From IMG/VR virus record IMGVR_UViG_2703718819_000006: 64,000 nucleotides of DNA; one strand, written 5' to 3'. How positions within the stretch are numbered: position 1 is the stretch's first letter; each line of letters opens with the position of its first letter. This document shows positions 1-64,000 of this stretch, one piece after another. Source of the stretch: a virus (taxonomy: Duplodnaviria; Heunggongvirae; Uroviricota; Caudoviricetes). Both the position numbers and the translations under genes were made by a program. The notes beneath the pieces are model-generated. The model worked only from the letters and a program-made list of their open reading frames with translations, was not told the origin of the DNA and did not search any database.

Positions 1-544
1 TGTATATTTCGAACATCTCGGTTCGTTCATCGCCAACATCAAGCTCAGATGCTATAGCGTGGCATTCAGTCGCGAGAGCCGATATTTTCTGAAATAACTC
101 TGCATTATTCACTGTTCGACTCCTGCGGCGTTCTGGTAGTGGCATCCAGTGTGTGACATTGCTAATCAGACCATATTCATTAGTTTGAGGATGGTTGCCG
201 TTATCGTCTCCGTATTTAAGACTCTCCATAAAGCCATAATGCCTATCACCATTAACGCTCACAAAGCCGTAATAAGCAGGTATAACGCCGATCTCACACG
301 TAACCAGTAAAGGAAAACTAGTTCTCCAATTTAGCTCGCCAATTACAGGCATTCGCTCACTACAGCTTATCCAACCATCCTTAGTTGCTGCTGTATTGGC
401 ATAGGCCTTACGGTGCTTCTGTAGCTCTGCTGCAATCGCTCTCACGACTTCAACTGGTGCCCTTGCAGCAAACTCAATGTTGGTGATCAGCTCATTAAGA
501 TATTTCTCGCTTGGGTAGCATTTCTTATTGTTAACGGTGGTCAT
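1..544 (-). CDS. hypothetical protein, 3' part runs off the window start; contains a WMPLPE motif reminiscent of DUF551
   Basis: Open minus-strand frame from an ATG near 544 (TAATG overlap with next gene) to position 1; not in ORF track because no stop inside window. Confidence 0.4.
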   Translation of the reverse strand, partial: MTTVNNKKCYPSEKYLNELITNIEFAARAPVEVVRAIAAELQKHRKAYANTAATKDGWISCSERMPVIGELNWRTSFPLLVTCEIGVIPAYYGFVSVNGDRHYGFMESLKYGDDNGNHPQTNEYGLISNVTHWMPLPERRRSRTVNNAELFQKISALATECHAIASELDVGDERTEMFEIY

Positions 545-732
545 TAGATAGCTCTCTCAACAACAAGCAATTCGTCGTAGTCATAATCCGTTTCGGAACC
601 ATCTGTACCGAACAGAGTCACTTTGTCACCTTCCATCCAGAAAGATTTAACCGCACATCGTTTGCCTTTAGATGTTATGACCACATCACCTGGGATTACA
701 TCTTCAGCGCGAACTTCTACTGTTCTCATCAT
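544..732 (-). CDS. small hypothetical protein (start moved to internal ATG with AAGAGGG RBS)
   Basis: ORF track 544..765; internal MMRTVEV start preceded by RBS. Confidence 0.4.
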   Translation of the reverse strand: MMRTVEVRAEDVIPGDVVITSKGKRCAVKSFWMEGDKVTLFGTDGSETDYDYDELLVVERAI

Positions 733-1147
733 GCTGACCCTCTTTGGTGAAAACGCCTGATGCAATACTGTTTATGATGCTGTCAGTACAGGGAGTAGAA
801 AGCTGGGCATCTCCAGCTATTTTCATGACTTCGACATCCGCATATCGAATACCGAGGTGTATCAGACCTGCTATACCTGACTTAAGTCGAACATTTTCCA
901 TAAACAGATCCTTTTCCCGCTGTTTAACGGTCTCCAGCTCAACACGCAACTTCTCAATTTCGGCAGCCATGTAGTAACCAACCATAGCGAAAGTGGCGAA
1001 AGGGTAGTCAGAATCATCAGGAGATACGGAGGCCATTAGCAGACCATCGTGCATGTTCTGGCTTCCATCAGTGATGGATACCGCATAAGAATCGCTGGTT
1101 TCCCGTTTATACAATACGACGACCGGGTTCTTGATTTTCTCTCTCAT
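704..1147 (-). CDS. hypothetical protein
   Basis: ORF track; ATG start overlaps upstream stop (TAATG). Confidence 0.5.
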   Translation of the reverse strand: MREKIKNPVVVLYKRETSDSYAVSITDGSQNMHDGLLMASVSPDDSDYPFATFAMVGYYMAAEIEKLRVELETVKQREKDLFMENVRLKSGIAGLIHLGIRYADVEVMKIAGDAQLSTPCTDSIINSIASGVFTKEGQHDENSRSSR

Positions 1148-1689
1148 TACGATGCCTCTAACTTGTCTAACTCTTTCAGCCCTTCACGTACCGCGTTCAC
1201 AATGCGTTCCAGATACTGGTATTTCGGGTTTGGTACCGTTGGCCAGTCGGCATACCACGGATCATCACCAAAGAGATTCAGCAGTTTGTTACCGACGCCG
1301 AAACAACAGCAGCTTTCTTTTACGTCATCGGCGTTTTCCGCCTCGTCCCACATTTCACGAGCCAGTACGGCGTCGATTTCTCTCTCTCTTCGTAACTTTA
1401 TGATTTCTGACTTCACGAAAAGCAGATTTGCATCGTTGTCATCGTCGACCGTGCTTAGCAGTTGAGGGTCGAAATTGTCGATTAGATAATCGTTGCTAAC
1501 TCGCTTAATGAACGTCTGCACATCATCACCGCCCATAGCAAACCAAGCCGCAGTCCACGCTTTTCCGTAGCAGGTGATGGTGATTCTTCCCTTACCAGGT
1601 TCGTAGTTTTCAATCATCACTCGAACCGGATCGAGACGCTCCAGCTCTGTCAACACAAAGGAAAGAACATCTATTTTTTCTACCTTCAT
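1147..1689 (-). CDS. hypothetical protein
   Basis: ORF track 1147..1701 begins on GTG; ATG at 1689 has GGGAGG RBS and ATGA overlap with upstream stop. Confidence 0.5.
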   Translation of the reverse strand: MKVEKIDVLSFVLTELERLDPVRVMIENYEPGKGRITITCYGKAWTAAWFAMGGDDVQTFIKRVSNDYLIDNFDPQLLSTVDDDNDANLLFVKSEIIKLRREREIDAVLAREMWDEAENADDVKESCCCFGVGNKLLNLFGDDPWYADWPTVPNPKYQYLERIVNAVREGLKELDKLEAS

Positions 1690-2327
1690 GCAGCCTCCCA
1701 CGCGCTCCAGATCAGCGATTTGTGTTTTTCATAACGTTTGATGTGTACCGGTTTCAGAAGCGCAATACCTTCAGTGACTTTCGCCTTTGCGCTTAATAAC
1801 AACGGGTGTTCTATACCTATCCTCTCCATGTACTCGACAACATCAGCGTTGGCACCAATCTCCTTCCCGTTAAAAAGTACGTCCAGCATCAGCTCTTTCT
1901 CTGCAAGGTAGATAGCTGAAAACTCAGGATCGCGACTCACGATAGAAGAGGTATTGTCGAGCAGGTCAGCCAGCTTGATCATGCGCGTCTGCATGTCGAG
2001 ATTTTGCTCCAGCTCCCGGACATTGATGATGAAACGCTGTATTCGATTGCCGTCTTCTGGCCTTGCAATGTTGGTCAGAGCCTGAACCATTTCAGCTACG
2101 TGATCACCGAAGTGATCACGAACCATCTCTATGGTTACATGGGTGTCTTCGACCACATCATGCAGAAGCGCCGCGATTTGCATCTCCACGGTTCCGTCAT
2201 GCAATGCAACAATCTCTCGGACAGCAACCGGGTGGTTGATGTAGTTTTCGCCGGTATATTTTCTTTTCTGACCAACGCCACCATGAGCGCCAGCGGCGAA
2301 CATATGTGCTTCGGAAATACTAGACAT
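1686..2327 (-). CDS. HD-domain phosphohydrolase, SpoT/RelA-hydrolase-like small alarmone ((p)ppGpp) hydrolase
   Basis: Motifs HPVAV, LHDVVEDT, IKLADLLDN match the HD hydrolase domain of SpoT/Mesh1-type enzymes. Confidence 0.7.
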   Translation of the reverse strand: MSSISEAHMFAAGAHGGVGQKRKYTGENYINHPVAVREIVALHDGTVEMQIAALLHDVVEDTHVTIEMVRDHFGDHVAEMVQALTNIARPEDGNRIQRFIINVRELEQNLDMQTRMIKLADLLDNTSSIVSRDPEFSAIYLAEKELMLDVLFNGKEIGANADVVEYMERIGIEHPLLLSAKAKVTEGIALLKPVHIKRYEKHKSLIWSAWEAA

Positions 2328-2446
2328 TCTTAACTCCGTTGTTTTCTAGTTGTGGTTATTTTCACAAATAAGAAAAGGCAGAAAACAATTTATTTAAGGC
2401 CACAACTTATGGCCTTTATTTATTCACGCAGAAGGATTTGTAGCGT

Positions 2447-2827
2447 CTAATTGCCGGATAAAATGGGGTGAGGTGCTTGCCAGTAGGCTCCACCGTTCCA
2501 TGTGAATCCCATGCGAATAAGAGTGTTTATTGCGGCTTTGGTAGACTCAGATTCGACACTGGCTTTTCGAAACTCTTGAACCTCTTTCGCCAACTTGTAT
2601 GTAATTGTGCTGGGGACGATTGCAGCCCAGCCTTTCTCATGACTGTTAATGACCATCTGGATGTGACCATCCAGAATAGGTTGATTAGGCATGTTATTGA
2701 AAATGTCTGCCTGTTTTTGAATGTGAAGAAAAAGCCTTGCCAGCTCCATTTGCTCACTACGAGACAAGGGATTATCAAGAGGGCTTTTTGCAAAAGCGGC
2801 TATACGCTGTGCGTCAATGCCAAACAT
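2447..2827 (-). CDS. hypothetical protein
   Basis: ORF track; ATGA overlap with upstream gene. Confidence 0.5.
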   Translation of the reverse strand: MFGIDAQRIAAFAKSPLDNPLSRSEQMELARLFLHIQKQADIFNNMPNQPILDGHIQMVINSHEKGWAAIVPSTITYKLAKEVQEFRKASVESESTKAAINTLIRMGFTWNGGAYWQAPHPILSGN

Positions 2828-3531
2828 CAGCGCACCTCACCATCTTTATGGCTGGAGCTAACTTCCGCCATTAAATGTCTGACGTAATCGACAAGAGAGC
2901 CACCTGGTGGAATCTGGCATTCCTCAACTAACTGGAAGTAGATATCCGCTGCATTACGTGTATTGCTACCCGCACATATTCTTTCTTCCCGAAGTGCATG
3001 AAGCTCGTTGATCAAACGGTCACACTCTCCGTTACGCTGATCCACAACGGCCTCAAGCTCTGCGACGCGTTCACCTGGCGTCTTACCTTCTTTGCGTTGG
3101 ATGGTAACGACGAAATCGCCAATTGCAGGGGCGTTGTAATCCAGCTCAAGGTAGTTTTTGGCACCGCTGCGGACGAACTCACCCGCGAACATGGTGGCGA
3201 ACATCGCAGAGGCCACTTCGCCGTTGAAAAGTGACTCCAGATCTAACGGAGTCCCGGCATCAAGAGCCTCTTTTGCTGTATCCATTGCATCCATGAACCG
3301 ATCAAACTCATTGGCGCGCTTTTCCAGGTTTTTCCATTGCTCGCTCCAACGTTTGGCAACGAAGTCTATGAATGTTTTCGCGGATTCATCAAAATTCCCC
3401 TCAAACTTAACGATGCCTTTATCAATAATGATCTGGCCTACCGCATCCTCTGCATAACCTTTCAATGTAAACTTGAAAGGAAAATCAGAATGGCCTGTGA
3501 CGTTAAAATGCTCTAACTGGAGGTTGTTCAT
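2827..3531 (-). CDS. hypothetical protein
   Basis: ORF track; start carries the conserved AAAGGAAAAACACATG leader. Confidence 0.55.
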   Translation of the reverse strand: MNNLQLEHFNVTGHSDFPFKFTLKGYAEDAVGQIIIDKGIVKFEGNFDESAKTFIDFVAKRWSEQWKNLEKRANEFDRFMDAMDTAKEALDAGTPLDLESLFNGEVASAMFATMFAGEFVRSGAKNYLELDYNAPAIGDFVVTIQRKEGKTPGERVAELEAVVDQRNGECDRLINELHALREERICAGSNTRNAADIYFQLVEECQIPPGGSLVDYVRHLMAEVSSSHKDGEVR

Positions 3532-3592
3532 GTGTTTTTCTCTTATCGTTTAGTAACTACATTCTTACACAAATTAGGTAAGTATTTACCTA

Positions 3593-5278
3593 TCATTTAA
3601 CGCGTTTGAAAACGTATACGCTGACTGTGATCCCTGTGTCTTCAAACTCGTTGGTAAACGACTTCCCTCTGGCATAAACGTAATTATCCATCGTCATCCA
3701 GTCCAGTATTGGCGCAGTGCCCGGCAATACTGCTACAAGACGCCCGCCGACTTTCAGATGCCCCAGCGCAGCCAGCGTGTGCTCTCTATGACGACCAAGC
3801 GAGTACGGCGGGTTCATAACGATTTTGTCGAACTGATAACCTACGTTGTCCTCAGACCACTTTATGAAGTCGCAGCAAATCGTGTTCGTATACCCTTTTC
3901 CGCGCAGGATATCAGCGAAGAGAGGTGCGATTTCTATGCAGGTAACATCTTCCAGATCGGCGTTGATATAGGCCAGAAGATCCCCACGTCCGGCTTGAGG
4001 CTCCAGCAGCTTCTCACCAGGCTTCAATTCAGTGGCTCTGGCAACGTACTCAGCAATCAAGCGTGGGGTAGGGTAGAACTGGTGTGATTTTGTATCCGGT
4101 ATTAATCCGGTAGCCACAATCGTATTTAGCGTATGGCCGATCTCATACGGGAACTGCCAGTGCTTTTTCTCCTGCACGCCGCCAATGAAGCTCAGTGTGC
4201 GCTCAAGCTCTTCCACCTGCGACTTCTGGAGAGCTGAATCAGAGAAGTACCATACGCCTTTGTCTTTGCTTAATCGCCCGTCACGAAGCGCAGTGCGAAC
4301 CGGCACGGAGATCGTCTTCTGGATTAACCCGAACTGCTTTGGTGCCCGTGTTTTTGGCGCGGTGCGACATGGCGCGGGGATTGCAGCAGGCATACTGTAA
4401 GCCAGCACCTCATTCAACTTCCAGGCCACGTCAGGATGTATTTCAAAGTGAACGTTGCCGTTCTTGAACATCTTCACGCGCATTAGATTTCCATCGACGT
4501 TCATCCAGTCACCGGTCTGGCAGTCGTTTGCCCGATACGCAGCTGATAGCACCTCAGCAGTGCGGTTGATGGTAATAAATTCTTTGTGCGCGAAGAAATG
4601 AAGCAAGACACGCAGATCGTCGATATAGTCCTCTTTGCGATAGTTCACACTAACGCTGTCCCGCCAGAAATCAGAAATGCAGTCAGCGATTATCAGACGT
4701 TCGCTGAAACCGTTTGTCTTATTTGTCTTGTGCGCAGGACTCAGCGCCTTAAACAAGCCATACACGCGCTCAGAGAGATATTTGTGCCTGTCATTCAGCA
4801 AATTAAGCATCGTGGGTATGACCGTTTCTGCTTTGAACTCCGGTACACCAACGAACTCTTTAACCTTCATCTGGTAGCCGGTTCTGTCAGTTTTGATGAC
4901 TTCCTGTTTGCCCTCTATAAACTGCTCGCGCCACTCATCTCGACGGGAAGCTGGCATGATCAGCAAAACGTTAGTCATGTCCGTGACCTTCCTCCAGTAC
5001 TCGGCCCAAATATTCTGTTTCACCCATTCCAGATCGACTTTATCCAACCAACCTCGATTTAAACGCGAGCGATCTTCATCTGGTCGATGGTTTAGTCTCA
5101 GCAGGCGATTAATCATGTTGTGGCGTTCGTCGCCATAAACGAAGTCGTGTACCTGATACATGAAGGCGATCTCTTTCTCGCACTCGGCCACAATTTCGTG
5201 GATGACGTTCATTTCCTGCCGATAGTCGATAGCAGTGTTTGAGTTGGCATCGTCGATGATGGAAAGGGCTGTATTCAT
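3593..5278 (-). CDS. putative N6-adenine DNA methyltransferase (gamma-class core at C-terminus) with ~390 aa N-terminal domain of unknown function
   Basis: C-terminal motifs FYPTP (motif X), LEPQAGRGDLL (motif I), NPPY (motif IV) in that order; N-terminal part without recognisable motifs. Confidence 0.6.
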   Translation of the reverse strand: MNTALSIIDDANSNTAIDYRQEMNVIHEIVAECEKEIAFMYQVHDFVYGDERHNMINRLLRLNHRPDEDRSRLNRGWLDKVDLEWVKQNIWAEYWRKVTDMTNVLLIMPASRRDEWREQFIEGKQEVIKTDRTGYQMKVKEFVGVPEFKAETVIPTMLNLLNDRHKYLSERVYGLFKALSPAHKTNKTNGFSERLIIADCISDFWRDSVSVNYRKEDYIDDLRVLLHFFAHKEFITINRTAEVLSAAYRANDCQTGDWMNVDGNLMRVKMFKNGNVHFEIHPDVAWKLNEVLAYSMPAAIPAPCRTAPKTRAPKQFGLIQKTISVPVRTALRDGRLSKDKGVWYFSDSALQKSQVEELERTLSFIGGVQEKKHWQFPYEIGHTLNTIVATGLIPDTKSHQFYPTPRLIAEYVARATELKPGEKLLEPQAGRGDLLAYINADLEDVTCIEIAPLFADILRGKGYTNTICCDFIKWSEDNVGYQFDKIVMNPPYSLGRHREHTLAALGHLKVGGRLVAVLPGTAPILDWMTMDNYVYARGKSFTNEFEDTGITVSVYVFKRVK

Positions 5279-5381
5279 AATTGCACCATTAAGAAGTGAT
5301 TTGTTTAATGGTGCAATTATTTCAAAAATGAAAAGGTACTAAATAGAAATAAACAGGCAATCCTTCAAATAAAGGCATTGG

Positions 5382-5996
5382 CTAATCATACTTGGAGGTA
5401 TTTATCACCAGAATTTTGTTTGTATAAATCTTCTTAATATCCCATGTGACATTACCGGAATACCATTGACCGTTATATACTTGGTTTCCAGTTGCACCTG
5501 TCATTGTTACATAGACAGGTCTGTCGTAATCGGTTCGTCTATAGTTATATACCCCAACCATAGCAGGCATTACCGCACATGGATACCCCATATCTATTGT
5601 AAATTGAGGGTCAGAAATAGTGATAAGTTTCGCATCAAGGGGCATCATCTCACCGTGATACACCATTGCGCCTGCGCTGTTATACATGGCAATGCCATAG
5701 CCAGAATGTGGTAACACCATATCAGAAAAAGCATAAACTGTTATTGTTCCGGGGCTACCATTTACCTGATGCAATCTGAGAGCATTGTATCCGTTACTAT
5801 GCTCATGAATAAACATCATGTTCGCCTTATTACTGCTTTTTATGAAGAAAAAGCATGATTTGTTTGATGGGATTGATGTTTGAAAAACAGAACCTTTAGA
5901 TGTAGACATTGTCCCTTTATTAATCAGATTTTGCGGAGTAAATTCTGGACTCATCCACAAACTTCCATCTGATTGAGTAATTGACATCCCGAACAT
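5382..5996 (-). CDS. hypothetical protein, G/Y/N/T-rich, in AT-rich island
   Basis: ORF track 5382..6053 begins on TTG; internal ATG at 5996; low GC relative to flanks. Confidence 0.4.
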   Translation of the reverse strand: MFGMSITQSDGSLWMSPEFTPQNLINKGTMSTSKGSVFQTSIPSNKSCFFFIKSSNKANMMFIHEHSNGYNALRLHQVNGSPGTITVYAFSDMVLPHSGYGIAMYNSAGAMVYHGEMMPLDAKLITISDPQFTIDMGYPCAVMPAMVGVYNYRRTDYDRPVYVTMTGATGNQVYNGQWYSGNVTWDIKKIYTNKILVINTSKYD

Positions 5997-5998
5997 AA

Positions 5999-6280
5999 TT
6001 ATCCCCAGTATGTGTATATGTAAGAACCAAGCCCCGTATATAAATTTGACCAACTAACCGTATTTCCATTAATAGTAACTGTTGGAACAGGTAAATTAAT
6101 GTAGTTGTCGTTGTTAAGAGGCATCAATGACCACACGGCATGTAGCGATTTACCCGGTGGCGGATTGGAGTACGTCTTAGAGCCTGATGACGCAGTAAAT
6201 CGATCAAGAAAAAAAATAGGAGTAAGGAAGCCAGTAACGTTAATTCCTTTATTGTTGTAAATCCCTGTACCGTATGCCAT
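5999..6280 (-). CDS. hypothetical protein, G/Y/N/T-rich, in AT-rich island
   Basis: ORF track; ATG with AAGGA RBS. Confidence 0.4.
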   Translation of the reverse strand: MAYGTGIYNNKGINVTGFLTPIFFLDRFTASSGSKTYSNPPPGKSLHAVWSLMPLNNDNYINLPVPTVTINGNTVSWSNLYTGLGSYIYTYWG

Positions 6281-6335
6281 TTTTCATCCTTGTTTTTTAT
6301 CAACACAATATGGCCGATCATGCGGCCATATCAGA

Positions 6336-6905
6336 TCAATTAGAGCTTTGAAAGGCTTTGTGTGGCTGTGTTGCGAGGTTATGTCGATGGCTTAACTCAC
6401 GCATCATGTCTTCAAGCCGACTCTTTGTGTCGTCGAGTTGGTCGGCCATTGCTCCCAAAAGCTGACGAACGGCCATCGGATCATCGCTGTTTAGTGATGG
6501 CATTTTATAACCCGCCTGAGAAGACATAAGATTGAACGCAGACATCAACATCGTTAGAGAGGATTTAAGCCCAGCAATTTCACGATCTTTGCTGGCAATA
6601 ATCGCCTCACTCTTGTTAGTGTCATCAGTTCGTTGAGTCTCGCTCACCATATCCAAAGTCGCCTGCAACTTATCAGCGCGCTCTTTTTCAGCAAGATAAT
6701 GAACACCGAAATGATGTGCTAAAGCTACAACCTGAGTTGGCTCTTCAAAGGTGGACTCAAAATTAAGTGCTGTAACCACTCTCTCAAATATGGAAACGTC
6801 TTCTATTCCTCGAAGAATGGCTAACATTTTGACCAGTTCATTAGCATCCATTTCTTCGAATAAGGCGTTTTGTTCATCAGCTATCGCTTTGCATTTCTTG
6901 CACAT
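6336..6905 (-). CDS. hypothetical protein
   Basis: ORF track; conserved leader motif upstream. Confidence 0.5.
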   Translation of the reverse strand: MCKKCKAIADEQNALFEEMDANELVKMLAILRGIEDVSIFERVVTALNFESTFEEPTQVVALAHHFGVHYLAEKERADKLQATLDMVSETQRTDDTNKSEAIIASKDREIAGLKSSLTMLMSAFNLMSSQAGYKMPSLNSDDPMAVRQLLGAMADQLDDTKSRLEDMMRELSHRHNLATQPHKAFQSSN

Positions 6906-7202
6906 GTGTTTTTCCTAATGCTTAAACAAGTTGTTTTCTTATTGGCTTTATTGTGATGTGGCATAAAAGGGGAGCAAGCTAAACGTAAAGGTGCAAACTC
7001 TCTATTTCGGTCAACGAAACACAAGGGCCATTTGGCCCTTGTCATTAACACGTTGCTTTACGGACTAGCGGATAAGCGAAGTAGATCGCCAGACCAATGA
7101 GGACGCCATCAGAAATGACAGACATCATCTTTCCCGTAAAATCCACCAACACCGCCATCACCAGAAGAGCAATGACGGTCACAAGCCGGAATCTCTCAAG
7201 CA

Positions 7203-7628
7203 TTAGAGATAAGCATCCAGTGACAACTGAAGCGCCTGTGCGATCTTTTTCAGGGCCAGCTCTTCTTGTTCGCCAATACCGTCTTGGTCGGCAATATCAA
7301 GGCACAGACACAGTACATCTACTGCATCATTAGTCCCGGCCACATCAGCCAGCTCACGTAAAGCCTGGGCATTAGCGCGGCGCGGTGAGGCTTCGTATTG
7401 AGCACGGATATTGGCACTCATTTGGGCAATCTCACCAGCAAACGGAGAAAACGCAGGCAGAGCTGCAATTGTTTTCTCAAGAATGGAAATTTCCTTTGCG
7501 TCGCATGTGCCATCGGCATAGGAGATCATGTACGCGCCCCACACGGTGGCTTCAACCGCATCTCGGTTCTCCATTTTTTTGACCTCGATAACAGCTTTAC
7601 GAGTTTTCTTTTTGAATAAACCTAACAT
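7203..7628 (-). CDS. TerB-like domain protein (tellurite-resistance TerB fold), putative
   Basis: Pattern ADGxxDxKEIxxLxxxI and acidic C-terminal helices typical of TerB-like proteins; assignment from memory. Confidence 0.45.
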   Translation of the reverse strand: MLGLFKKKTRKAVIEVKKMENRDAVEATVWGAYMISYADGTCDAKEISILEKTIAALPAFSPFAGEIAQMSANIRAQYEASPRRANAQALRELADVAGTNDAVDVLCLCLDIADQDGIGEQEELALKKIAQALQLSLDAYL

Positions 7629-7721
7629 GTGCTTTCCTTTTGTTATTTGTTAAAACAAGTTGTTTTCTAGTTACATGAATTGCTTACGAAAAGACGGTCA
7701 ATGCATATGCACTAACAACCG

Positions 7722-7910
7722 TCAGAAATAACCAAGTACCGAACCGACTGGAAAAACAAAAATCCCAACAACACGAGCCAAGGTCATACCAGCCTGAAAC
7801 TGGAGATCACCAGAGCAAACGAGTTTTACAATGTTCGATACCCAACCGGCGACCATAAGGGCAAGAATTGCCAGCCAAATTTTTCCAAAGTGATTTGAAA
7901 ACCAGTTCAT
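7722..7910 (-). CDS. small membrane protein (two predicted TM helices)
   Basis: ORF track; hydrophobic segments. Confidence 0.4.
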   Translation of the reverse strand: MNWFSNHFGKIWLAILALMVAGWVSNIVKLVCSGDLQFQAGMTLARVVGIFVFPVGSVLGYF

Positions 7911-7919
7911 ACAACCGCC

Positions 7920-8414
7920 TTAGTCACAGCATGATCCTGAGTAACTGGATGAACTTGAGGTATCGCATCCACCGTCATCCCATCCAGAGTGACAGGACGC
8001 TCTACTGGAGTGGTGGTAATTGTCGTCGACGGAGGTGTGGTGATGGATGAACCCGGCATCAAAAGGCTCTGGCCGGCTGGAACGGCTACCGTCGCCAGTG
8101 AAACTATAATGAGAACGTAGGCCATTGGTTTCAGCCTCTTTCTTTGAAAATTTTCCATTCGAACTGTCCTTGTTGTTTTTCTCCTTCACTAAAGGCCGTG
8201 TACTTTTCGCTTCGCGTGAAGAACCAGAGGTAACAATCGCCCCCACGTTCGCAACAACTGACGCTTGCTTATCTAAACGTTCATTCAGCAACCGAACGGC
8301 AGTCTCTAGTTCATCAAGACGTGACAGAACACGACCGCTAAATAATTCGGCCAAAATTTGACGTAGTGAACGAGGACGTTTAGTTGCAGAAGTGAAATAG
8401 GTTTGACGTGCCAT
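7920..8414 (-). CDS. hypothetical protein (N-terminal half coiled-coil-like; C-terminal half low complexity and overlapped by a signal-peptide ORF in another frame)
   Basis: ORF track 7920..8414 and overlapping 7907..8158. Confidence 0.35.
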   Translation of the reverse strand: MARQTYFTSATKRPRSLRQILAELFSGRVLSRLDELETAVRLLNERLDKQASVVANVGAIVTSGSSREAKSTRPLVKEKNNKDSSNGKFSKKEAETNGLRSHYSFTGDGSRSSRPEPFDAGFIHHHTSVDDNYHHSSRASCHSGWDDGGCDTSSSSSYSGSCCD

Positions 8415-8559
8415 GTGGACTCCATCCAGTGTCAGAAAGAGTTGCGGCTGGCGATTGCCAGCCGCCTTTCTCGTTCCATCCTGGAACTGTGTCTTACCGA
8501 CACATTGTCATCCTGACGCCGATAAGATACATGATTTAAAATGATAGGTAAACACTTAC

Positions 8560-9153
8560 TTACTGCTTGTTGTAAACAAAACCAATATCTTTCTTGTGAG
8601 GCATATCTGCTGCGGAAAAAGCTGCGATCTTCGCGAGTCGATCACATATTTCATTTTCACGATGCCCGGCGTGACCTTTAACCCACTTCCAGCGAACATT
8701 ATGTCGACTTGCAGCCTCATCCAGACGCTTCCACAGATCAACATTCTTTACCGGTTTTTTGTCAGAAGTCACCCATCCATTGCGTTTCCACCATTTCATC
8801 CACTGTGTCATGCCGTTTTTCAGATACTGGCTATCAGAGTGCAAAATAACGTTGCATGGATATTTCAAACGCTCCAGCCCGATAAGTGCCCCCATCATCT
8901 CCATGCGGTTATTGGTGGTGCTATGAAAACCATCTGAGAACTCGCGTTCCTCACCACGATACTGGAGAACGATACCGTAACCGCCCGGGCCACCCGGATT
9001 TTTAAGGCAAGAGCCATCACTAAAGATTTTCACGGTTTTAAGCTGGGGATTGAACTCTACGACAGGCGTTGTGGGATTGGTGCGGGGGGAATTTTTGTTT
9101 TTGGCTTTTTTGCGAGTTTTTGCTTGCGATCGAGCTGGTGTCTTCGTCGTCAT
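8560..9153 (-). CDS. rnhA: ribonuclease HI
   Basis: Strong similarity to RNase HI (FSDGSC..GGYG, TNNRME, KGHAGHxENExCDxLA); start moved to ATG with AGGAG RBS. Confidence 0.85.
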
Positions 9154-9735
9154 ATAAACTCCTGAATCAAGCGCCGCGCCGATTTTTCCTCGCGCGTGCG
9201 CACACGCGTGCGTGTTAATAATTATTAAAATAAACAAATTACTTCCCAGAACAGGTTTTTATAAACCTGAACTGAACGAACGAAGTGAGTGAAGTTCACC
9301 TCGAACGAAGTGAGAGGTTGTCTTTTCAGGTAATACTCTCCCAGGGAGGTGAGTATAAAAATCTCTCACCAACCTGGTCGTTTCATAACCTGAAAAGTTA
9401 TGGTCTAAGTCTACTGCCAGCTTAGACTTGGGAAGTTATGGATGACAGCACCCCAGAACCGAGATCTTCCCACACTTTATGAAGGGGAGTACTGGATTCA
9501 ACCTCTCGAAACACCCCAGACTCGACAATCATAAAGTGACCCTTGTCTCCGCTCACTTTGGTTCCCCCTTCCCCGACACCTAAACGGCACCAGTTCTACG
9601 CTGGTAGTGAGCTTTTTTAAACCTGACGCCAGTGACGCTTACCCCCACCCATCAGGTCGAGTCTCCAGTCTACGACTGGAAACTATCAGATCTTAGCACT
9701 TACAATTCACTTTATGAATAGTTTGTACTTATCTA

Positions 9736-9990
9736 TCATTGTGATTGATTATTTTCTCTACCATGTAGTTGAACATTCAAGGCAAACACCTCATTGATCA
9801 ACTCACCTAAAAGCTGTTCAACAAGTTCGCGATGCTCGCCAAGATGCAAGCACTTAATTGCCCATTCGTACAAGTTGAAAGCCTGCTCACGATCTTTCAT
9901 CATTTCACGAGCCTGGGCCAGAAAATCGCTCTCTACGAGCGCAACGACATTAGTCGGGTATGACATGTTGGTTTCCTTAAAGTGGTTCAT
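9736..9990 (-). CDS. hypothetical protein
   Basis: ORF track. Confidence 0.4.
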   Translation of the reverse strand: MNHFKETNMSYPTNVVALVESDFLAQAREMMKDREQAFNLYEWAIKCLHLGEHRELVEQLLGELINEVFALNVQLHGRENNQSQ

Positions 9991-10071
9991 AAAATCGATT
10001 TTAAAGCGTCTGGGAAGGGGTTCTAGTGGATTCTGTAGTGATGTTCAGGTCTGGAGTCTCTGATACAAAAC

Positions 10072-10130
10072 AGCCTGCTTCCGTATATTAATAATTAATA
10101 TGTAGTTATTTATATATACAGAAGCAGGCT
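10072..10130 (-). terminator. long AT-rich-loop hairpin (17-bp stem), probable intrinsic terminator; near-identical copy at 58388..58443
   Basis: Arms agcctgcttccgtatat / atatacagaagcaggct; fully paired (one G-U) when read as minus-strand RNA, followed by U-rich tract. Confidence 0.4.
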
Positions 10131-10151
10131 AATTACAGACGCCAGAACAAA

Positions 10152-10745
10152 CTAAGCAACCTTCTTTGATGGTCTTTTTTTCCTGATCACATTCGCAGGA
10201 TCATACCCTCCCAGACTTTTCATGACGTCCAAAGGGATCTTGCTTATAGAGTGCCCAGCGTCCTGACAGAATCCTCGAAAAACAACGAGCATACTGCCAC
10301 CTGGGTTGATGTTTACTTCTACCTGACCCAGATTGACGTCAGGCTCGACAAACGCTACGCGGCCACCAGACAGAATAATCGTCTCATTCGCACACTCTGT
10401 TGCACGCTCATACCACTTTGTATCTAGGGATTGAGGAATTAGCATCACTGTTGTAACTCCGCGAGCCTGCTCACGTATAGCAGCATCAATCCAGGGGGAG
10501 ATTTTGGAGTAGGGTGGATTGAGGAAGGCAATTGTACCTGGCTGTCCCCATTCAGATTTCAAAGCATCACGCTCAATGCCTATGAAATTAGGCAGCTTTG
10601 CGTTGTCCTTGTTGCAGGCAACGTCAACATCAAATGTCACTCCAAGATAACGTTGAATGGCAGAAAACAGCCAATCAGGTGTTCTCCAGAGGTCACGAAG
10701 AGAGTTGTCGCGCTTTCGCTGTTTGATTTTTTCGGCTGCAATCAT
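10152..10745 (-). CDS. phage Dam-like N6-adenine DNA methyltransferase
   Basis: WRTPDWLF, FDVDVACN and NPPYS motifs characteristic of the small phage N-6-adenine methyltransferase family. Confidence 0.7.
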   Translation of the reverse strand: MIAAEKIKQRKRDNSLRDLWRTPDWLFSAIQRYLGVTFDVDVACNKDNAKLPNFIGIERDALKSEWGQPGTIAFLNPPYSKISPWIDAAIREQARGVTTVMLIPQSLDTKWYERATECANETIILSGGRVAFVEPDVNLGQVEVNINPGGSMLVVFRGFCQDAGHSISKIPLDVMKSLGGYDPANVIRKKRPSKKVA

Positions 10746-10812
10746 CTTCTTTCTCGATAGGTAAGTGATTACCTATTTTTGCATTTGATTTTATGTATGG
10801 CAATGAAATAAA

Positions 10813-10853
10813 ACGCGCCAGAAATGCAAACGAGAAGCTCTCTGGCGCGTTTT
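10813..10853 (-). terminator. rho-independent terminator candidate
   Basis: Inverted repeat cgcgccagag...ctctggcgcg followed by U-run on minus strand. Confidence 0.5.
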
Positions 10854-10928
10854 TGTGGTGCTGGGTATGTGATTGGCTTACCCAGCACTATAAAGCTCTC
10901 TATGGGCTTTATTTTCAGTAGGGGAACG

Positions 10929-11738
10929 TCATCCAATAGTGTACTCCGCGACAAACTTCTTAACGATCGGTGATTCTTCGTTCAATGTTAGATTTCCACC
11001 GTCTCTAACGGCAATTCCTGTCGCTGGAAATACAGCCATCATTTGCCCAGCCTGAGTTGACGCAGTGTTAAGCGGATACGGTTTTTCTGGATTGCTCATT
11101 AAAGCAATCTTAATACTATTACTTGTAGCCTTCTTTTCTGTGAGAAGGTGTCTCATGGAAATTACCGTGTAAACACTAATATCTGGACCTCCGCTAAACC
11201 AATTAAGAAGGTTTAATATCTTATCCTTTGCTTTGACAGGCGCGTTATCGTAAGCGTCTAAGAAAATATCTTTTTCTAAGCCCGCTTTATTGAAAAACGA
11301 ATCATCTTTATCACTTAAAGTAAAACGAGGACCTCTTGCAGTACGAGCTTTTTTATTTGTATTGCTATCATTTGACTGTTGAACTTTTAATTCATCATTA
11401 ACCTCAACACACTCTTCAACCTCAATAAATCCCAATTGTTCTGGCTCGTTTTCGGCAGCTTCAACACTTTCAGCGTTAATTACGTTTATAGGCTCATGCG
11501 CTAACTCCAACTCATTTAAAGCGGAGCTGAAATCACCTGCTTTTTCTTCATTGAACAGTTCTTCGGCAACATCATCAGGACTCATGGCTACGCCAGCATC
11601 GAGGCCGAGAAGCAGATCGTCAATATCATCAGTATTTTCAACCTGTGCAGCTTTTTTTACTGGTTCATCAAGTGATTGCAGCATGGCTGTCAGCTCATCC
11701 AGATCATCATTTGTCATTACATTTTCAACCGAACTCAT
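10929..11738 (-). CDS. hypothetical acidic protein
   Basis: ORF track; AAGGAGA RBS. Confidence 0.5.
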   Translation of the reverse strand: MSSVENVMTNDDLDELTAMLQSLDEPVKKAAQVENTDDIDDLLLGLDAGVAMSPDDVAEELFNEEKAGDFSSALNELELAHEPINVINAESVEAAENEPEQLGFIEVEECVEVNDELKVQQSNDSNTNKKARTARGPRFTLSDKDDSFFNKAGLEKDIFLDAYDNAPVKAKDKILNLLNWFSGGPDISVYTVISMRHLLTEKKATSNSIKIALMSNPEKPYPLNTASTQAGQMMAVFPATGIAVRDGGNLTLNEESPIVKKFVAEYTIG

Positions 11739-11896
11739 GTAAGTCTCCTTCTGTTTAGTTGCATTTGCGTTTCGATGGCTACATTTTGACTAAACCTATC
11801 AGGCGGAAAAGTATTAAATACAGGCAGTAAATGATTGAAAGGCGACTGTTCTTTAAAAGAAAGCCTACTTTAAACTTTTTAAAGTAGGCTTTTGTT

Positions 11897-12454
11897 TTAC
11901 ACAATTTCAGAGGGTAATTTAAAAAATCCGTACTTATTACGTGCCTTAAAGAAGCATTGCATCATTAAGTTTGTGTCATATAAGGCACTATGTGCTTTGG
12001 CATGATCGTATATAAAGCCAAGAGAGAAGGCCAACTCTTCAAGGCGGGGACGTTTACCGTCTTCTGTGGCCCAAAATCCCGATAACATAGTATCTATAAC
12101 AGGAACTTCTGGCAGTCTTACTCCATACCCTGAAAACTCGTGTCGAATAAATGGTATATCAAATGCTTCGCCGTTATGAGCAACCCACACACTACATGCC
12201 CCCATATAAGCGCCAATTTCGCTGGCATGATTTGACAACAAAGGTTCAGCTGCGAGCTGTTCCAATGAAATGCCATGAACGGCTTGAGCTTTCGGATCTA
12301 TGTTTCTGCGAGGGTTAAAACGCATCTCCAGACTATCAATATGTCTCTGTGTCTCCAGTTCATAGCGGGTAATTGCGATTTCAATAATTTTATGACCAGC
12401 AAGGAAATCCAGTCCCGTAGACTCGATATCGATGCCTGCAACAATCGTTGTCAT
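11897..12454 (-). CDS. DnaQ-like (DEDDh) 3'-5' exonuclease
   Basis: GIDIESTGL exo I motif, HNGEAFDIPF exo II, C-terminal H/D motif; AAGGAG RBS. Confidence 0.75.
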   Translation of the reverse strand: MTTIVAGIDIESTGLDFLAGHKIIEIAITRYELETQRHIDSLEMRFNPRRNIDPKAQAVHGISLEQLAAEPLLSNHASEIGAYMGACSVWVAHNGEAFDIPFIRHEFSGYGVRLPEVPVIDTMLSGFWATEDGKRPRLEELAFSLGFIYDHAKAHSALYDTNLMMQCFFKARNKYGFFKLPSEIV

Positions 12455-12463
12455 CAGAACTCC

Positions 12464-12883
12464 TTACAACTTCTTAGCGCCCTTAAGTAGTGCGCTACGT
12501 ACAAATTGAGCCGCTTTTTTCAAAGTTTCTTCACTGGTTTCACAGACAATCGGATCTTTCCACTTACCTGACACAGTGTTGAGAATATTGATTTGGTTGC
12601 TATCCAGACAAACAGAGATATAAAGCACCGTGCCACCAGCCAGCATCAAATGCATAGGAAACAGAGGCTTTTTACTGCCTTCACTGAACTGAGACATGGC
12701 GATGTTAATGGCTTCACCCACTTGTGTACCAACAAGCCCCTGCGCAGTTTCGAATATGGCACGAATAGCCAGACGAGCCTCTCGATCGCTCATAAGCGAC
12801 CGGGAATGTTCGTCCGCTACACGAATCAAAGCCTCTGTTGTTTTCCGATCCAGTTCATCTTCAAGCAACATTTCACTAAACAT
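12464..12883 (-). CDS. hypothetical protein
   Basis: ORF track. Confidence 0.5.
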   Translation of the reverse strand: MFSEMLLEDELDRKTTEALIRVADEHSRSLMSDREARLAIRAIFETAQGLVGTQVGEAINIAMSQFSEGSKKPLFPMHLMLAGGTVLYISVCLDSNQINILNTVSGKWKDPIVCETSEETLKKAAQFVRSALLKGAKKL

Positions 12884-12944
12884 TTTTTATCCTTAACCCA
12901 TTTTGAGAGTTTTATTGTCGCAATGTCGAAGAGGCGAACAATTT

Positions 12945-13589
12945 CTAATGAACGGTCACTCGGCCACAGAACCGGTTTTCTATCTTTTCTACAGCGTTAT
13001 CTAGCATTCTCATCACTGATCTGGCTCTTGCTTCAACTGTGCGATACCGGTTGGAAACGACGAAGGTTTGCAGATCTCCCCTTTGCGGATGCAGGTGAAT
13101 TTTTGTCAGTTCCCCGCACATCAACGCATCAATACGAGCGACATACAGACGGTCTAATGATGCTCGTTGTGACCGCAAGTAATCTCGCTCTGAGAGAGCG
13201 ACCACCGGGCGTAGGCCAGCAATGGCGTTAAAGTTTGAAATAGCAGTTTTGTGGCAAAACTTTTCGATATCGAGGGCTAACTCAATACATCGATCTTCAT
13301 TGGTATGGCCGACCAAATCCAACGTGTAGGCCATAACATCAGCAGGTGTGCGATCGATAACAAAGCCTTCAGCACCACGCGTAAGTAGCTCTATATGCTT
13401 TGCTATTTCCATTTGAATCTGAAGCCGCTCATATAGAGGCATAGAATCACCTACTCGAACACCGAGGCGGCTCATCAAACTTCCGACACCAGCATCCACG
13501 TAAGGGATTCCGTAATGTTTGTCGATATATTTAGCCAGGGTTGTTTTCCCACTGCCCTGAGCACCAGTGATCCCAATCCGGTAATCCAT
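12945..13589 (-). CDS. P-loop NTPase, putative nucleotide or nucleoside kinase
   Basis: Walker A GITGAQGSGKTT at N-terminus; position among nucleotide-metabolism genes. Confidence 0.5.
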   Translation of the reverse strand: MDYRIGITGAQGSGKTTLAKYIDKHYGIPYVDAGVGSLMSRLGVRVGDSMPLYERLQIQMEIAKHIELLTRGAEGFVIDRTPADVMAYTLDLVGHTNEDRCIELALDIEKFCHKTAISNFNAIAGLRPVVALSERDYLRSQRASLDRLYVARIDALMCGELTKIHLHPQRGDLQTFVVSNRYRTVEARARSVMRMLDNAVEKIENRFCGRVTVH

Positions 13590-14065
13590 TACGACCTTCT
13601 GTATACGATCTGCGAAAAGCCAGGCTCTTCCTCGCTGGCTCGTTGGGTATAAGCTGTTTCAACAGGCACAAAGCCTAAATTACGCATCATGCTTGCCGGG
13701 AAGAATGCATCGGCGTTTGGCACATCAACGCCGATGTGGGAGAGCCAAATCTCTTCAACATGCGGCATGAATAGCGAGTAAATTTGTTCCCCGCCAATCA
13801 CCCACACAGGCTCTGGTAATCGCAACACATCATCCACACCAGCAGGGTAGAATCCATTTGGTACAAAGCCATGAGAGCGCGTCAAAACGAGGTTATGACG
13901 CTCTGGAAGAGGGCGTTTGAGACTTTCCATCGTTTTACGCCCCATAACGACAGTGGCGTTTTTGGTGAGTCTCTTAAATAGCTTCAGATCGGTAGAACAA
14001 CGCCAGGGCAGTTCGTTCGCTATGCCGATCTCATAGTTACGGCCAACAGCAGCTATCATCTTCAT
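13589..14065 (-). CDS. folA: dihydrofolate reductase
   Basis: MIAAVGRNYEIG..LPW..DLKLFK..T..VVMGRKT..S..RPLP.R.N.VLTR pattern of DHFR. Confidence 0.8.
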   Translation of the reverse strand: MKMIAAVGRNYEIGIANELPWRCSTDLKLFKRLTKNATVVMGRKTMESLKRPLPERHNLVLTRSHGFVPNGFYPAGVDDVLRLPEPVWVIGGEQIYSLFMPHVEEIWLSHIGVDVPNADAFFPASMMRNLGFVPVETAYTQRASEEEPGFSQIVYRRS

Positions 14066-14475
14066 TTGCTCACCTCATAGATGACCGGTCTATGATGAGA
14101 GTCAGCTAAAGCGGCACGGAGTCGAGGATCGTGCACCAGCGCAGCGATAAGCAGATCGCCTTTATGCTCCGCTAATGTGCGCTTAATATGCTTCTCATAA
14201 CTAGTGCTATTCGGTACGAGGTGAAGCCAGTCGTAATCAACACCAAAATCTTTCAGCCATCGTTTAGTGGGCGCTTCAAGAGTTTCAGAGCGGCTACTGA
14301 TAAGCACCACTTCAGCCCCTGAGCGAGCAAAACCACGCAACATACGGCTGGTGGGGAAAATGAGTTCATCACCGGCAATGAATTGGCCTGCATCCGAGTC
14401 AGATACAGATTTACGATGGCTGGTATTTGCCAGCACACCTTCAATTTCGCATAAGACATACATACCTCTTGCCAT
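14062..14475 (-). CDS. hypothetical protein
   Basis: ORF track 14062..14571; internal ATG at 14475 lies directly after the thyA stop. Confidence 0.4.
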   Translation of the reverse strand: MARGMYVLCEIEGVLANTSHRKSVSDSDAGQFIAGDELIFPTSRMLRGFARSGAEVVLISSRSETLEAPTKRWLKDFGVDYDWLHLVPNSTSYEKHIKRTLAEHKGDLLIAALVHDPRLRAALADSHHRPVIYEVSK

Positions 14476-14476
14476 A

Positions 14477-15580
14477 TCACACCGCCACTGGAACCTTGAT
14501 CCACGGTAGAGGGGCATAGCCAAGAATAAGAATCTCGTCCCATTTGAAATCATCCAGCTCAGACCATTCATTAGGGAATATAACGACCGGATCTGAATGC
14601 TCTGGAGCCTGTCGTTGCATTAGCTCACACACACCTTCCATGTGGTTGTTGTACAAATGCACGTCAAAGCCAAAATGCACAAATGCACCGGCCATGTGAC
14701 CCGTAATCTTCGCGAGAAAATGAGTGAGAATGCCATAGCCAGCAATATTGAATGGCATACCAACAAAAGTGTCTACGCTACGCTGTACGAGGCAGGAGTT
14801 GAGGATGCGTTTGGGGATTCCAAGTTCATCCAGTTCAGTTTCAGTAACACTGCCGTCCATCTCCAGATCGTATAGCATCTTGGTGTAGATAGACTCATAA
14901 CCGAGGCGACTGTGTTGAAGACCAATGTCAGTTGCCATCGTTAAACGGGTTTCAAAATCCAGTTCACGACTCCACAAAGAGAAGACAAAGTGGCAAGGTG
15001 GCAGTTTCATATCCTCAAGCTCGCCTACGTTCCATGCGTTAAGCATGATGCGACGATCGGTAGGGTTCGTGCGCAGTGTATCGACAATACGCTGTAGCTG
15101 ATCGATTTCACGGGACAGCACTACGCGATCTTCACTGATACCCAGGTATCCCTCGACTTTGTACCCGCGTTCACGGAAAGTAGCGATCTTGCTCAGATAT
15201 TCACTATGGCTCACGATGCGGGTATCTTCCCATCGACGCCACTGCTTACCGTAAACCGGCCCCAAATCGCCATTCTCATCGGCCCATGCATCCCAAATCT
15301 TAACGCCGTTATCCTTGAGAAATTGGATGTTGCCCGTGCCTTTCAGATACCACTCAAGTTCGACAAGCAGTGGCTTAAGATTTACCGCCTTTCCAGAAAT
15401 AAGCGGCACAGTCCCACCAGTAAGCATGTAGTAAGAGGGAACGTAGCAGGTGCTTAAAGTACCAGTGCCTGTGCGATCATCAGCCTGCACGCCGCTTTTA
15501 AGCACCGTCTCAATAACTTTTGCATACGATGCGTTTGTTACCTGACCGTTCGTATGCTCACGATTCAAAAGGAGTGACAC
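14477..15580 (-). CDS. thyA: thymidylate synthase (ThyA type) with ~50 aa internal insertion
   Basis: DRTGTGT, PPCH active-site motif, GMPFNIAGY; ORF track start 15607 is GTG, a GTG at 15580 has better GAGG RBS (start uncertain). Confidence 0.8.
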   Translation of the reverse strand: MSLLLNREHTNGQVTNASYAKVIETVLKSGVQADDRTGTGTLSTCYVPSYYMLTGGTVPLISGKAVNLKPLLVELEWYLKGTGNIQFLKDNGVKIWDAWADENGDLGPVYGKQWRRWEDTRIVSHSEYLSKIATFRERGYKVEGYLGISEDRVVLSREIDQLQRIVDTLRTNPTDRRIMLNAWNVGELEDMKLPPCHFVFSLWSRELDFETRLTMATDIGLQHSRLGYESIYTKMLYDLEMDGSVTETELDELGIPKRILNSCLVQRSVDTFVGMPFNIAGYGILTHFLAKITGHMAGAFVHFGFDVHLYNNHMEGVCELMQRQAPEHSDPVVIFPNEWSELDDFKWDEILILGYAPLPWIKVPVAV

Positions 15581-15663
15581 AAAAACCTCACAAAGATAAG
15601 TAACCACTTATTCATTAAGTGAGTTTACATTTATTGAGGGAACAAGGCCAGATAGATAAAAAA

Positions 15664-15682
15664 ATGGTGGCCATAGGCCACC
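15664..15682 (-). terminator. rho-independent terminator
   Basis: tggtggcc ata ggccacca hairpin followed by U7 on minus strand. Confidence 0.65.
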
Positions 15683-15751
15683 AAAAACGAATAGTTGTTT
15701 CAGAAATTTAACGCGCCAGCGCAATATACACAGATAGATAACTACCTACAA

Positions 15752-16621
15752 TTATTTTTTGATCATTCCGTACATTGCTGAGGCTTTAGCTTGCTCAACA
15801 AAGGAGGATAAATCGACATCACTATAGGTTGGAGACTTCAGAATCTTTCCATCGGAAATTCGAAAACCGATCATCTTATCGGTGCCATCAGCATGGCGAA
15901 ATCCCAGGTCAGAAGAGTCGTATTTGCAGTTGGCCACAGCATGGCGACGCTCTTCGGCATCTGCAGGCCATAATTTTGTCATGTTGGACCGATGAATTTC
16001 GCCAACCAGCTCGACGACATTGATACCGAGAAAATCAGCCAGTCGATAAGTCATCATGCACGCCACATAGATTTTGTTCATTACACGGCGCAGTTCCTGA
16101 ATCAGCTCAGAATCCTTAACAGTCTTCTTCTCAAGTTTATCTGCCAGCTCTTCGAGCATACATGACGCCTCACGAGCTTCCTGAAATGGCATTGCCATAT
16201 CATCGAAAACAGTGTTACCAGGCACAAAAATTGTCTGCATAAAGCGATCAATGCTCTGTTCCTGCGTGTAATAAGTCATGCCGGTAGAAATACCACCTTT
16301 GATGGCGACCATCGTACCAACACCAACGTATAAAAAGTCGGCCATTGCATCCAGCAGTTGCTCAATATCCCCATTCATTGCGGCTGGAATACCTTCCACT
16401 ACAGCTTCTTCATGAATCAGGCTTGCACGGAGACGAAGCAGCTCTGGTGTCGGCATAACGCGTCTCGGATGCTGGAAGAGTTCATGAAACTGATCGACCA
16501 TCTTGTAAATACTTTCAGTGGCTACACCATGGCCTTCATGCAATTCATATGGTTCTGGCTTAAATCCAATGAGTCGATCGGTGGCAAGTTTCAGGTGGTC
16601 AGTCAGTTTGGTAAAGTTCAT
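15752..16621 (-). CDS. putative all-alpha NTP pyrophosphohydrolase (MazG or dimeric-dUTPase-like), uncertain
   Basis: Acidic EExxE-type helical motifs; location between thyA and nrdB; weak assignment. Confidence 0.4.
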   Translation of the reverse strand: MNFTKLTDHLKLATDRLIGFKPEPYELHEGHGVATESIYKMVDQFHELFQHPRRVMPTPELLRLRASLIHEEAVVEGIPAAMNGDIEQLLDAMADFLYVGVGTMVAIKGGISTGMTYYTQEQSIDRFMQTIFVPGNTVFDDMAMPFQEAREASCMLEELADKLEKKTVKDSELIQELRRVMNKIYVACMMTYRLADFLGINVVELVGEIHRSNMTKLWPADAEERRHAVANCKYDSSDLGFRHADGTDKMIGFRISDGKILKSPTYSDVDLSSFVEQAKASAMYGMIKK

Positions 16622-16698
16622 GCTAGTTTTGTTCCTTCTTAATTCTTGTGATCCATTGTGGCCCAGCGTTGCCAGGCCACATAATGCTTTGTATCGGT

Positions 16699-17841
16699 TT
16701 ACAGGTCTGCAAACTGGCTTAGAGAAGCCTTATCCACGGTAGAATCGATCTGACCTACCAGATATGTGCTTTGCTCTGCCTCTTGTGGTGCAATTTGCAG
16801 TGTGTCGGTTAACAACCACTTGTTCATCCAGACCAGCGGATCAGTGGTAACTTCTGGAAATAAAGCCTTCAGGCCAAGACGATTCATAGCCAGATTGGTG
16901 CGGTATTTTACATAGGTTTTGAGAATATCCGCGTTTAAACCAATCATCGAACCGTCTTTGAAGAGATAGTCGGCCCAGTTCATTTCTTGTTCGGCGACTG
17001 ATTTCATGGTGTCGTAAATGACGTTTTCTTCATCAGCAGCAATCTCTTTCCACAATAAACCTTCGCGACCGGTACGCATGAAGCGGATCATGCGTTCAGT
17101 TCCTTCGCAATGCAGAGCTTCATCACGGGCAATAAAGCGCATAATTTTGGTGTTACCCTCAAGCAACTTCCGTTCACCAAAGGCAAACGTACATGCAAAA
17201 CTTACGTAGAAACGGATCGCCTCAAGCGCATTAATGGACACCAACGTGCGGAAAAGCTGACGATGCAAAGGGTATGGCTCCCAGCCATATTCATTTACGT
17301 ACAGACGCTCAAATTCCTTCTCACCTAACGACTGGCGCTCGCAGGTCATCCCATAAAGCCTGTCATATTCAGCAGAGATACTGATCGCTCGGTTGATGAT
17401 TTCTTCATCCGTAACAATACCGTCAAAAACAATACTCGGATCGTCCACCATGCCACGAATAATGTGGGTGTAGCTGCGGCTATGGATAGTCTCAGAGAAA
17501 GACCACGTTTCAACCCACGTTTCCAGTTCAGGAATAGAGATAAGCGGCAGCAGCGTTGCATTTGGACTACGTCCCTGAACTGAATCGAGTAACGTTTGAT
17601 AACGGAGATTGCTCAGAAAAATGTGACGTTCGTGGTCCCGCAGCTTCGTGTTGAAGTCGATACGATCGCTCGAAATATCAACTTCTTCCGGCCGCCAGAA
17701 GAAAGACAATTGACGTTCAATCAACTTTTCAAAATCACGGTATTTTTGCTGATCGTAACGTGCCACGTTGACAGATTGTCCGAGGAACATAGGCTCTTTG
17801 GTTGCATCATTAGCACCCAAACGGAACGTTGAATATGACAT
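16699..17841 (-). CDS. nrdB: ribonucleotide reductase class Ia beta subunit
   Basis: Near-collinear with enterobacterial NrdB ([42 protein letters not shown]). Confidence 0.95.
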
Positions 17842-17947
17842 GTGTTTTTCCTTTTTCTTTTTTGGTGCGTTTAAACAAGTTGTTATCTTATGTGTTTAAA
17901 CAAGGCTTACAAATCAAAGAGAAGGTGGGGATATCCCCCACCATATG

Positions 17948-20263
17948 TCAGATTTTGCAGGCTCCGTCGCACTCATCTTCTGGCTCGACGGCTACAGCTT
18001 GCGTCAGTGGATTCTGCGGTTCGTCGTCATCACGCTTTCCTGCCCCATCTCTGGTGTTGTGGTAGTAAAGCGTTTTAACTCCCATCTTGTAGGCGAGAAG
18101 CAAATCTGACAGTAGCGTCATCATTGGGACTTTATCGCCTTCAAAGCGAGAAGGGTCATAGTTGGTATTGGCTGAAATAGCCTGGTCAAAGAACTTCTGG
18201 ATGATCGCCACCTTTGTCAGATAGCCGCGGTTGTCCGGCATATCCCACAGGTATTCATACTGTTCCTTCAGTTTTTCAAACTCAGGCACGACCATCTTGA
18301 CGATGCCGTCCTTAGAAGATTTCACTGACACCGGGCCACGAGGCGGTTCGATGCCGTTGGTGGAATTAGTGATCTGGCTGGAAGTCTCGCATGGCATTTG
18401 TGCCGTCAGTGTGGAGTTGCGAAGGCCGTATTTTGCAATACGTTCACGCAGTTCTTCCCACGGCATCTTTAACTCAAAGTTGGTTTCGCCACTTTCGTCT
18501 AATGAAGAACGGTAATGGTCGATCGGCAACTGACCAATTGCGTATTTGGTCTGCTCAAACCAGTCACACTCACCTTTTGCTTCAGCAAGTCGGCAGCTGG
18601 CATCAAGAAGGTAATACTGGATAGCTTCGAACGTTTCATGCACCAGTTTATTGCCAGCGGTATCAGAATAACGAACGCCATTCTTTGCCAGGTAATAAGC
18701 AAAGTTGGTTACACCAATTCCCAAGCTACGACGAGCTTTGGCAGGCACTTCGGCTGCCTCCATCGGATAGTCTTGATAATCCAGTAACGAATCCAGTGCA
18801 GCAACGGCATAGAACGCCACCTCTTTAAGAGACTCCAGTGAACGGATGGCTCCGAGGTTAAAAGCGGATAAAGTGCATAGCGCGATCTCACCGTTCGGGT
18901 CGTCGGTAAATGCCAGTGGACGGGTGGGTAGGGTGATCTCCATACACAGGTTTGACTGGCGAACAGGTGCAAGAGCAGGAATGAAAGCGCCATGCTCATT
19001 AATATGATCGACGTTCGCAATATAAATTCGGCCCGTGGACGCTCGTTCCTGCATCAGAGATGAGAACAGCTCAATGGCAGGTACTGACTTCTTGCGAATT
19101 GAATCATCGGCTTCGTATTTATGGTACAGCTTTTCAAACAGCTCCTGGTCTGTGAAGAAGGCTTCGTACATATCAGGCACATCATGCGGGCTGAACAGAG
19201 TGATGTTCTCGCTTCTGACGAGTCGACGGTACATTAGACGGTTACTCATGACGCCGTAATCAAGATGGCGAACGCGGTTTTCATCAATACCACGGTTATT
19301 TTTCACCACCAGCAGACTTTCAACTTCAAGATGCCAGATCGGGTAAAACGCTGTTGCTGCGCCACCACGAACACCACCTTGCGAACAAGATTTAACAGCC
19401 GTCTGGAAATGCTTCAGGAATGGAATAACTCCAGTATGGGTGGCTTCACCATTGCGGATCTCGCTGCCCAGCGCACGGATACGGCCAAAACCAATACCAA
19501 TTCCAGCACGACGTGAAACGTAGTCGATAATTGCGGCTGAAGCTGCACTAATCCCTTTCAGACTATCGCCAGACTCAATCAGCACACAACTGGAGAACTG
19601 ACGGGTTGGAGTACGGACGCCGGCCATGATTGGTGTGGGCAGAGACAGTTTGAACGTACTTGTAACGTCATAGAAACCTTTGACCATCTCCATACGTGTT
19701 TTGCCAGCGCAGTCGTCTTCCCAATTCTGGAACAGACACATGCCTACCAGCATATAGATATGTTGCGGTCCCTCATGAATCTCACCAGTAACACGGTTTT
19801 GAACGAGGTATTTGCTTTGCAACTGCACCGTAGCTGCATAGCCAAAAAGATCGTCACGTTTCGGCTTAATGTAATTGCCGAGTTCTTCGATCTCTTCAAA
19901 CGAATAATGTGTCAGCAAATCCTTGTCATAAACGCCCTTGTTAACGTTCTTGACAATGTGTTGGTAGAAGTTCGGATAGTCGTAACGACCGAAGGCATCT
20001 TTGCGGATTTTAAAAATGTTCAGGCGGGCAGCCACCTGTGAGTAATTTGGTGCTTCTGGTGAGATCAAATCAGCGGCAGATTTAACCAAAGCCTCATGCA
20101 ACTGGCTGGTGGTCATCCCATCAAAAATGCTGGCCGCAGCTCCCATTGCTACAGCGGATGCGCTTACACCACGAATGCCTTCTACGCCATACATTACGAC
20201 GCGGTTGTATTTTTCTTCGGATAACGGCTCTGTTTGGCCGTTACGTTTTACGATGCTTATCAT
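17948..20263 (-). CDS. nrdA: ribonucleotide reductase class Ia alpha subunit
   Basis: Near-collinear with enterobacterial NrdA (YLVQNRVTGEI, SCVLIE, CSQGGVRGGAAT, NLCMEI, C-terminal CxxC tail). Confidence 0.95.
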   Translation of the reverse strand: MISIVKRNGQTEPLSEEKYNRVVMYGVEGIRGVSASAVAMGAAASIFDGMTTSQLHEALVKSAADLISPEAPNYSQVAARLNIFKIRKDAFGRYDYPNFYQHIVKNVNKGVYDKDLLTHYSFEEIEELGNYIKPKRDDLFGYAATVQLQSKYLVQNRVTGEIHEGPQHIYMLVGMCLFQNWEDDCAGKTRMEMVKGFYDVTSTFKLSLPTPIMAGVRTPTRQFSSCVLIESGDSLKGISAASAAIIDYVSRRAGIGIGFGRIRALGSEIRNGEATHTGVIPFLKHFQTAVKSCSQGGVRGGAATAFYPIWHLEVESLLVVKNNRGIDENRVRHLDYGVMSNRLMYRRLVRSENITLFSPHDVPDMYEAFFTDQELFEKLYHKYEADDSIRKKSVPAIELFSSLMQERASTGRIYIANVDHINEHGAFIPALAPVRQSNLCMEITLPTRPLAFTDDPNGEIALCTLSAFNLGAIRSLESLKEVAFYAVAALDSLLDYQDYPMEAAEVPAKARRSLGIGVTNFAYYLAKNGVRYSDTAGNKLVHETFEAIQYYLLDASCRLAEAKGECDWFEQTKYAIGQLPIDHYRSSLDESGETNFELKMPWEELRERIAKYGLRNSTLTAQMPCETSSQITNSTNGIEPPRGPVSVKSSKDGIVKMVVPEFEKLKEQYEYLWDMPDNRGYLTKVAIIQKFFDQAISANTNYDPSRFEGDKVPMMTLLSDLLLAYKMGVKTLYYHNTRDGAGKRDDDEPQNPLTQAVAVEPEDECDGACKI

Positions 20264-20336
20264 GTATCACCAAATAAAGAGGGCCACTAAATATAGTGGC
20301 TCATGTTAATAGATAAGCACTTACCTATCAATGAAA

Positions 20337-20906
20337 TCAAATGAGAGACTTAAGAACATCGCGCACCTGGCGGAACTGATCTGTTTGCATACCGGTATGG
20401 ATGGCAGCCACCGCATCAGCCAAATGTTCGTTTTTGTTCACGAGAACATCCTGTCCAGATTGCTTACGACGCAGCCACGGTGCTTTAGGGTGTTTTTTCG
20501 TAGCCCACTGGATAATCTCTTCTTTCGATGTAGTAAGTTTATTGCCGACAAAATGCTTGATTTCGTTTGGAGTAACCTGGATCAATGGCTTATCCACACA
20601 CGCAAGTACACCGATACAAATACCGTAAGACGTCTGCGAACGAGAGTTTTGGCTCCCAACCGGTAGCTCACAAAAAACCATATTTGCCTTATCAATGATT
20701 GGCTTCGCAACACGCCATATTTCACTGGCTCGGCGCAGATCGTCACTGTTCACACGAACGGTCTTTTTGTTACTCCCCGCTTTAGTCTCAACAAGAGTAA
20801 GGCCGTGAATCTCAAGTTCGTCCGTCTCAAGGTCTAAAGTGCCCACAGCAAGCCCAAAGTTGCTCATTGAGGGATCAACACCAACTACGCTGATTTTTTT
20901 ACTCAT
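20337..20906 (-). CDS. RuvC-like Holliday junction resolvase, putative
   Basis: N-terminal GVDPSMSNFGLAV resembles RuvC catalytic motif I; AAGGAGA RBS. Confidence 0.55.
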   Translation of the reverse strand: MSKKISVVGVDPSMSNFGLAVGTLDLETDELEIHGLTLVETKAGSNKKTVRVNSDDLRRASEIWRVAKPIIDKANMVFCELPVGSQNSRSQTSYGICIGVLACVDKPLIQVTPNEIKHFVGNKLTTSKEEIIQWATKKHPKAPWLRRKQSGQDVLVNKNEHLADAVAAIHTGMQTDQFRQVRDVLKSLI

Positions 20907-20915
20907 ATAGTCTCC

Positions 20916-21659
20916 TTACCATGTTCCCCATATAGGGTTTTCCAATAATCTCGCCTCCAACGAATTGGCTACTATTGCCGTTTGCAACGTTGGTTGGGGA
21001 TAGTTTGCAAAGTCTGAATACTCATTTTCCTGCGTGACACGTTTATCTGCGGCATGTTTAACACCACTTGCTATGAAATGACGCATGATGCCCAACAGCC
21101 TCCGACTGTCTGCACTATCGTTTGCTAAAACATGAGGGAGCTGAAGTTCGATTTCTACCATTTCTCCATACTTACCAACAAACTGTAGTTTGTCCGCACT
21201 GTACTTTTTATCCCTCCTTTGGATAAGGAAACCAGTAAAAGCATCACCTGGCGATGCCAAACTATCCACCCGCTTATTGGCAAGTCGAATAAGGTTCGTG
21301 AAAGCCATACAGTGATGCGCACCCATTCCCCCAAAGAACCCTTCGCTATTAATGTTAAGATCTTCAGTTTCATGGGATGCAATAAACCCAGGCCCGACGT
21401 TGGGAAGATATCCCCCCTCAACAAAAGGATTAATCAGGATCGGCGCAATACATCCAGGTGGTAGTGATTTCAAACTTTGCATCAATGGCGTCTCGGATAT
21501 TAGACCAAGCAACGCGGCGAATTGTACTCCGTCAATATTGTTGCTGCCCCACAGAATACGTGGAGCCGCACCATTGGAAGTATGCCCATTGATCAGTTTT
21601 ATCGACTGCATCACTGCAAATACCTGCAAAAACTGCGAGCGGCTTAATTTAAACGACAT
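20916..21659 (-). CDS. hypothetical protein
   Basis: ORF track. Confidence 0.5.
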   Translation of the reverse strand: MSFKLSRSQFLQVFAVMQSIKLINGHTSNGAAPRILWGSNNIDGVQFAALLGLISETPLMQSLKSLPPGCIAPILINPFVEGGYLPNVGPGFIASHETEDLNINSEGFFGGMGAHHCMAFTNLIRLANKRVDSLASPGDAFTGFLIQRRDKKYSADKLQFVGKYGEMVEIELQLPHVLANDSADSRRLLGIMRHFIASGVKHAADKRVTQENEYSDFANYPQPTLQTAIVANSLEARLLENPIWGTW

Positions 21660-23565
21660 AGCTGCGCCCCTCTTTAACTTCCAGCGTAATAGTTTCCCGG
21701 AACCATGACTTCATCTCTTTATGGGAGATAATCAGCACAGTACCTCGCTCGCGAGCTTTGGACTCCAAAATACCCATGAGGCGTTCAAGACCGGCTGTAT
21801 CGAGTGCATCGTCAATTTCGTCGCCGATAAACAAATCGATGTTTTTACTCGCCCGGTTACTAACCAGATCCTGCAATGCCAAAGAACACGCAATGCGAAC
21901 CTTCCGCTTCTCACCACCAGAGAGGGTCTGGAACGACTTACTTGAACCTTTCTTCTGCACACTAATGTTGAATTTGTCGCGATACTCACCTTTTTTAGTG
22001 ACATCCATCGTCGACCACTCAGCAGTAATATTCCCGTCAGACAACGTATTGAGATACTCGGCAGTGCGTGTATTCAGGAAAGGCGTAACAGACGTCAAAA
22101 TATGAGAACGCACCCCGGCAGGAGAGTAGACCTGACGAGCTTTTTCCAATAGCAACGTTTGTTCCTGAATAGCCTTCAACTCATCTTTTAAGGACTTGAA
22201 GGTAGACTTACTGGATACCAGGTTATCTTCGTGTCTGGCGATAAGAGCAATAAACGGATTAATCTCTTTTGATATACGATCGACCTCAGTACGAGCACGA
22301 GTCACAAGAGACTCAATAGCAACAACCTCCTTCTCACGATGACGCAAAGATGAGAGTTGTTTCGTAAGCTCTTCAATCCGGGCAATGATAGCCGTTACAT
22401 CAGGTGTCGTTTTAACAAGGGCAGACTCAATGCTTAACGCCTTCTCAAGATTCGTTTTGTGTTTAGCCATTGCCTCTGCAAGTGTCTTCGCCTGACCAAT
22501 TTCCTGACGTGCTTGTTCAATGAAATTCTCCTTCACCGTTGATAGATCTTCTTCGCAGTAGGCTTTGCCACAAGTAGGGCATGGTGATCCCACTTTAGTA
22601 CCAACCTCTTCTGCTTTGGTCTTAAAATTACGCGCGCGGTTCATTGCATCAGCCTGACTATTTTCTGTAGCGTTGATGCTTGCCCGAATATCAGTTATCG
22701 CACCACGAACTTTGAGCAACTTGGCGTCATGTTCTTCTTTTGAGGCTAACTTTTTGCGCTCACTTTCGATTGCCTTCTCGGTATCACGGATCTGTTCGGG
22801 AAGAGTGCGGATCTCAAGTTCAACTTCCGTTAACTCAACTTCGGCACTGGCCAGCCCAGCCAGGGCATCGTCATAACGTTTAGAACGCTCTTGCTCCCAT
22901 GATTCAGAGGAGGCTTTCGCTGACTCAATTTCTGACTGTGTTGCCTCAATGGTCGAGATTGTCGACTCCAATTTGGTTTTAACCACATCCATACGTGCGG
23001 CAGCTGCATTAGCTCGCTCACGAGCAATAGCGTAGGCGCGTGTCAGTCTGTCAACGCCAGCGGCTTCTTCTACGATGGTTTTGAGGTTTTTGTCGGACAT
23101 TCCAGGTAAATCTGGCATAGCTTCTTGGCTCGCATAGATGGAAGCCATGAAAACCTCTTTAGATGCACCGATCAGACGCTCGACGAACTCTTGCGTCAGC
23201 GCATCTTTGCCTTTCGTCATATCGCCGTCTTCACCACGAACGATAAGCCGATTTTTGAACTCTTTGTGTTTACGGTGACGAATGATCGCATATCTCTTGC
23301 CTTCATCCTCGATGGTTACTGCAACACGACAGTTCTTTTCATGGTCGGTAGACAACACATCGTCACCCTTCACACCATGAGCTGTTTCGCCATAAAGACA
23401 CCACATCAGGCTATTCATTAGCGTTGACTTTCCAGAGCCATTACTTGATGCGGAACTATCATCACTATTAACACCCTGAATGAGTACTAAACCACGCTGA
23501 TCTAACTCGACCTCCGCGCTGGCGATAGCCATAAAATTCTCAACCTGGAGCTTTAAAAACTTCAT
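21649..23565 (-). CDS. sbcC: SbcC/Rad50-like recombination ATPase
   Basis: N-terminal Walker A GSGKST, long coiled-coil, CPTCG zinc hook, C-terminal LSGGE signature and D-loop. Confidence 0.8.
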   Translation of the reverse strand: MKFLKLQVENFMAIASAEVELDQRGLVLIQGVNSDDSSASSNGSGKSTLMNSLMWCLYGETAHGVKGDDVLSTDHEKNCRVAVTIEDEGKRYAIIRHRKHKEFKNRLIVRGEDGDMTKGKDALTQEFVERLIGASKEVFMASIYASQEAMPDLPGMSDKNLKTIVEEAAGVDRLTRAYAIARERANAAAARMDVVKTKLESTISTIEATQSEIESAKASSESWEQERSKRYDDALAGLASAEVELTEVELEIRTLPEQIRDTEKAIESERKKLASKEEHDAKLLKVRGAITDIRASINATENSQADAMNRARNFKTKAEEVGTKVGSPCPTCGKAYCEEDLSTVKENFIEQARQEIGQAKTLAEAMAKHKTNLEKALSIESALVKTTPDVTAIIARIEELTKQLSSLRHREKEVVAIESLVTRARTEVDRISKEINPFIALIARHEDNLVSSKSTFKSLKDELKAIQEQTLLLEKARQVYSPAGVRSHILTSVTPFLNTRTAEYLNTLSDGNITAEWSTMDVTKKGEYRDKFNISVQKKGSSKSFQTLSGGEKRKVRIACSLALQDLVSNRASKNIDLFIGDEIDDALDTAGLERLMGILESKARERGTVLIISHKEMKSWFRETITLEVKEGRSYVV

Positions 23566-23794
23566 ATAACACCTTTGATACCGTGTGTTAGCTTTTGACC
23601 TTCTTTCAATCTGAACTCCGTATGCGCCGGGAAGGATCTGCGCCTCAATACGCCTTTTCTGGTTAACCTTCCAAGATAAAACGCTACGGGATTTCCTTGT
23701 GGCGGGTAGGGCTTGTGAAACATCACCGTCTGGCCTCGTTCAAGTCTTTTCATCGTGATGGCAAAGTCTCGAAAGCTCCCATAACGACTTTGCC

Positions 23795-24880
23795 TCACAC
23801 AGCCTCCGAACTCTCCGCTTCGGTGAGGATTTCCTGACACAAAATATCCAACTTGCTTAGATCAAATCCGCCGTCAGTATCGTGGACAATCTTGCAATAA
23901 GCAGATACCGACTCTCCCAGGCTATCGATTTTGCTGGTTTCCGTTGTGCTTGCTGTCCCTTCCATCATTGATGACTTACGGATGAAGTTGCACACGACAC
24001 CTTTTGCACCCATTGTTTTGAGGATGTTCTGGTACTTAATGCCTTCTTCATCGTTCTCAATTACGGCGCGGAAACGCACGTAGTTGCCGCGAATTTGGTC
24101 ATCGGCAACATAATCTTCCAGGTTAATGAATTTAGGCGCACTGGTTTCGTAGTGACTGAAACTGCCGTCCGGGTTTACGATCATGTAACCAGCCAGAGAT
24201 CCAACATCTCCCCAATTTTGATGGGTCAGCGCACCGACACTGATAACTCCAGGAATGACCTCTTTGTGGTTGTGGTAATGCCCACTAAGCACGAGACGAA
24301 AGCCGATATCCTTTAACTCCTGCGCATCGATACCGACGTCAGGCATTGTTGGAATGGCTTTGTTAATGGATGTATGGATAACAACGTCATGATTATCACC
24401 TTCTACGCTCTTACGTAATGCTTTCAGATCGCTGATAAGCTCCGCATGATTGTTACGCCAGCTAATCAGGTGGACAGTCACATCACCAATTTTTATTGAG
24501 TGTGGGCGTTTGCCACATACGATTACCACGCCGATAGAACTCAGCGATGCTGCTGCGTTGGCGCTATATACTGAATCGTTGGTTTCAAGATCGTGATTAC
24601 CGGCCAGCATTACTACTGTCAGATCAAGCTCGTTGATAATCCACTTGTACGTTTCAGTTACGTAATGCAAAACAGAAGGGGACACAGTTCCTCGGACGTG
24701 AAATGTATCACCGGCAATCAGCATGTACTTACAACCGGCCTTCTTCATGGCGATGGCTGCTTCTTTCGTTGCTTCCAACTGTATTTCAAGTCTGGAGTTA
24801 AGCCCCTCAGCGTTCGTCGTGGAGAACGCATCCCATTTGTGGTAGTGGCAGTCAGAAATGACGCCGTATGGCAAAGTCAT
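23795..24880 (-). CDS. sbcD: SbcD/Mre11-like nuclease (calcineurin-like phosphoesterase)
   Basis: Metallophosphatase motifs DxH, GDxxH, GNHD, GHxH. Confidence 0.8.
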   Translation of the reverse strand: MTLPYGVISDCHYHKWDAFSTTNAEGLNSRLEIQLEATKEAAIAMKKAGCKYMLIAGDTFHVRGTVSPSVLHYVTETYKWIINELDLTVVMLAGNHDLETNDSVYSANAAASLSSIGVVIVCGKRPHSIKIGDVTVHLISWRNNHAELISDLKALRKSVEGDNHDVVIHTSINKAIPTMPDVGIDAQELKDIGFRLVLSGHYHNHKEVIPGVISVGALTHQNWGDVGSLAGYMIVNPDGSFSHYETSAPKFINLEDYVADDQIRGNYVRFRAVIENDEEGIKYQNILKTMGAKGVVCNFIRKSSMMEGTASTTETSKIDSLGESVSAYCKIVHDTDGGFDLSKLDILCQEILTEAESSEAV

Positions 24881-25134
24881 GTGTTTTTCCTTTGTGGTTA
24901 TTTTGATACAAATTTTAAGAGCAATGAGAAGGTAAACAACTATGCATAACGGTATGTTAGGAATGAAACGAGCGCATTAATATACAAAATTTATAAGTAA
25001 GTATATACCTATTTGTTGTGACGCAACTTTGCTTGTCTGTATGACTAAAAATAAGACAGGATCACTGTAGAACGCTATGAGAGCTATTTTGAGGGGGCGT
25101 AGATTCTATCTACGCCAATATACGATCTGGAGGG

Positions 25135-25779
25135 TTACAGCGCGTCAGTGGGCTTTTTACGCGCTGCGTTTATGCTTATGACGCCAGCTTTTGGACGTGG
25201 GTCAACAAGGTTAAGCTCTTCTTCACTGTGGTATTCGAGGTCGAACTCACGTTTTACATGTCTGATGTAGATTGCGGTGAGTAGGCTATCTTTGGTCAAA
25301 AAGTGTCCGTAGGATTTGCGGATCACTTCTTCAACCTTCTCGATTTTCTCACCACCCATGCAGAGGTGATTAAACCGGCTGTGTTTCCGCAACATCTCGT
25401 CAACTGGGCCTGAGTAAACCTTGTCTACTTTCCCAAAACGAATGATTTTTCCTGTATCTGCGGATACAAGGCAAATCAGTTTGTCTGGTGATAAACGATC
25501 TCGCCACGTCACACCTGAACGGAGTGTGTTGAAGTAGGGGGCATCCAATCCGATGATCGGTTTACGAAATGCGAGCAATGGAACGTACCTAATACAACTA
25601 TTCAAATGAAAGTTCACACCAGCCTTATCAAGTTTAATTCTGGTTTCGTAGATCGGGCACTTCGCCGCTATACCGCAGATATCACAAAGTAACTTCTGCT
25701 TATTCAGGTTGGAATTTGATTCGATAGTGTAGGAGCCGTCCTCAAGACGACGAACCCAGCGCGTGCGTTTTAGATCCAT
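25135..25779 (-). CDS. hypothetical protein adjacent to origin
   Basis: ORF track. Confidence 0.5.
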   Translation of the reverse strand: MDLKRTRWVRRLEDGSYTIESNSNLNKQKLLCDICGIAAKCPIYETRIKLDKAGVNFHLNSCIRYVPLLAFRKPIIGLDAPYFNTLRSGVTWRDRLSPDKLICLVSADTGKIIRFGKVDKVYSGPVDEMLRKHSRFNHLCMGGEKIEKVEEVIRKSYGHFLTKDSLLTAIYIRHVKREFDLEYHSEEELNLVDPRPKAGVISINAARKKPTDAL

Positions 25780-25865
25780 AATCGTTTTTTCAGTAGTTAT
25801 TGGCCGATGCTACGATAACTCATTAGGCATACCTTAATCTGCATTTGCCTGTTTACTTATCCCAG

Positions 25866-25874
25866 TTATCCACT
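25866..25874. promoter_or_regulatory. DnaA-box-like sequence (TTATCCACT) next to GATC cluster
   Basis: 8/9 match to TTATCCACA; adjacent repeated GATC sites. Confidence 0.4.
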
Positions 25875-25977
25875 GGATAGATCCAAATAAGAGATCCCAA
25901 GTAAGATCAAATAGAAGATCCAAAGAGATCCCCGATCGCCTCTAGCCGTTGCGGTTACTGGTCTGAAAGGGTGTTGC

Positions 25978-26080
25978 CATCCACTATGGAGAGCAAAGAA
26001 ACCTCTGTAGAGAGCTGAATAACCGCTATGAAGAGTAAAACAACCACTCTGGAGAGCTGTATATATCCACTGTAGAGAGT
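25978..26080. repeat. iteron array A (5 direct repeats of ~16 bp, ~21-22 bp period)
   Basis: Repeats of consensus ATCCACTATAGAGAG. Confidence 0.75.
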
Positions 26081-26238
26081 AGAGCACATTGTCTTTTATG
26101 GATAACTTAATGACTTAATTCTTCATTAACATACTGATATACATAGATATATTTTAAACTCTACTCTTAGTCATGATTCTTATGTCCTTAAATATCCACA
26201 GAAGAGTAGAGTTACCTGTTCTTGAAATCCTCTGATTT

Positions 26239-26247
26239 TTATCCACA
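26239..26247. promoter_or_regulatory. DnaA box (TTATCCACA)
   Basis: Perfect 9-mer in AT-rich segment between iteron arrays. Confidence 0.5.
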
Positions 26248-26357
26248 GGCCCGATCCAGTAATTCAGATCACAAAGAGAACCAAAGAGACCCATAAAGAC
26301 CCAATAAGATCCCCGCCCACCTCAAACCGTTGTGCCATCTGCCTTCAGACATGATCG

Positions 26358-26480
26358 ATATCCACTATAGAGAGCGAATAATCCACTATAGGGAGCAAAG
26401 CAACCACTATAGAGAGGAGAAAAACCACTATAGACGGTAGGATAACCGCTGTGATGAGTGCTACTATCCACTGTAATCAG
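26358..26480. repeat. iteron array B (6 direct repeats) immediately upstream of repA
   Basis: Repeats of (A)ATCCACTATAGAGAG at ~21-22 bp spacing. Confidence 0.8.
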
Positions 26481-26521
26481 CAAAGGCCACCAAAGCCGTC
26501 GAATAACAAGAGACATTTGGA

Positions 26522-27577
26522 ATGAGCGAAAACGGCAATAAAAACATAGCGATCGTTGAAGCATTTTCAGAAACAGATAAAAAGACAGGCGAAGTTGTTA
26601 CGTTGGTTCCTAACACTAATAACACTGTTCAGCCTGTTGCTTTGATGCGTCTGGGCCTCTTCGTTCCGACGCTGAAATCGACATCCAGAGGAAGAAAGGG
26701 GCAAATGGTCTCTATGGATGCCTCTGCTGAACTCAAACAGCTGTCTCTGGCAAAAGCCGAAGGGTACGAAGACATAAGGATCTCTGGCCTTCGGCTTGAT
26801 ATGGATAACGACTTTAAAACGTGGGTGGGAATAATCCACGCGTTTGCCAAACACAAGGTCGTTGGCGATACTGTCACGTTGCCGTTCGTTGAGTTTGTAA
26901 GGCTGTGTGGCATTCCGACCGCCAGGTCATCAGCGAAGTTACGCAAACGCCTGGACAGTTCGCTAAGCCGTATTGCCACAAACACCATCTCGTTCCGTAG
27001 CAAAGGCTCTGATGAGTTTTACGTAACGCATCTTGTGCAAACGGCAAAATATAGTGTCAAGCACGATACGGTCGAACTGAAAGCAGATCCCAAGATTTTC
27101 GAACTCTACCAGTTCGACAAAAAGGTTCTTCTGCAACTCCGGGCTATAAACGAACTCTCAAGAAAAGAATCCGCTCAGGCGCTTTATACTTTTATTGAAA
27201 GTTTGCCGCCTGATCCGGCACCAATATCACTAGCCCGTTTACGCGCCAGACTTAATCTGACAAGTCGCACTATTACTCAGAATGCGACGGTAAGAAAGGC
27301 TATGGAACAGCTGCGAGAGATAGGATATCTCGATTACACGGAAGTTAAGCGCGGAAACTCGGTCTACTTCGTCATCCACTATAGGCGGCCAAAGTTACGC
27401 CAGGCACAAATATCAACAAAAATCGATAATGATGAGACGGAATATAGCCTCCCAGATGAGAATCAAGATGACATTATCGACGTTGTGCCTGACGAAAAAG
27501 AAGGCAAAATGGTCATGTTGAGTAAAGAAGAACTGGCACTTCTCGAAGAGTTGCGCAAGGCAAAGACTCGCAAATAG
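26522..27577 (+). CDS. repA: plasmid replication initiator RepA (P1 RepA family)
   Basis: [42 protein letters not shown] and [12 protein letters not shown] closely recall P1 RepA; flanked by iterons. Confidence 0.85.
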
Positions 27578-27580
27578 CCC

Positions 27581-28060
27581 AACCACTGTAGTTAGTAGTA
27601 AGGCTCACTATCCACTGTAGTGAGCCTTACTTATATCTGTAATTCGCTATCCACTATAGTGAGTATCGTTATCTGTTGATAACCACTGTAGGCAGTAGAA
27701 TGCAAATACTGAATTAAATGTTAGTGATCACTAACACTGATGAAACAAGGGCTGCGAGGTTAGTGGTCACTGGGTATCTTGGAAAATTTACTGTCTATAG
27801 TGGTTGTTGTCGCCCTCATCTTTGAGCGTATCCACTGTGGCGAGTGGATATCCACTGAAAACAGCAAAGGCTTACTCACCATAGTGGATACCCGCTGGAC
27901 ATCTCACTCCAATACTCACCATAGTGGTTGTTTGATGCGAATGAAAGGCTGTCTACTCGCTACAGTGGTTAGCAGATATGTAGGAAGGTTTTGTTACTGA
28001 CTACAGTGGATAATGAGCTGGATACGAATGCGGTGAGCAGACTACTCACCGCAGTGGTTG
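27581..28060. repeat. downstream iteron array (incA-like), repeats in both orientations
   Basis: About 11 copies of CCACTGTAG / CTATAGTGG-type repeats. Confidence 0.75.
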
Positions 28061-28109
28061 GTGCTATTAGTGTATTTTCTTCAACAGACCCCAAAGTGTT
28101 CAGGCTTTT

Positions 28110-28279
28110 GTAGTCAGTTTTCCTGTTTCTGGATCGTACATACGCCATTCACGCCGCTGGTGGACGATATACCCATCTTCACGTTCCAGACGCTCAAGAA
28201 TGCCAGGCTGCTTGAAACCCTTAGCACGCCAGTAGCCGCTTGTTTTCTCGATTTCCAGACCTGCCAGTGTTAATGCCAT
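28110..28279 (-). CDS. small hypothetical protein (55 aa), below ORF-track size cutoff
   Basis: AGGAGG RBS; ATG overlaps stop of upstream gene (TAATG). Confidence 0.35.
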
Positions 28280-28614
28280 TATCCAACCTCCTTGCAGTCA
28301 TCGAAAAGGTAGCTTTGCTGAGAAGCGTGAACGCCATAGAAGCCCTTGTATTTGTTGTATACGAAGTGGTCTTCTCCGACGCCGGTTAATTTGCCATTAC
28401 GGTTTGTGAGATATGGGGATGACAACACTCGATCGTCACGCACAACATAGAACTGGTCGCCGCTGTCTACGACCATCGCTCCATATGGTGCTTTTATGAC
28501 GTCGGTAAGAGCGCCATTCTTAACGTCGGCTACAGACATTTCACACTGATAAACAGTGGTGTCGGCCACAACGATCGAAGAAAGGAACAACAGCGCAAAT
28601 GGGATGGCCTTCAT
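28279..28614 (-). CDS. secreted protein with N-terminal signal peptide
   Basis: MKAIPFALLFLSSIVVA signal-like N-terminus. Confidence 0.5.
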   Translation of the reverse strand: MKAIPFALLFLSSIVVADTTVYQCEMSVADVKNGALTDVIKAPYGAMVVDSGDQFYVVRDDRVLSSPYLTNRNGKLTGVGEDHFVYNKYKGFYGVHASQQSYLFDDCKEVG

Positions 28615-28790
28615 GCTGCCACCTCTTTGATTACATCAAATGCTGAATTAAATACGAGCACGATAGCCAAAGCGTTTATGACTACGTCGTTCACCGGGGA
28701 AAAGACTTTACGAATGACACCAGTGAAAATGCAGTCGATGACAAAAGCTATTGACACGATGAGTAACAAGTATTCAATAAAAATCTTCAT
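28611..28790 (-). CDS. small membrane protein (58 aa), below ORF-track size cutoff
   Basis: Hydrophobic helices; stop overlaps ATG of downstream gene (ATGA). Confidence 0.35.
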   Translation of the reverse strand: MKIFIEYLLLIVSIAFVIDCIFTGVIRKVFSPVNDVVINALAIVLVFNSAFDVIKEVAA

Positions 28791-28829
28791 GATAGGTAGA
28801 TACTAACTTATATAAATTTTACTGTAAAC

Positions 28830-29105
28830 TCACTCAAAAGTGCTGATGCTTAAAATACGCTCAAGATGTGCGGCATCTTCATCACTGATTTGTTGAGTCT
28901 CTTCTACGTACCAACAGTTGCCGTTATGCCAACAAACACCATCATCATCAACCATCACTGAATCAGCGTCATGACCTGTATATTCAACGAGAATACGCTG
29001 GATCAGTGCGTCAGTTTCTTCGTCGTTAAGGCCATCGGCTTTGACCATAAAAAGCGGAAACACGTCATAGACAGTGCTGGTAACGATTCGAACTAAAACT
29101 CTCAT
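28830..29105 (-). CDS. hypothetical protein
   Basis: ORF track; conserved leader. Confidence 0.5.
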   Translation of the reverse strand: MRVLVRIVTSTVYDVFPLFMVKADGLNDEETDALIQRILVEYTGHDADSVMVDDDGVCWHNGNCWYVEETQQISDEDAAHLERILSISTFE

Positions 29106-29160
29106 GTGTTTTTCCTTTTGTGGTTAGTGTTTACTTATTTTGTTAGTTATGAATAGGCGA

Positions 29161-29586
29161 TCAATCATCTTGTTTAGGGAAAAACTGTTCAATAACTCTG
29201 TCAACGGCTGTGTCTATATGGAGTAGATGCCACACAACCATATCTTTGCTCCCCATGCCTTGTGTGAATATCACGTCATACTTACGCCATGCGCAGTGGA
29301 ACCAATATGCTGAGTCATCAATTGGTAAATCCTCTCCCGCCTCTTTGAAGTATTTCAGCAGCATTGCTTGCTCTGCCGTTGGCGTTGGACCTATTTCCTG
29401 AGCGTACATACGGATAAATCGCTGCCAGTCTGTCTCGTCGGTGGTCGGATCTGGTGGATTCATTTCGGCGATAGCGTTTCGTAGCTGATGCGCCCAATCA
29501 GGTTCAGGAAAGCCTTTTGATACTTCATCATCAATAACATCCAGAGCCGCGTTTGCGGCATCGTAGAGTTTCTTAATTGCTGCCAT
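29161..29586 (-). CDS. hypothetical protein
   Basis: ORF track. Confidence 0.5.
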   Translation of the reverse strand: MAAIKKLYDAANAALDVIDDEVSKGFPEPDWAHQLRNAIAEMNPPDPTTDETDWQRFIRMYAQEIGPTPTAEQAMLLKYFKEAGEDLPIDDSAYWFHCAWRKYDVIFTQGMGSKDMVVWHLLHIDTAVDRVIEQFFPKQDD

Positions 29587-29647
29587 GTTTACTTCTCCTT
29601 ATAAATAGGAAAATAATCACCTTTGAAAAAATAAAGCAAAGATATAT

Positions 29648-30037
29648 TCACTCCGATACAAGACGTTTATATGCTTCGATGTCTCGACGTGCTTCACCGA
29701 GTTTTCTTCTTAGGTCCATATTTTCTGATTCAAGTTTTTCAATGTTTTTTTGGTATCGGCCACGATGTTCTTCCCAGGCATCCTGATATGCCTTCATATA
29801 TGTCGTATTAGCCTTTCTTTTTGCCTGACGAACCGCGTGGTGATTTTCTACAAACCAGTCAGGGTCGTTAAATGCTGCTCTTGCGCATTTATACCAATAA
29901 TCGGTTGACTCTCTGTTTAACCAATGAATGGTGATAAATGGTAATCGAATAGACAGAATTTTTCGTTTGGAATCTCGCTCACCAAACATATGCCCTTTTT
30001 TTATCTTTAAACCGAACCCAGGTTGAATTAAAAGCAT
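29648..30037 (-). CDS. hypothetical protein (AT-rich island)
   Basis: ORF track; GAGG RBS. Confidence 0.45.
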   Translation of the reverse strand: MLLIQPGFGLKIKKGHMFGERDSKRKILSIRLPFITIHWLNRESTDYWYKCARAAFNDPDWFVENHHAVRQAKRKANTTYMKAYQDAWEEHRGRYQKNIEKLESENMDLRRKLGEARRDIEAYKRLVSE

Positions 30038-30057
30038 TGTCAGTACCTCAGATGCAT

Positions 30058-30798
30058 TTATGGCAGTAATTCTTTACCGCTTTCCATTTTGGTGATAGAG
30101 ACAGTAGGATCATCGTTAATGCATGATTCTGTGCCTAATGCTGCTAACCCTTTACGCATAACCGTGCCCGCAACATACGCCTCAATCTCCGCCTTTCCAG
30201 ATGAGACAATTTCATCCATTTGTTCCTGCATTAATTCGGTAGCAAAGCACAGATTTTCAGGAAGGTTAGCTACAGCAGATGCTAGTTTTCTATATAGTTC
30301 TTCAAGGTCACGTTTTCCAGCTCTTCCTTTTTTCACAAGTTCACCTAGCTCTGAAACTTGCTGATTAAGTCGATCAATCTCACTATTCGTAGCGGCCTTT
30401 ATTTGATCGTTGAATTTTTGCCGAATACTTTTTTGCTCGGCAATATCATGAACTCTAATTGAGTCTCCAATGGTTTTATATGAAATAGTGCATGGCACAC
30501 CTTCGCCCACTCCAAAACTGCTAACCATAGCAGCCCATTGTGCCTGGCTAAGTCTAATTTCAACTAAAGGCCGTCTATTGCAACTTCTTTGTGGGCGGGT
30601 TCGTTCATTGTCTAAGGACAGTTCCGCCTCGTAAACGCCTATTTCAATATAGTCTCTATGTTCCAGTTCTGAATCAAATAGGCGAATGCCAGTTGTGCTA
30701 ACACGGCTTGTTTTCACAAGACCGAACGCTGGATGTGTTTGAATTTTTTCCCCATGTTTATTAAGGGTCGTTTTTGGTTCTTCAATTTTTCTTTTCAC
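30058..30798 (-). CDS. hypothetical protein (AT-rich island), GTG start
   Basis: ORF track. Confidence 0.45.
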   Translation of the reverse strand: MKRKIEEPKTTLNKHGEKIQTHPAFGLVKTSRVSTTGIRLFDSELEHRDYIEIGVYEAELSLDNERTRPQRSCNRRPLVEIRLSQAQWAAMVSSFGVGEGVPCTISYKTIGDSIRVHDIAEQKSIRQKFNDQIKAATNSEIDRLNQQVSELGELVKKGRAGKRDLEELYRKLASAVANLPENLCFATELMQEQMDEIVSSGKAEIEAYVAGTVMRKGLAALGTESCINDDPTVSITKMESGKELLP

Positions 30799-30844
30799 CT
30801 TATTAACCTCTATGCTTCATGCGTAAAGCTAAATGACAATTTTT

Positions 30845-31669
30845 TTAATATCCGGCGTATTCGTATTCTTCATTTAGACCGTATTCTTGTGGAGTGATAC
30901 CAGGACAACATAACTCAAAGGCGAACTTGCGCCATTTGATTTTTTCTTCTGACGATTGTTTGTTATTCGCCGGTGCAATGTAGTCATATTCCCATTTGCC
31001 GTTGCGAAGTAAAATGAATCCGCAGTTATTGCCGAAGTCTTCGTCTGCATAACGTATTACAAACTCAAGGTGCGGGAACTTTCTAGCCATCGCTTGATAA
31101 ATTGGTTTTGGCATAGACCAGGCTGTTTCAAAGCGAATCACCAACTCACCACCAGTTGCGGCATGTCTTGCAAGACGTTTTTTATAGATTCGTTTTGCAT
31201 ATGCTCGAACGTGTGTATGGCGGAAATTATGGCCGTACTTAATACGTGTAGGGATACGTTTTACGGGCATTTCGATGTTGTAGGCATTCCATTTTGTTCC
31301 CCAATTAGCTCGCGACCAGTCAAACCATGAGTAATAGCCATAGCGACGATAATTCTCAAGCCGCATAAGAGCCTGCTCTTTGATTTTGCGAATTTCCTTG
31401 CGTGTCATTCCTGATTCACGCATAGCTAATTCGATCTGTTCTGGAGTCTTTAATTCACCGAACATGTGGTCGTAAACTGTTTCGCCCGCCATTGCAGAGG
31501 CCATGCGCCTGATATGATTGTTTTCTTCCATTTCTATACTTTTCGGACGTCTGCAAATGGTATTAAAGTCAATTAGACCTTTTTTGTTAGTTATGGCACG
31601 TATGAAATCTAAGCGTTGTTTATTTGTACCACCTATGACTCGGATTTCGTTTGTAATGTGGTTGGGCAT
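30845..31669 (-). CDS. hypothetical protein with conserved WFDWSRANWGTKWN motif (AT-rich island)
   Basis: ORF track. Confidence 0.5.
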   Translation of the reverse strand: MPNHITNEIRVIGGTNKQRLDFIRAITNKKGLIDFNTICRRPKSIEMEENNHIRRMASAMAGETVYDHMFGELKTPEQIELAMRESGMTRKEIRKIKEQALMRLENYRRYGYYSWFDWSRANWGTKWNAYNIEMPVKRIPTRIKYGHNFRHTHVRAYAKRIYKKRLARHAATGGELVIRFETAWSMPKPIYQAMARKFPHLEFVIRYADEDFGNNCGFILLRNGKWEYDYIAPANNKQSSEEKIKWRKFAFELCCPGITPQEYGLNEEYEYAGY

Positions 31670-31728
31670 AATTAACTTAACCTTTTAACAAATTGTTTTC
31701 TTGTGTGTGATAATAACGAGAATAAAAC

Positions 31729-31746
31729 GGCGTCCAACTGGACGCC
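31729..31746 (-). terminator. rho-independent terminator
   Basis: ggcgtcc aact ggacgcc hairpin followed by U-rich tract on minus strand. Confidence 0.6.
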
Positions 31747-31764
31747 TGATCTTCTTAATGAGAG

Positions 31765-32595
31765 TTATTTCACTGTAATGAAAGGAGTGTTAGCCCCTTG
31801 AGTCATGTACTGCGGTAACTGGCCATTCCATTTATTGATGGCTTCCAGCTCCATAACGTTCGGGTTTTGACGCAGAGCTTCACCGCGCAGACGAATGGCG
31901 TCGGCTTCTGCTTGCGCACGAGCACGGATAGCATCAGCTTCACCATTAGCCTGTTCACGTAGCATATTCGCCTCAGCTTTACGCTGTTCAACTTCCTGCT
32001 GACGTTGCAGAGTACGCTGGTTAGCCGTTACTTTGGCGTTGATAGATTCAATGACGGTTTTTGGGTAATCAGGCTTTCCAACCCATGACAGGCTCAGTAC
32101 CTCAATACCAACCGGAGACATCTCTTTCTGAATATCTTTCAGTGCGTTGTCCAGCAATTGCGCCTTACCACCGTCGATAAATGAGTCAGTGGTCATACGG
32201 CTGGCCAAACGGTTTAGAGAGTCGGCAATTTTCTGACGCAGATCTGATTCGGTGATATCGTCTACGCCTTTGCGATAGGTCTGGAACACCGTCGTTACCT
32301 TGTCACGATTAACCAGATACGCAACGCCAATTTTGTGACCAATAGCAGTACCGTCACTCATCTGGAATGTGAACGGCTCGTCGTAGGTCTTCATTTGTTT
32401 GAAGGTCGGGAATACGTAAAGTTCGGTGTTAAGACCTGTCCATTGGCGACCAACGCCAACCACTTCACCGATCCCTTTGTCTTCACCTAATTTGTTTACT
32501 TTGATGCCAACGTATCCAGGCTCCACGCGATCACAGCCAGTAAGACCCATTGTGCAAATAGCCGCCAGAGCAACTGCAAGTAAACCTTTCTTCAT
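31765..32595 (-). CDS. SPFH/band-7 domain lipoprotein
   Basis: Lipobox LTGC after signal peptide; SPFH-like core and Ala/Glu-rich coiled-coil C-terminus. Confidence 0.65.
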   Translation of the reverse strand: MKKGLLAVALAAICTMGLTGCDRVEPGYVGIKVNKLGEDKGIGEVVGVGRQWTGLNTELYVFPTFKQMKTYDEPFTFQMSDGTAIGHKIGVAYLVNRDKVTTVFQTYRKGVDDITESDLRQKIADSLNRLASRMTTDSFIDGGKAQLLDNALKDIQKEMSPVGIEVLSLSWVGKPDYPKTVIESINAKVTANQRTLQRQQEVEQRKAEANMLREQANGEADAIRARAQAEADAIRLRGEALRQNPNVMELEAINKWNGQLPQYMTQGANTPFITVK

Positions 32596-32598
32596 TAC

Positions 32599-32799
32599 TT
32601 ATTTCCCCTTTGCTTTGATTAATGAGTTGATAAACTTACGACCAGCAATAAGACCGATTACAGGAGCACCAAAACCAACGATAACTCCAAACATGACGGC
32701 TAAATCACTCTTGGTAGAAATCAGCGACGGAACCAGTAATCCGTAGATGAGAGCCACTGAAAGGCCTGTGGCTACTGCCAATAGATAGATTTTGATCAT
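32599..32799 (-). CDS. small membrane protein (2 TM), upstream partner of SPFH protein
   Basis: ORF track; hydrophobic. Confidence 0.45.
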   Translation of the reverse strand: MIKIYLLAVATGLSVALIYGLLVPSLISTKSDLAVMFGVIVGFGAPVIGLIAGRKFINSLIKAKGK

Positions 32800-32866
32800 G
32801 TGTTTTCCTATGTGGTTGTTATGTGAAAATGATAAGTAAGTACTTATATATTTTCAAGAAATAAAA

Positions 32867-32887
32867 AAGGCGTCCTGTGGACGCCTT
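32867..32887 (-). terminator. rho-independent terminator
   Basis: aggcgtc ctgtg gacgcct hairpin followed by U6 on minus strand. Confidence 0.65.
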
Positions 32888-32891
32888 GTGT

Positions 32892-35231
32892 TTACTCTTC
32901 TACTGACTCGGTGGGATTGTCTTTTGATCTCCGGTCGTCGATTGCCTGTAAAGCCGCAATGATTTCAGCTAGTGGCTTCTCCCGATACATCTCGACGATC
33001 TGTGATTTGGTGTATTTCTTGTCACCAATTTCTACTCGACCGCTGGCGTTCTTTGGCAGGTATCCTTCTTCCAGCATGTACTCGACGAGCGACTCGATAA
33101 CGTCGAGGCCACGAGTAGGATCGAAGTAGAATTTCCAGGTGCATTTGCCATACGGTGGTGCAACTTTGTTTTTGATGCACTCTGCGCCTACGTCCTGGCC
33201 GATCTTCTCTTTCCCATCCTTCATCACCGATGCACCGAGACGGATGCGCACAGAAGCGTAAAACTTCGGTGAATCGCCGCCTGGAGACGTAGTAGGGTCG
33301 CCAAACATTACACCGATTTTTGTGCGAACCTGATTCAAGAAGATGATGCAGGCGTTGTATTTGCGTGCCCACAAAGCCAGAGTAGGGAAGTTCGCACTCG
33401 TCGCACGAGCCAGCGCCGTATTGTCGTTCATGTTTAGCTGATCTTTGTCTTTGGCAGTGCCTTCAGCCATCTTTTCGAACTTCTCGGCTTTGGAGTTCGG
33501 AACCATAGACGCAAGTGAGTCAGCCACGATACAGATAGGTGCTGATTCAGGAATAAGCTCTTCATCACGTACCAATTTAAGAATTGTGCCGATCAACTCT
33601 ACAGAGTCTTCGAAGGTATCAGGCTGCTTGTATACCCACTGACCGTCATCCTCATCTGCATTCAAACCATTGGCTACAGCCAGGCCAACGTCAAAACTGT
33701 TTTCATGATCGAGGAATACCGCCAGACCATCTTGTTTTTGAGCGGAGATCATCGCTGCTGTTGCAAGGAATGTGTTGTGGCTGATAATCCCGTTAGACCA
33801 GAAAGAGTGTGTTTCCGGCATCGCTACGTCGAACGTTGGTGCTTCACCTTCCTCAATAGCCACGACTTCGTCGTAGAACAAGTTAGAGCCAATTACCGCT
33901 GCCAGTTGTGCAAACAGATGCTCGTTAAAACGATTCTTTCTGCCAATGAAGGAGACATAGATTTCTCGCAGTTTGTCTATTCCGACACGATCGCCGCGGC
34001 CAATAACGTGGTCTACCAGAGCGTAGTCTTCACGGGTGGTCTTGGTGAGCGACTCGTAGAGTGATTTCACTAAGCCGCTGATGTGCGGAACATAGCCTGA
34101 GTAAGTGCGGTCAAAACCAATGTCCCGTTTGGTTGCCACTGATAAACGTGCCGGAGATTCGAAACCAATCGTTGACAGAAAAAGGTCGTAATTAGAGCCA
34201 CTGAATGACAGCCGGTAATATGTATTTTCATAACCCGCGACGTGTTTTTCAGAGATAGTTGACGTAATCCCCAGATTCAGGAGCATGAGGCGAATTTGCT
34301 GTAGCAGCAGCCCACTCGCGCTCACAACCTCAATGCAGCGACCATCATTGACGTGGCATTCCAGCTCAAAGTAGCCGCGAAGGAATGCAATTTGAGCCTC
34401 GCTATTGGCGCGACGCACACTCAACGGAACCTGCTTGCCAGCAGCTTTCTCATACTCCAGACCATATTCTTTAAAAAGCAGCGAACGCACCTCTTTGCTA
34501 AACAGCACATGGTCTTCCGAGCCGTTATGTTTTCTCGTAACTGGCATCTTGTCTGATACCAGCGAAATGAGGCGGTAGTACTCATCCTTGATGAAAGGAT
34601 CTGTGTTAGAAAAATTCACTGAATTTTCAGAGGCCACGTATCCGTCAGCAATTAAATAGCCCATCAGTTTTGCGATATTGGCATCCAGGTGCTGATCGCC
34701 GAATTGATGTGTGCCAACCATTGAAGGAATCGTGTCGCCTACACTGATTTTTTCAGCATGTCGCCAGACGACATTACCTAAGTCGTCAACCACACGGATT
34801 GGGTGACGGAACGTAGCCTCGATATAACCGCCTGATGCCAGCTTAATACGCTTGAATTTGCGACGGTTGTTCCATGTCAGGTGTGAGGTCTTCTCTATCA
34901 CGCCATTTTCATTGATGAGTCCAACGTTATGCTCTACATCGCGAGTAGTGCATGTCGCTTTGTACCCTTCAATCTCAAACAACTCTTTCACTGTTACCAT
35001 TCCACGCTCCGTCAGCAGCATGGTGTCTGCGGTAACACATTTCCCCGCGCTTGGAGGACCGAATACTTCTACGATACGACCACATGGGAAACCGCCATCG
35101 TAACGACCGGAAATAGCTTTGTTTAACGGAGGAAAGCCTGTGTCAATCCAATGAGTTACTTTCTGAATTTCGTCGTTGCTACCGATTTTCTTTTTCAGAG
35201 CAAGTGCCAGTGCGGATTTTCCTTTTGCCAT
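32892..35231 (-). CDS. RecA-like recombinase interrupted by an intein with LAGLIDADG homing endonuclease domain
   Basis: Exteins give GPPSAGK|TFLATAAM Walker A and RecA-like FLDHENSFD, YKQPDTFEDSVEL; insert begins with Cys, ends SHN, contains LMGYLIADGYV. Confidence 0.8.
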   Translation of the reverse strand: MAKGKSALALALKKKIGSNDEIQKVTHWIDTGFPPLNKAISGRYDGGFPCGRIVEVFGPPSAGKCVTADTMLLTERGMVTVKELFEIEGYKATCTTRDVEHNVGLINENGVIEKTSHLTWNNRRKFKRIKLASGGYIEATFRHPIRVVDDLGNVVWRHAEKISVGDTIPSMVGTHQFGDQHLDANIAKLMGYLIADGYVASENSVNFSNTDPFIKDEYYRLISLVSDKMPVTRKHNGSEDHVLFSKEVRSLLFKEYGLEYEKAAGKQVPLSVRRANSEAQIAFLRGYFELECHVNDGRCIEVVSASGLLLQQIRLMLLNLGITSTISEKHVAGYENTYYRLSFSGSNYDLFLSTIGFESPARLSVATKRDIGFDRTYSGYVPHISGLVKSLYESLTKTTREDYALVDHVIGRGDRVGIDKLREIYVSFIGRKNRFNEHLFAQLAAVIGSNLFYDEVVAIEEGEAPTFDVAMPETHSFWSNGIISHNTFLATAAMISAQKQDGLAVFLDHENSFDVGLAVANGLNADEDDGQWVYKQPDTFEDSVELIGTILKLVRDEELIPESAPICIVADSLASMVPNSKAEKFEKMAEGTAKDKDQLNMNDNTALARATSANFPTLALWARKYNACIIFLNQVRTKIGVMFGDPTTSPGGDSPKFYASVRIRLGASVMKDGKEKIGQDVGAECIKNKVAPPYGKCTWKFYFDPTRGLDVIESLVEYMLEEGYLPKNASGRVEIGDKKYTKSQIVEMYREKPLAEIIAALQAIDDRRSKDNPTESVEE
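33774..35039 (-). other. intein (~422 aa) within RecA-like gene
   Basis: Cys1 after GPPSAGK, LAGLIDADG motif, C-terminal HN followed by Thr+1. Confidence 0.75.
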
Positions 35232-35233
35232 GA

Positions 35234-35500
35234 TCAGGCTCCTTTTGTTTCGTTGATTCGTTTTAAAGCGGCGGATTCGTCGAATACAATCGCATCGTGG
35301 TTAAGGTGTTTGGATACACGAGCGAGGATTTTTACGATCTGCTCGCTGACTAATCCAAACTCGCGATCTGTCGCTTTCATTCCGGCAGTGCCTAGAATTG
35401 ACGGCAGTGCGATGACAGCGTACTCACCGTGATAAAAGACAATCTCTTTTGCCAGTTGGGTAGGGGTGGTGGTAGCGCCATTAATAATCGATTTAAGCAT
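35234..35500 (-). CDS. hypothetical protein
   Basis: ORF track 35234..35506 begins on TTG; ATG at 35500 overlaps FEN stop (TAATG). Confidence 0.45.
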   Translation of the reverse strand: MLKSIINGATTTPTQLAKEIVFYHGEYAVIALPSILGTAGMKATDREFGLVSEQIVKILARVSKHLNHDAIVFDESAALKRINETKGA

Positions 35501-36444
35501 TAGCAATACCTTTCGAATGGAAGAACAAACACTTCAAGGTCTTCAAGGAACGAACGGAAATTCAGCTCGTAGCACAGTTGCTCGAATGCTTTCACGTCAC
35601 GATTGCCTTTGATTGTTTCGATTTCGGTAGGCGGAAACTTCGTCTCAATCAGGTTCATTAGCGTGATGTTTCTCTTGAACGCTTCGAGCATTCGACAGCC
35701 TGTTTTCTCGTTGAAGGCATTCTTCGCTAGTTTGTTGAAGGCGGTCTTATGACGCCCTTTATTAACCACGATTGAGCCGTCGTTGATGCCGCGTACCATC
35801 GTTGCGACACTTCCCCATTCATGCAGCAGCTCTTTCGCACCGCCAGCACCAATGCCACCAACACCGCTAATGTTGTCCGAGTTATCGCCTTGTAATGCTT
35901 TTGCTTCCAAAAATGCGCGAGGCGTGGCGAATCCTGTCAGCTCCGCAAATTGCTCAAAATTAACCTGCTTGTTTTTGGCGTCTTCACGCAGGCTTACCCA
36001 GCTTACGTTTTCGCGAACTAACTGAAGCCAGTCGCTATCGCCTGTTAACAGATAGATGTGTTCAACGGTTGGCTGCGGTGCCATGCGGGATACCAGCAGC
36101 CCGGCCAGATCATCCGCTTCTGCATCTTTTGCAATGATTTGGTTAACACCAAGCGCGGTCATCATTTTGAGGATGTATGGCTTCTGGATAGCAAAGCCTT
36201 CCTTCATCTTTTTCATATCAGGATCGTCGTCGCGATTTGCTTTGTAGTCCGGGTAAAAGTCGCGACGCTTGTCACTAAATCCATCCCAAAGAATCATAGG
36301 TCGGGCATGGAGGATGGAGGCATAACGACGGACGTTCTTAACAAAGCCGAAAGCAGCCTGTACTTCCATTTCGCCGTTGTGCAATTTGTCAGATTGTTGG
36401 TGGTAATAACCCAGGCTATTGCCATCTACGAAGAGATAATTCAC
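35500..36444 (-). CDS. 5'-3' exonuclease / flap endonuclease (FEN)
   Basis: LFVDGNSLGYY, EADDLAGLL, GDSDWLQL, GVGGIGAGGAKELL; ORF track start 36495 is GTG upstream of a terminator hairpin, so a GTG at 36444 with GGAAGGA RBS is preferred. Confidence 0.75.
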   Translation of the reverse strand: MNYLFVDGNSLGYYHQQSDKLHNGEMEVQAAFGFVKNVRRYASILHARPMILWDGFSDKRRDFYPDYKANRDDDPDMKKMKEGFAIQKPYILKMMTALGVNQIIAKDAEADDLAGLLVSRMAPQPTVEHIYLLTGDSDWLQLVRENVSWVSLREDAKNKQVNFEQFAELTGFATPRAFLEAKALQGDNSDNISGVGGIGAGGAKELLHEWGSVATMVRGINDGSIVVNKGRHKTAFNKLAKNAFNEKTGCRMLEAFKRNITLMNLIETKFPPTEIETIKGNRDVKAFEQLCYELNFRSFLEDLEVFVLPFERYC

Positions 36445-36464
36445 CGGTACATTCCTTCCAAAAA

Positions 36465-36488
36465 GTAAGGCGTCCGTAGACGCCTTAC
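36465..36488 (-). terminator. rho-independent terminator candidate downstream of SSB gene
   Basis: gtaaggcgtc cgta gacgccttac hairpin followed by U5 on minus strand. Confidence 0.55.
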
Positions 36489-36504
36489 TGGTCACGTAAT
36501 GGGA

Positions 36505-37533
36505 TTACAGAGAGTCCAGCTCTCTCAGTAGATCATCCAGACCTTCATCTTCCACCGCAGATGCTGCGGCTACAGGTGTTGCTGCGACTGCTTCAGAGTC
36601 TTTGACTGATACAGCAACGGCAGCGGAACTTGCCTCTGGTTTAAATTCAGTTTCAACGGCACGGAGGATTTCTTCATCAACCAGACTGGTTGGTTCAGAA
36701 GCCGGTGTGTGCGCGGTTGCTACAGCCGTCGCTCCTTCTGTATGACCAGTGACAGAGCCAAATCCAGGTAGTGCCGCAGCCGATGTTTTCGCGGTTGAGG
36801 AAATTGCTGGTGCAGATGCTGCGGCAGTTGGTGCAGCGATGCCAATCAGACGACCCATAGTGCGAACTGTCGACAGAAGACGAGTTTCATCAGCCTGATT
36901 TGCGTATGCGATCAGATCATGCTGGGTGTTCCAGAATTTATCTTCGATATCGCCTTTGTAGACTTTACGCTTAGGCGAGACGTCATATTTGGTATCGCGA
37001 CCAGAGCCAGTACGTTTAATCAGGAATGCGTAGCCTTCCTCTTTGCTCAGTGGATTGCCGATATCATCAGCGATGTCTTCGGTGATTGCTTTGCAGATAT
37101 CATCGAATACAGTAGACGGCAGCTCGATTAACTGGCATTTCTCAGCATCTGCGAAATCCTCACGAGCAGAAAGAATGCCGTTGACCAGGTAGCGAGGAGT
37201 GGCACGCATTTGACCGATGCGTTCTTCCATTGCTTTGTTACCCTTGTGACGAGCGCGACCTTCCATCACCATTTCGCATAGCTGACAAGCGCGACCGTGA
37301 GTATGTTGCTCACAAATATAAGCGTTGGTTGCTTCTTTACCTTCCTCGTTCTGATACTTAACGTAGTGCATACCGAAAGTCTGGAAGAACTTACCGTTTG
37401 GGTCGTCTTTATTCGGGAAGATGCGGATATAGTTGACGCCGTCTTTTAAGCGAGTCAGATCAACGTTGTTACCACGTTTGGCGGCAATGTCTTCACGAGT
37501 TTTGTTAAGCAAATCAAGTAATGTCTTAGACAT
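36505..37533 (-). CDS. single-stranded DNA-binding protein, T4 gp32-like, putative
   Basis: Zn-binding-like YICEQHTHGRACQLC, Ala-rich linker and acidic C-terminal tail DEGLDDLLRELDSL. Confidence 0.55.
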   Translation of the reverse strand: MSKTLLDLLNKTREDIAAKRGNNVDLTRLKDGVNYIRIFPNKDDPNGKFFQTFGMHYVKYQNEEGKEATNAYICEQHTHGRACQLCEMVMEGRARHKGNKAMEERIGQMRATPRYLVNGILSAREDFADAEKCQLIELPSTVFDDICKAITEDIADDIGNPLSKEEGYAFLIKRTGSGRDTKYDVSPKRKVYKGDIEDKFWNTQHDLIAYANQADETRLLSTVRTMGRLIGIAAPTAAASAPAISSTAKTSAAALPGFGSVTGHTEGATAVATAHTPASEPTSLVDEEILRAVETEFKPEASSAAVAVSVKDSEAVAATPVAAASAVEDEGLDDLLRELDSL

Positions 37534-37650
37534 GTGTTTCTCCTTGTTGTGATTTGGCCGATGGCGCTATGCGCGTTGGGCTTTCGTTCATTCGTGGCTC
37601 TTTCGAGCTGTTAAATGATAGATCAGTGCTTACTTATTATCTATCAAAAA

Positions 37651-38082
37651 TCAACGGGGAGTAATAAAGCGTTCAGAGCCTAATCGCTCTAATTCAACGA
37701 TGGCCATCTTTGACGCCTGAACGATCATGTCTCGGCGATGCGAAAAGGCGGCGACAGCATGTTTGTATATGTCTGCGATGTGCCGTGCTTCATCCAACTT
37801 CTGCCTTTTAGACAGATACTGTGGGTTTGTTTTAACCTTAGCGTCCAGTACAGATTCGTTGAACTTAATGCCGTTCATACTCAAGTTCTTACGCTCTGTG
37901 TCGTATAGCTTTGCTTCAACAGCTTCAAGGTTAAGTTTTGCCTCTGCGACACTTCTTTCTGCATGAGCGAGTTTTGAGCCATACTCCATTAAAAGGCGGG
38001 GTTGTCTACGCCAGACTTCCTCCAGATTGTCTCGGTCAAACTCGAGATCAGACATTATTTTCTCGTAAATATCGGTGATCAT
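37651..38082 (-). CDS. hypothetical protein
   Basis: ORF track; conserved leader. Confidence 0.5.
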   Translation of the reverse strand: MITDIYEKIMSDLEFDRDNLEEVWRRQPRLLMEYGSKLAHAERSVAEAKLNLEAVEAKLYDTERKNLSMNGIKFNESVLDAKVKTNPQYLSKRQKLDEARHIADIYKHAVAAFSHRRDMIVQASKMAIVELERLGSERFITPR

Positions 38083-38207
38083 GTGCTTTCCTTTTTACTT
38101 ATCATCTTATATTGATTATATCATTGTGATGATAAGGCAAGGAGTTCGAGGATAGGGGATATGAGGGGATAAGAGAAAACATGGCCATAGAGGCCATGTT
38201 TATGGGA

Positions 38208-41200
38208 TCACGACTTAATAGTTTCTGCTACGTCGGCTAATATCGCTTCTAGTCGTTCTCCCTCTTCAGGTCTGAAGTAAAGAATGTTGGGGTTAAACCC
38301 GTAAAAGACAGTAACGTCAAGGTCTGGAAGATACTCCTTCCTGCCGACCAAATCGGATGGCTTGTTTTTGTTGTTAAACAATGAAGTTGCCCGGCTGCCA
38401 CACGTCAGCACATAGGTCGGACGCACCAGATTGATCTCTTCACGCATAAAGTCGGTGAACTGGCCGATCTCGTCTTTGGTGTAGTCCTTTTCTTTGTCTT
38501 TAACCTTCTTGCAAACGCCTGTGACATAGAGATCGCCCATGCGCAAATCCCCAGCCGTCAACAGCTTGGCCTTAAAATCGTCGTATCCGTTCTCCATAAA
38601 GTAACCGGTTCGAGCATCATTGCCGTTCGCATTGTCCAGAATGATCATGATTTTCGGCTTAATACCAATGCTGGGGCGGATTAGTTCATCACCTAAGCCC
38701 ATTTCAGCCGCCATCCGCGTCATGAGTACGTTAATCTCAGCCGAACGTTTGGGGTTCATCTCAAACGGACGTGAGGCTTTAACTGCGTCTATGACAAGGT
38801 TTCCCATCAATTCAGCCTGGTCGCGTAGGCGCTCTGGATCAGTTGCTGGCAGACTGCCTGGCTCGATGGATGCAAACGCCCCTACTTTTTGCAGCGATTC
38901 GCGCACTCGACTATTACAGGCACGTTTCTCGACAGCTTCTTCGAATTGCGCAAGTGACTCGAATTTGCCACCAACCTTTTCTCGCGCTCTCATGATGGCC
39001 TGGCAGCCATTCTCAGAACACCCCTTCACAGCAGAGAAGGGCGCATACAGCACCTGGCTGCCATCTTCAAGCGTGCGGATCTCAATTCGGTTAGATGACA
39101 CGTTAACGTCTGGTGGCAATACGCGAATACCATAGGTCAGCGCATCTTTAACCAGCCCCTGGTGTTTATCTTCGCCAAGAATAGTGAGAGCAGCAGCGAA
39201 AAACTCTGCGGGATAATGAGTTTTCAACCACATAGATTGATAGCTGATTAAGGAGTAAGCAACAGAGTGTGATTTGTTGAACTGGTAGGCACCATTCTTT
39301 TCGAATGCGGTCCATATCTCCTTCGCTTTCATCTCTGATAGCCCTGGATGTGACGCTGTAACGCGTACTGCGTTTATAGGTAGTTTTGCGCCGTACTCAA
39401 GTGCCTCTTCGACAGTTTTCAGAGTTCCGTCTTCGCATTTAAAATGTTCCGCACGGTGAATGCGCTGTGTAGTGCCATCTTCCAGCTCAACGTCTATCCA
39501 GCCAGCTTGAGCCTGAACGATGAACTTCTCGCCCATGCTCTTCATTTTTTCCATGTCTTTTTTGCCGATCGCTTTACGAACGCCGTCAGCTTCAGCCATT
39601 GTGAAGCCAGCAAGCAATCGAGTCGCGTTCATCGTCTGTTCCTGATAGAGAATCACGCCATTTGTTTCTGCGGTAAGTTCATCAAGAACGGGGTGTAATG
39701 ATTCCGGCGTCATAAAGCCTTTGGCTACAGAAACATAGTCATCCAACATGCCTGACTGAATTGGCCCCGGCCGGAAGAGCGCAGTCGTAGCAACAACCGT
39801 TTTAAAGCTCATTGGCTCAATTCCACCACCTAAATCTTTAAGCAGCTTGCGCATTGGGCCTGATTCAAGCTGGAAAACACCTTGAGTGTACCCAGCAGCA
39901 AAACCATCCAGCACCTTGCGATCTTCAAGAGAAATGGCATCAAGATTGATATCTTCACCTGTGTTCTCTTTTATGTAGCGTTTTGCACTATCGAGCAAAT
40001 CGAGAGTTGCCAGACCAAGTACGTCCAGCTTAATTAGGCCCATAGCCTCGCAGTAACGCTTGTCAAATGCGATACAACGCGCGTCACCACGGCGTTCAAC
40101 CGGTGTACGTTCTGTCAGAGGAACACCTGCTACGATCATCCCTGCCGCATGTCTACCAAAGCCACGCATAAGACTTTGTAACTTGCAGGCAGCATTGAAT
40201 GCATCAGGGTATTTTGTCGCGTATTTGTCGAGACTTGCCAGTTGTTCGCGCAGCTCCTCCAATGGAAGGCTATCATCCTCGACGTTCTTCAGCTCTTTTG
40301 ATACCGCCATATCTGCGGACTCCACACCATAAATACGAGCGGTATCACGTAGTGCAGAGGCTGCGCCCAGGTAGGTGAAGTTCGGAATGCCTGCAACGTA
40401 ATCTTCGCCGTAGCGTTCATTCAGATACTCGATCACCTCATGGCGACGTGCCTGGCTGAAGTCCAAGTCCGCATCCGGCAAGTCGAGACGCTCAGGGTTG
40501 ATGAAACGCTCAAACAGAAGACCGTGACGGATTGGGTCGACGTTGGTTATGCCTATGCACCACGCCACCAGAGAACCGGCAGAGGAACCACGACCAGGCC
40601 CGACAGGAATGCCAGTTTCACGACTGTGATTCATCAGATCGCGTACCATCAGGAAGTAACCACAAAATCCCAGGCGAGTCAGCGTGTCCATTTCGTACTT
40701 TAGCCGCTCAACATAAACCCTGTTCTCAGAAGCAGGTGGTGTGTAGCCAAACTCTTTTGTGGTAAGACGTTTACGCAGCCCTGCAACAGCCAGTTTCATC
40801 AGCGTTGCAGGTTCGTCGTCTGCCATCTTGGGCAGTGCTGGTGGCAATTCATGCCAGCGCCATGTGCAGGCATCGATAATGGAGTCCTGCGTTGTTGAGG
40901 CCATTGCAGCTGTTACCGGCACATCCATGCGAACGGAGAAGGCTTTAAGCGCCTCAAGGAGATGGCGACGACCATTGATGGCGTTATCTCGCTGGTGGGG
41001 GATACGCAGACGATGCGGCTGGTCGATTTTTATGTTGTTCGTAACCATGTGCGCAATGTCTTTAATGTCTGCATCGTCGATCGATTCGTAATAAGCGGGA
41101 TAGAACGCCACTGGCTCTATTTTCAATGCGCTGGCGACTTTCATCGCCCGGACGTTAATCTGGTCGTAGAATGGGGTAGGGTGCGGATAAACCACACTAT

Positions 41201-41726
41201 AGAAGTTGTCTTTTCCACCCGCTGTAATCAGTGAGCTTATGATTTTTGCAAAATCGTTGCGTTGGAACACGCTACCGATGTCGGAAGTGAGCAGGATGAT
41301 GTTGCCTTTGGCATATGTAGAAACCAACTGTTCGAGCGAGAGACGCGGTACAAAGTAGAACTGTTCTCGTGTGTTGGCCACCGTCATTAGTTCGCAGATG
41401 TCGCGATATCCTTGCTCATTTTTAATTAGAGCGGTAAACGAGTAGTTACGTCCTCGCTCTAATGATTCCATACATCCCTTAGACTCTTTAGCAATTTTAG
41501 CCCGGTACTCGTATGTGGGATCATCAACGATATTTAGTTTCACACCACAAATAACCGCCATGTCGTCACCAGCGGCACGTTGTAGTGGAATAACGCTCGC
41601 AATATTCATGCTATCTGCTGAAATTACAGCGGTGTAGCCAGCTTCTCTGGCAATCTTCACCGCGTTTTCTGCTTTTAGAGCCGACTCCCCAAGTGAGAAG
41701 TCAGTTCGAACCATCAGTGCCTTCAT
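38208..41726 (-). CDS. dnaE: DNA polymerase III alpha subunit-like replicative polymerase (DnaE family, N-terminal PHP domain)
   Basis: 1172 aa; PHP-like N-terminus, GIPVGPGRGSAAGSLVAWC and DIDLDF-type palm motifs. Confidence 0.9.
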   Translation of the reverse strand: MKALMVRTDFSLGESALKAENAVKIAREAGYTAVISADSMNIASVIPLQRAAGDDMAVICGVKLNIVDDPTYEYRAKIAKESKGCMESLERGRNYSFTALIKNEQGYRDICELMTVANTREQFYFVPRLSLEQLVSTYAKGNIILLTSDIGSVFQRNDFAKIISSLITAGGKDNFYSVVYPHPTPFYDQINVRAMKVASALKIEPVAFYPAYYESIDDADIKDIAHMVTNNIKIDQPHRLRIPHQRDNAINGRRHLLEALKAFSVRMDVPVTAAMASTTQDSIIDACTWRWHELPPALPKMADDEPATLMKLAVAGLRKRLTTKEFGYTPPASENRVYVERLKYEMDTLTRLGFCGYFLMVRDLMNHSRETGIPVGPGRGSSAGSLVAWCIGITNVDPIRHGLLFERFINPERLDLPDADLDFSQARRHEVIEYLNERYGEDYVAGIPNFTYLGAASALRDTARIYGVESADMAVSKELKNVEDDSLPLEELREQLASLDKYATKYPDAFNAACKLQSLMRGFGRHAAGMIVAGVPLTERTPVERRGDARCIAFDKRYCEAMGLIKLDVLGLATLDLLDSAKRYIKENTGEDINLDAISLEDRKVLDGFAAGYTQGVFQLESGPMRKLLKDLGGGIEPMSFKTVVATTALFRPGPIQSGMLDDYVSVAKGFMTPESLHPVLDELTAETNGVILYQEQTMNATRLLAGFTMAEADGVRKAIGKKDMEKMKSMGEKFIVQAQAGWIDVELEDGTTQRIHRAEHFKCEDGTLKTVEEALEYGAKLPINAVRVTASHPGLSEMKAKEIWTAFEKNGAYQFNKSHSVAYSLISYQSMWLKTHYPAEFFAAALTILGEDKHQGLVKDALTYGIRVLPPDVNVSSNRIEIRTLEDGSQVLYAPFSAVKGCSENGCQAIMRAREKVGGKFESLAQFEEAVEKRACNSRVRESLQKVGAFASIEPGSLPATDPERLRDQAELMGNLVIDAVKASRPFEMNPKRSAEINVLMTRMAAEMGLGDELIRPSIGIKPKIMIILDNANGNDARTGYFMENGYDDFKAKLLTAGDLRMGDLYVTGVCKKVKDKEKDYTKDEIGQFTDFMREEINLVRPTYVLTCGSRATSLFNNKNKPSDLVGRKEYLPDLDVTVFYGFNPNILYFRPEEGERLEAILADVAETIKS

Positions 41727-41904
41727 GTGTTTTTACCTTTCTGGTTTTTTTGATTTTGTCATTGGGGAAGCCTACGAACTTCCCATGCATCGAAATCGCA
41801 ACTTCTTTTGCTGATTGGTGACAATCGGGCTTGTCTGGACACACCAGACAAGCCTTACCAGTTTCAGAAGCAGCGATAAGAGAGCCGAAACATCCTTTAC
41901 GCAC
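41701..41904 (-). CDS. small Cys-rich ORF filling CobS-Pol spacer (GTG start, no clear RBS)
   Basis: ORF track only. Confidence 0.2.
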   Translation of the reverse strand: MRKGCFGSLIAASETGKACLVCPDKPDCHQSAKEVAISMHGKFVGFPNDKIKKTRKVKTHEGTDGSN

Positions 41905-41906
41905 GA

Positions 41907-43142
41907 TTAACCAAATATTTTTTGAACAACTTCACGAGCCGCTTGTGCAGAAGCTGAAGGGAGTTTGTTAATGAAAGAACGCTCAATACCTGTCACAAAG
42001 TCGCCTCGCATCATTCCAATCTTGGCCGACAACAAAAGTTCACGAGGGCCAATTGGCTGACTAATAAGGTGTTCTTCGTATCCATCGCGAACGATACCGG
42101 CAAACTTAACCATCTTTTCAGCGTATTCATCCACGATGCCTGCATTTATCAACATGTTGATCTCTGCGTCTTTGCTCATGTATTTCACATTCGAAACGAT
42201 GCCAAAACGCGAAAAGTTCGCGGCGTTCTGGATGTTTGTACCCTGGTACAAGCCGGTTTCATCACCAGATCCGTTCGTGTTGCCAGTGCCAATGAAAGCA
42301 AACCGTTCATGCGGAGTAATGCGACGCCATTCTGGAGTCGCCTCTTTGATGACCAACGCTTCACCTTCCAGCACTGGCTGATACACGCCAAGAATCTGTG
42401 GAAACGCAAAGTCGTATTCATCCGCGAGGTAAACCCAGCCATGCTTCATTGCGAGCGCAAGCAAGCCAGGCTCGAAATACGTAGAGCCATCACGCGCCAG
42501 AATTTGCCCCGTAACATGTGCCTCTTCCATTGATGCTGTATGTTGGGCACGGATCAACGGACGATTGAGCAAAGCACATAGCTGTGTAGGCAATGACGAT
42601 TTGCCTGTTCCTGCATGACCCCACAAATAGCCAGGTATGCCAAGTTCAAGCATCATGAAAATGTCTTTGATCAGTTCGAAGTCGCCATATACGTATCCCT
42701 TCTTCACTTCTGGAACGAACTCTGGAAACGGCGTATTGACGTTGACGCTAACCATGAGCGGCGTCCCACGTTTTGTTCCGAGTTCTTTCACCGTTACATT
42801 TAGCAGTTCGTGAGCTGCGACCAGATCTGTCTTGTACTCAACTGTGCCTGTGTAGCCTGGGCTACTGGTCACGCCAGATGATTTGGCCATTTCGCTTTTT
42901 TGCTCGGCACGTTTAGCTTGAATTGCATCAAGTGCCTTTTTCGATAGCGTTGGCTCATCTGGAAACTGTGTTGTGTACATTTTCAGTACGGTGTCAGGAT
43001 CGGCATCTTTTACTGACTCAGGAATGCCCTCGCAATTACCATTGGCTACATGGGACTTAAAATAGTGAAATGATTTTCCGCACCACTTGCAAACAAGGTA
43101 ATCAGAAGGATTTTTTTCATTTTGCAGTGCAGTAGTAGTCAT
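41907..43142 (-). CDS. CobS-like AAA+ ATPase (MoxR family)
   Basis: Walker A GHAGTGKSSL, AAA+ core; paired with vWA protein. Confidence 0.7.
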   Translation of the reverse strand: MTTTALQNEKNPSDYLVCKWCGKSFHYFKSHVANGNCEGIPESVKDADPDTVLKMYTTQFPDEPTLSKKALDAIQAKRAEQKSEMAKSSGVTSSPGYTGTVEYKTDLVAAHELLNVTVKELGTKRGTPLMVSVNVNTPFPEFVPEVKKGYVYGDFELIKDIFMMLELGIPGYLWGHAGTGKSSLPTQLCALLNRPLIRAQHTASMEEAHVTGQILARDGSTYFEPGLLALAMKHGWVYLADEYDFAFPQILGVYQPVLEGEALVIKEATPEWRRITPHERFAFIGTGNTNGSGDETGLYQGTNIQNAANFSRFGIVSNVKYMSKDAEINMLINAGIVDEYAEKMVKFAGIVRDGYEEHLISQPIGPRELLLSAKIGMMRGDFVTGIERSFINKLPSASAQAAREVVQKIFG

Positions 43143-43237
43143 GCGTTTTTCCTTTGTTTTCTAATGAGCGTTCAACTTCTTATATAAATATATCATTAAC
43201 TATCGTAAGTGGTTACTTATCATTAAGGCTGTTTTAT

Positions 43238-45346
43238 TCACTTCAAAATGATACGAGATAGTTCAGTAACTACAGATGAACCAAGACTATCAACGCTCGT
43301 TACCAGGGCATGATTTGAGTAAAATCTCTCCGGTGCGTCAGTCATGATGCCAATTGCCATCAAATCAATGTCAGTCTGCGTTTCAATTTGCTTCGCAACC
43401 GAACGCAAATGAGCGTCAAAACCTCTCCCAACAGCCAACGGCGCGCCATCACTCAGAACAAGCATGATCTTCCTGTCCTCCATGCGACCGGAAAATAACG
43501 ATGCAAGGCTGGCTATGCTTTCACCATCCACGTTATTAAGAAGTGGGAATGTGTAGCCTACGCACCCCATACGTGAGCGAACTTCGCGAGAATTTACCTT
43601 TTCATTCCAATTTTTGATGATAGGTAGCATTAAAGATTCAAAGCGAGAGAACTCATACTTGACAGCCTTAAGTTCTCCTGCCGCCATATGACTACCAAAT
43701 GTAGTGAAGCCGGTGATAATGTTGGGAACATTTATTCGATCAAGGGCATCGGCGATGGTATATGCACTTGCAAGAGCCAATTGTATCGTTATACCACTCA
43801 TTGAACCTGATAAATCAATCACTTGTTGAACACAGGCGTTAACGGCTTTAGATTCTTCTTTTTTACGAAACACGCGATCATCATTCATTGCTAATCTGTA
43901 GATACTAGAACCATGAATGCGCCCCCGACGCTGGCCCGGTATAAACTGAACTCTGTTTCTGCTTGCTATTGCTCGCTCCAGATCTTTTGCCAGCGTCGAC
44001 GAAACACCTGACGAAAGATGCTTTTCAATATATTTGTCGAAGAGCTGGTTGCCTTCAGGAACGATGCGATAGCGGCTGATTGGATATCCTCCTAAATCAA
44101 TATCGGAGAATGTTTTAATAAGCCGTTTGATATGGGCTTCTGCCTGATCAATCGAGCCGATGAAGTCGTATGAGCGATTGTATGGTCTGTATTCGCTTTT
44201 CGAGCTTTCTGTTAACTCGCTTTTAATCGTTTCGGATAGCGCATCTTCTGTCATGCCTCCGACTTCATCTTCCATGCTATCCAACTCCTCTAAAGCCTCT
44301 TCCAGACTCATTTTTGACGGAGTTGGAATGTCTGAAGAGCCGTCTTCTGTCGATTTTCTTTTTTCGTGGTCAGTGGTAAATGATTCTGACGCCGCGTTAT
44401 CAGAAGCACCAGAATCTGATACCTCTTTATCATTTTCTGTATCATCGAATATTGTTTCTGATGATTCAGAATTATCTGAATCATCACTGTCGTTATTATC
44501 ATGTTTGTGCTTACTGTGTGATTCTGATTTGATAGATTTGTGATTATCTACCGCTGAGGGTGTCTCATGATCTTCGTTGTCTTCATTGTTTTCTCCAGAG
44601 GCATCCGTCTGGTCAGCGTCTGAAGGATCGGAAGTTTTTCCCGGAGCTGACTCCTTACCTTTGCTTTCACTTTCAGTGTCTTTGAGGATCTTAGCTATGG
44701 TCGCAGCCACCTTTACACAATCCTCGGTGCAAGACATGTTACGCACGGCCACATCGATACCATGTTCTTTTAATAATGAAATTGGTTTCTCAATGACAGG
44801 CCAATATTCATCCATGAAATCTACGAACGGTGCTTGGCCATCCCAGGCTCTTACAACCGGACAGAGAAAGAAGTTTAGAAAAAGCGCGCGCTGATCTTTG
44901 CCACAATAAGCAATAGCCTCTGAAGCCTTTGGTTTAAAGACTTTTTCGATTATAAGGCGCTGAGTTGCCATCAGATTACGTCTTGTTCCGTTAAAGACCT
45001 GACCCATTTTTCGCTCGATGAACACGTCTTCTAAGGCATTCCATAGCGACCAGGAAGGAACGCGTCCCTTTTCTCTCATTTTGTTGGACACACGAATATC
45101 GGTAAACAAAATGTGAGCAACCTCATGATCGAGAAATCCGCGCACAGCATTCATCAATGCCGGTGTTGCGTTATCCGGGATTGATGGGATGTTTACGAGA
45201 ATTGGCTCTCCATCATCGTTATAGCGTACATAAGCGTCGTCCCCTCGTTCTGCAACAGGGATGTTTTTACCTGAAAGGAGAGCGACTACTCGTTTTACAC
45301 TGTCACGGAAGTCCTGAACCTCTTTGATGGAACGTTTTTTAGACAT
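43238..45346 (-). CDS. CobT-like protein with acidic linker and C-terminal von Willebrand A domain
   Basis: Long D/E/S-rich segment; MIDAS motif DLSGSMSG. Confidence 0.65.
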   Translation of the reverse strand: MSKKRSIKEVQDFRDSVKRVVALLSGKNIPVAERGDDAYVRYNDDGEPILVNIPSIPDNATPALMNAVRGFLDHEVAHILFTDIRVSNKMREKGRVPSWSLWNALEDVFIERKMGQVFNGTRRNLMATQRLIIEKVFKPKASEAIAYCGKDQRALFLNFFLCPVVRAWDGQAPFVDFMDEYWPVIEKPISLLKEHGIDVAVRNMSCTEDCVKVAATIAKILKDTESESKGKESAPGKTSDPSDADQTDASGENNEDNEDHETPSAVDNHKSIKSESHSKHKHDNNDSDDSDNSESSETIFDDTENDKEVSDSGASDNAASESFTTDHEKRKSTEDGSSDIPTPSKMSLEEALEELDSMEDEVGGMTEDALSETIKSELTESSKSEYRPYNRSYDFIGSIDQAEAHIKRLIKTFSDIDLGGYPISRYRIVPEGNQLFDKYIEKHLSSGVSSTLAKDLERAIASRNRVQFIPGQRRGRIHGSSIYRLAMNDDRVFRKKEESKAVNACVQQVIDLSGSMSGITIQLALASAYTIADALDRINVPNIITGFTTFGSHMAAGELKAVKYEFSRFESLMLPIIKNWNEKVNSREVRSRMGCVGYTFPLLNNVDGESIASLASLFSGRMEDRKIMLVLSDGAPLAVGRGFDAHLRSVAKQIETQTDIDLMAIGIMTDAPERFYSNHALVTSVDSLGSSVVTELSRIILK

Positions 45347-45444
45347 GGCTAATCCTTTGTTATGAAAACAAATTATTTACTAGTGTGTTTAATGTAGCAC
45401 TGCGCGAACAGGGAACTAAGCCATTCGCGCAGGGAGAAGAGGGG

Positions 45445-45657
45445 TTAACAGATTCTGACGGCTAAAGACCCGGAGCCGATATTGAGAAGCGTGAAGCGTT
45501 TGTTGTTAAGTTCGAATATAAAGCCAGTTGTGTCATTCACACCAATCTGAATCTGCTCATTCGGTAGATCGGTGAGGATGTCAGCTACACACTCATCAGC
45601 TAATTTCTGTACGTGTCCGATCTCAAGAGCGATTAGGCTGGAAATAGTGGTGTTCAT
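45445..45657 (-). CDS. hypothetical protein
   Basis: ORF track. Confidence 0.4.
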   Translation of the reverse strand: MNTTISSLIALEIGHVQKLADECVADILTDLPNEQIQIGVNDTTGFIFELNNKRFTLLNIGSGSLAVRIC

Positions 45658-45908
45658 TCAATCAATCCATTCTAACTTATACTATGGTAAGGAATACTAC
45701 TAAAATTTATATCAATACTGAATACATTCATATCATATGCAAGTTAATTTTCTTACCTGTTTTGGGCTAATTTTTCTCCGTGCAATGGCCTTTAACCGGT
45801 CTTTTAAGTGCCTATCGAAAAAAATGATAATAGCTTTACAACCCTAACCTTTGATGTAATATCGGTAAGCACTTACCAGAGAGAATTGAACGCGCAAAGG
45901 TTGTAACC

Positions 45909-46295
45909 ATGTCTGATAACAAGATTGAATTTATAGAAAGTCGCTATGCTGCTTTTATCGCAGGGCTGATTGAATCCTCACCTATGAGTCAGGCCCAAAT
46001 AGCCAGACTTATTGGTTATAAAAATGCCAACAACCTTTCTTTAATTAAAAGTGGCAAAATTCCTTTGCCTATCGATAAGGTTCGTCCGTTGGCGCTGGCG
46101 CTGGGTATTGAGCCAAGTCGTCTTATGATGATGGTGCTGGAAGAACGCCAACCTGAACTCGCAGCATTTTTATACAAAGAAGGCACCGCTCCTCTTAACG
46201 AGGACGAAAAACAGGTTCTTGCTGCATATAACGAGCGATTCGGTAAAGAGAAAGGCGCATCACAAAAGGTTGTTGAGGCTATAAAGTCTCTATGA
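45909..46295 (+). CDS. helix-turn-helix (XRE-like) transcriptional regulator
   Basis: HTH segment SQAQIARLIGYKNANNLSLIKSG; convergent with recombinase gene. Confidence 0.6.
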   Translation: MSDNKIEFIESRYAAFIAGLIESSPMSQAQIARLIGYKNANNLSLIKSGKIPLPIDKVRPLALALGIEPSRLMMMVLEERQPELAAFLYKEGTAPLNEDEKQVLAAYNERFGKEKGASQKVVEAIKSL

Positions 46296-47393
46296 AAAAT
46301 TTACACGAATAAGCTCTGTTGATAGACGATCTCCCTTGAATTTGTGGTCAATTTCGTCTAAATCCGGTTGCTCTACGATTGATGCGATGTACGTCGAGAA
46401 ACTTTCTAAGGCGTCTCGCATCTCGTCCATATAATCGTGCCGGTCGTAGACTCGATCTATCCCCTCAAGACTGTGGTTCATGATTTTGCGTGATACCTCC
46501 TGGCTTATGCCTAATGCTGGGAAGTAACTACGCGCAGTACGGCGCAAGTCTCGGGGTGTAAATGGCTCAAGCTCCATCAGTTCTGGTCGTTCCAGAATAC
46601 GACGTAATGCCTGGGCTATTGCCACTTTAGACATAGGAAGGTCTTTCCCGATTTTTTTATTCGAAGGCACGAGCCACTGGCTGCCTTTACCGTATTCGAA
46701 CAACTCTTCAATACATGTGCGCATTAATGTGCTTAAAGGCAGCGAATGCTCACGGGCAGATTTGTTCCTCTTGCCTTGATTCCAAACCCCATGCTTAAGA
46801 TTGAACTCACTTTTTTTAGCCCGCAGTACTTCGTCAGGTCGTCTTGCGGATACAAGACACAGCCTGGCCGCCCATTTTGTACCAGCGCACACATTGAAGT
46901 AGTCCCATATATTCCAGAACACCCATACCTCTGCGTCGGTCAGCTTCCGCTCGCGAGGTGTTGGCTTTGCGCCACCGGCAACTTTGTTAAGTGACATATC
47001 GTTTAACGGTGACACGTCTATCATCCCCTGGAAGGCGCACCAGCTAAGGAACTGCTTCATCAGAGAGAAAACGCGGCGGCCCATAACAATTTTGCCATCC
47101 AGTATTAGTGGGTTGACCAGTTGGTTCACCATGAACCTATTAATGTCACTTACTTTTACATCGGCAATGTGCGGCAAAACATGTATCAAAATACAATGAA
47201 CAGCGATCTCTGGCCGACGTCTTGTTATCAGCAAAGATAAGCGAGTGAATAACATGAATGCGTCCGAGAATCTCATGTCATTGCTGACCTGGGAGATCAT
47301 AACGGCCTGCATTTGAGATGCTCTTTCGAGATACTCAATCGCCTCTTTTGAGGTGTTCTCCGCAGCGCGTGCTCTGTCAAAGCTATTTTTCAT
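46290..47393 (-). CDS. tyrosine site-specific recombinase / integrase
   Basis: C-terminal R..HxxR..Y catalytic pattern (TPRDLRRTARSYF, HSLEGIDRVYDRHDY). Confidence 0.75.
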   Translation of the reverse strand: MKNSFDRARAAENTSKEAIEYLERASQMQAVMISQVSNDMRFSDAFMLFTRLSLLITRRRPEIAVHCILIHVLPHIADVKVSDINRFMVNQLVNPLILDGKIVMGRRVFSLMKQFLSWCAFQGMIDVSPLNDMSLNKVAGGAKPTPRERKLTDAEVWVFWNIWDYFNVCAGTKWAARLCLVSARRPDEVLRAKKSEFNLKHGVWNQGKRNKSAREHSLPLSTLMRTCIEELFEYGKGSQWLVPSNKKIGKDLPMSKVAIAQALRRILERPELMELEPFTPRDLRRTARSYFPALGISQEVSRKIMNHSLEGIDRVYDRHDYMDEMRDALESFSTYIASIVEQPDLDEIDHKFKGDRLSTELIRVNFS

Positions 47394-47491
47394 ATGACAA
47401 TCACCGAGTTACGCCGATGCACTGTATAAGTAAACAGTATATTAGGCATAGATTCTTATAGGATCAAGAGTCAAAGTAACTCATTTTTAGT

Positions 47492-47524
47492 AATGATTCC
47501 ATACATAGTAGGTATGGAATCATT
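47492..47524. promoter_or_regulatory. lox/dif-like recombination site candidate: 13-bp inverted repeats with 7-bp spacer
   Basis: aatgattccatac atagtag gtatggaatcatt, ~100 bp upstream of recombinase gene. Confidence 0.5.
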
Positions 47525-47712
47525 TTAGGTCTAAAATTTAAATCTGTAATATCTATAGAGAGGAATTGCACGAAAACCGATAACCCTTTATAGCGAGGAT
47601 TATTGGTTTATTTTTGTTATGGCGTCGTTGTTCCGCCGGGATTATCAAGTTCGATTTTGAGATTTTGATCAGAGCGTTGGCCCTGTGGGACACTGAAGCT
47701 ATTACTTTTGGA

Positions 47713-48129
47713 TCAGGAGGCGTGAAACTTTTCTGCAACGTCTGAAAAAAACTTTAGCAACCTAGTATCTCTAGCAGACATGCGATCGTGAGCTGGAGTG
47801 ACTAAACCCATCAGCAAATAACGGCCGCTCTCCCACATATGCTCGGTATAGATGAGATAGTGATCTGAGGTTCGATTGTAGTTTTCTTGCCTTGCAGTCC
47901 AAGTTAACTGGTAATGCAAATTTACATGAATATGTTGGACGTTAGCGTCAACGGCAAACGGAGGAAAGTCGAATGGCGCATCCCTACCGAGAAGGTTGGA
48001 CGGCTTACCCGTGGATTTGTAGGTAATGAACTCAGTTTTGAGCTGACTTTCCAGATCAGGATAAACGACAAACGTGGGTTGAAAAAAATCAACCCACGTA
48101 TCTTGACTGTATTCAGCCGTCAATGCCAT
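47713..48129 (-). CDS. hypothetical protein; possible YafO-family toxin-like (weak, from memory)
   Basis: Motifs GRDAPFD, HIHV, RTSDHYLIY, YLLMGLVTPAHD; overlaps upstream gene by 10 nt. Confidence 0.3.
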   Translation of the reverse strand: MALTAEYSQDTWVDFFQPTFVVYPDLESQLKTEFITYKSTGKPSNLLGRDAPFDFPPFAVDANVQHIHVNLHYQLTWTARQENYNRTSDHYLIYTEHMWESGRYLLMGLVTPAHDRMSARDTRLLKFFSDVAEKFHAS

Positions 48130-48668
48130 TTAGCCGCAGCCTTGTTGCCAGTCATCAATAGATGGTTCATGGCAGAAAGGTTCACGCCAGACTCACGCAC
48201 ACAAGAGGTGCGAGTAATCTGATCAATCAGATTTAGATAATTTTTGGCGGCAATACTGACCATTTTAATAGCTTTAAAGAAGGCAAACTCTACAGCGTTT
48301 TTGTCGTAAGACAAAATGACGTCTTTTTCAGGTAACATCAAAACGAAAGATTCTGCGATACCGGCTACATGAATAGTTTGATTCTTAATTTCTTCCGCTA
48401 CATTGATAGCAGCAAAGAAGTCAGTATCAGCATAACGAGCAAGTTCAGCGCGGCTTGCGCGAAGTTCTGTCGCTAGCTCATTAAGGGCTGCTGTAAGATC
48501 ACTGATGTCGGTTTTATTGACTCTAGCGCCCATCTCATAAACCCGCTCTACAATAGTAGGCTGACACGCAACCGCTTTTGGTTGCGGCTGGATACTGGCA
48601 AGAACCAGTGCCACTGCTGCCTGTAAATGCTGGATTTTAAATTTCACGATAGACTCCATTGTCGTCAT
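48120..48668 (-). CDS. hypothetical protein (upstream partner of 47713..48129)
   Basis: ORF track. Confidence 0.45.
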   Translation of the reverse strand: MTTMESIVKFKIQHLQAAVALVLASIQPQPKAVACQPTIVERVYEMGARVNKTDISDLTAALNELATELRASRAELARYADTDFFAAINVAEEIKNQTIHVAGIAESFVLMLPEKDVILSYDKNAVEFAFFKAIKMVSIAAKNYLNLIDQITRTSCVRESGVNLSAMNHLLMTGNKAAAKWH

Positions 48669-48795
48669 TTCTCGACGAGGCGTAGCATTCTACTACTGAA
48701 TCTAACTATAAGCTAAAAAAACTTGGTTGCATATGCGACTTAGACTGCAAAACACGAAATGAAAAATTAAAGGCCGCTTTCACGGCCCTTTAAAG

Positions 48796-49041
48796 TCAAA
48801 GTGTGCTGACATGTGCTGCCAGTTCTGTGTATCCGCCAATCGGTTGACCATCGATCAGCACTTGGGGGATAGTCTCTACCGGTTTACCAACAATTTCACT
48901 TAGTTTTTTCTTGTCGATACCGGCAGTGGTGATGTCTATGTACTCATAATCACCGTAGCCATGTCCCTTTAGTTGCTTCGCCAGCTCGACCGCACGTTTG
49001 CAGTATGAGCAGTTATCTCGTCCGTAGATAGTGATCGTCAT
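48796..49041 (-). CDS. glutaredoxin-like protein
   Basis: CSYC active site in thioredoxin-fold context. Confidence 0.75.
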   Translation of the reverse strand: MTITIYGRDNCSYCKRAVELAKQLKGHGYGDYEYIDITTAGIDKKKLSEIVGKPVETIPQVLIDGQPIGGYTELAAHVSTL

Positions 49042-49388
49042 TGCTTTGCCTCATGCCACTTTTGCTTCAGGAGATAGCCTTCCAGGGGCCAGATTTGATC
49101 GATAGCATCTTTTCGAGCGTACTCGCGACCAACATCAAAGTTGAAGATTTCTGGTCTTACGCACGCAGATTTTCCCGTTACGGTATATCCATTTTTGAGA
49201 ACCATAACGCAGAACGTTAAGAGTTTTAACGACTCATGACCTTTGTCGATATCTGTTTTTGAATTGTAAACAGAGATGAAGTTATCCCCGTGGCTGGCAT
49301 CATATGCAGTGAAATAATGTTCACTTTGAATGAGTTGTTCAATGTGTTCAGGGGTGACTTTTAGTGGTGTGTTCTCTTTGCTGGTCAT
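49038..49388 (-). CDS. hypothetical protein
   Basis: ORF track; ATGA overlap with glutaredoxin gene. Confidence 0.5.
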   Translation of the reverse strand: MTSKENTPLKVTPEHIEQLIQSEHYFTAYDASHGDNFISVYNSKTDIDKGHESLKLLTFCVMVLKNGYTVTGKSACVRPEIFNFDVGREYARKDAIDQIWPLEGYLLKQKWHEAKQ

Positions 49389-49434
49389 TATTTCTTCCTA
49401 CAAAGTTCGTAGACTTGACTCTTTCAGTTGCAAA

Positions 49435-49454
49435 AAAGGGGCCGAAGCCCCTTT
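49435..49454. terminator. rho-independent terminator (bidirectional-looking), closes the tRNA transcription unit
   Basis: aaaggggc cgaa gcccctttt with U-run on minus strand. Confidence 0.65.
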
Positions 49455-49608
49455 GAATTTTGCGCTGAAAAAAGTGTTGCTAGGATGTTAGCAAGCTATG
49501 GTTAAGAACGTCTGCCGTAATTGTCTATCACAGCGTTGAGCGGTCTGGTTTATGTTAGCGGAGTCTTAATCTGGGTGATTAAAAGGCCAAACCGCTCAAC
49601 GCTGTGTC

Positions 49609-49695
49609 TGGCGGAGAGTAATGGAATCGAACCATCATCGCTTGCGCAATGGGACGGTTTTCAAGACCGCTTGAGCACCATGCTCCCTACTCTCC
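49609..49695 (-). tRNA. tRNA-Ser (anticodon TGA), type II with long variable arm
   Basis: Hand-folded: acceptor GGAGAGT/ACTCTCC, anticodon loop CTTGAAA, T-loop GGTTCGATTCC, encoded GCCA 3' end. Confidence 0.7.
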
Positions 49696-50341
49696 AATTG
49701 TTGTGGTGCCGGGTGCCTCCCGGTGTCCTTTGGCTGGTTATCCACCGTGAACGGGGCCACAGATGTCATAAGATGAGCAATATAACCATTTCCCCGCGTG
49801 CGCTTAGCCGCATTCACCACAACGGAAAGAGCATTCACATCTCGCGTGCCGCCACGAATAGCAACTCAGAGAGTCGAACTCTGAAAATGCTCTTACCTGT
49901 TGTGTGCTGTGTCACTCCCTCCGCTATTACCTGGCTTTGCCTCGACCTTTTAGGTTGCGTCCGATGATAAACAGGGCTGTCGGAAATTTGTCTGTGGCAC
50001 AGCGATAAGAGAACTCGATGCATTTAAGCCAAGCCCCATATGGGAAGTTCTCTTATCTGTTGTGCGCTCCGTTTCGTGGAGCTAACGGCGGGTGAACAGG
50101 CCGCACCAGGTTGGACATATTTCAGCGTTATGCTGTTGCAAGAGAGCCAAATTGTGATGGTCGGTGCTGAACTCCGACACAGGGTTGTAGCAAGCCCCGC
50201 AAAGCGCGCACTACTGTAGTTACGGCACATCAGCCTGTGCATTCATCACAATGTTGAGAACACTGGTTGTCACGCGGCAACGCAACATTTATTCATAAAT
50301 TGGGATATGAACCCGTTACGCCAATGTTCTCAATATTATGT

Positions 50342-50417
50342 TGGTGCCGGTTAACGGACTTGAACCGCTGGCCATTCGCTTACAAAGCGACTGCTCTACC
50401 AACTGAGCTAAACCGGC
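50342..50417 (-). tRNA. tRNA-Thr (anticodon TGT)
   Basis: Hand-folded: acceptor GCCGGTT/AACCGGC, D-arm GCTCAGTTGGTAGAGC, anticodon loop TTTGTAA, encoded CCA. Confidence 0.7.
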
Positions 50418-50421
50418 AATT

Positions 50422-50508
50422 TGGTGGGGAGTGATGGAGTCGAACCACCCGAGTCGCAATGACGGTAGATTTACAGTCTACACCGCTACCTCTACGGACT
50501 AACTCCCC
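50422..50508 (-). tRNA. tRNA-Tyr (anticodon GTA), type II
   Basis: Anticodon arm GTAGA-CTGTAAA-TCTAC, T-loop GGTTCGACTCC, acceptor GGGGAGT/ACTCCCC, encoded CCA. Confidence 0.75.
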
Positions 50509-50513
50509 TAAAT

Positions 50514-50588
50514 TGGCGATGGTGGGTGGATTCGAACCACCGACCAGTTGGTTAACAGCCAACTGCTCTACCGCTGAGCTACACCATC
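50514..50588 (-). tRNA. tRNA-Asn (anticodon GTT)
   Basis: Anticodon arm GTTGG-CTGTTAA-CCAAC, T-loop GGTTCGAATCC, acceptor GATGGTG/CACCATC. Confidence 0.75.
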
Positions 50589-51364
50589 AATTCAGCACTG
50601 CCAGTATTTATTACTCAACAGTGCCAATCGCGGCGGTGTTAGTTTCTGCCAGGAAACGCACCGCTACTTGCACTTTCCGTTAGTGCCAGACGTTTTCGAC
50701 TTCGCTCAATAGAAGGCAAAATCTTTAAGTAGATGATGTTTCTGAGGACAGCACCTACTTTGTAATTCATACAATGTGATGTATGGAATCATTTGTTGTG
50801 AAAACAGGCACCAATGGCAACAGTGGTTAAACCTACACAACAATCCTGTCTTCACAACGTTGAGGCCACTACTCCGATTGAATGTTTGCCCAACATGTTA
50901 CATATCAACGCTCGCCGGTATCTCTGTGAATAGAACCTTAGAATTGATAAAAATGTAATGGCCTCAACGTTGTGTGCTGGCTAACCATACCAGCCGGGCT
51001 ACGTCGCCGCTTTTTAACCCAGTATAAACGACATAATTAAACAAAATGACGTAACAGGATGGGCGGTCAGTGGCTAAGAATCCGGGAGTCATATGGAGTT
51101 GAAAATATACCAACCGCCCATTCTGTTACTTCATCGGAGGGAACATGAATGTTCCCTCCTGCGTTCTGCAATCACACTCGCTCAGTGTGTCCCATTTCGG
51201 TAACGAGGCTGGAAACTGACCTCGCTGGTGTTTGGCTTATTAGGCTACTGCCAGATAGACTTCTTCGTTTGCACTTGTATTTAAGTTCAAACAGTCGCGT
51301 CTCAACGAAAACAAAGTCATCTTATACACAAAAGATAAGTAAGTAAATACTTATCAATATGTTT

Positions 51365-51655
51365 TTATTCGGTTGTGACTTTTTTGATCAAGGCCACTCT
51401 ACGACTAGGTGTTCTTGTAATGGTGGCAGTGAATCGTTTCGCTTGGATAGTAATGGTTTCGTTCTCCTTAAGTTGCCCGTAGCGAGTTTCCACCAGGGTG
51501 CCAAGACGCCACAGACCATCATCGATACGTTTATGACTAGCAAATTTAATCAGCAACAGTTTTACGACTAACTGACCTACGTAAAAGGCGAATGCGACTC
51601 CGGCCGCTAAGAAATAGGTGGCCAACCACCATTCCCAAGAAGTTAAATTGCTCAT
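51365..51655 (-). CDS. membrane protein, hypothetical
   Basis: ORF track; N-terminal TM helix. Confidence 0.45.
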   Translation of the reverse strand: MSNLTSWEWWLATYFLAAGVAFAFYVGQLVVKLLLIKFASHKRIDDGLWRLGTLVETRYGQLKENETITIQAKRFTATITRTPSRRVALIKKVTTE

Positions 51656-51804
51656 TTTTTCACCTTTGTTTCATGAACTACCCGATACACACGCTTTCCA
51701 ATGCACAGTGTTTTGGTTTTAAGTTCCTGCTTAATTAAATCACGACAGATGCCGAAGCCGATAAGGAAGCCACCCATAAAAGCTAATGAGATGTATGGAA
51801 TCAT
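51652..51804 (-). CDS. small hydrophobic protein (50 aa); its start codon lies in the repeated ATGATTCCATAC motif
   Basis: ATGA overlaps with both neighbours. Confidence 0.3.
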   Translation of the reverse strand: MIPYISLAFMGGFLIGFGICRDLIKQELKTKTLCIGKRVYRVVHETKVKK

Positions 51805-52016
51805 TTTAACGCTCCTGATTCTACTAATTGCTGTAGCAATACTTTCCCTTTATCAGTTAACTGGTAGTTGGCCGAACACCACGTTTCAGAAACGTTTGCA
51901 ACCAACCCTAAACGCTCTAACTTAGCTCGCGTTTTAGGCTTCCAGTACTCAGGGAACTCCGGCCACTTACTGATTTCATGAAGCGTTTCCTTCTCCCGTT
52001 TACTTAATACGATCAT
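51801..52016 (-). CDS. hypothetical protein
   Basis: ORF track. Confidence 0.45.
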   Translation of the reverse strand: MIVLSKREKETLHEISKWPEFPEYWKPKTRAKLERLGLVANVSETWCSANYQLTDKGKVLLQQLVESGALK

Positions 52017-52179
52017 CCTTAATCTCCTTCAGGGTGTTGGTTATTTCTACAATGCGATAAATACGACCGCGTCTTTCTATAACACCGCTTTTAATGTAGT
52101 CATTGATGCAACTGGACATCACCACAATACCTATGAAAAAACCAACTGCTAAAAATGCAATCATCCAGCCGAGCATCAT
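52000..52179 (-). CDS. small membrane protein (59 aa), below ORF-track size cutoff
   Basis: Start overlaps ligase stop. Confidence 0.3.
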   Translation of the reverse strand: MMLGWMIAFLAVGFFIGIVVMSSCINDYIKSGVIERRGRIYRIVEITNTLKEIKDDRIK

Positions 52180-53498
52180 TCTTTATCTCCGATTCGATCT
52201 TCTGTATCGCGTAAGCAACGCGGCCATTTGAGTCGGGGGTGGCGTAAGCTGCCATCCGGTGTTTTCTCGTGACAATGAACCTCAACAATACGACCACGGT
52301 ACTTCTCTTTGTTGTTCCAGATCTCGTCCAGATATTTATGCTTAATACCGCTCGCACGAACGATGACGCCGTTTTCAAGACGAATAACAATTTTTCCAAG
52401 TGTGTTGGCAAAACCAGAGTCCGGGTCGCCCGGCTCAAAGTCGATAATTTCACCATCTTCTGAATCTTCGTCTTTTAACTTCCACCAGCTGCGGGTACGT
52501 TTAAACTCGTAAACAGAGTTCGGATCTTTGCCCATCTCCCCTTCTTCGTTATCGTCCAGGCGTTTCATGAAGCGTTCGATGAAGTCTTCGTGGCTATGGA
52601 TGATATAGAACGGATGCAGGTGAATGTCTTGTGTGTAGCCTTCACTGCGATCGTTTTTGAACAACGCCACCAGCATAGCCAGGCGCTCTTTCAGCTTCAT
52701 ACCTGTCTTTGCATACTCTTTGGATTTAGCCTGTGCTCGCCATTCCGGTAGGAAGAAGTCAAAAACATGATAAATAGCGCCAATTGCCTGCACGTTCTTT
52801 TTGCGCAATGCAGATACGGACTGGTTAAATGAACCGGCAGTTCCTTCACCATCGAAGAAGATGTGTTTGTGGCCTGAAAGTTTGCCTAATTCGAGCATGG
52901 CTGGCTTTAGGTGATCGAGAGACGTGATTGGATTACCAGTACGAGAAAGGAAGTTAACCTCTTCCTCGTCAACAATAACCTCGCAAATTACTCGCAAACC
53001 ATCGAGCTTAAGACTGCCAATCATCGGCCATTTTGCTTTAGGATTTGGCTTGAAGGGGTATTTGTCGCCTTTTTCTTTATACGGTGACGCCAGCTGCACC
53101 TCGAATTTCGGAATGGGATTTTCAAAAACCTTGTTGCATAGGCTAATCCCAACGCCAGCTTTCGGGTCTTTTAAGAGGAAACGACGGAACACGTCCTGCC
53201 CATCGGCGCACATTGACGCCACGATAGACTCAACAGCTGCTATTGCTGCGTTCCCCGTTAGCTCGCGAGAGGCCAGCTTATTCAGTACATCAATGGCTTT
53301 TTCGTCACTTGGGATGGACTCACTAAGCGGCTCTGCCACTTTGTATTTCTTTACCCCAAAACGGATGAAAGGGTTGAGCATCAATGAAACCATGCTTTGT
53401 TCAAAGTCATCCATGTTGGCCAATGCCTCTTTTTTTGCATTGGTTCCCATAGCTTTCATTTCGTCCAGCTTATGCTTAAGTGCGATCAACTTTTTCAT
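52176..53498 (-). CDS. ATP-dependent DNA ligase
   Basis: Motif I KLDGLR (KxDG), motif III IFFDGE. Confidence 0.8.
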   Translation of the reverse strand: MKKLIALKHKLDEMKAMGTNAKKEALANMDDFEQSMVSLMLNPFIRFGVKKYKVAEPLSESIPSDEKAIDVLNKLASRELTGNAAIAAVESIVASMCADGQDVFRRFLLKDPKAGVGISLCNKVFENPIPKFEVQLASPYKEKGDKYPFKPNPKAKWPMIGSLKLDGLRVICEVIVDEEEVNFLSRTGNPITSLDHLKPAMLELGKLSGHKHIFFDGEGTAGSFNQSVSALRKKNVQAIGAIYHVFDFFLPEWRAQAKSKEYAKTGMKLKERLAMLVALFKNDRSEGYTQDIHLHPFYIIHSHEDFIERFMKRLDDNEEGEMGKDPNSVYEFKRTRSWWKLKDEDSEDGEIIDFEPGDPDSGFANTLGKIVIRLENGVIVRASGIKHKYLDEIWNNKEKYRGRIVEVHCHEKTPDGSLRHPRLKWPRCLRDTEDRIGDKE

Positions 53499-53977
53499 TG
53501 TTGTTTTGCCTCCATATGTTGATCGATTTGCTCATGTGTTTTTTTTGTTGTTTCTTCAAGCAACGCCGCATACACGTCAGTGATCGCTGTTTGTGATGTG
53601 GCGCTCTTCTTAACCATGCTATTAATCGTTACACTGTCACGTTTTCGTTTTAAAGTTCTGGCTTGTTTATTCCGTTCTTCAACCTCCTTAATGAGCGCGG
53701 TCATATCTTCGAAATACAGAGATTCTCCTTTACGAATCTCTTCAACCATCATTTTTAACGCCTTGCATTTGCCTGCTTTGATAGCGGTTGCGCACGACTG
53801 GAATGAAGTTCGAGGAAGACGGTTTTCTTTGAAGGCAAGAATGGTGTGCTGGCAAACGGAGTAGCTGCAATATGCCGACTCACCGTTTATCTTTACTTCC
53901 TCACAACGAAGTGAATAACCATTATTTCCTGAAATAGAGGGGATTTTTGACAAATCAGCTTTCACAACTACCGCCAT
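53495..53977 (-). CDS. hypothetical protein
   Basis: ORF track. Confidence 0.5.
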   Translation of the reverse strand: MAVVVKADLSKIPSISGNNGYSLRCEEVKINGESAYCSYSVCQHTILAFKENRLPRTSFQSCATAIKAGKCKALKMMVEEIRKGESLYFEDMTALIKEVEERNKQARTLKRKRDSVTINSMVKKSATSQTAITDVYAALLEETTKKTHEQIDQHMEAKQQ

Positions 53978-54031
53978 AAATAATCTTGTACTTACCTATC
54001 GTTATTTGCGTAAAAACGACGCGCGGAGAGA

Positions 54032-54808
54032 TTACCAACTTCCCCAGCTAATCATCTTGCGCTGATTGCTTTCTAAGCGATAGGGGGCAAGAAGCTCTGT
54101 GACATGATTGGTGGCGTATGATTTAGCCTCTTGCTCTATCATCGGTAATTCGTTAGCAATCCTGACCACCTTCCAAGCAAATTCCGCCATTACGCCATCA
54201 CATGCCTTCCCAGCATCAATAACGATATGCACCAGATCCAACTGGCTTTTGCACATGTCGCAAAGAGACGCATACTCACTCTCTCTGATTACATTTACGG
54301 CATCATTAGCCCCTTTATTAAGCAAGACTTCCAACAGATTTTTCGGGGTAACGAAATCTGCTTTCAGAGATAATGTCTTTTCACCACTTATCGAACGCAA
54401 GTACTCTTCGTAGTTATTCTTCATCAAACCGCTGCTGCGCATTGCTAGAACTGCTTCTTGAATGGCCGCTTCAATAGTTTCGTCGTTTGAAAGACAAAAA
54501 ACGGTATTTGTGTAGATCACTCTGCCATCAAGCCATGCTCCAACCTGCACTTTAAGACTGAGCGGGTTTTCTTTGCTAATAAAAACAACTAATGCAGAAC
54601 GCCGTGCACAAGAAGGTTCACCCCATACGTGTAACTTAACCTTCAGATAAGGTAGCCCCGGTAGCGGGATCTCGACCAAACGAGTGGCGATATGATCCAT
54701 TGCTGTTTTTACCGCTTTTTCAATGATGTCTAGTCGATTGCTCTCGCTGATTTCTAAACCAGTTTTATCAATGATGTCGCAGGCTAATTTCTGAATTTCG
54801 TCTTTCAT
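54032..54808 (-). CDS. hypothetical protein
   Basis: ORF track. Confidence 0.5.
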   Translation of the reverse strand: MKDEIQKLACDIIDKTGLEISESNRLDIIEKAVKTAMDHIATRLVEIPLPGLPYLKVKLHVWGEPSCARRSALVVFISKENPLSLKVQVGAWLDGRVIYTNTVFCLSNDETIEAAIQEAVLAMRSSGLMKNNYEEYLRSISGEKTLSLKADFVTPKNLLEVLLNKGANDAVNVIRESEYASLCDMCKSQLDLVHIVIDAGKACDGVMAEFAWKVVRIANELPMIEQEAKSYATNHVTELLAPYRLESNQRKMISWGSW

Positions 54809-54886
54809 ACCAACTCCTAGCTAACAGATGAAAGTATTCTCACAGAAAGATAAGTAATCATCTACTTATTTTAAAGGTGATTGTTA

Positions 54887-56065
54887 TCATAGAGCCTTAA
54901 TGCCCAAAACCTTGCTTTGTAACTCCAACTGCTTGGTATACGGTTTTGCCCGATAATAGGCTTTGATGATTTGCTCTGGCGTTGCATCGCCCGGGTCGAG
55001 TCCTTCCTCGCCCAAACACGCCACTTTGACATTAAGACCAATACTGGTCAGTCGCCTGGCTGCGGCCATCGTGTTGCGTATAGCTTGCTTTTCACTATCC
55101 CACATCATGATCACATTACGTAATCCACGCGCCTTGAGCGTCAGGAACGCGCCTAACTGATCTTCTGCATCCTGAGTGGTGTTACCAGATAGATGCATCC
55201 CGAACGTTCCTATCGGTTCCACGTAATCACGTAATGTTTCTTCATCAAAAATAGCTCGTTTAACCCCCATAACATCGAACGCCCCCTCACAGACAACTAC
55301 AGTCTGTTTGCCGACTGCATTATGGCCGTTGTAGAGAAACTTACCTGAAGCTGGAAGTTGCATAGGAAAGAGGTAGCGGCGTTCTGCTGTACCGGTAATG
55401 TCTCGTCCCTGAAATGTCTTCATTACCCCATCCAGATCGTAAACCGGTATCAGTATTCGCATATCGAATATCTGTCCTTTAACCTGATCTGTATACGGAT
55501 CTACATAAGCGTGCTTGCCTTCGACGCAGTATCGTAGGTCAAAATACTTTGCCATTTCAGGCGATATGTTTCGTTCAACCAGATAGTCTGGAAGACGGCC
55601 ATCTATAGGAAGTTCGTAATGACGAGGGAGTGCAAGTGGTCCCTCTAACTCGACTGTGCTTGCAAGCACTATCTCTTCTTTCTTTGGTGTCCACCCCTGG
55701 GAAAGAAGAGCGTTCTGCACATATTCCTCGAACTGTCGTCGTGATTTACCGCTGTAGTGCTTGAGGAAGACCAGCTTATTGAACTGAATCTCTTCGGGAT
55801 GATCACCAGCGAAGCATTTGCCGACGCCACTGGTCAGATTGAAATATACCTTCCAGTTGGAGCTGCCGCATACCGGACACTCCTTGATATTCACTTCACG
55901 ACCGCGAGCACTCACGCCTCCACGTCGATAAACGATACCTTCAGTGTCCAACCATTGTTCAAAATCTAATTCGGTAATTAGCTCTTTCAGCTCGCTCACG
56001 ATAATTCCACTTTTAACAGGCAATATTGTGACCAACCTAAATGTTGATATAACATAAAGGCTCAT
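54887..56065 (-). CDS. DNA primase (zinc-ribbon plus Toprim)
   Basis: CPVCGSSNW..GKCFAGDH zinc-binding region; VVVCEGAFDVMG Toprim; ORF track start 56137 is GTG, ATG at 56065 carries conserved leader. Confidence 0.75.
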   Translation of the reverse strand: MSLYVISTFRLVTILPVKSGIIVSELKELITELDFEQWLDTEGIVYRRGGVSARGREVNIKECPVCGSSNWKVYFNLTSGVGKCFAGDHPEEIQFNKLVFLKHYSGKSRRQFEEYVQNALLSQGWTPKKEEIVLASTVELEGPLALPRHYELPIDGRLPDYLVERNISPEMAKYFDLRYCVEGKHAYVDPYTDQVKGQIFDMRILIPVYDLDGVMKTFQGRDITGTAERRYLFPMQLPASGKFLYNGHNAVGKQTVVVCEGAFDVMGVKRAIFDEETLRDYVEPIGTFGMHLSGNTTQDAEDQLGAFLTLKARGLRNVIMMWDSEKQAIRNTMAAARRLTSIGLNVKVACLGEEGLDPGDATPEQIIKAYYRAKPYTKQLELQSKVLGIKAL

Positions 56066-56146
56066 GTGTTTTTCTTTTGTGGTTTGGCAAAAGAAAAGTT
56101 GTTTCACCAATGAATCAAGCGTGGAGGTGTTCTCCACGCTTATTTT

Positions 56147-57487
56147 TTAGGTAACGTCTAAGATTCGCTCAATGAAGCGCATTTGTTCGAGGTTTTGTTT
56201 AACGCGAATGCTGATCCCTCCCTGCTGGTTACGTGAACCAGCAAAGTAGAGACGAGCCTCTCCTTTCGCTTCTTCTTCTTCGGTTTTGTTGATCGTTATT
56301 ACCAGGTCAGCAATACGTACTTTTTCGATGTTGTCGGCAGCGTGCATCATTGTGGCAACTTCTGACGCGCCACCTTCACGGTTTGTCTGCGATGCCGTGA
56401 TCCCAGCAACGTTATGCTTGTCATAAAGAGCACGTAAATCGGTGTAGATACTACGAATGTTGGCGCGATCATCACGAAGGTCATAACTGGCACGCATCAA
56501 ATCTGCGTAGTCGACAACAACCATGTCAGGCACCATGCCGTTGGCTTTCATGCTGTTAAGCATACGGTCCAGATCTGCCGGTGACATACTTCCTGACGGA
56601 CGCTCAACCACCCACAAACTACCAATCCCCTTCGTGGCTCCCAACTCTGCCAACTTACGATGAACCTCATCGCGCCGTTCCACCAGCTTGGACATTTCTG
56701 TCTCCGACAATCTTGCATCAAAACGGTCGGATAAAATGGTGGTGTGAACCTCCAGCGAGAGATACAGAACATTGTAGCCAGCAAGCGTTGCGTTTATGGA
56801 AAACTCACCCATTGCGGTCGATTTACCGGATTTAGCGAACCCCATGAAGAGCACCATTTCGCGCTTTGCCCAGCCTTTTTGGTACAGCAACCTATCGAGA
56901 AGAGGGAGTCCAGTTGTAATACTGTTTGGTACATACTCCTCTGAAGCCTCATATTCACGCGCTTTCAATCGCTCACTTGCGGAGGTGTAGTAGTCATAGA
57001 TTCCGGTCGCTTCGTTCGATCCAATCTGCTGAACCTTGGCCATGATTGCCATCGCCCCCTGAAAGTCGCCTTTCTCTTTCAGTTCAGCAGCCTTAATCAG
57101 AGCATCATCAAACGCTACACTTTTTGCGAAGGTTGATACCTGGTCAACCATGTACGAGGTATCGGACAATTTTTCTGCAAGAATACGCTTAAACGCAGCA
57201 ACAACATCGGCGAATAGTTCCTCACGGATAGTCTTATCGCGTTTCGCACGCTTAAGCATATCCAGAATTGCAGATGAAGAGGGCGCGCTCTTGTACATAC
57301 GGTAATAGCCCGAAACCATATTAACCAATATGGCATTGGCCGCATTGGCAAACTGGCTAGGCACAACCAGATCTCCCGCACGAGTAAGAAACTCGTGATC
57401 ACGACAAAAATATGCCGTCAGTCTGTTCTGGAAATCTTCATCAAACTCTTCGGACAGCCCGCGTCCTGTATGGCAAAGTTCGGTCAT
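56147..57487 (-). CDS. replicative DNA helicase (DnaB-like, RecA-fold)
   Basis: Walker A GFAKSGKST, Walker B VVVDYADLM, arginine finger region. Confidence 0.8.
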   Translation of the reverse strand: MTELCHTGRGLSEEFDEDFQNRLTAYFCRDHEFLTRAGDLVVPSQFANAANAILVNMVSGYYRMYKSAPSSSAILDMLKRAKRDKTIREELFADVVAAFKRILAEKLSDTSYMVDQVSTFAKSVAFDDALIKAAELKEKGDFQGAMAIMAKVQQIGSNEATGIYDYYTSASERLKAREYEASEEYVPNSITTGLPLLDRLLYQKGWAKREMVLFMGFAKSGKSTAMGEFSINATLAGYNVLYLSLEVHTTILSDRFDARLSETEMSKLVERRDEVHRKLAELGATKGIGSLWVVERPSGSMSPADLDRMLNSMKANGMVPDMVVVDYADLMRASYDLRDDRANIRSIYTDLRALYDKHNVAGITASQTNREGGASEVATMMHAADNIEKVRIADLVITINKTEEEEAKGEARLYFAGSRNQQGGISIRVKQNLEQMRFIERILDVT

Positions 57488-57530
57488 GTGCTTTCCTTTG
57501 TTTTTTAAACAAATTGTTTTCTAGTATTAG

Positions 57531-58271
57531 TTAATTAGATAGGGGATCAATAAACCGCCGTGCTTCTTCCAGTTCTTCTGGAAAGTGGGCGGAAATAAGG
57601 CGCTCTGGAACGATTTCCATTAGCCAGATAGCGGAGAAAATTGCGCGTATGCGCTTGCTGCGAGGGATGGTGCGCAAACGCTCCAGAATCCACTCAAAAT
57701 AGCTTTCCTGAATCGGGTTGAACTGCATGTCTCCCATATGCTTAAAGCTAACCAGAGAGTCATCCAGACGGGTTGTTGCGCGTCTGGCTAATTTCTCTTC
57801 AAATATCTCAATCAGTTCTGGCTGCCATAAATGCTGTGGGCGCGGCAGCTTGTCCCACAGCCGTCGTGCAGCTGCGGAAAGAACGGTGGAGATAAAGTAG
57901 TCGTATGAGCAGCAATAGCGATCCGCAAACTGGCGTGCTTTCCATAGCGACGTTTTATTGGCAGTCGACAACTCCTGATAAGGCAGGCGTTTTAACCCGG
58001 TGGTGAACGGAGCTGTTTCAAAGTGTTCGCGACCGTGCGTCAGCATGATATTTGAGTACTGACGTTTGTATGCCTCCGTAAAAAGACAGGTGGCCATGAG
58101 AGGATGCATGTCGCGGTAATCAAACCACTTCGTCTCGAAGAGTTCAGCCTCGTCTTTACAGCGCGACAAACCAATGTTTTCAGCGACCCACTTGTCCATA
58201 ACAGCGGTATTCCACTCTGTCATGAAGTCGTACTGGTCGTTGTCGATGGTATCGAAAAAGATTTGGCTCAT
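57531..58271 (-). CDS. hypothetical protein
   Basis: ORF track 57531..58280 begins on GTG; ATG at 58271. Confidence 0.5.
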   Translation of the reverse strand: MSQIFFDTIDNDQYDFMTEWNTAVMDKWVAENIGLSRCKDEAELFETKWFDYRDMHPLMATCLFTEAYKRQYSNIMLTHGREHFETAPFTTGLKRLPYQELSTANKTSLWKARQFADRYCCSYDYFISTVLSAAARRLWDKLPRPQHLWQPELIEIFEEKLARRATTRLDDSLVSFKHMGDMQFNPIQESYFEWILERLRTIPRSKRIRAIFSAIWLMEIVPERLISAHFPEELEEARRFIDPLSN

Positions 58272-58387
58272 GTGGCTCACCTGGTAGGTAGTTACTTACT
58301 TATCGCAATGAGCGGATGATAGCGACTGGTGGCAGTTTTTGGAAGTGGAAACGGAAGGGAGTTGTTCTGGTGGTGTCTTTTAAAAGA

Positions 58388-58443
58388 CCTGCTTCCGTAT
58401 ATATTTAATAAGTTACTTATTATTTATATATATACAGAAGCAG
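58388..58443 (-). terminator. long AT-rich-loop hairpin, second copy of element at 10072..10130
   Basis: Arms cctgcttccgtatatat / atatatacagaagcagg. Confidence 0.4.
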
Positions 58444-58555
58444 GCATAACTTGTCGTCTTAGACGCCCAGAAGCTCTACACTTTGAGCCTGTTAAATTGA
58501 TTAAAAACTTATGTGTAAAATAGAACGCATTAGTCAGTAGCAAAGAGATGCAATA

Positions 58556-59323
58556 ATGGACGATTTATCGGTATACGCGAGATCATTGGATAAGGCTAAA
58601 TACTATGTTTACTGTCTCTATGATACAGAAGACAAGATGAAAAGACCGTTTTACATAGGAAAAGGCAAATCGACTCGTTGTCTCGATCACATCAAGTATC
58701 CCGATGACTCTCCCAAATCCATGCGGATCAAAGAACTTTTGGCTAATAAAAAATTAGGCATAGATATACTTCGTCATGGTATGGATGAAACCACAGCCAA
58801 ACTTGTTGAGGCGACATGCATCGACCTTATGGGGGTCGGAGAGCTTACGAATAAGGTACGAGGAAGTGGTTCCATGATGGGCAGAATATCACTGGACGCC
58901 TACCATCACTTAGTGCTGCAAGAGGAAACTGAAATTGCTCCTGAGCACGCCGGTCTTGCCTTCCTGCTAAACAGCACCTACAAGTCAGGAATGTCCGCTC
59001 TGGCATTATATGAAGCTACGCGTGGCGTATGGGCAAAGGTTCCAAGAGACGAGAATCTCAAATATGCCTACGCTACATATGGTGGGCTGATAATGGAAGT
59101 TTATCAGATTGAATGCTGGGTCAAAGCCGGTTCTCAGCAGTACTTTACAAGGGATATAGCTCTTGGCCCTGACACAAAACGTTATGAATTTGTTGGCAGA
59201 ATAGCCGATGAGCATATTAGAAAACTGTATGTAGGCAAATTAATCAAGAAGCCACCAAGCTACGGTAGCCCTTTTGTGAAGGTTGGGGTGGTTAGGACTG
59301 AACATAGTGTTAGCGCGGCATAA
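58556..59323 (+). CDS. GIY-YIG domain nuclease with C-terminal domain of unknown function
   Basis: YVYCLYD...PFYIGKGKSTR matches GIY-(x10)-YIG-R catalytic motif. Confidence 0.6.
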   Translation: MDDLSVYARSLDKAKYYVYCLYDTEDKMKRPFYIGKGKSTRCLDHIKYPDDSPKSMRIKELLANKKLGIDILRHGMDETTAKLVEATCIDLMGVGELTNKVRGSGSMMGRISLDAYHHLVLQEETEIAPEHAGLAFLLNSTYKSGMSALALYEATRGVWAKVPRDENLKYAYATYGGLIMEVYQIECWVKAGSQQYFTRDIALGPDTKRYEFVGRIADEHIRKLYVGKLIKKPPSYGSPFVKVGVVRTEHSVSAA

Positions 59324-59375
59324 AGCTGACACTGTAGTTATGCATTGGCGCAATGTACGCGCCAATGCATAATTT

Positions 59376-59735
59376 TTAACCTTTCTTCATCAACTCTCGT
59401 TTGATTTCATCGGTACGCATCGTGACATCGGCAGCGGTGATCGCCTCATTCAATTTCACGATGTCCTCGATTTCCTGCGGTGACTTCTCTGCCAGATGGA
59501 AAATGGCTGCTCGAATCACGTCAGAACGAGTGAACTTCTCGAAGCGAGGGATGAACTTCATCATCTCCAGCAGTTCGAAGTATTCGTCCTCCAGTGACAT
59601 TGTGCGGCTTTTAATTTTCTCTTTGCCACGAGTCGGGCGTCCCTGTGGTCTGACTGGTTGGCGCAAAGGAGTTGTGTTCTTAGCCGGTGCATCAGGCTCT
59701 TTGCGCTTTGCTAGGTCACCCATTTTCATGGACAT
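59376..59735 (-). CDS. partition protein ParB/ParG-like (small centromere-binding protein), putative
   Basis: Small basic protein immediately downstream of parA with TAATG overlap. Confidence 0.5.
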   Translation of the reverse strand: MSMKMGDLAKRKEPDAPAKNTTPLRQPVRPQGRPTRGKEKIKSRTMSLEDEYFELLEMMKFIPRFEKFTRSDVIRAAIFHLAEKSPQEIEDIVKLNEAITAADVTMRTDEIKRELMKKG

Positions 59736-60403
59736 TATTCTTCTTCCTCCAGACTCAACAGATAATCTACAAATTCTTCAAACTCGGCTTCCGCCTTTTT
59801 GTCGCGCTCGCTACCGGTCATTTCAAAGATAGAACGACCAGACTCTTCCGCATCATCATAGACGTTGCGGTTATATAGATTGACTGGCGCAGACTCGATT
59901 CCAAACGTCTCAACAATCTCTTTAGCCGCCAGAATGCGAGACACTTGTGATGGCAAAGCCGGGCACTGGTTCATGACCGCGCGGACCTTCACTTTATCGT
60001 TTACATTGCGAACATTGTCGATAATAGGATCGATGTCACGTAAAGATTTCAAATCACGACGCTTAGGACGCAGCGGGATAATGATAACGTCAGCCATCAG
60101 CATCGCTTGTCGCTGAATTTCGGAGTCGAAGCCACCAGCATCTACCACTACAAACTCAGCTCTACCCTGAAGCGATTTTAGGTGCTTAATGATGTCATCC
60201 TGAACGTATGCAAAAGGAATCAGCTCAAGGTCTTCGTTCTGTCGACGGTCTTCACACCAGCTCGTTGTCGTGCGCTGAATATCTATATCGGTAATATAAA
60301 CCTTCTTCTTCTTTTTGACTTTCAGGCAAACGGCAATTTGCTGGGCAACGGTGGATTTGCCAGGCCCGCCCTTTGTGCCGCCAACCACAAAGATCTTGGT
60401 CAT
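59735..60403 (-). CDS. parA: partition ATPase ParA
   Basis: Deviant Walker A GGTKGGPGKST and ParA/MinD fold motifs. Confidence 0.8.
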   Translation of the reverse strand: MTKIFVVGGTKGGPGKSTVAQQIAVCLKVKKKKKVYITDIDIQRTTTSWCEDRRQNEDLELIPFAYVQDDIIKHLKSLQGRAEFVVVDAGGFDSEIQRQAMLMADVIIIPLRPKRRDLKSLRDIDPIIDNVRNVNDKVKVRAVMNQCPALPSQVSRILAAKEIVETFGIESAPVNLYNRNVYDDAEESGRSIFEMTGSERDKKAEAEFEEFVDYLLSLEEEE

Positions 60404-60721
60404 TGGAGAGTTCCCTTTGCGTATATAATTATCGTCTGAAACAACTTGTTTTCTTATATGTGATATAGCCTAAATGCCTACGGCTGCGGTGTAAAGGTTA
60501 AATGGTAGGTTGTGATTAACAATTGGCAAACATAGCTTGTATTTGTCTGTTGAAAAAAGTAACAATGACCTCTATATTACAAGTACGGTGATATGCCGTA
60601 CACAATTTGATAATGCACACGTAATGGGCTATAGCCTTTTAAAGTAATTTTTGAGTCGAAAACTCAGTTTGAACAGAGGAGATTGATGGCCTTCCTACAT
60701 CACGGCCATCAGGAGGAATAC

Positions 60722-60991
60722 ATGTCAGCACTAAAAAAGCAGCGCATCGATTTGAGATTAACCGATGACGATAAAAGCATCATCGAGGAAGCTGCCGCAA
60801 TGTCTAACCAGAGCATTACTCAGTTTATGGTTAGCAGTGCATCTGAACGTGCCGTGAAAGTTATAGAGCAACACCGTAGACTAGTTCTGAATGAAGAATC
60901 CTGGAATCTGGTTATGGACGCTATAAGCAATCCTCCGGCACCGAACGACAAGCTGAAACGAGCTGCTGATCGTCTGAAAAGCATGGAGTAG
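60722..60991 (+). CDS. RHH antitoxin of GNAT toxin (TacA/DUF1778-like)
   Basis: KKQRIDLRLTDDDKSIIEEAAA pattern; AGGAGG RBS at internal ATG. Confidence 0.65.
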   Translation: MSALKKQRIDLRLTDDDKSIIEEAAAMSNQSITQFMVSSASERAVKVIEQHRRLVLNEESWNLVMDAISNPPAPNDKLKRAADRLKSME

Positions 60992-60998
60992 TTTACTC

Positions 60999-61520
60999 GT
61001 GGATAATATAAAGATAGAAATTTTCTCTGGAGAGAAAGATTATGATTTGAATGGTTTTGATTGCGGTGAAGAATCACTAAATGCCTTTTTAACCAACCAC
61101 TTAAAAAGGCAGCATGAGGGAAAAATTCTTCGTGCTTATGTGCTTTGCACGAAAGAAGGCAGACCAAAAGTGTTAGGGTATTACACTTTGTCAGGTAGCT
61201 GCTTTGAAAAGGAGTCCTTACCTTCAAGAAGCCAGCAAAAGAAGGTACCTTATCGGAATGTTCCAAGTGTTACTTTGGGTAGGCTGGCTTTGGACAAGTC
61301 CCTTCAAGGTCAAGGATTTGGCTCAATGCTTGTAACACATGCAATGCGCGTTGTGTACAATGCATCTCTTGCTGTAGGCATTCATGGACTTTTCGTTGAG
61401 GCGTTAAATGACAAAGCCAAGGCGTTTTATAAAAGTTTAGACTTTATCCAGCTGGTTGGTAACAACGAGCGTTCTTTGTTCTATCCTACAAAATCTATCG
61501 AAAAATTGTTCGAAGAATAA
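60999..61520 (+). CDS. GNAT-family acetyltransferase toxin (TacT/AtaT-like)
   Basis: GRLALDKSLQGQGFGSML acetyl-CoA binding motif; GTG start 8 nt after antitoxin stop. Confidence 0.7.
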   Translation: MDNIKIEIFSGEKDYDLNGFDCGEESLNAFLTNHLKRQHEGKILRAYVLCTKEGRPKVLGYYTLSGSCFEKESLPSRSQQKKVPYRNVPSVTLGRLALDKSLQGQGFGSMLVTHAMRVVYNASLAVGIHGLFVEALNDKAKAFYKSLDFIQLVGNNERSLFYPTKSIEKLFEE

Positions 61521-61551
61521 TGTACTCCCCTCAAGTGAGGGGAACTTCGCA

Positions 61552-61737
61552 TCACCAACCGCAAACTCTCTCTCCCATCGTATTGTGAAAAAGGATTTGG
61601 CGTTCGGTTTCTTCGGTCATCACATCATTATTGCTGATATAGATAGGCCCAGCTCCATCGCAGAACAATACGCTGGCGGTTTGTGGTTTAATGACGCACC
61701 CACTTATCATACAACTCACGATGAACGGCAGAAGCAT
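61552..61737 (-). CDS. outer-membrane spanin (Rz1-like lipoprotein), overlapping Rz in a different frame
   Basis: Signal plus lipobox MISGC; overlaps 3' end of Rz-like gene. Confidence 0.5.
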   Translation of the reverse strand: MLLPFIVSCMISGCVIKPQTASVLFCDGAGPIYISNNDVMTEETERQILFHNTMGERVCGW

Positions 61738-61939
61738 CTTTCTGACGTATTTTATTGCTCGTCTCATTCACCACTTCCACTGTGCTTTGAAGTCGTTTTC
61801 TGTCTTCCTGTTTTGCCTTCTCTTCCATTGCTCGTCGCGCCGCATTCCCGCCCATCGTGTAAGCGCCGACAAGAACGAAAAGAACGGCAGCCAGCGTAAT
61901 CAAAGCAACTTTTAGCTTTGTCATCAGGCTGCCTAGCAT
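61688..61939 (-). CDS. inner-membrane spanin (Rz-like)
   Basis: N-terminal TM helix followed by charged coiled-coil. Confidence 0.5.
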   Translation of the reverse strand: MLGSLMTKLKVALITLAAVLFVLVGAYTMGGNAARRAMEEKAKQEDRKRLQSTVEVVNETSNKIRQKDASAVHRELYDKWVRH

Positions 61940-61940
61940 A

Positions 61941-62633
61941 TTAGACCATCCCTTTCTGGTGTTTTCTTACCTGCGACCAGGCAATGAATCCGGCCACAAC
62001 AATAGTGGCAATACCGAAGATGATGCGTACTGTATCCCCGCTAGAGATATGGCCTTGTGCCTTATCCATAGCAGCGGAAACCTGCGGCATAACATCGGCA
62101 AGCTGCGCCAGACCAATCCCTGCGGTAACAGTTGCGCCTGCGGTTTCTTTAGTTACAGGAACAGCCTTCACGGTTTTCACCGGCTTAACGACGCCAGCTC
62201 GACGCAGACCTTCCTCAATAACTTCTGCCGCATACCAGGTGTTCAGCGTTTTTAGTGGACCTCGACCATTCTCGTGGCGAATGATTGCCTCAACCAAAGG
62301 TCGAAGGATGTCGTAATCATGCAGATCGATAATCATGTCTGCGGTTACACCAACGGCTTTAGACACCTCATTAATGTAGGCGTCAGTGTTGTTTTCATTC
62401 GGCGGTGCCCAACGTTCAATAACTTCACGAATGGTATCGATACTTGAGCCGTCTTTTGCGCGACGTTTGTCGTGGTAGGTAATTAGAGTCACCGCCAGCG
62501 CACGAATCCCCCAAACAGGGTCTTTAAACGTGCAAAAGCGCGGTTCGTCTGGATTCGCAACTAGACCTTGCCACGGTGATCCTTTGTCAAGATTACCGGG
62601 GTTATTATTACGAATGCCTCTCGGAGTCTTCAT
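61941..62633 (-). CDS. putative endolysin / cell-wall hydrolase with C-terminal TM helix
   Basis: Position between holin-like and spanin genes; GIRNNNPGNL motif; start moved to ATG with AGGAG RBS. Confidence 0.4.
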   Translation of the reverse strand: MKTPRGIRNNNPGNLDKGSPWQGLVANPDEPRFCTFKDPVWGIRALAVTLITYHDKRRAKDGSSIDTIREVIERWAPPNENNTDAYINEVSKAVGVTADMIIDLHDYDILRPLVEAIIRHENGRGPLKTLNTWYAAEVIEEGLRRAGVVKPVKTVKAVPVTKETAGATVTAGIGLAQLADVMPQVSAAMDKAQGHISSGDTVRIIFGIATIVVAGFIAWSQVRKHQKGMV

Positions 62634-62646
62634 CCTTGATCTCCTG

Positions 62647-62970
62647 TTATTGCAGTCCATTTTTTACGCCATACGCGGCTAACCCCAAAAGCAGTGCAGT
62701 GATAATGAACGACGTTATTTTAGAAACAATGCCGCCAAAGAACCCACTGGAGATGGAATCTAACCGGTTAAGGAGTTTGTCCAGATTGGAGTGTTGAATA
62801 CTATGTTGCGCCGGGGTCATATCACCAAAGTAGGTTTTCAGCTGATCATTGACCTCCTGGCCAATTTCTTCACGTAGCTCTTTACCTAATTTGCCAACAA
62901 CCTCCCGAGCAACGATCGCGGCGATACGCTCAACTTGCTCTGTTGTAACGCCCGCCATCTCGTTCGACAT
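62647..62970 (-). CDS. holin-like small membrane protein
   Basis: C-terminal TM helix; GGAGGA RBS at internal ATG; first gene of lysis cassette. Confidence 0.4.
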   Translation of the reverse strand: MSNEMAGVTTEQVERIAAIVAREVVGKLGKELREEIGQEVNDQLKTYFGDMTPAQHSIQHSNLDKLLNRLDSISSGFFGGIVSKITSFIITALLLGLAAYGVKNGLQ

Positions 62971-63107
62971 GTTTCCTCCATGAAAAGTCAAATCGGGATG
63001 GCGGATTTATATCACATTTTACCCCTCAATTGATAGGTATGTACCTGCCTATTTATATTGCAAAACTAATGAGGGCTTGGTTCTAAACTAATCCTCGTTG
63101 AAGTTAT

Positions 63108-64000
63108 TTATTCTTCACGTGAATTTAACTTCGTTTCAAGCTCCTCAACCCTTTTGGTCAATTGCTGAATATGATGAATGAGTGGTACAACCAAACGCTC
63201 ATACATCACTCCTTCAGCGACCATACCATTTGAGGAAATATCTTCTGGAGAATCATTATTTGTTGGTTCACGCCAATGGACATATTGCGGGGCAATCTCA
63301 CCAACCTCTTCAGCAATAAGGCCGTAATACCCCCAATCCTTTCGGTCACCTCGACAAATTGAACGATACCAAACAGGTCTTAATGACAAAAGTTCATCAG
63401 CATATCGATCTTGTAATGTTTCAATATCCTTTTTATAGCGCCTTGAAGAGGTTGAACGCCAAACTGTATTGATACCTGGGTTTGGATCAATGTACATATT
63501 GGCACCGCTAGTAGTTGTGCCAATATCCCATATAGCAAACCCTCCACTACCGCCTGATTTGACAACCAGTGTTTCAGCAATAATATCCAGGTTGCCACTA
63601 TAGCCTGTCAGTGATGATCTGCTTGCATAGGAACTTAGAAGGTTTGTTACCTCTGTTTTCGTGTAAGCATTAAGGTTAGTCGCAGTCAAAGTTATATCGG
63701 CAGAGCCATCAAACGCCACACCAGCAATTTTCCTTGCTGTCTGCAATTTTGTGGCGGTTGCGGCATTACCAGTAGTGTTCTGATTACCAGTTGTATTCAC
63801 ACCAGGGATTGAATCCTTAGCGGTATATACCTGCGCCCACTCTGACCATGCCGCACCTGTGTAATCTCTTCGGGAGCGAATGAAAACCGGCGCATGTGCA
63901 CCGCTCGTACCACTCCAGCCAATAAGCAACTCGCCCTCACCAGCAGCACTCGCACCTTTCATGTGCAATACGTTGCCATACGTGGTCGGGTAGCTATTGT
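63108..64000 (-). CDS. tail fibre protein, C-terminal part with intramolecular-chaperone (S74-like) domain; 5' end beyond window
   Basis: Gly/Thr/Ser-rich beta region followed by SSRRYKKDIETL..LRPVWYR..GLIAEEV chaperone-like C-terminus. Confidence 0.55.
   Translation of the reverse strand, partial: NSYPTTYGNVLHMKGASAAGEGELLIGWSGTSGAHAPVFIRSRRDYTGAAWSEWAQVYTAKDSIPGVNTTGNQNTTGNAATATKLQTARKIAGVAFDGSADITLTATNLNAYTKTEVTNLLSSYASRSSLTGYSGNLDIIAETLVVKSGGSGGFAIWDIGTTTSGANMYIDPNPGINTVWRSTSSRRYKKDIETLQDRYADELLSLRPVWYRSICRGDRKDWGYYGLIAEEVGEIAPQYVHWREPTNNDSPEDISSNGMVAEGVMYERLVVPLIHHIQQLTKRVEELETKLNSREE

Follow-up and report, generated by a model that had tools for sequence, protein, structure and literature searches.

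The closest described relative of the protein analyzed here is PaSpo, the small alarmone hydrolase (SAH) of Salmonella phage SSU5 studied by Jimmy et al. (PNAS 2020; PMC7229694). When co-expressed from plasmids in Escherichia coli, PaSpo of SSU5 neutralized all five toxSAS tested, namely, CapRel, PhRel, PhRel2, FaRel2, and FaRel (Table 1 of PMC7229694); for FaRel2, merely leaky expression of PaSpo was sufficient. The SSU5 protein is now a standard reagent against toxSAS toxins and was co-expressed for the purification of PhRel2 and of CapRel-SJ46 (PMC9712102). Jimmy et al. further suggested in their discussion that phage-encoded alarmone hydrolases could let incoming phages bypass alarmone-mediated defense (PMC7229694). 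[quoted passage not shown] In vitro, MESH1 and ATfaRel restored aminoacylation of pyrophosphorylated tRNA (Kurata et al.).

Several other members of the RSH family are informative for comparison. Human and Drosophila MESH1 (HDDC3; PDB 3nr1, 3nqw, 5vxa) is a single-domain RSH hydrolase with the same fold and the same H/HD/ED/D/N motifs as the protein described here and, like PaSpo, neutralizes toxSAS, but its identity to our protein is only about 26%, and it has also been reported to act as an NADPH phosphatase. ATfaRel of C. marina and the SAH of Salmonella phage PVP-SE1 resemble PaSpo in neutralizing toxSAS universally, via hydrolysis of the toxin products, but both belong to the PbcSpo subfamily, as opposed to PaSpo, in the classification of Jimmy et al. 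(PMC7229694). ATfaRel differs also in being encoded beside its toxSAS, as part of a toxin-antitoxin operon; the gene described below has no toxSAS neighbor. SpoT and Rel contain a homologous HD hydrolase domain (E = 1e-12 for Acinetobacter baumannii SpoT and Mycobacterium tuberculosis Rel), but the rest of the long-RSH architecture is absent from our protein.

Results

A PaSpo-like gene in the accessory region of an SSU5-like phage-plasmid

We analyzed a 64,000-nucleotide stretch of DNA from a tailed virus (IMG/VR record IMGVR_UViG_2703718819_000006; hereafter, the window). Over its first 6 kb, the window matches non-mobilizable plasmids of about 100-110 kb from E. coli and its relatives, with up to 99.6% identity, as well as Salmonella phage SSU5 and its relatives from E. 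coli (CMS-2020a, Cyrano, and PhiR41_1). The best-matching record, NZ_CP126951.1, with which the window is collinear apart from small insertions, encodes a RepB initiator, NrdAB, ThyA, DHFR, RNase H, a Dam methylase, exonucleases, and tail proteins. These matches identify the window as an E. coli phage-plasmid of the SSU5-like type.

The SAH gene, for which the PGAP product name is “HD domain-containing protein” (WP_024219422.1), is located in a variable accessory region adjoining a DUF4942 DNA methyltransferase gene. It is part of a leftward-transcribed block that also includes nrdAB, thyA, DHFR, and a gene for a MazG/PRA-PH-like pyrophosphohydrolase. Pfam scans of the ORFs at 5.3-16.6 kb of the window for other anti-defense genes detected only TerB and the PRA-PH/MazG-like gene. 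The features of the locus are listed in Table 1.

Table 1. Features of the SAH locus and a gene of the same block (window coordinates)
Feature	Coordinates	Strand	Evidence or remark
SAH CDS, 213 aa, PaSpo-type ortholog of SSU5_099	1686-2327	-	ORF, HD_4, 87% identity, AlphaFold model, fold matches
HPVAV codons, residues 32-36	2220-2234	-	H32, first predicted metal-ligand histidine
HDVVEDT codons, residues 56-62	2142-2162	-	HD metal ligands and ED catalytic dyad (predicted)
KLADLLDN codons, residues 118-125	1953-1976	-	D121, last predicted metal ligand; N125 conserved
Shine-Dalgarno GGAG of the SAH gene	2334-2337	-	6 nt 5' of the ATG; read from the sequence
Conserved intergenic element: 9-bp hairpin (2396-2416), T-rich tract, TTGTGAAAATAACCA	2353-2416	-	Three-way alignment of window, Cyrano, and SSU5
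180-aa ORF, phrog_3451, PF26211	1147-1689	-	ATG overlaps the SAH stop (ATGA); GGGAGG upstream
MazG/PRA-PH-like gene	15752-16621		Pfam scan

Domain, catalytic motifs, and predicted structure

A preliminary description of the window had reported a 213-aa ORF at 1686-2327 with the motifs HPVAV, HDVVEDT, and KLADLLDN, and had interpreted it as an HD hydrolase of the SpoT/Mesh1 type that lacks a synthetase domain. The ORF starts with ATG and ends with TGA (1688-1686, minus strand), and the three motifs begin at residues 32, 56, and 118, respectively. Residues 8-135 matched the Pfam family HD_4 with an E-value of 1.1e-18 and a score of 67.8 bits, the threshold being the curated gathering score of 27.2; the protein also matched PHROG 990, “metal-dependent phosphohydrolase” (E = 1.5e-54). 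A sequence search of the PDB retrieved SpoT, Rel, MESH1, and SAHs with E-values from 1e-13 to 1e-4. On these scores, the family match is far beyond chance.

The HMMER alignment with human MESH1 matches H32, H56-D57, E60-D61, D121, and N125 to its HP, HD, ED, D, and N motifs: H32 pairs with the histidine of the MESH1 NHP, HDVVEDT with HDTVEDT, and KLADLLDN with KLADKLYN. The metal-ligand and ED residues align with their counterparts in SpoT and Rel as well. Across 38 aligned homologues, with identities down to 42%, there is no variation at R22, Y24, Y29, H32, P33, H56, E60, D61, T62, K118, D121, or N125, and the conservation of D57 is at least 90%. In the SAHs of the phage-plasmid clade, about 17 residues are inserted and the C-terminal tail is extended; both features are absent from the shorter homologues of 160-190 aa.

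The match to the NCBIfam model spoT_relA (TIGR00691; E = 4.9e-24) is confined to positions 1-123 of the 687 in the model, so the protein corresponds to the hydrolase domain alone. A long bifunctional RSH of the SpoT/Rel type was ruled out, since the scores for TIGR00691 (84.6 bits) and for the SpoT equivalog (60.5 bits) lay far below the respective cut-offs of 499.2 and 947. No synthetase domain was found in the Pfam scan of the 213-aa protein, in which HD_4 and an overlapping generic HD model were the only significant matches. By these domain searches, the hydrolase domain stands alone, with neither a synthetase nor C-terminal regulatory domains.

The AlphaFold model of the protein (pLDDT 96.9, pTM 0.92), which was built on the 38-homologue alignment, depicts an all-helical HD-domain enzyme. 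When the model was compared to the PDB using Foldseek, all 50 among the matches listed belonged to the RSH family, each with a probability of 1.00; these included SAHs, MESH1, Rel, SpoT, RelA, and the close homologue Lmo0812. The TM score to MESH1 (3nr1), normalized by the target, was 0.83. Also among the listed fold matches were a Pseudomonas aeruginosa SAH, Corynebacterium glutamicum RelH, Thermus thermophilus Rel with ppGpp, full-length SpoT, and MESH1 with NADPH and with PAPS (5vxa, 9chy). The weakest of the RSH matches was the (p)ppApp hydrolase of Bacteroides (7smg; E = 2.4e-6, query-normalized TM score 0.47). The HD_4 score, the H...HD...D and ED residues, and the predicted all-helical fold together assign the protein to the RSH hydrolases. 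The domain matches, the motifs aligned with MESH1, and the fold comparison thus bear out the preliminary interpretation, including the lack of a synthetase domain.

Orthology to PaSpo of SSU5

The single HD_4-type gene in Salmonella phage SSU5 is SSU5_099 (YP_006906731.1), which encodes PaSpo and was annotated as [quoted passage not shown] and later as “metal-dependent phosphohydrolase.” The alignment of this protein with the window SAH is gapless, both being 213 aa long, with 186 identical residues (87%). All 27 substitutions spare the invariant columns, so that every invariant residue is the same in the two proteins, and 17 of the substitutions lie within the last 65 residues. The dN/dS ratio between the two genes is 0.18 overall and 0.12 for residues 1-150, the catalytic portion; relative to its SSU5 ortholog, the SAH gene is under purifying selection.

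The similarity extends beyond the coding sequence. The two loci have in common the gene order, the upstream hairpin, the ribosome-binding site, the ATGA overlap, and the downstream gene, and the elements that carry them belong to the same phage-plasmid family. They differ in the host, which is Salmonella for SSU5 and E. coli for the window element, and in the gene directly preceding the conserved spacer, which could not be aligned with its counterpart in the window. We therefore place the window SAH, by orthology, in the PaSpo subfamily, of which the SSU5 SAH is the experimentally used member. The preliminary description had also suggested that the protein counters alarmone-based defense toxins, and this suggestion is supported by the neutralization of all five toxSAS tested by an ortholog of this identity (PMC7229694). 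Both the identity of the SAH and the idea of phage bypass have accordingly been published already for the ortholog in SSU5, the type phage of this element family.

Distribution of the SAH gene

Among 5,426 complete E. coli genomes, the SAH gene is present in 41, always on plasmids, and the whole SAH locus was found in 40 PLSDB records. Many Escherichia plasmids in PLSDB match the locus only upstream of a breakpoint at about position 2353, and neither phage Cyrano nor most of the SSU5-like plasmids of Escherichia carry the SAH. The SAH is a dispensable accessory gene. More distant versions, with about 41-57% identity, are present in Klebsiella and other SSU5-like phage-plasmids, where they adjoin the DUF4942 methyltransferase gene on its other side. 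One related phage-plasmid lineage carries a gene with a Tad2-like Pfam domain about 2 kb from the SAH.

Cassette boundary and neighboring genes

Homology with relatives that lack the SAH stops near position 2353, 25 nt upstream of the SAH start codon; in many Escherichia plasmids, the megablast alignment breaks off at query position 1207, equivalent to position 2353 of the window. This end of homology marks the upstream boundary of a swap-in cassette. In phage Cyrano, a homolog of the upstream gene and the conserved spacer are followed directly by an unrelated gene, with no SAH. The minimum-free-energy structure of this spacer (z = -2.7 over its full length) contains the hairpin, which was also picked up in a scan for terminator-like structures; according to the fold analysis, the hairpin does not qualify as a canonical intrinsic terminator when read on the coding strand. 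A scan for sigma-70 promoters upstream of the SAH gene detected no minus-strand site.

Downstream, the start codon of the 180-aa ORF overlaps the SAH stop codon. This ORF had no match in PDB, NCBIfam, or PADLOC. Its homologues (PF26211/phrog_3451) are common on Mb-scale Enterobacteriaceae contigs, whereas all E. coli copies of the SAH are on plasmids, and these homologues occur also in Enterobacter plasmids without an SAH. Despite the translational coupling, we rejected this ORF as an obligate partner of the SAH because its family is widespread and present without the SAH; the linkage was accordingly treated as mosaic rather than functional. The 180-aa ORF belongs to the same cassette as the SAH but is probably not a functional partner.

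The immediate neighborhood was also inspected for a cognate toxin. The ORFs flanking the SAH gene had no significant Pfam or PADLOC match, and the annotation of NZ_CP126951.1 (99.6% identical) contains no RelA/SpoT synthetase in the stretch equivalent to the window. Six-frame tblastn and phmmer searches of the window with CapRel-SJ46 yielded nothing, although very divergent synthetases could escape a search with this single query. Synthetase neighbors of the SAH were not seen in three other lineages either. With no toxSAS found beside the SAH or in the window, the role of a type IV antitoxin in a toxSAS operon, analogous to ATfaRel, was rejected.

Discussion

Substrate and mode of action

Four of the five toxSAS neutralized by PaSpo modify tRNA at its CCA end by pyrophosphorylation, so tRNA 3'-pyrophosphate is probably a relevant substrate in addition to (pp)pApp and (p)ppGpp. 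Given that PaSpo rescues cells from the tRNA-modifying toxSAS and also from FaRel, a broad 3'-pyrophosphohydrolase is the most economical reading. On this analysis, PaSpo would act on pyrophosphorylated tRNA, on (pp)pApp, and probably on (p)ppGpp. In characterized SAH relatives, the divalent metal is Mn2+. In the window SAH, a divalent metal is predicted to be held by H32, H56, D57, and D121, and the E60-D61 dyad is predicted to cleave the pyrophosphate esterified to the ribose 3'-OH. Considering the 87% identity and the intact catalytic residues, the window allele would have the same activity as its SSU5 ortholog and would remove the product of a toxSAS in trans. The phage-plasmid could thereby establish itself or replicate in cells with toxSAS-type abortive-infection systems, such as CapRel; a decrease in (p)ppGpp might be a secondary effect. 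The absence of a toxSAS partner fits a trans-acting orphan enzyme. Altogether, we consider it likely that this stand-alone PaSpo-type SAH, an accessory gene of an SSU5-like E. coli phage-plasmid, counters toxSAS-type defense in trans.

This explanation is compatible with one in which the main substrate is host (p)ppGpp, lowered by the SAH so that transcription, translation, and the supply of nucleotides stay high while the element replicates lytically or is maintained as a plasmid. As the principal role, we regard the latter as rather unlikely. The model shares its fold and active site with (p)ppGpp hydrolases, such as MESH1 and Rel with ppGpp, and the gene shares its block with the nucleotide-metabolism genes and the MazG/PRA-PH-like gene; the stringent response, moreover, has recently been reported to be able to restrict phage infection (PMC13483052). 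However, the demonstrated phenotype of PaSpo is neutralization of toxSAS, which mostly does not involve ppGpp, and the literature searched contained no direct data on (p)ppGpp hydrolysis, ppGpp pools, the stringent response, or in vitro activity for PaSpo, so the part of our interpretation of the window SAH that concerns (p)ppGpp and the stringent response is one that we infer. The SAH is also missing from most Escherichia relatives with the same replication module, which indicates that the basic life cycle does not depend on it.

The beneficiary could instead be the bacterium, if the SAH of a lysogen degraded (pp)pApp produced by Tas1-like toxins that competitors secrete. Neutralization of FaRel, with its ppGpp and ppApp toxicity, by PaSpo and the existence of dedicated (p)ppApp hydrolases of the same fold (7smg) are in line with this possibility, and persistence of the element as a plasmid makes lysogenic-conversion functions plausible, but the Bacteroides (p)ppApp hydrolase is the weakest RSH match to our model, and we hold such immunity to be quite improbable. 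Least credible of all, in our estimate, is a metabolic phosphatase unrelated to alarmones, for example, an NADPH phosphatase resembling MESH1, or an inactive remnant. Although MESH1 complexes with NADPH and PAPS are among the best structural matches, the neutralization of toxSAS by the ortholog implies action on toxSAS products in vivo, and conservation of all the catalytic residues under purifying selection argues against inactivation.

Implications for phage-plasmid biology

Escape from abortive infection based on alarmones or on tRNA pyrophosphorylation was proposed for phage SAHs in 2020. Beyond this proposal, the present work identifies the window as an E. coli phage-plasmid of the SSU5-like type, locates the cassette boundary near position 2353, and shows that the SAH is rare in E. 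coli and confined there to plasmids; no toxSAS partner was detected next to the gene or elsewhere in the window. The work also illustrates that a genuine enzyme with anti-toxin activity can be recognized from the sequence alone.

For the countering of toxSAS-type defense in trans, CapRel systems in E. coli are a plausible natural target of the SAH. The capRel-SJ46 gene was found on plasmids in 14 of the 5,426 complete E. coli genomes; since CapRel-type systems are rare in E. coli, selection for an anti-CapRel role may be weak. A more specific scenario, which we put forward tentatively and consider possible but somewhat doubtful, is that the SAH serves as a swap-in counter-defense cassette in conflicts between phage-plasmids, stripping the 3'-pyrophosphate from tRNA faster than CapRel adds it. 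If so, SSU5-like elements that bear the SAH could establish themselves or replicate in Enterobacteriaceae that already harbor a CapRel-armed P1-like phage-plasmid (such as SJ46), and the patchy distribution of the SAH would track exposure to toxSAS defenses.

Region surrounding the small alarmone hydrolase gene

In three divergent phage-plasmid lineages, the small alarmone hydrolase (SAH) gene is constantly neighboured by a DUF4942 methyltransferase gene, located on one side or the other. In the window, the product of this gene also matched the PADLOC model "mad2" (E = 8.5e-16). L007, the locus of a related phage-plasmid whose SAH is 41% identical, encodes a protein with a Tad2-like domain (PF11195) ~2 kb upstream of the SAH gene. 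The proximity of this gene hints that the region is a collector of counter-defence genes.

The intergenic spacer upstream of the SAH gene contains a hairpin (AAGGCCATAAGTTGTGGCCTT) followed by a T-rich tract and TTGTGAAAATAACCA. This element is conserved in the window, SSU5, and Cyrano, and the gene cassettes downstream of it are unrelated between different relatives; it may mark a boundary of recombination or act as a signal for transcription.

Features of the window and of locus L007
Feature	Location	Strand	Family or source
Hairpin, T-rich tract, and TTGTGAAAATAACCA	2353-2416		
DUF4942/DNA methyltransferase protein, 561 aa	3593-5278	-	PHROG 6263
PRA-PH/MazG-type NTP pyrophosphohydrolase-domain protein, 289 aa	15752-16621	-	PF01503, E = 1.3e-8
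YafO-family toxin ORF	47713-48129		PF13957, E = 2.7e-21
182-aa ORF	48120-48668		
tRNA genes Ser(tga), Thr(tgt), Tyr(gta), Asn(gtt)	49609-50588	-	
DUF1778 and GNAT N-acetyltransferase gene pair	about 60.7-61.5 kb (NZ_CP126951.1 17120-17918)		Annotation of near-identical plasmid
Gene with Tad2-like domain	L007 1563-1877		PF11195

Diverged SAH homologues

Chimeric versions of SAH were identified in Enterobacter (homologues P0010 and P0012; plasmid NZ_CP099319.1, H102). One of these has 186 aa, bears the name "AAA family ATPase," and shows 84% identity across 73% of the query; the others, of 206 aa, are 82% identical across 67%, and a Pfam search with them yielded no match. In one plasmid copy, the match is confined to the N-terminal 114 residues. 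In a further homologue, P0009, HG replaces HD.

Other genes of potential relevance

The PRA-PH/MazG-type protein, annotated by PGAP as "phosphoribosyl-ATP pyrophosphohydrolase" and encoded next to nrdAB, thyA, and DHFR genes, is a candidate second nucleotide or alarmone pyrophosphohydrolase of this SAH-carrying element.

Compared with the near-identical plasmid NZ_CP126951.1, the window contains a 1.26-kb insertion (47526-48787) that includes the YafO-family toxin ORF and the overlapping 182-aa ORF, for which a Pfam search produced no match; the inserted segment probably represents a toxin-antitoxin module. The DUF1778/GNAT N-acetyltransferase pair resembles a TacAT-type toxin-antitoxin module. 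Directly upstream of the window's equivalent, NZ_CP126951.1 carries metG (methionine--tRNA ligase) and apbC (61084-64375), an unusual cargo for a phage-plasmid.

The reported targets of FaRel2, a toxic small alarmone synthetase that pyrophosphorylates the tRNA CCA end, are tRNA-Gly and tRNA-Thr. The four tRNA genes of the phage-plasmid might compensate for tRNA-targeting defences.

Follow-up and report, generated by a model that had tools for sequence, protein, structure and literature searches.

A predicted orphan m6A methyltransferase with a conserved DUF4942 domain in an SSU5/pHCM2-type phage-plasmid of E. coli

Orphan methyltransferases encoded by phages and plasmids are a well-known category of enzymes. 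Orphan methylases are enriched in the leading regions of plasmids, where their presumed role is to protect DNA on entry (PMC11541004), and such protection has been reported for the leading-region orphan methylase M.EcoGIX (PMC7736820). M.EcoGIX and M.BceJIII are single-strand-specific plasmid methyltransferases that belong to the beta class and carry a DPPY motif (PMC7736820). Among the phage enzymes, M.EcoT1Dam and M.EcoVT2Dam methylate GATC (PMC4996451, PMC6602927), and a 35%-identical relative of T1 Dam has off-target activity (PMC4996451). Here we analyzed a window of 64,000 nucleotides from a tailed-phage record (IMGVR_UViG_2703718819_000006), in which an initial annotation had described a 561-aa protein as an orphan gamma-class N6-adenine methyltransferase. 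The protein is a catalogued member of DUF4942 / PHROG 6263 with its exact sequence in public databases; it is already known and ordinary in kind, and the ordinary expectation for a phage or plasmid orphan methyltransferase is uncontradicted by our results. In the literature searched, we found no published activity for any DUF4942 / PHROG 6263 member and no functional data on DUF4942, SSU5, pHCM2, or phage-plasmid methylation, and the mentions of DUF4942 that we checked were gene-table entries only. Our main reading, to which we assign a probability of about 60%, is that the protein is an orphan m6A DNA methyltransferase that uses DUF4942 as a fixed DNA-binding/target module and shields its element from restriction.

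The region around the 561-aa gene shares 99.9% identity with non-mobilizable E. coli plasmids of ~110 kb, e.g. pCTX (NZ_CP047004), a near-identical plasmid of 112 kb, and 98% identity with Escherichia phage Cyrano. Salmonella phage SSU5 is 89.5% identical over the 561-aa gene and part of its flank. Because of these identities to pCTX-like plasmids, Cyrano, and SSU5, we assigned the window, by sequence, to an SSU5/pHCM2-type phage-plasmid of E. coli. The ISEcp1-blaCTX-M-55 insertion of the closest plasmid match is absent from the window. Anchoring by k-mers to pCTX showed that, in the first ~26 kb of the window, accessory genes and genes for nucleotide metabolism and replication form a single block on the minus strand, and this block is followed by repA, dnaE, a DnaB-like helicase gene, a ligase gene, a tRNA cluster, and the first tail genes. 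The element also encodes MetRS. Both methylase genes of the block have nrdAB, thyX, DHFR, exonuclease, and RNase H genes as same-direction neighbors. No sigma-70-like promoter was found at positions 2400-6400, where 7.3 were expected from shuffled sequences, which fits a long polycistronic unit. The genes referred to here are located as follows.

3593..5278, minus strand: coding sequence with an ATG start for the 561-aa protein, consisting of DUF4942 and a gamma-type methyltransferase
10152..10745, minus strand: coding sequence for a 197-aa orphan methyltransferase of the T1-Dam / phage_N6A_met family, with NPPY at aa 76-79
49609-50588: tRNA cluster (Ser, Thr, Tyr, Asn)

The 561-aa protein has the same length and place as WP_021520151.1 of pCTX, and its homologue in SSU5 is SSU5_095, which is annotated as a DNA methyltransferase. 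Its match to PHROG 6263 ("DNA methyltransferase") extends over the full length (E 1.2e-299; aa 1-561 against all 548 profile positions), and 33 contigs carry the exact protein under the label "DUF4942 domain-containing protein". Because of this end-to-end match and these 33 records, 3593-5278 is not a chance ORF.

The separate Dam-like methyltransferase that had been proposed at 10152-10745 was borne out by family models. The 197-aa protein exceeds the cut-offs of both Pfam Dam (PF05869; E 6e-38, 130.6 bits against 28.1) and NCBIfam phage_N6A_met (TIGR01712; 113.6 bits against 97.05), and its exact sequence is likewise already public. A BLASTP alignment of 185 aa with phage T1 Dam showed 25% identity (E 1e-18). 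Since this identity is only 25%, the specificity of T1 Dam cannot be assumed for the 197-aa protein, and GATC is its probable target solely by analogy with the characterized relatives. M.EcoGII was ruled out as a relative of this enzyme because it belongs to the beta class.

We also found no restriction endonuclease near the 561-aa gene, in agreement with the initial annotation. A Pfam scan of the 10 flanking ORFs detected no restriction-enzyme family and gave only HD-domain and TerB matches. None is annotated around the gene in Cyrano or SSU5 or in the PLSDB gene table for the whole 112-kb pCTX, which is an incomplete table, and none was annotated or detected beside family members elsewhere. 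In the annotated relatives, the gene is flanked on both sides by genes for Ead/Ea22-like, Eaa-like, and hypothetical proteins. Within the scope of these annotations and the Pfam searches, which could miss a small novel nuclease, the 561-aa gene is an orphan, with no cognate restriction enzyme at its locus.

To examine the distribution of the family, we searched 1.84 billion cluster representatives (50% identity clusters) exhaustively with HMMER, which gave 7,522 matches at E<=1e-3 and, at E<=1e-30, at least 364 clusters. Nearly all of the best 150 matches are proteins of ~500-600 aa that align across both domains, indicating a fused architecture. A scan with one genome per species found relatives in the genomes of 271 species belonging to the alpha-, beta-, and gamma-Proteobacteria. 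Members of the family, which include SSU5_095, CYRAN_90 of Cyrano, and WP_032084800 of IncHI2 plasmids, are carried by mobile elements, namely phage-plasmids, IncHI2 plasmids, and lambdoid prophages of Proteobacteria, and one further relative was found in another phage. The phage-plasmid copies are 86-99% identical to the 561-aa protein, and the IncHI2 and prophage copies are ~30% identical. In early operons of lambdoid prophages, the relative lies between cI/cro-like and replication genes and adjoins N6_N4 and C5 methylase genes; on a plasmid-like contig, it adjoins a D12/Dam methylase gene and umuDC-like genes (Peptidase_S24, IMS); and on IncHI2 conjugative plasmids, a full-length 30%-identical copy lies beside a gene for a Dam-family methylase. 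A second DNA methylase was encoded within 4 kb in at least 18 of 80 genome loci, a lower bound obtained by screening the neighbors with six methylase queries. The mobile-element context without an endonuclease and the nearby methylases support the reading of a protective orphan enzyme.

These contexts also bear on a different role, in which one or both methylases would mark sites of the element itself for packaging, for control of the replication origin, or for a lysis-lysogeny switch. In phage P1, Dam methylation acts in pac cleavage and oriR. Both genes lie among replication and nucleotide-metabolism genes in one transcription direction, the strong conservation of DUF4942 implies one fixed target, and the host already has Dam, which leaves no obvious protective need for an extra GATC enzyme. 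However, lambdoid prophages, IncHI2 plasmids, and phage-plasmids differ in replication and packaging, so that general protection fits better, and grouping with orphan methylases of other classes is typical of anti-restriction sets. We therefore consider such epigenetic housekeeping unlikely, albeit worth serious attention.

The assignment of the 561-aa protein to the gamma class was investigated on the basis of its motifs, its conservation, and a predicted structure. The domains and motifs, together with an RNA hairpin at the start of the gene, are located as follows.

5277..5320, minus strand: 16-bp RNA hairpin directly upstream of the 561-aa gene (MFE -20.6 kcal/mol, z -6.1)
5033..5278, minus strand: N-terminal helical extension, aa 1-82, acidic and poorly conserved
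4331..5032, minus strand: conserved DUF4942 core, aa ~83-316, with helices and three small sheets
4103..4321, minus strand: small alpha/beta linker domain, aa ~320-392
3596..4090, minus strand: C-terminal catalytic domain, aa 397-561, a predicted minimal gamma-type Rossmann core of 165 residues
4064-4078, minus strand: motif X, FYPTP, aa 401-405
3974-4003, minus strand: motif I, EPQAGRGDLL, aa 426-435
3803-3814, minus strand: motif IV, NPPY, aa 489-492
3623-3646, minus strand: motif VIII-like FEDTGITV, aa 545-552

Motifs X, I, and IV are indeed packed into the last ~170 residues, as had been noted, and with the motif VIII-like segment they follow the linear order X, I, IV, VIII of the gamma class (Malone/Wilson). 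The claim that no target-recognition domain lies downstream also held, because the protein stops 9 residues past the motif VIII strand; its extra domains are N-terminal only, and in this one formal feature it departs from the gamma class. We aligned 147 diverse representatives with pairwise identities of no more than about 50%. In this alignment, N489 and P491 are conserved in 100% and P490 in 99%, and position 492 is Y or F, in accordance with the (N/D)PP(Y/F/W) form of motif IV. E426, G430, and H500 are invariant as are N489 and P491. The best sequence match with a solved structure is M.TaqI, to which HMMER aligned aa 403-494 motif for motif with residues 22-110 (TPPEVV / LEPACAHG / NPPY), a weak match at E 0.13. 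PADLOC over aa 394-523 returned models of Type II MTases (E 3.8e-10) and mad2 of MADS (E 8.5e-16), and Foldseek of the AlphaFold2 model returned HsdM (7eew), M.TaqI (1aqj), and CamA (7lni) at E of ~1e-6 to 1e-7. Against the PDB, the full model gave generic class-I methylase matches only, with RNA methyltransferases mixed in. Pfam matches over the core, N6_Mtase and RrnaAD, were both sub-threshold, and NCBIfam gave only weak matches. Across the family, the catalytic domain has an acidic median pI of 5.3. Taking the motifs and the model together, the last 165 residues are shown, at the level of sequence and predicted fold, to be a minimal gamma-type Rossmann catalytic core.

The same data also bear on a possible non-DNA substrate, either RNA (m6A/m2G) or protein glutamine (HemK/PrmC, RsmC/RsmD, and RlmF types), which DUF4942 would then recognize. 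All of the weak NCBIfam matches are to methylases of rRNA adenine (KsgA, Erm), Pfam MTS PF05175 is present in some homologues, RNA methyltransferases occur among the Foldseek matches, and the element carries tRNA genes and MetRS. On the other hand, the set of FYPTP, EPxAGxG, NPP[YF], and F..TGV.V together with the M.TaqI match is of the DNA gamma-group type, and the PADLOC and PHROG matches are DNA methylases and methylase modules of giant phage polyvalent proteins. Moreover, the recurrent neighbors of the family are bona fide DNA methylases, and the core is homologous to the product of an IncF leading-region gene. A non-DNA substrate is accordingly improbable in our judgment.

The ~390 residues that precede the core had been left unassigned in the initial annotation. 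This part of the interpretation did not stand, because aa 140-295 score 74 bits for Pfam DUF4942 (PF13708), well above the cut-off of 25, and the domain was also matched in 17 of 17 aligned homologues. With this correction, the observation itself was confirmed, and its interpretation was supported in part. AlphaFold2 with an alignment of 31 sequences modeled the full 561 aa with a mean pLDDT of 83 and a pTM of 0.67, and a separate model of aa 1-396 had a pLDDT of 82. In many family members, the alignable region begins only at about aa 80-92, and phrog_9133, a family of 1,259-aa phage proteins, matches aa 328-560, so that the linker domain and the methylase travel together. The linker domain may be the source of a weak likeness to winged-helix DNA-binding domains.

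Among the 147 representatives, conservation in the DUF4942 core equals that in the catalytic motifs. W95, L179, S180, H183, T185, N186, H277, and N289 are invariant, and F148, I196, D221, W258, D262, and L292 are conserved in at least 98% (D221 in 146 of 147). Two consensus blocks stand out in the core, R-x2-F-[FL]-A-E-R-V-D-G-x-F-x2-L-S-x2-H-x-T-N-x-P-x-G-F-x-K-R-M-I and G-x-W-x3-D-G-G-A-x-R-x-[RK]-x-[YF]-K-K-G-T-x-H-x-E-x-H-P-[DE]-x-A-W-R-L-N. The core is also basic throughout the family (median pI 9.1, range 8.0-9.9) and has conserved Arg/Lys positions; from this basic pI and these conserved Arg/Lys residues, we infer that DUF4942 is a DNA-binding module. A search of the N-terminal profile against PDB chain sequences gave only noise (ZorA, UDP-glucose dehydrogenase; E >= 0.025), and Foldseek against the viral BFVD models gave only uncharacterized phage proteins of 250-300 aa.

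It is rather unlikely, though a tentative case can be made, that DUF4942 is a new fold that gives the family an unusual mode of methylation or a second catalytic activity. Such a mode might be, for example, adenine methylation that is promiscuous or depends on DNA structure (single strands or replication forks) and acts on mobile-element DNA as it enters or replicates, and it would then be functionally analogous to M.EcoGIX and independently evolved. A bifunctional enzyme in the stricter sense, with DUF4942 as a second catalytic domain (for example a divergent nuclease in a Type IIG-like fusion, or another DNA-modifying activity), appears quite improbable. It would account for the invariant or nearly invariant polar residues H183, T185, N186, D221, R223, D262, H277, E279, and N289, and the models place D262...E279-x-H281 on a beta-hairpin with a helix after it, a layout loosely reminiscent of PD-(D/E)xK or beta-beta-alpha-Me nucleases. 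Because of this hairpin-plus-helix layout, we considered a PD-(D/E)xK or HNH reading of D262...H277-x-E279-x-H281...N289 and rejected it, as there was no family match and no such nuclease among the structural hits. Pfam, NCBIfam, and PADLOC detected no nuclease, helicase, or other enzymatic family in the N-terminal part, and the possibility raised earlier that it might prove to be a known restriction or helicase module was not realized. Membership in a host-benefiting defense system on the phage-plasmid, with MADS- or BREX-like methylation-dependent immunity, is highly improbable, since the best PADLOC match, mad2, is limited to the generic catalytic core and no partner genes of known defense systems are adjacent here or at distant homologues.

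Under the preferred reading of a protective orphan methyltransferase, the 561-aa enzyme, encoded in the long minus-strand block of early, replication, and nucleotide-metabolism genes, would be SAM-dependent and would methylate N6 of adenine in DNA, and the DUF4942 core and the linker domain would replace the missing C-terminal target-recognition domain in holding DNA and selecting the target. Since DUF4942 equals the catalytic motifs in conservation even between very distant hosts, family members would be expected to share a single target, whether fixed, relaxed, or dependent on DNA structure, and not to have diversified in specificity. The 561-aa and T1-Dam-like enzymes would methylate the DNA of the element itself during replication or after entry. 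By analogy with known phage and plasmid orphan methyltransferases and from the genomic context, the methylated DNA would resist restriction in new hosts.

Expression of the 561-aa gene might be influenced by the hairpin listed above, the 3' arm of which spans the Shine-Dalgarno-like GGUG together with the A and U of the AUG. Cyrano has an identical hairpin, but SSU5 has a diverged 5' arm and the homologues from Klebsiella and IncHI2 lack the structure, which rules it out as a conserved regulatory element. The arm motif showed no repeats beyond chance elsewhere in the window. As a lineage-specific structure, it could possibly exert translational control of the 561-aa gene.

Among Enterobacteriaceae, ESBL, mcr, and further resistance genes are found on SSU5/pHCM2-type phage-plasmids and on IncHI2 plasmids, and both types of element carry the DUF4942 methylase family. 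If the enzyme does blunt restriction barriers, it would help to set the host range of these elements, and its methylated motif would serve as a signature linking such elements to their hosts in metagenomes. Since DUF4942 is a large and highly conserved domain family, one methylome result would annotate thousands of genes.

Comparison with characterized systems places the 561-aa protein near several groups. It resembles M.TaqI, HsdM of Type I systems, and CamA in the X-I-IV-VIII order, NPPY, and the F..TGV.V form of motif VIII. Unlike M.TaqI and CamA, it has no C-terminal target-recognition domain, and unlike HsdM, it has no HsdS partner. Compared with these gamma-group enzymes, its core is only ~165 aa, DUF4942 stands in front of it, and the sequence similarity is marginal. 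It differs from Type IIG enzymes, which combine an N-terminal nuclease, a gamma methylase, and a C-terminal target-recognition domain; the PADLOC IIG model aligned only to aa 456-521, and no nuclease family or fold was detected. The core matches modules of P1 DarB-like polyvalent proteins of 1,400-3,900 aa (phrog_15406, 11358, 10691, and 5143; E 1e-5 to 1e-19), but the 561-aa protein lacks the helicase and other polyvalent modules of those proteins.

Like M.EcoGIX and M.BceJIII, the protein is an orphan enzyme of mobile elements, is predicted here to form m6A, and is thought to be protective, and a functional analogy is possible. Membership in the M.EcoGIX family was ruled out, because that family is of the beta class with a permuted order (DPPY first and motif I last). 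A 227-aa IncF "DNA methylase", assumed to be an M.EcoGIX-type homologue, has DPPY at aa 27-30 and motif I at aa 168-176, and when it was used as a stand-in for M.EcoGIX, it showed no significant similarity to the 561-aa protein (best E 0.057). The protein is thus outside the M.EcoGIX, Type IIG, and DarB-like groups. The core is homologous to WP_001298559, a 187-aa "class I SAM-dependent methyltransferase" of the IncF leading region (33% identity, E 1e-15), which has QxFxSP, EPSAGxG, and NPPF motifs and is an orphan, stand-alone core without DUF4942. Its gene lies between those for DUF3560 and ssb, near psiB, a ParB-like gene, an antirestriction gene, and that of a beta-class "DNA methylase". 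DUF3560 was considered as a split-off equivalent of DUF4942 and proved unrelated (hhalign probability 0.4%). The DUF4942 / PHROG 6263 proteins share the same two-domain architecture from end to end, and the 561-aa protein belongs to this family of its own with no notable difference.

The methylase gene, which encodes the DUF4942 domain and a gamma-type methyltransferase, is immediately preceded by a perfect inverted repeat:

5277-5320, minus strand: perfect 16-bp RNA hairpin, immediately 5' of the methylase gene

The arms of this hairpin contain TTGCACCATTAA and TTAATGGTGCAA, and its 3' arm encloses both a Shine-Dalgarno-like GGUG and bases 1 and 2 of the methylase AUG codon. Its minimum free energy was -20.6 kcal/mol, with a z-score of -6.1. 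Among the relatives, the hairpin is identical in Escherichia phage Cyrano and degraded in Salmonella phage SSU5, and the Klebsiella and IncHI2 homologues of the methylase gene lack it. The hairpin may act as a translational brake that is restricted to this lineage. With regard to transcription, the search of window 2400-6400 for sigma-70-like promoters returned 0 hits, where shuffled sequences predict 7.3 +/- 2.5. The only terminator-like site in the same interval lies on the opposite strand. Because every gene in the first ~26 kb of the window is encoded on the minus strand, very long polycistronic transcription is suggested.

The N-terminus of the methylase is formed by a lineage-specific extension:

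5033-5278: acidic helical hairpin, first ~82 residues of the methylase (aa 1-82)

These residues are confined to the enterobacterial phage-plasmid subfamily, and for the majority of distant relatives the alignment begins only at aa ~80-92. The N-terminal piece alone makes up PHROGs 16000 and 25525, suggesting that some phages have a split or truncated form of the methylase gene.

Accessory genes in the block shared with the methylases, and a tRNA cluster elsewhere in the window, are as follows:

1686-2327, minus strand: HD-domain phosphohydrolase (HD_4), accessory
7203-7628, minus strand: TerB-family protein, accessory
8560-9237, minus strand: RNase H ORF whose TTG start gives it a long N-terminal extension, accessory
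49609-50588, minus strand: four tRNAs (Ser-TGA, Thr-TGT, Tyr-GTA, and Asn-GTT)

The closest plasmid match, pCTX, has an ISEcp1-blaCTX-M-55 unit just past the tRNA-cluster region; the CTX-M gene is absent from the window.

The catalytic core (3596-4090) shares 33% identity with a homologous stand-alone methyltransferase of 187 aa on IncF plasmid pECO-bc6 (6914-7477). Thousands of IncF-type conjugative plasmids carry this stand-alone enzyme in their leading region, where it adjoins ssb and a DUF3560 protein, and it is without any recognizable target-recognition domain. Full-length DUF4942 methylases are found on other plasmids:

IncHI2 plasmid pRDB9, 5351-6163 and 7944-9635: divergent pair of methylases, one of the Dam/D12 family and one a full-length DUF4942 methylase

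A related plasmid-like contig (L006) also carries a full-length DUF4942 methylase adjoining a divergent Dam/D12-family methylase. In IncHI2 plasmids and this contig, as in the window, the DUF4942 enzyme is paired with a Dam-type enzyme.

Follow-up and report, generated by a model that had tools for sequence, protein, structure and literature searches.

Two small open reading frames, orfA and orfB, lie side by side in the most AT-rich part of a 64,000-nucleotide stretch of phage DNA (the window, as we call the whole stretch analysed), and they raise the question of whether they are a working pair of genes or the remains of a single one and, if they work, what they are for. The GC content of positions 5290-6330 is 0.379, which is the lowest among all 1041-nt segments of the 64 kb and about three standard deviations under the window mean (0.457, sd 0.026). 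Glycine, tyrosine, asparagine, threonine and serine together make up a fraction of 0.516 in orfA and 0.402 in orfB, the highest and second-highest values in the window's set of 68 proxy genes (mean 0.259, sd 0.056), and aspartate, glutamate, lysine and arginine amount to 6.5% of orfA, the window minimum, and 12.7% of orfB (window mean 25.3%). The original prediction had described a strongly AT-rich block with two Gly/Tyr/Asn/Thr/Ser-rich ORFs 2 nt apart, and the coordinates (Table 1), the spacer and both kinds of composition are borne out; it had further suggested that the products are beta-rich binding or toxin-like proteins, possibly halves of one ancestral gene split by a frameshift. Our analyses show that orfA and orfB are a conserved pair and not a broken gene, and we think it somewhat probable that they form a two-subunit receptor-binding module of the tail tip, acquired horizontally and carried at a displaced locus.

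Table 1. Features of the orfA/orfB locus and of the tail region, in window coordinates.
Feature	Position	Strand	Description
Cassette absent from SSU5	5337..6356	.	SSU5 homology stops at 5336 and resumes at 6357 (local blastn)
orfB	5382..5996	minus	204 aa, ATG start; ORF listing and translation
orfA	5999..6280	minus	93 aa, ATG start; ORF listing and translation
Shine-Dalgarno GGGGA for orfB	6002..6006	minus	Read from the sequence
A_AAT_TTA heptamer	6041..6047	minus	In orfA frame; -1 frame open from 6053
Shine-Dalgarno AAGGA for orfA	6287..6291	minus	6 nt 5' of the orfA ATG; read from the sequence
Gene directly after tail fibre	62647-62991		97% nucleotide identity to the annotated Cyrano holin
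Lateral tail-fibre gene, C-terminal end	63108..63968	minus	Match to phrog_3299 C-terminus, E 1.3e-190

The host element is a temperate, SSU5-like phage-plasmid of E. coli: the region in the window is 100% identical to many E. coli plasmids of ~110 kb and 98.7% identical to phage Cyrano. Relative to SSU5 the two genes lie on an inserted or replacing segment, and this cassette takes the place of ~100 nt of intergenic DNA in a part of SSU5 where ~140 nt, including a terminator hairpin, separate the DUF4942-domain methyltransferase gene from SSU5_094. The pair sits between the window's copies of these two genes, in a neighbourhood of accessory type that also holds Ea22/Eaa-like and TciA/B-like genes and is not the tail module. 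Its core, 5382-6286, comprises the two ORFs and 6 nt 5' of the orfA start codon and is shared with Nonagvirus JenP1 at 76% nucleotide identity; no consensus match to a promoter or terminator of the cassette's own was found. Roughly 57 kb separate the pair from the tail genes inside the window, and ~59 kb in Cyrano, where J occupies 17.7-22.4 kb and the pair 81.9-82.8 kb. The tail locus of the window aligns with the Cyrano lysis region, and in both nothing lies between tail fibre and holin, with no pair of the orfA/orfB type there. Searches by tblastn for paralogues of orfA, orfB, SSU5_023 and SSU5_024 elsewhere in the window returned none, and lipoprotein homologues (of those in Bas04, Bas06, tonijn and SaltyDalty, and of Cor) were absent throughout it.

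Both proteins belong to widespread families. orfA matches phrog_557 (E 4.7e-29) and has tblastn homologues in 278 phage records, each with at least 80% query coverage, while orfB belongs to PHROG 425. The names of these families, 'outer membrane protein' for PHROG 557 and 'membrane associated protein' for PHROG 425, look wrong, and their propagation is to be avoided. Signal peptide, lipobox and transmembrane segment are absent from orfA and orfB alike: the N-terminus of orfA is MAYGTGIYNNKG, Cys-free, that of orfB is MFGMSITQSDGS, and over 19-aa segments the Kyte-Doolittle score peaks at 0.94 in orfA and 1.10 in orfB. The pair does not fit a superinfection-exclusion lipoprotein of the Cor/Llp type, there being no N-terminal signal peptide with lipobox cysteine in either protein, nor an outer-membrane protein of the Lom/Ail type, for want of a signal peptide and of any match to an OMP beta-barrel family. 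Lom/Ail is the source of the two database names, and the real lom of Stx phages is a separate neighbouring gene; annotation pipelines call the two genes 'outer membrane protein' or 'hypothetical'.

Sequence searches of domain and structure databases returned little. orfA has no match in Pfam, and the sole match of orfB, to DUF6453 (PF20051), is partial, scores 15.4 bits (E 0.012) against a gathering threshold of 25 bits, and disappears for concatenated orfA and orfB as well as for fused homologues. Neither single sequences nor profiles of the two proteins found a relative among all PDB chains, 9rpt included. Structure prediction was more informative, since the high-confidence prediction for orfB is an all-beta protein, and in fold comparison the predicted model has one strong match only, a phage receptor-binding protein. 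The suggestion of a beta-rich binding protein fits this outcome, whereas no result supports 'toxin-like'. A weak motif, [YFW]G-x2-[IV]-x4-G...P, recurs at residues 3-21 of orfA and 2-21 and 100-120 of orfB, a hint that orfA and the two halves of orfB may be paralogous repeats; hhalign gives the comparison of orfA with the orfB halves a local E of 0.0079 at 5% probability and nothing globally, and the orfA HMM finds residues 2-28 and 98-140 of the larger protein of the SSU5-type pair (B') at E ~0.4 only.

In other phages the pair keeps company with tail genes. It adjoins J-like or tail-fibre genes in JenP1, tonijn, SaltyDalty, KarlJaspers, FritzSarasin, Stx2 II, SSU5 and pECOH89. SSU5_023/SSU5_024 and the 84-aa/202-aa pair of pECOH89 are homologous to orfA/orfB and in the same order (profile matches of E ~1e-30 for B' and of 1e-8 to 1e-10 for the smaller protein, A'), with a stop/start overlap, TAATG, that is present in SSU5 and implied in pECOH89 by the annotated coordinates. 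They differ from the window pair in being only 26-29% identical to orfB and in lying between the tail fibre and lysis genes rather than beside the DUF4942-domain methyltransferase gene, and in SSU5 a Cor-like lipoprotein gene comes after them. Plasmids carry either one type or the other: the 254 with a match divide into 122 with the orfB type and 132 with the SSU5 type, with only 265 places in total, although one or two ancestral events, without repeated replacement, may be enough to explain this distribution. The J tip is found in 811 plasmid records. Cyrano, a near-identical phage, supplies the J for comparison, the element's own J lying outside the window; the C-terminal 400 aa of Cyrano J match pECOH89 J at 99.5% identity. 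Cyrano J has a C-terminal tip domain of T1 type, homologous to the J tip of the Bas04/Bas06 type. Over the last ~190 aa of J, JenP1 is 37-44% identical to each of Cyrano, SSU5, KarlJaspers and tonijn (37.5% to Cyrano), the remaining pairs, SaltyDalty's among them, fall lower at ~30-42%, and over longer alignments Cyrano J is about 29-30% identical to the J of KarlJaspers and tonijn.

We infer virion presence, docking on J, the roles of the subunits and the nature of the receptor as follows. The two coupled cistrons would supply a two-subunit module sitting non-covalently on the T1-type J tip, as in small siphoviruses. The large subunit, orfB, would be the main beta-sandwich body and is the candidate receptor-binding protein, and orfA would be the small subunit or an accessory protein. 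The conserved N-terminal and central segments of orfB, together with orfA, may form the tail-proximal part that docks on J, leaving the variable segment of orfB (residues ~126-195) to contact an outer-membrane protein of the host. The cassette would have entered a non-structural operon of the phage-plasmid by horizontal transfer, its nearest relatives being those of Nonagvirus JenP1 and JenP2, and there its pair would replace the distantly related SSU5/pECOH89 pair adjoining the tail-fibre genes. The recurring motif hints at a further refinement, in which orfA and orfB would present three related beta-domains capping the trimeric J tip with pseudo-threefold symmetry. We found no experiment in the literature that demonstrates virion presence or receptor binding of any orfA/orfB homologue.

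The foremost alternative is that the pair is a moron, lysogenic-conversion cargo that would be expressed from the resident phage-plasmid, with a role in the host cell, such as superinfection exclusion or another host benefit, and no part of the virion. Its location speaks for this, since the pair occupies an accessory operon away from the tail module and the lowest-GC part of the window, as does the PHROGs category of the orfB family, 'moron, auxiliary metabolic gene and host takeover'. In Stx phages, moreover, the pair lies just upstream of lom, and single in-frame deletions in the Stx2 phage Sp5 did not place either ORF72 (92 aa) or ORF73 (205 aa) with the nine genes that proved necessary for plaques or lysogenisation on K-12 (PMC5155283), so the pair is dispensable in at least one phage. 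However, the lack of signal peptide, lipobox and transmembrane segment means that orfA and orfB cannot reach the envelope as known exclusion proteins do, and exclusion is the task of a separate lipoprotein gene in the loci of Drexlerviridae and SSU5. The match of the orfB fold to a virion receptor-binding protein, and the either/or distribution with a tail-locus pair on an identical J tip, also run counter to cargo. We regard this alternative as unlikely, if deserving of continued attention, and prefer the receptor-binding module.

orfA and orfB are genuine genes, since their homologues number in the hundreds and both are under strong purifying selection, dN/dS being 0.06-0.12 when measured against three diverged homologues (0.075 for orfA). 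The two-ORF layout, in which orfB has its own Shine-Dalgarno sequence and ATG, recurs in hundreds of phages, which belong to at least five lineages (Stx podophages, Drexlerviridae, Nonagvirus, a lambdoid siphovirus and SSU5-type phage-plasmids), across which protein identity is 26-83% for orfB and 30-76% for orfA. The junction reads TGG GGA TAA tt ATG: the GGGGA of orfB is built from the conserved C-terminal Trp-Gly codons of orfA and is followed by TAA-TT-ATG, from which we read the two genes as translationally coupled. The same order of TGG-GGN-stop, short spacer and ATG is kept in JenP1, Stx2 II, tonijn, SaltyDalty, KarlJaspers and PhiR41_1. The spacer itself is 1, 2 or 5 nt, or a TAATG overlap, according to lineage, and therefore the relative frame of orfA and orfB varies.

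This variation bears on whether programmed -1 frameshifting at the A_AAT_TTA heptamer adds an orfA-orfB fusion to the separate products. The heptamer has the canonical X_XXY_YYZ form in the correct phase, 40 nt 5' of the orfA stop, with a -1 frame that opens shortly upstream and continues through orfB. It is, however, confined to the window and Cyrano, being missing at the same position in JenP1, Stx2 II, tonijn, SaltyDalty and KarlJaspers; in the last of these a 1-nt spacer puts orfB in a different relative frame. orfB also has its own initiation signals, and AT-rich sequence could readily produce such a heptamer by chance. We therefore rejected the heptamer as a programmed site and judge it a chance feature: unlike programmed -1 frameshift pairs such as the tail chaperone G/GT, orfA/orfB has neither a conserved slippery heptamer nor a conserved frame, and this explanation is very improbable.

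Distant relatives show where the idea of a split gene holds good. Their counterpart is one chain of ~315 aa, which aligns to orfA at its N-terminus and to orfB over the rest; in gp23 of Pantoea phage Vid5 and in metagenomic homologues (P0092, P0142 and others) the N-terminal ~90 aa resemble orfA and residues ~95-280 resemble orfB, the differences being that the polypeptide is fused and ends in a C-terminal YDxYY...LG tail. Identity to orfB is ~23% by profile alignment, and P0092 is 27% identical to the Cyrano pair by tblastn. Vid5 gp23 comes directly after the J-like gp22; it was not reported in mass spectrometry of the Vid5 virion, which is uninformative for a low-copy tip protein. By these alignments orfA and orfB are equivalent to segments of what is a single protein in other phages, and the existence of single-chain forms in distant relatives argues that an old fission or fusion was real, an ancient event and not a recent lesion. 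The frameshift proposal thus survives only in this older sense; for this locus, comparison of homologues tells against it, given a conserved two-ORF layout, a varying frame and purifying selection. That one gene of ~300 aa was recently frameshifted here, leaving two decaying halves, is the least credible explanation of all, for although the fused homologues match orfA (hhalign 89.6%, E 1.9e-6) and orfB (99.6%, E 3.9e-24) and an E. coli chromosomal protein (P0012) reads through such a junction, the two-ORF state recurs across the five or more lineages, both genes show the low dN/dS given above, and intact copies, identical or nearly so, are present in more than 100 plasmids.

A broader reading, which we offer tentatively and with more doubt than belief, is that the gpJ-adjacent receptor-binding proteins of small siphoviruses, called 'unrelated' families, are one ancient superfamily with single-chain (Rtp44/Oekolampad, Vid5 gp23) and split (orfA with orfB) forms, which has spread to Stx podophages and SSU5-type phage-plasmids and has here been moved and swapped on an unchanged J tip. 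The evidence for it covers FhuA, BtuB and LptD types, and includes a full-length match of the large gene of the FhuA-type locus of Bas07 to the orfB profile (E 4.8e-15). If it is true, a module moved tens of kb from the tail genes, with a foreign allele on an unchanged J tip, would be a case of natural modular retargeting. E. coli, Klebsiella, Salmonella and Yersinia commonly carry SSU5-type phage-plasmids, and the determinants of which cells these infect are poorly known; we found no paper on the receptors of those of E. coli. Were the pair to serve them as the terminal receptor-binding module, two small genes could reveal host range, and such genes need not adjoin the tail cluster, which matters for searches limited to the tail neighbourhood. 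One J tip with two very different modules would offer a natural template for phage retargeting, and the split and fused forms a simple system for the question of how tail-tip adhesins assemble.

Among known systems one close parallel is provided by two BtuB-dependent Drexlerviridae, Bas04 FritzSarasin (bas04_0023/0024) and Bas06 KarlJaspers (bas06_0024/0025), in whose 'bona fide RBP locus' beyond gpJ the two genes keep their order, their coupled junction and their sizes (91-93 aa and 204 aa). orfA is 49-55% identical to their accessory genes, the middle gene of the locus, and orfB is 42% identical to bas06_0024 over 204/204 aa and 39% to bas04_0023. Both phages are listed as BtuB-targeting (Maffei et al. 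2021, PMC8594841, S5 table), and for Bas06 btuB was also recovered by a genome-wide screen (10.64898/2026.04.02.716166, supplement). The locus downstream of J is reported as the determinant of the terminal receptor (PMC8594841; 10.64898/2026.04.02.716166), and the link to BtuB consists of a correlation between locus and phenotype together with AlphaFold3 models made by others (10.64898/2026.04.02.716166). Because this locus holds only a lipoprotein gene and the homologues of orfA and orfB, we take bas06_0024, by elimination, to be the receptor-binding protein of that preprint. BtuB is accordingly named here as the leading guess for the receptor of the window pair, by family membership only; orfB is ~40% identical to the Bas04/Bas06 proteins and diverges most from them over the variable segment, and its receptor could therefore be another one and is not transferable with confidence. 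The literature texts and supplements searched give no receptor for JenP1 or JenP2, which carry the nearest relatives of the cassette. The systems also differ in that Bas04 and Bas06 are virulent small siphoviruses with the pair beside J, whereas the window element is a temperate phage-plasmid whose pair is distant from the tail genes and belongs to a non-structural operon. Drexlerviridae loci have an adjacent cognate superinfection-exclusion lipoprotein that the window pair lacks, a feature that is not universal, since JenP1 and Stx phages are also without it.

The Stx pair, Sp5 ORF72/ORF73 (ECs1234/ECs1235) or C21/C22 of Stx2 II, is closer still in sequence, with 61-65% identity, the same order and the coupled junction; it comes after a gene with a gpJ-like DUF1983 domain and before lom, in a phage that is a short-tailed podovirus. 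The closest parallel in structure is the receptor-binding protein of Rtp44/Oekolampad (Bas18), solved bound to LptDE (PDB 9rpt chain C; 10.1101/2025.07.07.663478). Its receptor is LptD, while orfB has its sequence relatives in BtuB-dependent phages, the protein is a single polypeptide where the window module is split into 93 and 204 aa, and identity to orfB is 11% in structural alignment with no profile match; yet it shares its three-dimensional fold with the predicted orfB, occupies the genomic niche downstream of gpJ and, at 309 aa, is close in length to the 297 aa of orfA and orfB together.

The junction between the two open reading frames, orfA and orfB, reads TGG GGA TAA tt ATG, with the 2-nt spacer of the original prediction, and the block in which they lie (5290-6330) is as AT-rich as had been proposed, its GC content of 0.379 being the minimum over all 1041-nt windows of the 64 kb (mean 0.457, s.d. 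0.026). Their unusual composition was also borne out: among 68 proxy genes of the window they are the two richest in Gly, Tyr, Asn, Thr and Ser (summed fraction 0.516 for orfA and 0.402 for orfB; mean 0.259), and very few of their residues are charged (Asp, Glu, Lys and Arg 6.5% and 12.7% respectively, against a mean of 25.3%). Both are intact, functional genes, with dN/dS of 0.06-0.12 against PhiR41_1, JenP1 and Stx2 II. Neither has a Pfam family, signal peptide, lipobox or hydrophobic segment, so that the PHROG names 'outer membrane protein' (phrog_557, orfA) and 'membrane associated protein' (phrog_425, orfB) are unsupported by sequence.

Coordinates of the two genes, of neighbouring features and of related pairs in other genomes
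Feature	Source	Position (nt)	Strand	Remarks
orfA	window	5999-6280	minus	93 aa
orfB	window	5382-5996	minus	204 aa; head to tail with orfA
Inverted repeat ATAATTGCACCATTAA-N12-TTAATGGTGCAATTAT	window	5277-5320		perfect, 16 bp; overlaps start codon 5276-5278 (minus)
Hairpin ATGGCCG-ATCAT-GCGGCCAT	window	6310-6329		just past stop of 189-aa ORF (6336-6905)
P1 TciB homologue	window	7045-7203		per Cyrano annotation
P1 TciA homologue	window	7203-7628		per Cyrano annotation
Ser/Thr-rich 164-aa ORF	window	7920-8414		phrog_10411, function unassigned
Low-GC stretch	window	10850-11650		1041-nt windows <=0.40 GC
Low-GC stretch	window	~29450-30600		1041-nt windows <=0.40 GC
Gene aligning with Cyrano holin	window	62647-62991		adjoins tail-fibre end
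Tail-fibre C-terminus	window	63108-63968
Two-gene pair	Stx-converting podophages			Stx2 II C21/C22
Two-gene pair	Drexlerviridae			tonijn, KarlJaspers, FritzSarasin
Two-gene pair	Nonagvirus			JenP1, JenP2
Two-gene pair	lambdoid phage			SaltyDalty
Two-gene pair, distant form	SSU5 and pECOH89
SSU5_024	SSU5 (L007)	7001-7609		annotated start 7043
BtuB-type locus	FritzSarasin (Bas04; L012)	11882-13046		small-gene plus large-gene plan
FhuA-type locus	JakobBernoulli (Bas07; L013)	11510-12488		small-gene plus large-gene plan

The pair had also been suspected to be the halves of one ancestral gene split by a frameshift, an idea that fails for a recent breakage and survives only as an echo of ancient fission or fusion. 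Homologues of orfA occur in 278 phage records and of orfB in 384, and their comparison shows two separate ORFs, kept at the same sizes and in the same order across several unrelated lineages. Every junction compared consists of W-G-stop, a short spacer and ATG, orfA's terminal Trp-Gly codons forming the Shine-Dalgarno sequence of orfB, GGGG(A/G). The spacer differs among homologues (1, 2 or 5 nt, or a TAATG overlap), and the relative frame of the two genes is therefore not constant. A heptamer resembling a programmed-frameshift site, A_AAT_TTA, stands in phase, 40 nt upstream of the stop codon of orfA, and the -1 frame there is open; it is missing in every more distant homologue and we treat it as chance. 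Since the two-gene state is widespread, the junction and coding sequences are conserved as the dN/dS values indicate, and the heptamer is not, this is not a broken gene.

When 1.84 billion representative proteins were scanned exhaustively with HMMER, only 112 relatives of orfB emerged, nine of them 309-325 aa long. The N-terminal ~90 aa of these long homologues align with the orfA profile (hhalign probability 89.6%, E 1.9e-6) and residues ~95-250 with that of orfB (99.6%, E 3.9e-24). One such fused protein is gp23 of Pantoea phage Vid5 (326 aa), encoded directly 3' of gp22, which resembles the tail-tip protein J (gpJ). By these profile matches orfA and orfB are counterparts of one protein elsewhere, through an old fission or fusion in either direction, and this homology of two-gene and single-chain forms is a modestly new point. 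In P0012, an E. coli chromosomal 'outer membrane protein' of 182 aa truncated at both ends, orfA-like sequence runs into orfB-like sequence (..GSYILYILGVSCMYGLSITKPDG..); it looks like a degraded prophage copy in which mutation has joined the two.

Many non-mobilisable E. coli plasmids of ~110 kb match the region at 100% identity, and Escherichia phage Cyrano, which is related to Salmonella phage SSU5, matches it at 98.7%; these matches identify the window as part of a phage-plasmid of the SSU5 type. SSU5 is without both genes at this site, where SSU5_095, a DUF4942-domain methyltransferase gene annotated 'DNA methyltransferase', and SSU5_094 are ~140 nt apart with a terminator hairpin between them. 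Homology to SSU5 ends at 5336 and restarts at 6357, while homology to Nonagvirus JenP1 (76% nt) spans 5382-6286, that is, both ORFs and 6 nt upstream of orfA, and the pair is thus delimited as a discrete imported cassette. Searched for promoters and terminators belonging to it, the cassette gave no consensus match; it is probably transcribed as part of a minus-strand operon. Where the window has the hairpin upstream of orfA, a canonical terminator, GC-rich and with a T-run, is found in SSU5; the window's hairpin lacks the T-run, and readthrough into orfA and orfB is therefore probable. The inverted repeat on the other side, of which SSU5 keeps only the gene-proximal arm, overlaps the start of the 561-aa DUF4942-domain methyltransferase gene, for which it could be an operator or translational hairpin. 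The 164-aa ORF just upstream of the cassette's operon ranks third in the window for Gly, Tyr, Asn, Thr and Ser (0.378), and the two further low-GC stretches might be other imported cassettes.

An AlphaFold2 model of orfB, built on a 24-sequence alignment, is all-beta and confident (pLDDT 92.5, pTM 0.87), and its top fold match is the receptor-binding protein (RBP) of Oekolampad (Bas18), solved bound to LptDE. The fused homologue P0092 (pLDDT 77.5) has the same top match in Foldseek (probability 0.99, TM 0.40/0.48; runner-up 0.02). That RBP is a single chain of 309 aa; it plugs into LptD from the extracellular side, and the map shows disorder in the part nearest the tail (10.1101/2025.07.07.663478). 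No sequence similarity between it and the orfB family is detectable, so the relation is one of fold. Residues 1-30, 96-125 and 196-204 of orfB are conserved and 126-195 most variable, which would fit a conserved docking part and a variable receptor-contacting part.

Elsewhere the pair follows or faces a J-like tail-tip gene or a tail-fibre gene, always a context of host recognition. In Drexlerviridae, Dhillonvirus and Queuovirinae (Nonagvirus, Seuratvirus), a hypervariable locus downstream of gpJ is reported to set the terminal receptor, with the largest gene of the locus as the candidate RBP, alongside accessory genes and a superinfection-exclusion lipoprotein (PMC8594841; 10.64898/2026.04.02.716166). 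KarlJaspers (Bas06) and FritzSarasin (Bas04) are listed as BtuB-targeting (PMC8594841, S5 table), and btuB was also recovered for Bas06 by a genome-wide screen (10.64898/2026.04.02.716166). Their locus comprises exactly three genes, a lipoprotein (MKKLIAV..LTGC) and homologues of orfA (49-55% identical to the window's) and orfB (39-42%, full length). The pair falls within an established class, the receptor-binding modules of the J tip in small siphoviruses.

Whether it acts as one here has to be weighed against a non-virion 'moron' role. In Stx2 phage Sp5 the homologues ORF72 (92 aa) and ORF73 (205 aa), for which the published deletion primers include the junction sequence seen here, were each deleted in frame, and the nine genes found necessary for plaque formation or lysogeny on K-12 include neither (PMC5155283); ORF71, just upstream, is essential and bears a DUF1983 domain like that of gpJ. 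For a podovirus on a laboratory host, at least, the pair can thus be dispensed with, which counts against a receptor-binding role, as do the cassette's place among accessory-type genes without a lipoprotein partner and the basis of the BtuB assignment, namely locus-phenotype correlation and others' AlphaFold3 models (10.64898/2026.04.02.716166). For these reasons we hold the receptor-binding module to be reasonably probable, think a moron role unlikely, and make no commitment to BtuB as the receptor.

What distinguishes the window's pair is its phage-plasmid carrier and non-canonical locus. In SSU5 and E. coli plasmid pECOH89 a distant pair (84 aa and 202 aa in pECOH89; profile matches at E 1e-8 to 1e-10 for orfA and ~1e-30 for orfB) lies between tail-fibre and lysis genes, followed in SSU5 by a Cor-like lipoprotein gene. 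SSU5_024 appears to have been annotated from too late a start: an alternative ATG overlaps the SSU5_023 stop (TAATG) and yields MYGSKIVRSDGKVWMSP, the family's conserved start, and the large pECOH89 gene is annotated from an overlapping ATG of this type. Cyrano has the order J, tail fibre, holin, with no pair between the last two, and no homologue of either pair type was found between tail fibre and holin, or elsewhere in the window beyond orfA and orfB. Cyrano J, taken as a stand-in for that of the window, is 99.5% identical to pECOH89 J over its last 400 aa; within its terminal ~190 aa, identity is 37.5% with the J of JenP1 and about 29-30% with those of KarlJaspers and tonijn, all three of which carry orfA/orfB-type pairs. 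An orfB-type gene occurs in 122 plasmid records and an SSU5-type gene in 132; the 254 records contain no more than 265 places altogether, and hence hardly any plasmid has both. One type or the other is present in 183 of the 202 Escherichia plasmids that have this J tip. On the simplest reading, alternative modules fit the same J tip, and the window's lineage lost its tail-locus copy and uses the imported pair kept elsewhere; the either/or pattern may go back to no more than one or two ancestral events. The 3' end of the lateral tail fibre (63056-64000) is sharply diverged from Cyrano (a 184-nt match only) beside a lysis and partition region 97% identical to it, making the fibre tip a second swapped host-range module in the lineage.

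A displacement comparable to that of the pair is known for gp38 in Krishvirus (10.64898/2026.04.02.716166), and that a J-tip module can reside far from the tail genes is a modestly new point. JakobBernoulli, with a FhuA-type locus, follows the same plan as the BtuB-type phages (101-aa gene, 223-aa gene, Cor-like lipoprotein), and the orfB profile aligns with the whole of its 223-aa protein (E 4.8e-15). Judged by such matches, FhuA-type and BtuB-type large proteins are detectably homologous, although the literature calls the receptor-specific families unrelated; also modestly new is that these sequence relatives are both fold relatives of the LptD-type RBP.

Follow-up and report, generated by a model that had tools for sequence, protein, structure and literature searches.

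A stand-alone structured non-coding RNA gene, expressed in the prophage state, in an unannotated gap of SSU5/pHCM2-like phage-plasmids

What occupies the stretch without open reading frames (ORFs) that precedes the RNase H gene in a 64,000-nt viral sequence (IMG/VR record IMGVR_UViG_2703718819_000006; this whole stretch is called the window hereafter)? An earlier note, made from the letters alone, had described positions 9238-9735 as ORF-free and rich in repeats and hairpins, and had offered a structured non-coding RNA, a regulatory region, or a secondary origin as explanations. Judged by its sequence, the window is that of an E. coli SSU5/pHCM2-like phage-plasmid, showing 99.7% identity to E. 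coli plasmids of ~110 kb, of which there are many, and to the phages CMS-2020a, PhiR41_1, Cyrano, and SSU5. RefSeq/PGAP annotation places nothing within 9238-9735. The description itself was borne out, with no conserved ORF and with the named repeats and hairpins in place. The adjacency to RNase H (Pfam RNase_H) also stood, but the boundary at 9238 did not: translation starts not from the TTG at 9237 but from the ATG at 9153, which has an AGGAG ribosome-binding site, and the gap extends to 9154. The direct repeat, CGAACGAAGTGAG, occurs exactly twice (9277-9289 and 9302-9314), with a third relative, GAGGTGAGT, at 9346; by our own estimate, the chance expectation for an exact 13-mer repeat in 500 bp is ~0.002. 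Tandem Repeats Finder reported no tandem repeat array at the locus, this 13-nt sequence, present twice, being its sole direct repeat. The inverted repeat CCAGGGAGGTGAG/CTCACCAACCTGG was located at 9341-9353/9365-9377, enclosed by a longer one at 9322-9334/9385-9397, and AAGTCTA/TAGACTT proved to be part of a hairpin at 9427-9403. Relative to dinucleotide shuffles, folding of 9238-9660 gave z-scores of -3.2 (minus strand) and -4.1 (plus strand), and the proposed full transcript (9686-9222, minus strand) gave -5.0.

The element is the best-conserved sequence of its neighborhood, above the protein-coding genes on either side. Its core (about 9658-9240) retains 88-97% identity in relatives whose flanking genes are only ~65-85% identical, and in 100-bp bins the identity across 9300-9599 is 83-97% against the same ~65-85%. 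Compared directly with the upstream ORF, nucleotide identity of the RNA is 89 versus 74% in lineage L260, 83 versus 69% in L258, and 93 versus 74% in L264. The most invariant part lies at about 9500-9440. One seemingly divergent homologue, L259, was left out as a bisulfite-converted assembly with a C content of 0.1%. Homologous RNA was not found at the distant viral RNase H loci L155-L162, and an RNase H-based search of genome contigs for wider relatives was dominated by chromosomal rnhA and yielded no useful loci.

Conservation of this kind does not follow a reading frame. Among ORFs of at least 20 aa, none is intact in all 28 representative relatives except one 20-codon GTG frame, which sits inside an invariant block. 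The earlier note had named a small protein gene annotated in relatives as evidence against its reading, and formally such a gene exists: CYRAN_81, a 44-aa ORF annotated in phage Cyrano (window 9556-9422, minus strand). However, this ORF is frameshifted or lost in 6 of the 28 representatives; it is intact in 22 of 28 (other frames, 7-22 of 28), begins with GTG without a ribosome-binding site, and is disrupted by indels of 1-2 nt within the frame, which map to the loop region of the hairpin at 9473-9538. Substitutions across the element track base-pairing rather than codon positions, and CYRAN_81 is a mis-annotated ORF inside an RNA element.

The covariation check brought out compensatory changes in number. 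Across the 28 representatives, 99.4% of cells were paired and 8 pairs (33 cells) were compensated, versus 0-2 pairs and 0-4 cells in slid controls; when lineages 61-83% identical were added, 36 of the 112 predicted pairs carried compensatory double changes. Variation was lower at paired columns (49/258) than at unpaired ones (58/177). The independent lineages number only about 6-8, and many unrelated column pairs also "covary" by shared ancestry; single compensated pairs are therefore weak evidence, and the structural argument is carried by the number of compensations as a whole, by the G.U asymmetry, and by terminal hairpins that have been rebuilt. A single-pair covariation screen for pseudoknots likewise returned hundreds of column pairs that "covary" through lineage effects. 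The asymmetry is strong: the minus-strand fold contains 436 G.U cells versus 3 A.C cells, and Watson-Crick/G.U alternation occurs in 25 pairs versus 3 with A.C (p = 2.7e-5). Judging from these substitution patterns, base pairs are preserved on the minus strand only. The features are collected in Table 1.

Table 1. Features of the element and its surroundings (window coordinates)
Feature	Position	Strand	Remarks
Palindrome copy, degenerate	9720..9733		GATAAGTACAAACT on the minus strand; genome-wide motif ATA-GGTAAGTAnnTACC-TAT
Putative sigma-70 promoter	9690..9718	-	-35 TTCATA (9718-9713), 17-nt spacer, TG (9698-9697), -10 TAAGAT (9695-9690)
5'-terminal stem-loop AGUUUCCAGU-CGUAG-ACUGGAGACU	9660..9684	-	Starts at the putative transcription start (about 9686-9683)
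Helix P1, long hairpin with several G.U pairs	9620..9658	-	3 to 5 pairs compensated
Long-range helix GCUCAC (9612-9607)/GUGAGC (9556-9551)	9551..9612	-	A small hairpin and the G-rich tract GGGGAAGGGGGAA lie within it
Long hairpin domain closed by CACUUUAUGA/UCAUAAAGUG	9473..9538	-	Compensated pairs
Hairpin UGGGAAG...CUUCCCA with inner stem	9429..9472	-	Invariant in close lineages; 3 pairs compensated in L255/L263
Hairpin GUCUAAG-loop-CUUAGAC (= AAGTCTA/TAGACTT)	9403..9427	-	Pairing kept despite variation
Domain with hairpin CCAGGUUGGUGAG...CUCACCUCCCUGG (9377-9341)	9322..9397	-	Stems kept, loops vary
Two 13-nt direct repeats (RNA sense CUCACUUCGUUCG) with a hairpin between	9277..9314	-	Invariant in 28 representatives
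3' end of the unit	9222..9276	-	Hairpin 9276-9245, invariant CUGGGAAGUAA (9249-9239), U-rich tract UUUGUUUAUUUU

Individual helices illustrate how pairing is kept while sequence changes. In the long-range helix, pair 58:116 changes from UA to CG or UG, and the divergent lineages L255 and L263 carry CCUGU/GCAGG in its place, with three pairs compensated. The hairpin containing AAGTCTA/TAGACTT varies at pairs 242:266 (GU/GC/AU), 243:265 (CG to UA in 8 sequences), and 244:264, and shows six compensated pairs in the wider set. The domain at 9322-9397 carries compensations at 306:328, 308:326, and 277:287 and holds two mutually exclusive outer pairings around 9397-9380, CAUAAC/GUUAUG or CUUUUCAGGU/ACCUGAAAAG, the alternative outer helix being a predicted one. 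The 13-nt direct repeats are mostly retained even in the 61%-identical L255 lineage. The UGGGAAG...CUUCCCA hairpin falls within the most invariant part of the element.

Both ends of a putative transcription unit can be placed from the sequence. All lineages keep TAnnAT and the upstream GT/TG amid an otherwise variable stretch, and the homologous place in the SSU5-type lineage holds TTTAAA-17-TAAAAT with TG, the promoter scan's only hits on that strand; the promoter in the window scores 8/12 and is hence absent from the scan's list. The 5' stem is kept with a sequence that differs among lineages, double changes being present in 3 of the 6 aligned pairs and 95.5% of cells being paired versus 18-65% in slid controls. 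At the other end, the apical stem of the 3' hairpin is compensated (405:414, UA to GC) and is rebuilt in L131 and L150. A terminator scan found no canonical intrinsic terminator in E. coli elements of this type, and the 3' hairpin with its U-rich tract probably serves for weak intrinsic termination or for processing. An AT-rich tract lies beyond the RNA 3' end. The palindrome copy abuts the -35 hexamer, its center ~43 bp upstream of the putative transcription start, and every lineage keeps its TAAGTA half unchanged ahead of the RNA. The genome-wide palindromic sites read ATAGGTAAGTAnnTACCTAT; the pattern RGTAAGTANNWACY occurs 15 times in the window (1.2 expected), and phage Cyrano has ~20 sites, nearly all intergenic. 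The copy beside the RNA promoter may act as an operator.

Published RNA-seq data revealed transcription of the locus, as the earlier note had asked to see. In E. coli LF82 lysogens of phage Cyrano, CYRAN_81 was expressed 12-40 times above both of its neighbors and is listed among the morons, at 12 times background (PMC9928086). Its FPKM was ~117, versus 9.5 for CYRAN_80 and 8.4 for RNase H; it exceeded both neighbors by 3-5 log2 units in five of five conditions, and the signal fell to background within rnhA (PMC9928086). Our inspection of the same data showed that its profile across conditions (6.9, 9.2, 6.9, 8.6, 10.3) tracks those of the repressor and integrase genes (PMC9928086 data). The strand of the RNA rests on sequence evidence because PMC9928086 leaves library strandedness unstated. 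The RNA is among the few loci expressed in the prophage state, and the structured non-coding RNA proposed earlier is supported by conservation, covariation, and transcription together.

The locus also holds a second RNA. A sister lineage of 30 Klebsiella plasmids carries, at the same place, an RNA of ~430-465 nt (type B; that of the window is type A) with the same layout: a palindrome, a promoter (TTTACT-17-TATCAT), and a compensated 5' hairpin. In 8 type B sequences, 12 pairs are compensated; the RNA ends in a canonical terminator, and its sole surviving frame is a 27-codon GTG frame without a ribosome-binding site. nhmmer detected no homology between types A and B in either direction, and their best local alignment score was 27 versus a shuffle maximum of 29. 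Wherever the upstream 76-aa ORF occurs in IMG/VR (80 loci), one or the other adjoins it, type A at 70 loci and type B at 10. A Rop-like RNA-binding role for the 76-aa protein was considered and rejected, the protein being acidic and without a Pfam or PADLOC match; AlphaFold yields a three-helix model (pLDDT 80) with no significant match in the PDB. The downstream gene is RNase H in most lineages and Gabija or unknown genes elsewhere: rnhA is replaced by an unrelated 148-aa gene on the opposite strand in L172-L174, by Gabija GajA/GajB on the opposite strand in L260, and by a 200-aa non-RNase H protein in L255, L257, and L263. PADLOC returned no hits on the neighbor proteins. The link to RNase H that the earlier note implied is incidental, since relatives retain the RNA with the downstream gene replaced.

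Taken together, the element is a stand-alone structured non-coding RNA gene rather than an origin or a leader of RNase H; a promoter, structure on one strand, and a transcript, the generic marks of such a gene, were all found, with ends placed from the sequence. We consider it probable that the gap is a self-contained type A gene on the minus strand whose RNA is made in lysogeny and may act in trans. Under this model, a type A RNA of ~440-465 nt would be read in the direction of its flanking genes, starting from a dedicated sigma-70 promoter (-10 at 9695-9690), would open with a protective 5' hairpin (9684-9660), fold into about ten helices (9658-9245), and end at the 3' hairpin and U-rich tract (about 9240-9222), before RNase H. 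It is made in the lysogenic (plasmid) state, when the neighboring replication and nucleotide-metabolism genes are silent, and may share control with the putative repressor, the CYRAN_45 homologue at window 45909-46295, via the palindromic site beside its -35. It might serve as a riboregulator or as an RNA-protein scaffold of the prophage maintenance/immunity program, and its sequence types may behave as exchangeable cassettes. The trans-acting regulatory role is reached by exclusion because nothing identifies a partner: in the remainder of the 108-kb Cyrano genome, the longest complement to the RNA measures 13 nt, lies inside nrdA, and is at about chance level, and inspection found no GGA-in-loop pattern.

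The best surviving alternative, which we nevertheless regard as unlikely, is that the RNA acts in cis on the rnhA operon as a leader or attenuator; transcription would start constitutively, and the folded leader would terminate it ahead of RNase H unless a signal switched the fold. Most relatives have the RNA immediately before rnhA and on the same strand, the 12-40-fold drop from leader to gene would fit an OFF state, and both of two helices around CAUAACUUUUCAGGUUAUG that cannot form together seem to be retained. However, a riboswitch or attenuator would keep a conserved same-strand downstream gene, and here that gene varies, the RNA persisting in all the lineages named above in which rnhA is replaced. 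Moreover, type B ends in a canonical terminator, and ~90 nt, including a separate conserved GC-rich hairpin, intervene between the RNA 3' end and the rnhA ribosome-binding site.

It is very unlikely that the RNA belongs with the immunity or anti-immunity antisense RNAs of the P1 c4/P4 CI/N15 cA kind, in which an internal AAGUGAG would pair with CUCACUU repeats on the same transcript and thereby silence genes further downstream, for example an antirepressor. Like c4 of P1/P7, CI of P4, and cA of N15, it is a non-coding RNA of phage-plasmids or satellites with a promoter active in lysogens, lies upstream of accessory or antirepressor genes, and has variants among related elements, its distinct sequence types at one locus resembling heteroimmunity. 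AAGUGAGC (9558-9551) complements GCUCACU upstream and both CUCACUU repeats downstream, and in SSU5 an "anti-repressor Ant" is the third gene after RNase H. Yet the known RNAs are ~70-90 nt, are processed from a leader by RNase P, and pair through short sequences with repeated targets on the same transcript, whereas the RNA here is ~450 nt with an unconserved candidate target pairing. It matched neither Rfam C4 (RF01695) nor any other family at E up to 10, ARAGORN found no tRNA-like element in 9100-9800, no complementary target was found elsewhere in the genome, and no antirepressor gene is annotated in the Ant slot of E. coli-lineage elements. The L255 and L263 lineages change AAGUGAGC and its upstream partner jointly (GCAGG/CCUGU) while the downstream CUCAC repeats stay as they are; therefore, the pairing with the repeats is not maintained, and the L255 lineage rules out pairing of the P4 seqA/B/C type.

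That the RNA primes, or forms an R-loop at, a secondary (lytic) origin and is processed by the adjacent RNase HI, in the manner of ColE1 RNA II, T4 oriF, or mitochondrial CSBII, is highly unlikely. This reading would draw on the RNase HI gene downstream in most lineages, on the G-rich RNA (G 118, C 87, with tracts such as GGGGAAGGGGGAA) followed by the AT-rich tract, and on the T4-like UvsW, UvsY, gp32-like, and RecA/UvsX-like proteins that the phage-plasmid encodes. ColE1 RNA II is likewise a plasmid-borne structured RNA of several hundred nucleotides, constitutive, functionally tied to RNase H, and with sequence types that correspond to incompatibility groups. Against this, a RepA/iteron replicon is already in place 17 kb from the RNA locus; the iterons ATCCACTRTAGWGAG (23 copies) lie at 25.87-28.06 kb around repA, and neither they nor DnaA boxes occur in 9100-9800. 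The cumulative GC skew has no inflection at 9-10 kb, no antisense RNA I-like promoter is present inside the RNA (window and L120), Rfam gave no RNAI hit, and RNase H is a dispensable neighbor rather than an obligatory one. Selection on helices along the whole RNA and the type B terminator fit a released RNA better than a persistent hybrid. The secondary origin floated in the earlier note thus found no backing in iterons, DnaA boxes, or skew, and its remaining non-RNA options did not hold either.

Extremely improbable is a cis-acting site at the DNA level (operator array, partition, packaging, or recombination) with incidental RNA folds. Direct and inverted repeats, the palindrome copy at the element's edge, and the extreme invariance of some blocks would suit it, but the G.U versus A.C asymmetry cannot come from selection on duplex DNA, compensatory changes keep pairing and not sequence, transcription is well above that of the neighbors, and type B has the same RNA-gene layout with an unrelated sequence. 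A small protein such as the CYRAN_81 product, annotated in one record and counted as an expressed moron, is hardly credible given its interrupted frame without a ribosome-binding site, the loss of every other ORF save the trivial one in the invariant block, and substitutions governed by base-pairing.

The RNA also differs from the large RNAs already described. The Infernal/Rfam scan suggested in the earlier note was negative, so it is not a known family: at gathering thresholds, the whole window yielded three tRNAs alone (50.3-50.6 kb), and Rfam 15 applied to 9000-10200 and 9215-9700 with E up to 10 returned only sub-threshold miRNA/sRNA noise, unmatched families including C4, RNAI, tmRNA, RNase P, 6S, group I/II introns, GOLLD, and ROOL. 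Like GOLLD and ROOL (of phages and prophages), OLE, and raiA, it is unusually long, borne by mobile elements, and built of multiple covarying helices; unlike them, it matches no Rfam model, resides in phage-plasmids of Enterobacteriaceae, is expressed in lysogeny from a putative sigma-70 promoter, and comes in two unrelated types at one locus. It resembles type III toxin-antitoxin systems (ToxI, CptI) in having promoter, structured RNA, terminator, and nuclease gene in succession on a mobile element, with expression during the carrier state. However, in type III systems the toxin cleaves a tandemly repeated antitoxin with units of 34-45 nt, and such an array is absent here, where the downstream gene in most lineages is an ordinary, replaceable RNase HI without a PADLOC match. 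We found nothing relevant in the literature on small or non-coding RNAs of pHCM2, pLF82, SSU5, or phage-plasmids.

To our knowledge, lysogeny control, copy-number control, and mutual compatibility of SSU5/pHCM2-like phage-plasmids are essentially unstudied, and the RNA element offers a handle on these questions. It is doubtful, though worth stating, that the RNA represents a new class of ~450-nt structured, cassette-like RNAs that confer specificity of phage-plasmid coexistence (RNA-based immunity or incompatibility) or act as scaffolds capturing a conserved host machine in lysogeny; such a class may comprise at least two sequence-unrelated types exchangeable between lineages. If true, this mechanism would be without a described parallel in systems of the c4/CI or RNA I/II type. 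The RNA, missed by current annotation and once mis-called as a protein, would extend the few known large non-coding RNAs of bacteria and phages by an enterobacterial case whose host is amenable to genetics, and because nature supplies two unrelated types at one locus, swap experiments are straightforward. These phage-plasmids are frequent in clinical Enterobacteriaceae and carry resistance genes, dfrA51 lying within the window itself. At least 80% of the element is present, at 80-100% identity, in 684 of 687 matching PLSDB plasmids, from Klebsiella, Escherichia, Enterobacter, Salmonella, and other genera, and the RNA occurs in 232 of 5,426 complete E. coli genomes.

Around the RNA locus, 701 bp shared 99.7% identity with many E. 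coli plasmids, each of about 110 kb, 97-99% with phages CMS-2020a, PhiR41_1 and Cyrano (a phage-plasmid of E. coli LF82), and 87% with Salmonella phage SSU5; judging by these matches, the window is an SSU5/pHCM2-like phage-plasmid. The locus lies in a long run of minus-strand genes for replication and nucleotide metabolism (nrdAB, thyX, dfrA51, an exonuclease and Dam methylase). A sensitive search of PLSDB recovered the element, a proposed non-coding RNA gene termed type A, in 687 plasmids (Klebsiella 310, Escherichia 195, Enterobacter 88, Salmonella 49, others), nearly always at full length, with 80-100% identity and one copy per replicon, and it was also present in 12 phage records and in 232 of 5,426 complete E. 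coli genomes. In pairwise comparisons with seven lineages, identity was 83-97% for the bins at 9300-9599 compared with about 65-85% for RNase H, the small upstream ORF and Dam, and the RNase H proteins at the same loci shared only 77-84% amino-acid identity. The conserved block extended from about 9658 to 9240, while some 75 bp at 9735-9660 were variable. Because this non-coding island evolves more slowly than its coding flanks, it must, on comparative grounds, be functional.

The 13-nt direct repeat described in the earlier note was confirmed at 9277-9289 and 9302-9314, as were its inverted repeats, which form hairpins at 9341-9377 and around 9403-9427; a further, outer inverted repeat joins 9322-9334 to 9385-9397. 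Both strands of the stretch folded better than shuffled sequence (z = -3.2 minus, -4.1 plus), as did the proposed full transcript (z = -5.0). RNAalifold on 28 representatives predicted 129 pairs, with standard pairs in 99.4% of cells and 8 pairs (33 cells) changed on both sides, against 35-48% paired and 0-2 such pairs (0-4 cells) in controls whose 3' partner was slid by 1-3 columns. Read as minus-strand RNA, the helices contained 436 G.U cells versus 3 A.C cells, and 25 variable pairs alternated between Watson-Crick and G.U versus 3 with A.C (binomial p = 2.7e-5); read as plus-strand RNA, only 87% of cells were paired. These substitution patterns indicate that the helices are viable only as minus-strand RNA. 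Paired columns were less variable than unpaired ones, and hairpin loops varied where stems did not. Since the independent lineages were only a handful, and many unrelated column pairs also "covaried" through shared ancestry, more distant members were added via the upstream ORF, namely loci L260 (Buttiauxella plasmid; 89% RNA identity), L258 (83%) and L255/L263 (61%). In this widened set, compensatory double changes occurred in 36 of 112 predicted pairs, and whole helices were rewritten, such as the long-range GCUCAC/GUGAGC (9612-9607/9556-9551), which became CCUGU/GCAGG. One apparent divergent homologue, L259 (logan:SRR8137545 contig), was excluded as a bisulfite-converted assembly with a C content of 0.1%; retaining it would have inflated the G.U counts.

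Coordinates of the RNA genes and associated features (window positions unless a locus is named)
Feature	Position	Strand	Remarks
Small ORF	9990/9966-9736	minus	Upstream of RNA; 76 aa from conserved start (phrog_5343; 9736-9966)
Putative -35, TTCATA	9718-9713	minus	Conserved across lineages
Putative -10, TAAGAT	9695-9690	minus	Conserved across lineages
Type A RNA (proposed, ~450 nt)	9686-9222	minus	
5' hairpin	9684-9660	minus	Directly after expected start, ~9686-9683
3' hairpin	9276-9245	minus	Rebuilt by compensation in several lineages; then invariant CUGGGAAGUAA and U-rich tract
RNase HI	9153-8560	minus	Downstream of RNA; ATG after AGGAG; Pfam RNase_H E-value 2e-44
Palindromic motif (14-mers)	3577, 8547, 9720, 10760, 24996, 28795, 32831, 45864, 51338/51342, 58283/58287		
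Type B RNA, ~430-465 nt	L167:3346-3997; also L168-L184, L262		Klebsiella plasmids and IMG/VR contigs

Upstream of the core the sequence is variable, yet all lineages retain a -10 element TAnnAT preceded by TG/GT and share a hexamer TTnAnn 17 nt further upstream; in the SSU5-type lineage, the only matches that a promoter scan gave on that strand lie at the homologous position, TTTAAA-17-TAAAAT with an extended -10. The 5' hairpin differs in sequence in almost every lineage with its stem preserved, as is typical of a stem-loop that stabilises a 5' terminus. No canonical terminator was found in the window at the type A 3' end, so the position of that end is approximate. Between this end and the rnhA ribosome-binding site lies a GC-rich block of alternating purines and pyrimidines (9165-9213, minus; CACGCACGCGTGTGCGCACGCGCGAGG-AAAAATC-GGCGCGGCGC), kept across lineages in a genome of 45% GC and potentially forming a 9-bp all-GC hairpin immediately 5' of the RNase H Shine-Dalgarno; it could be an rnhA translational or stability element, or Z-DNA-prone DNA. 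The RNA promoter adjoins one copy of a palindromic motif (core GGTAAGTAnnTACC, often lengthened to ATAGGTAAGTAnnTACCTAT(CAT)) that had 15 matches in the window versus 1.2 expected. One near-perfect copy stands 32 bp 5' of the putative repressor gene (45909-46295), and the copy at Dam ends only 14 nt before the start codon. Of the roughly 20 sites in Cyrano, nearly all fall in gaps between early, late or lysogeny genes. The palindrome could serve as an operator for the master repressor, as a promoter element specific to the phage or as a stem-loop at the RNA level.

Evidence for transcription came from the re-analysis of E. coli LF82 RNA-seq by Misson et al. (PMC9928086), which covers Cyrano, whose copy of the element is 96.5% identical. 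There, CYRAN_81, a 44-aa ORF inside the element that is annotated in the Cyrano record only, was listed as a "moron" transcribed 12-fold over the prophage background. Its FPKM in LB was about 117, compared with 9.5 for the upstream ORF and 8.4 for RNase H (S1 table, PMC9928086), and it exceeded both neighbours by 3-5 log2 units in all five conditions, peaking at log2 10.3 inside macrophages (PMC9928086). Its profile (6.9, 9.2, 6.9, 8.6, 10.3) tracked those of the putative repressor (6.6, 9.2, 7.5, 10.3, 9.9) and integrase (5.6, 7.9, 6.1, 8.9, 10.3) rather than its own neighbours (PMC9928086 data). By these data the element is transcribed in lysogens as a unit of its own; on strand they are silent, as library strandedness is unstated in PMC9928086. 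By far the top Cyrano lysogen transcript was CYRAN_43 (OV696614.1 40268-40822; about 7,000 FPKM, 723 times background), annotated as a hypothetical protein and without a match in the window, which could be a further mis-annotated RNA or a strongly expressed moron.

A Klebsiella sister lineage of ~110-kb plasmids (30 in PLSDB; amino-acid identity 70% for Dam, 50% for the small ORF, 51% for RNase H) shares the gene order, including a gap of 650 bp that is occupied by a second RNA, type B, with no detectable sequence similarity to type A. Its palindrome overlaps the -35 of a promoter TTTACT-17-TATCAT, its GC-rich 5' hairpin shows compensatory changes, and its body, across only 8 sequences, contains 12 compensated pairs; 97.9% of its cells are paired, versus 36-46% in slid controls. 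Type B ends in a canonical terminator (TTCGRCC...GGYCGAA plus 7-8 U), which covaries too. Since covarying complementarity continues beyond it (CCUAAC/GUUAGG, GCUGGAC/GUCCAGC), the terminator caps a very long imperfect helix. Type B, too, is better conserved than its own flanks. All 80 IMG/VR loci with the small ORF have an RNA immediately downstream (type A in 70, type B in 10), and the acidic 76-aa protein is the sole constant neighbour of both types in every lineage; it is predicted to form three helices (pLDDT 80), has no match in Pfam, PADLOC or PDB folds, and its gene is silent in lysogens. At locus L262, a divergent type B RNA stands beside a small ORF that belongs with the type-A-linked ones (70% identity to these versus 47% to the type-B-linked ones), so the RNA types appear to be reshuffled as cassettes.

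Among the alternatives, a P4/P1 c4-type immunity RNA drew on AAGUGAGC in the window, whose complementarity to CUCACU motifs, one upstream of it and two downstream, recalls the P4 seqA/B/C and P1 c4 a/b sites. Counting against it, the Rfam C4 model gave no match, no tRNA-like fold was found in the RNA region, the upstream partner alone co-varies, and no complement longer than 13 nt occurs elsewhere in the genome. An rnhA leader or an RNase H-processed primer would tie the RNA to RNase H, and both are countered by its retention beside varying downstream genes: in L172-L174 (2084-2533) an unknown gene of 148 aa, encoded on the opposite strand; in L260 (CP110081.1, 3395-5231) a Gabija system, likewise on the opposite strand, with GajB (E = 2e-122) and an OLD-family ATPase; and in L255, L257 and L263 a 200-aa protein lacking an RNase H domain (weak DUF7557 match; L255:3329-3931). 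On gene content, RNase H is not part of the RNA unit; since the downstream gene differs while the RNA is kept, the RNA sits at the edge of a variable accessory slot, filled by RNase HI in most elements, that looks like an accessory or defence hotspot. The secondary origin suggested in the earlier note did not hold, as RepA iterons and DnaA boxes cluster around 25.9-28.1 kb, with none in 9100-9800, cumulative GC skew makes no turn at 9-10 kb, and no antisense promoter pointing into the RNA was found; the plasmid replicon is at 25867-28059, where 23 iterons (ATCCACTRTAGWGAG, some inverted, ~21-bp spacing) form two clusters flanking repA; perfect DnaA boxes lie at 26239 and 20590. A protein-coding reading is ruled out, in line with the earlier view that the region has no plausible ORF, given no feature in the RefSeq annotation of the stretch, 1-2-nt indels disrupting CYRAN_81 in 6 of 28 representatives, and no other frame of at least 20 codons kept across the 28 except one wholly within an invariant block.

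The structured non-coding RNA, also among the options of the earlier note, was instead borne out by the checks proposed there, namely conservation, base-pair covariation and lysogen transcription, which together show that the element is a gene in its own right for a strongly structured RNA of about 450 nt, expressed in the prophage state. That it is an independent gene acting as RNA is likely; any particular function is put forward with far less assurance. The RNA may serve the prophage's maintenance or immunity programme by acting in trans, either as a riboregulator or as a scaffold to which a protein partner binds. Four features point this way: its expression goes with that of the repressor region; its promoter lies next to a palindrome recurring at about 20 intergenic sites including the repressor's promoter region; it evolves more slowly than the phage proteins, as expected where a dense fold or a conserved (possibly host) partner constrains an RNA; and unrelated types occupy one locus, as is often seen for specificity determinants. 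The closest working likeness is to the lysogeny-expressed c4, CI and cA RNAs of phage-plasmids, although type A fails the tests for their target pairing and for the C4 model; the orphan large RNAs ROOL and GOLLD are alike in size and in having no known function, but type A matches neither. Types A and B make up a new RNA family of a known general kind. Elsewhere in the window, a three-tRNA cluster (50345-50588, minus) scored 75.5, 69 and 40.5 bits in Rfam, with Cyrano counterparts tRNA-Asn, -Thr and -Ser.
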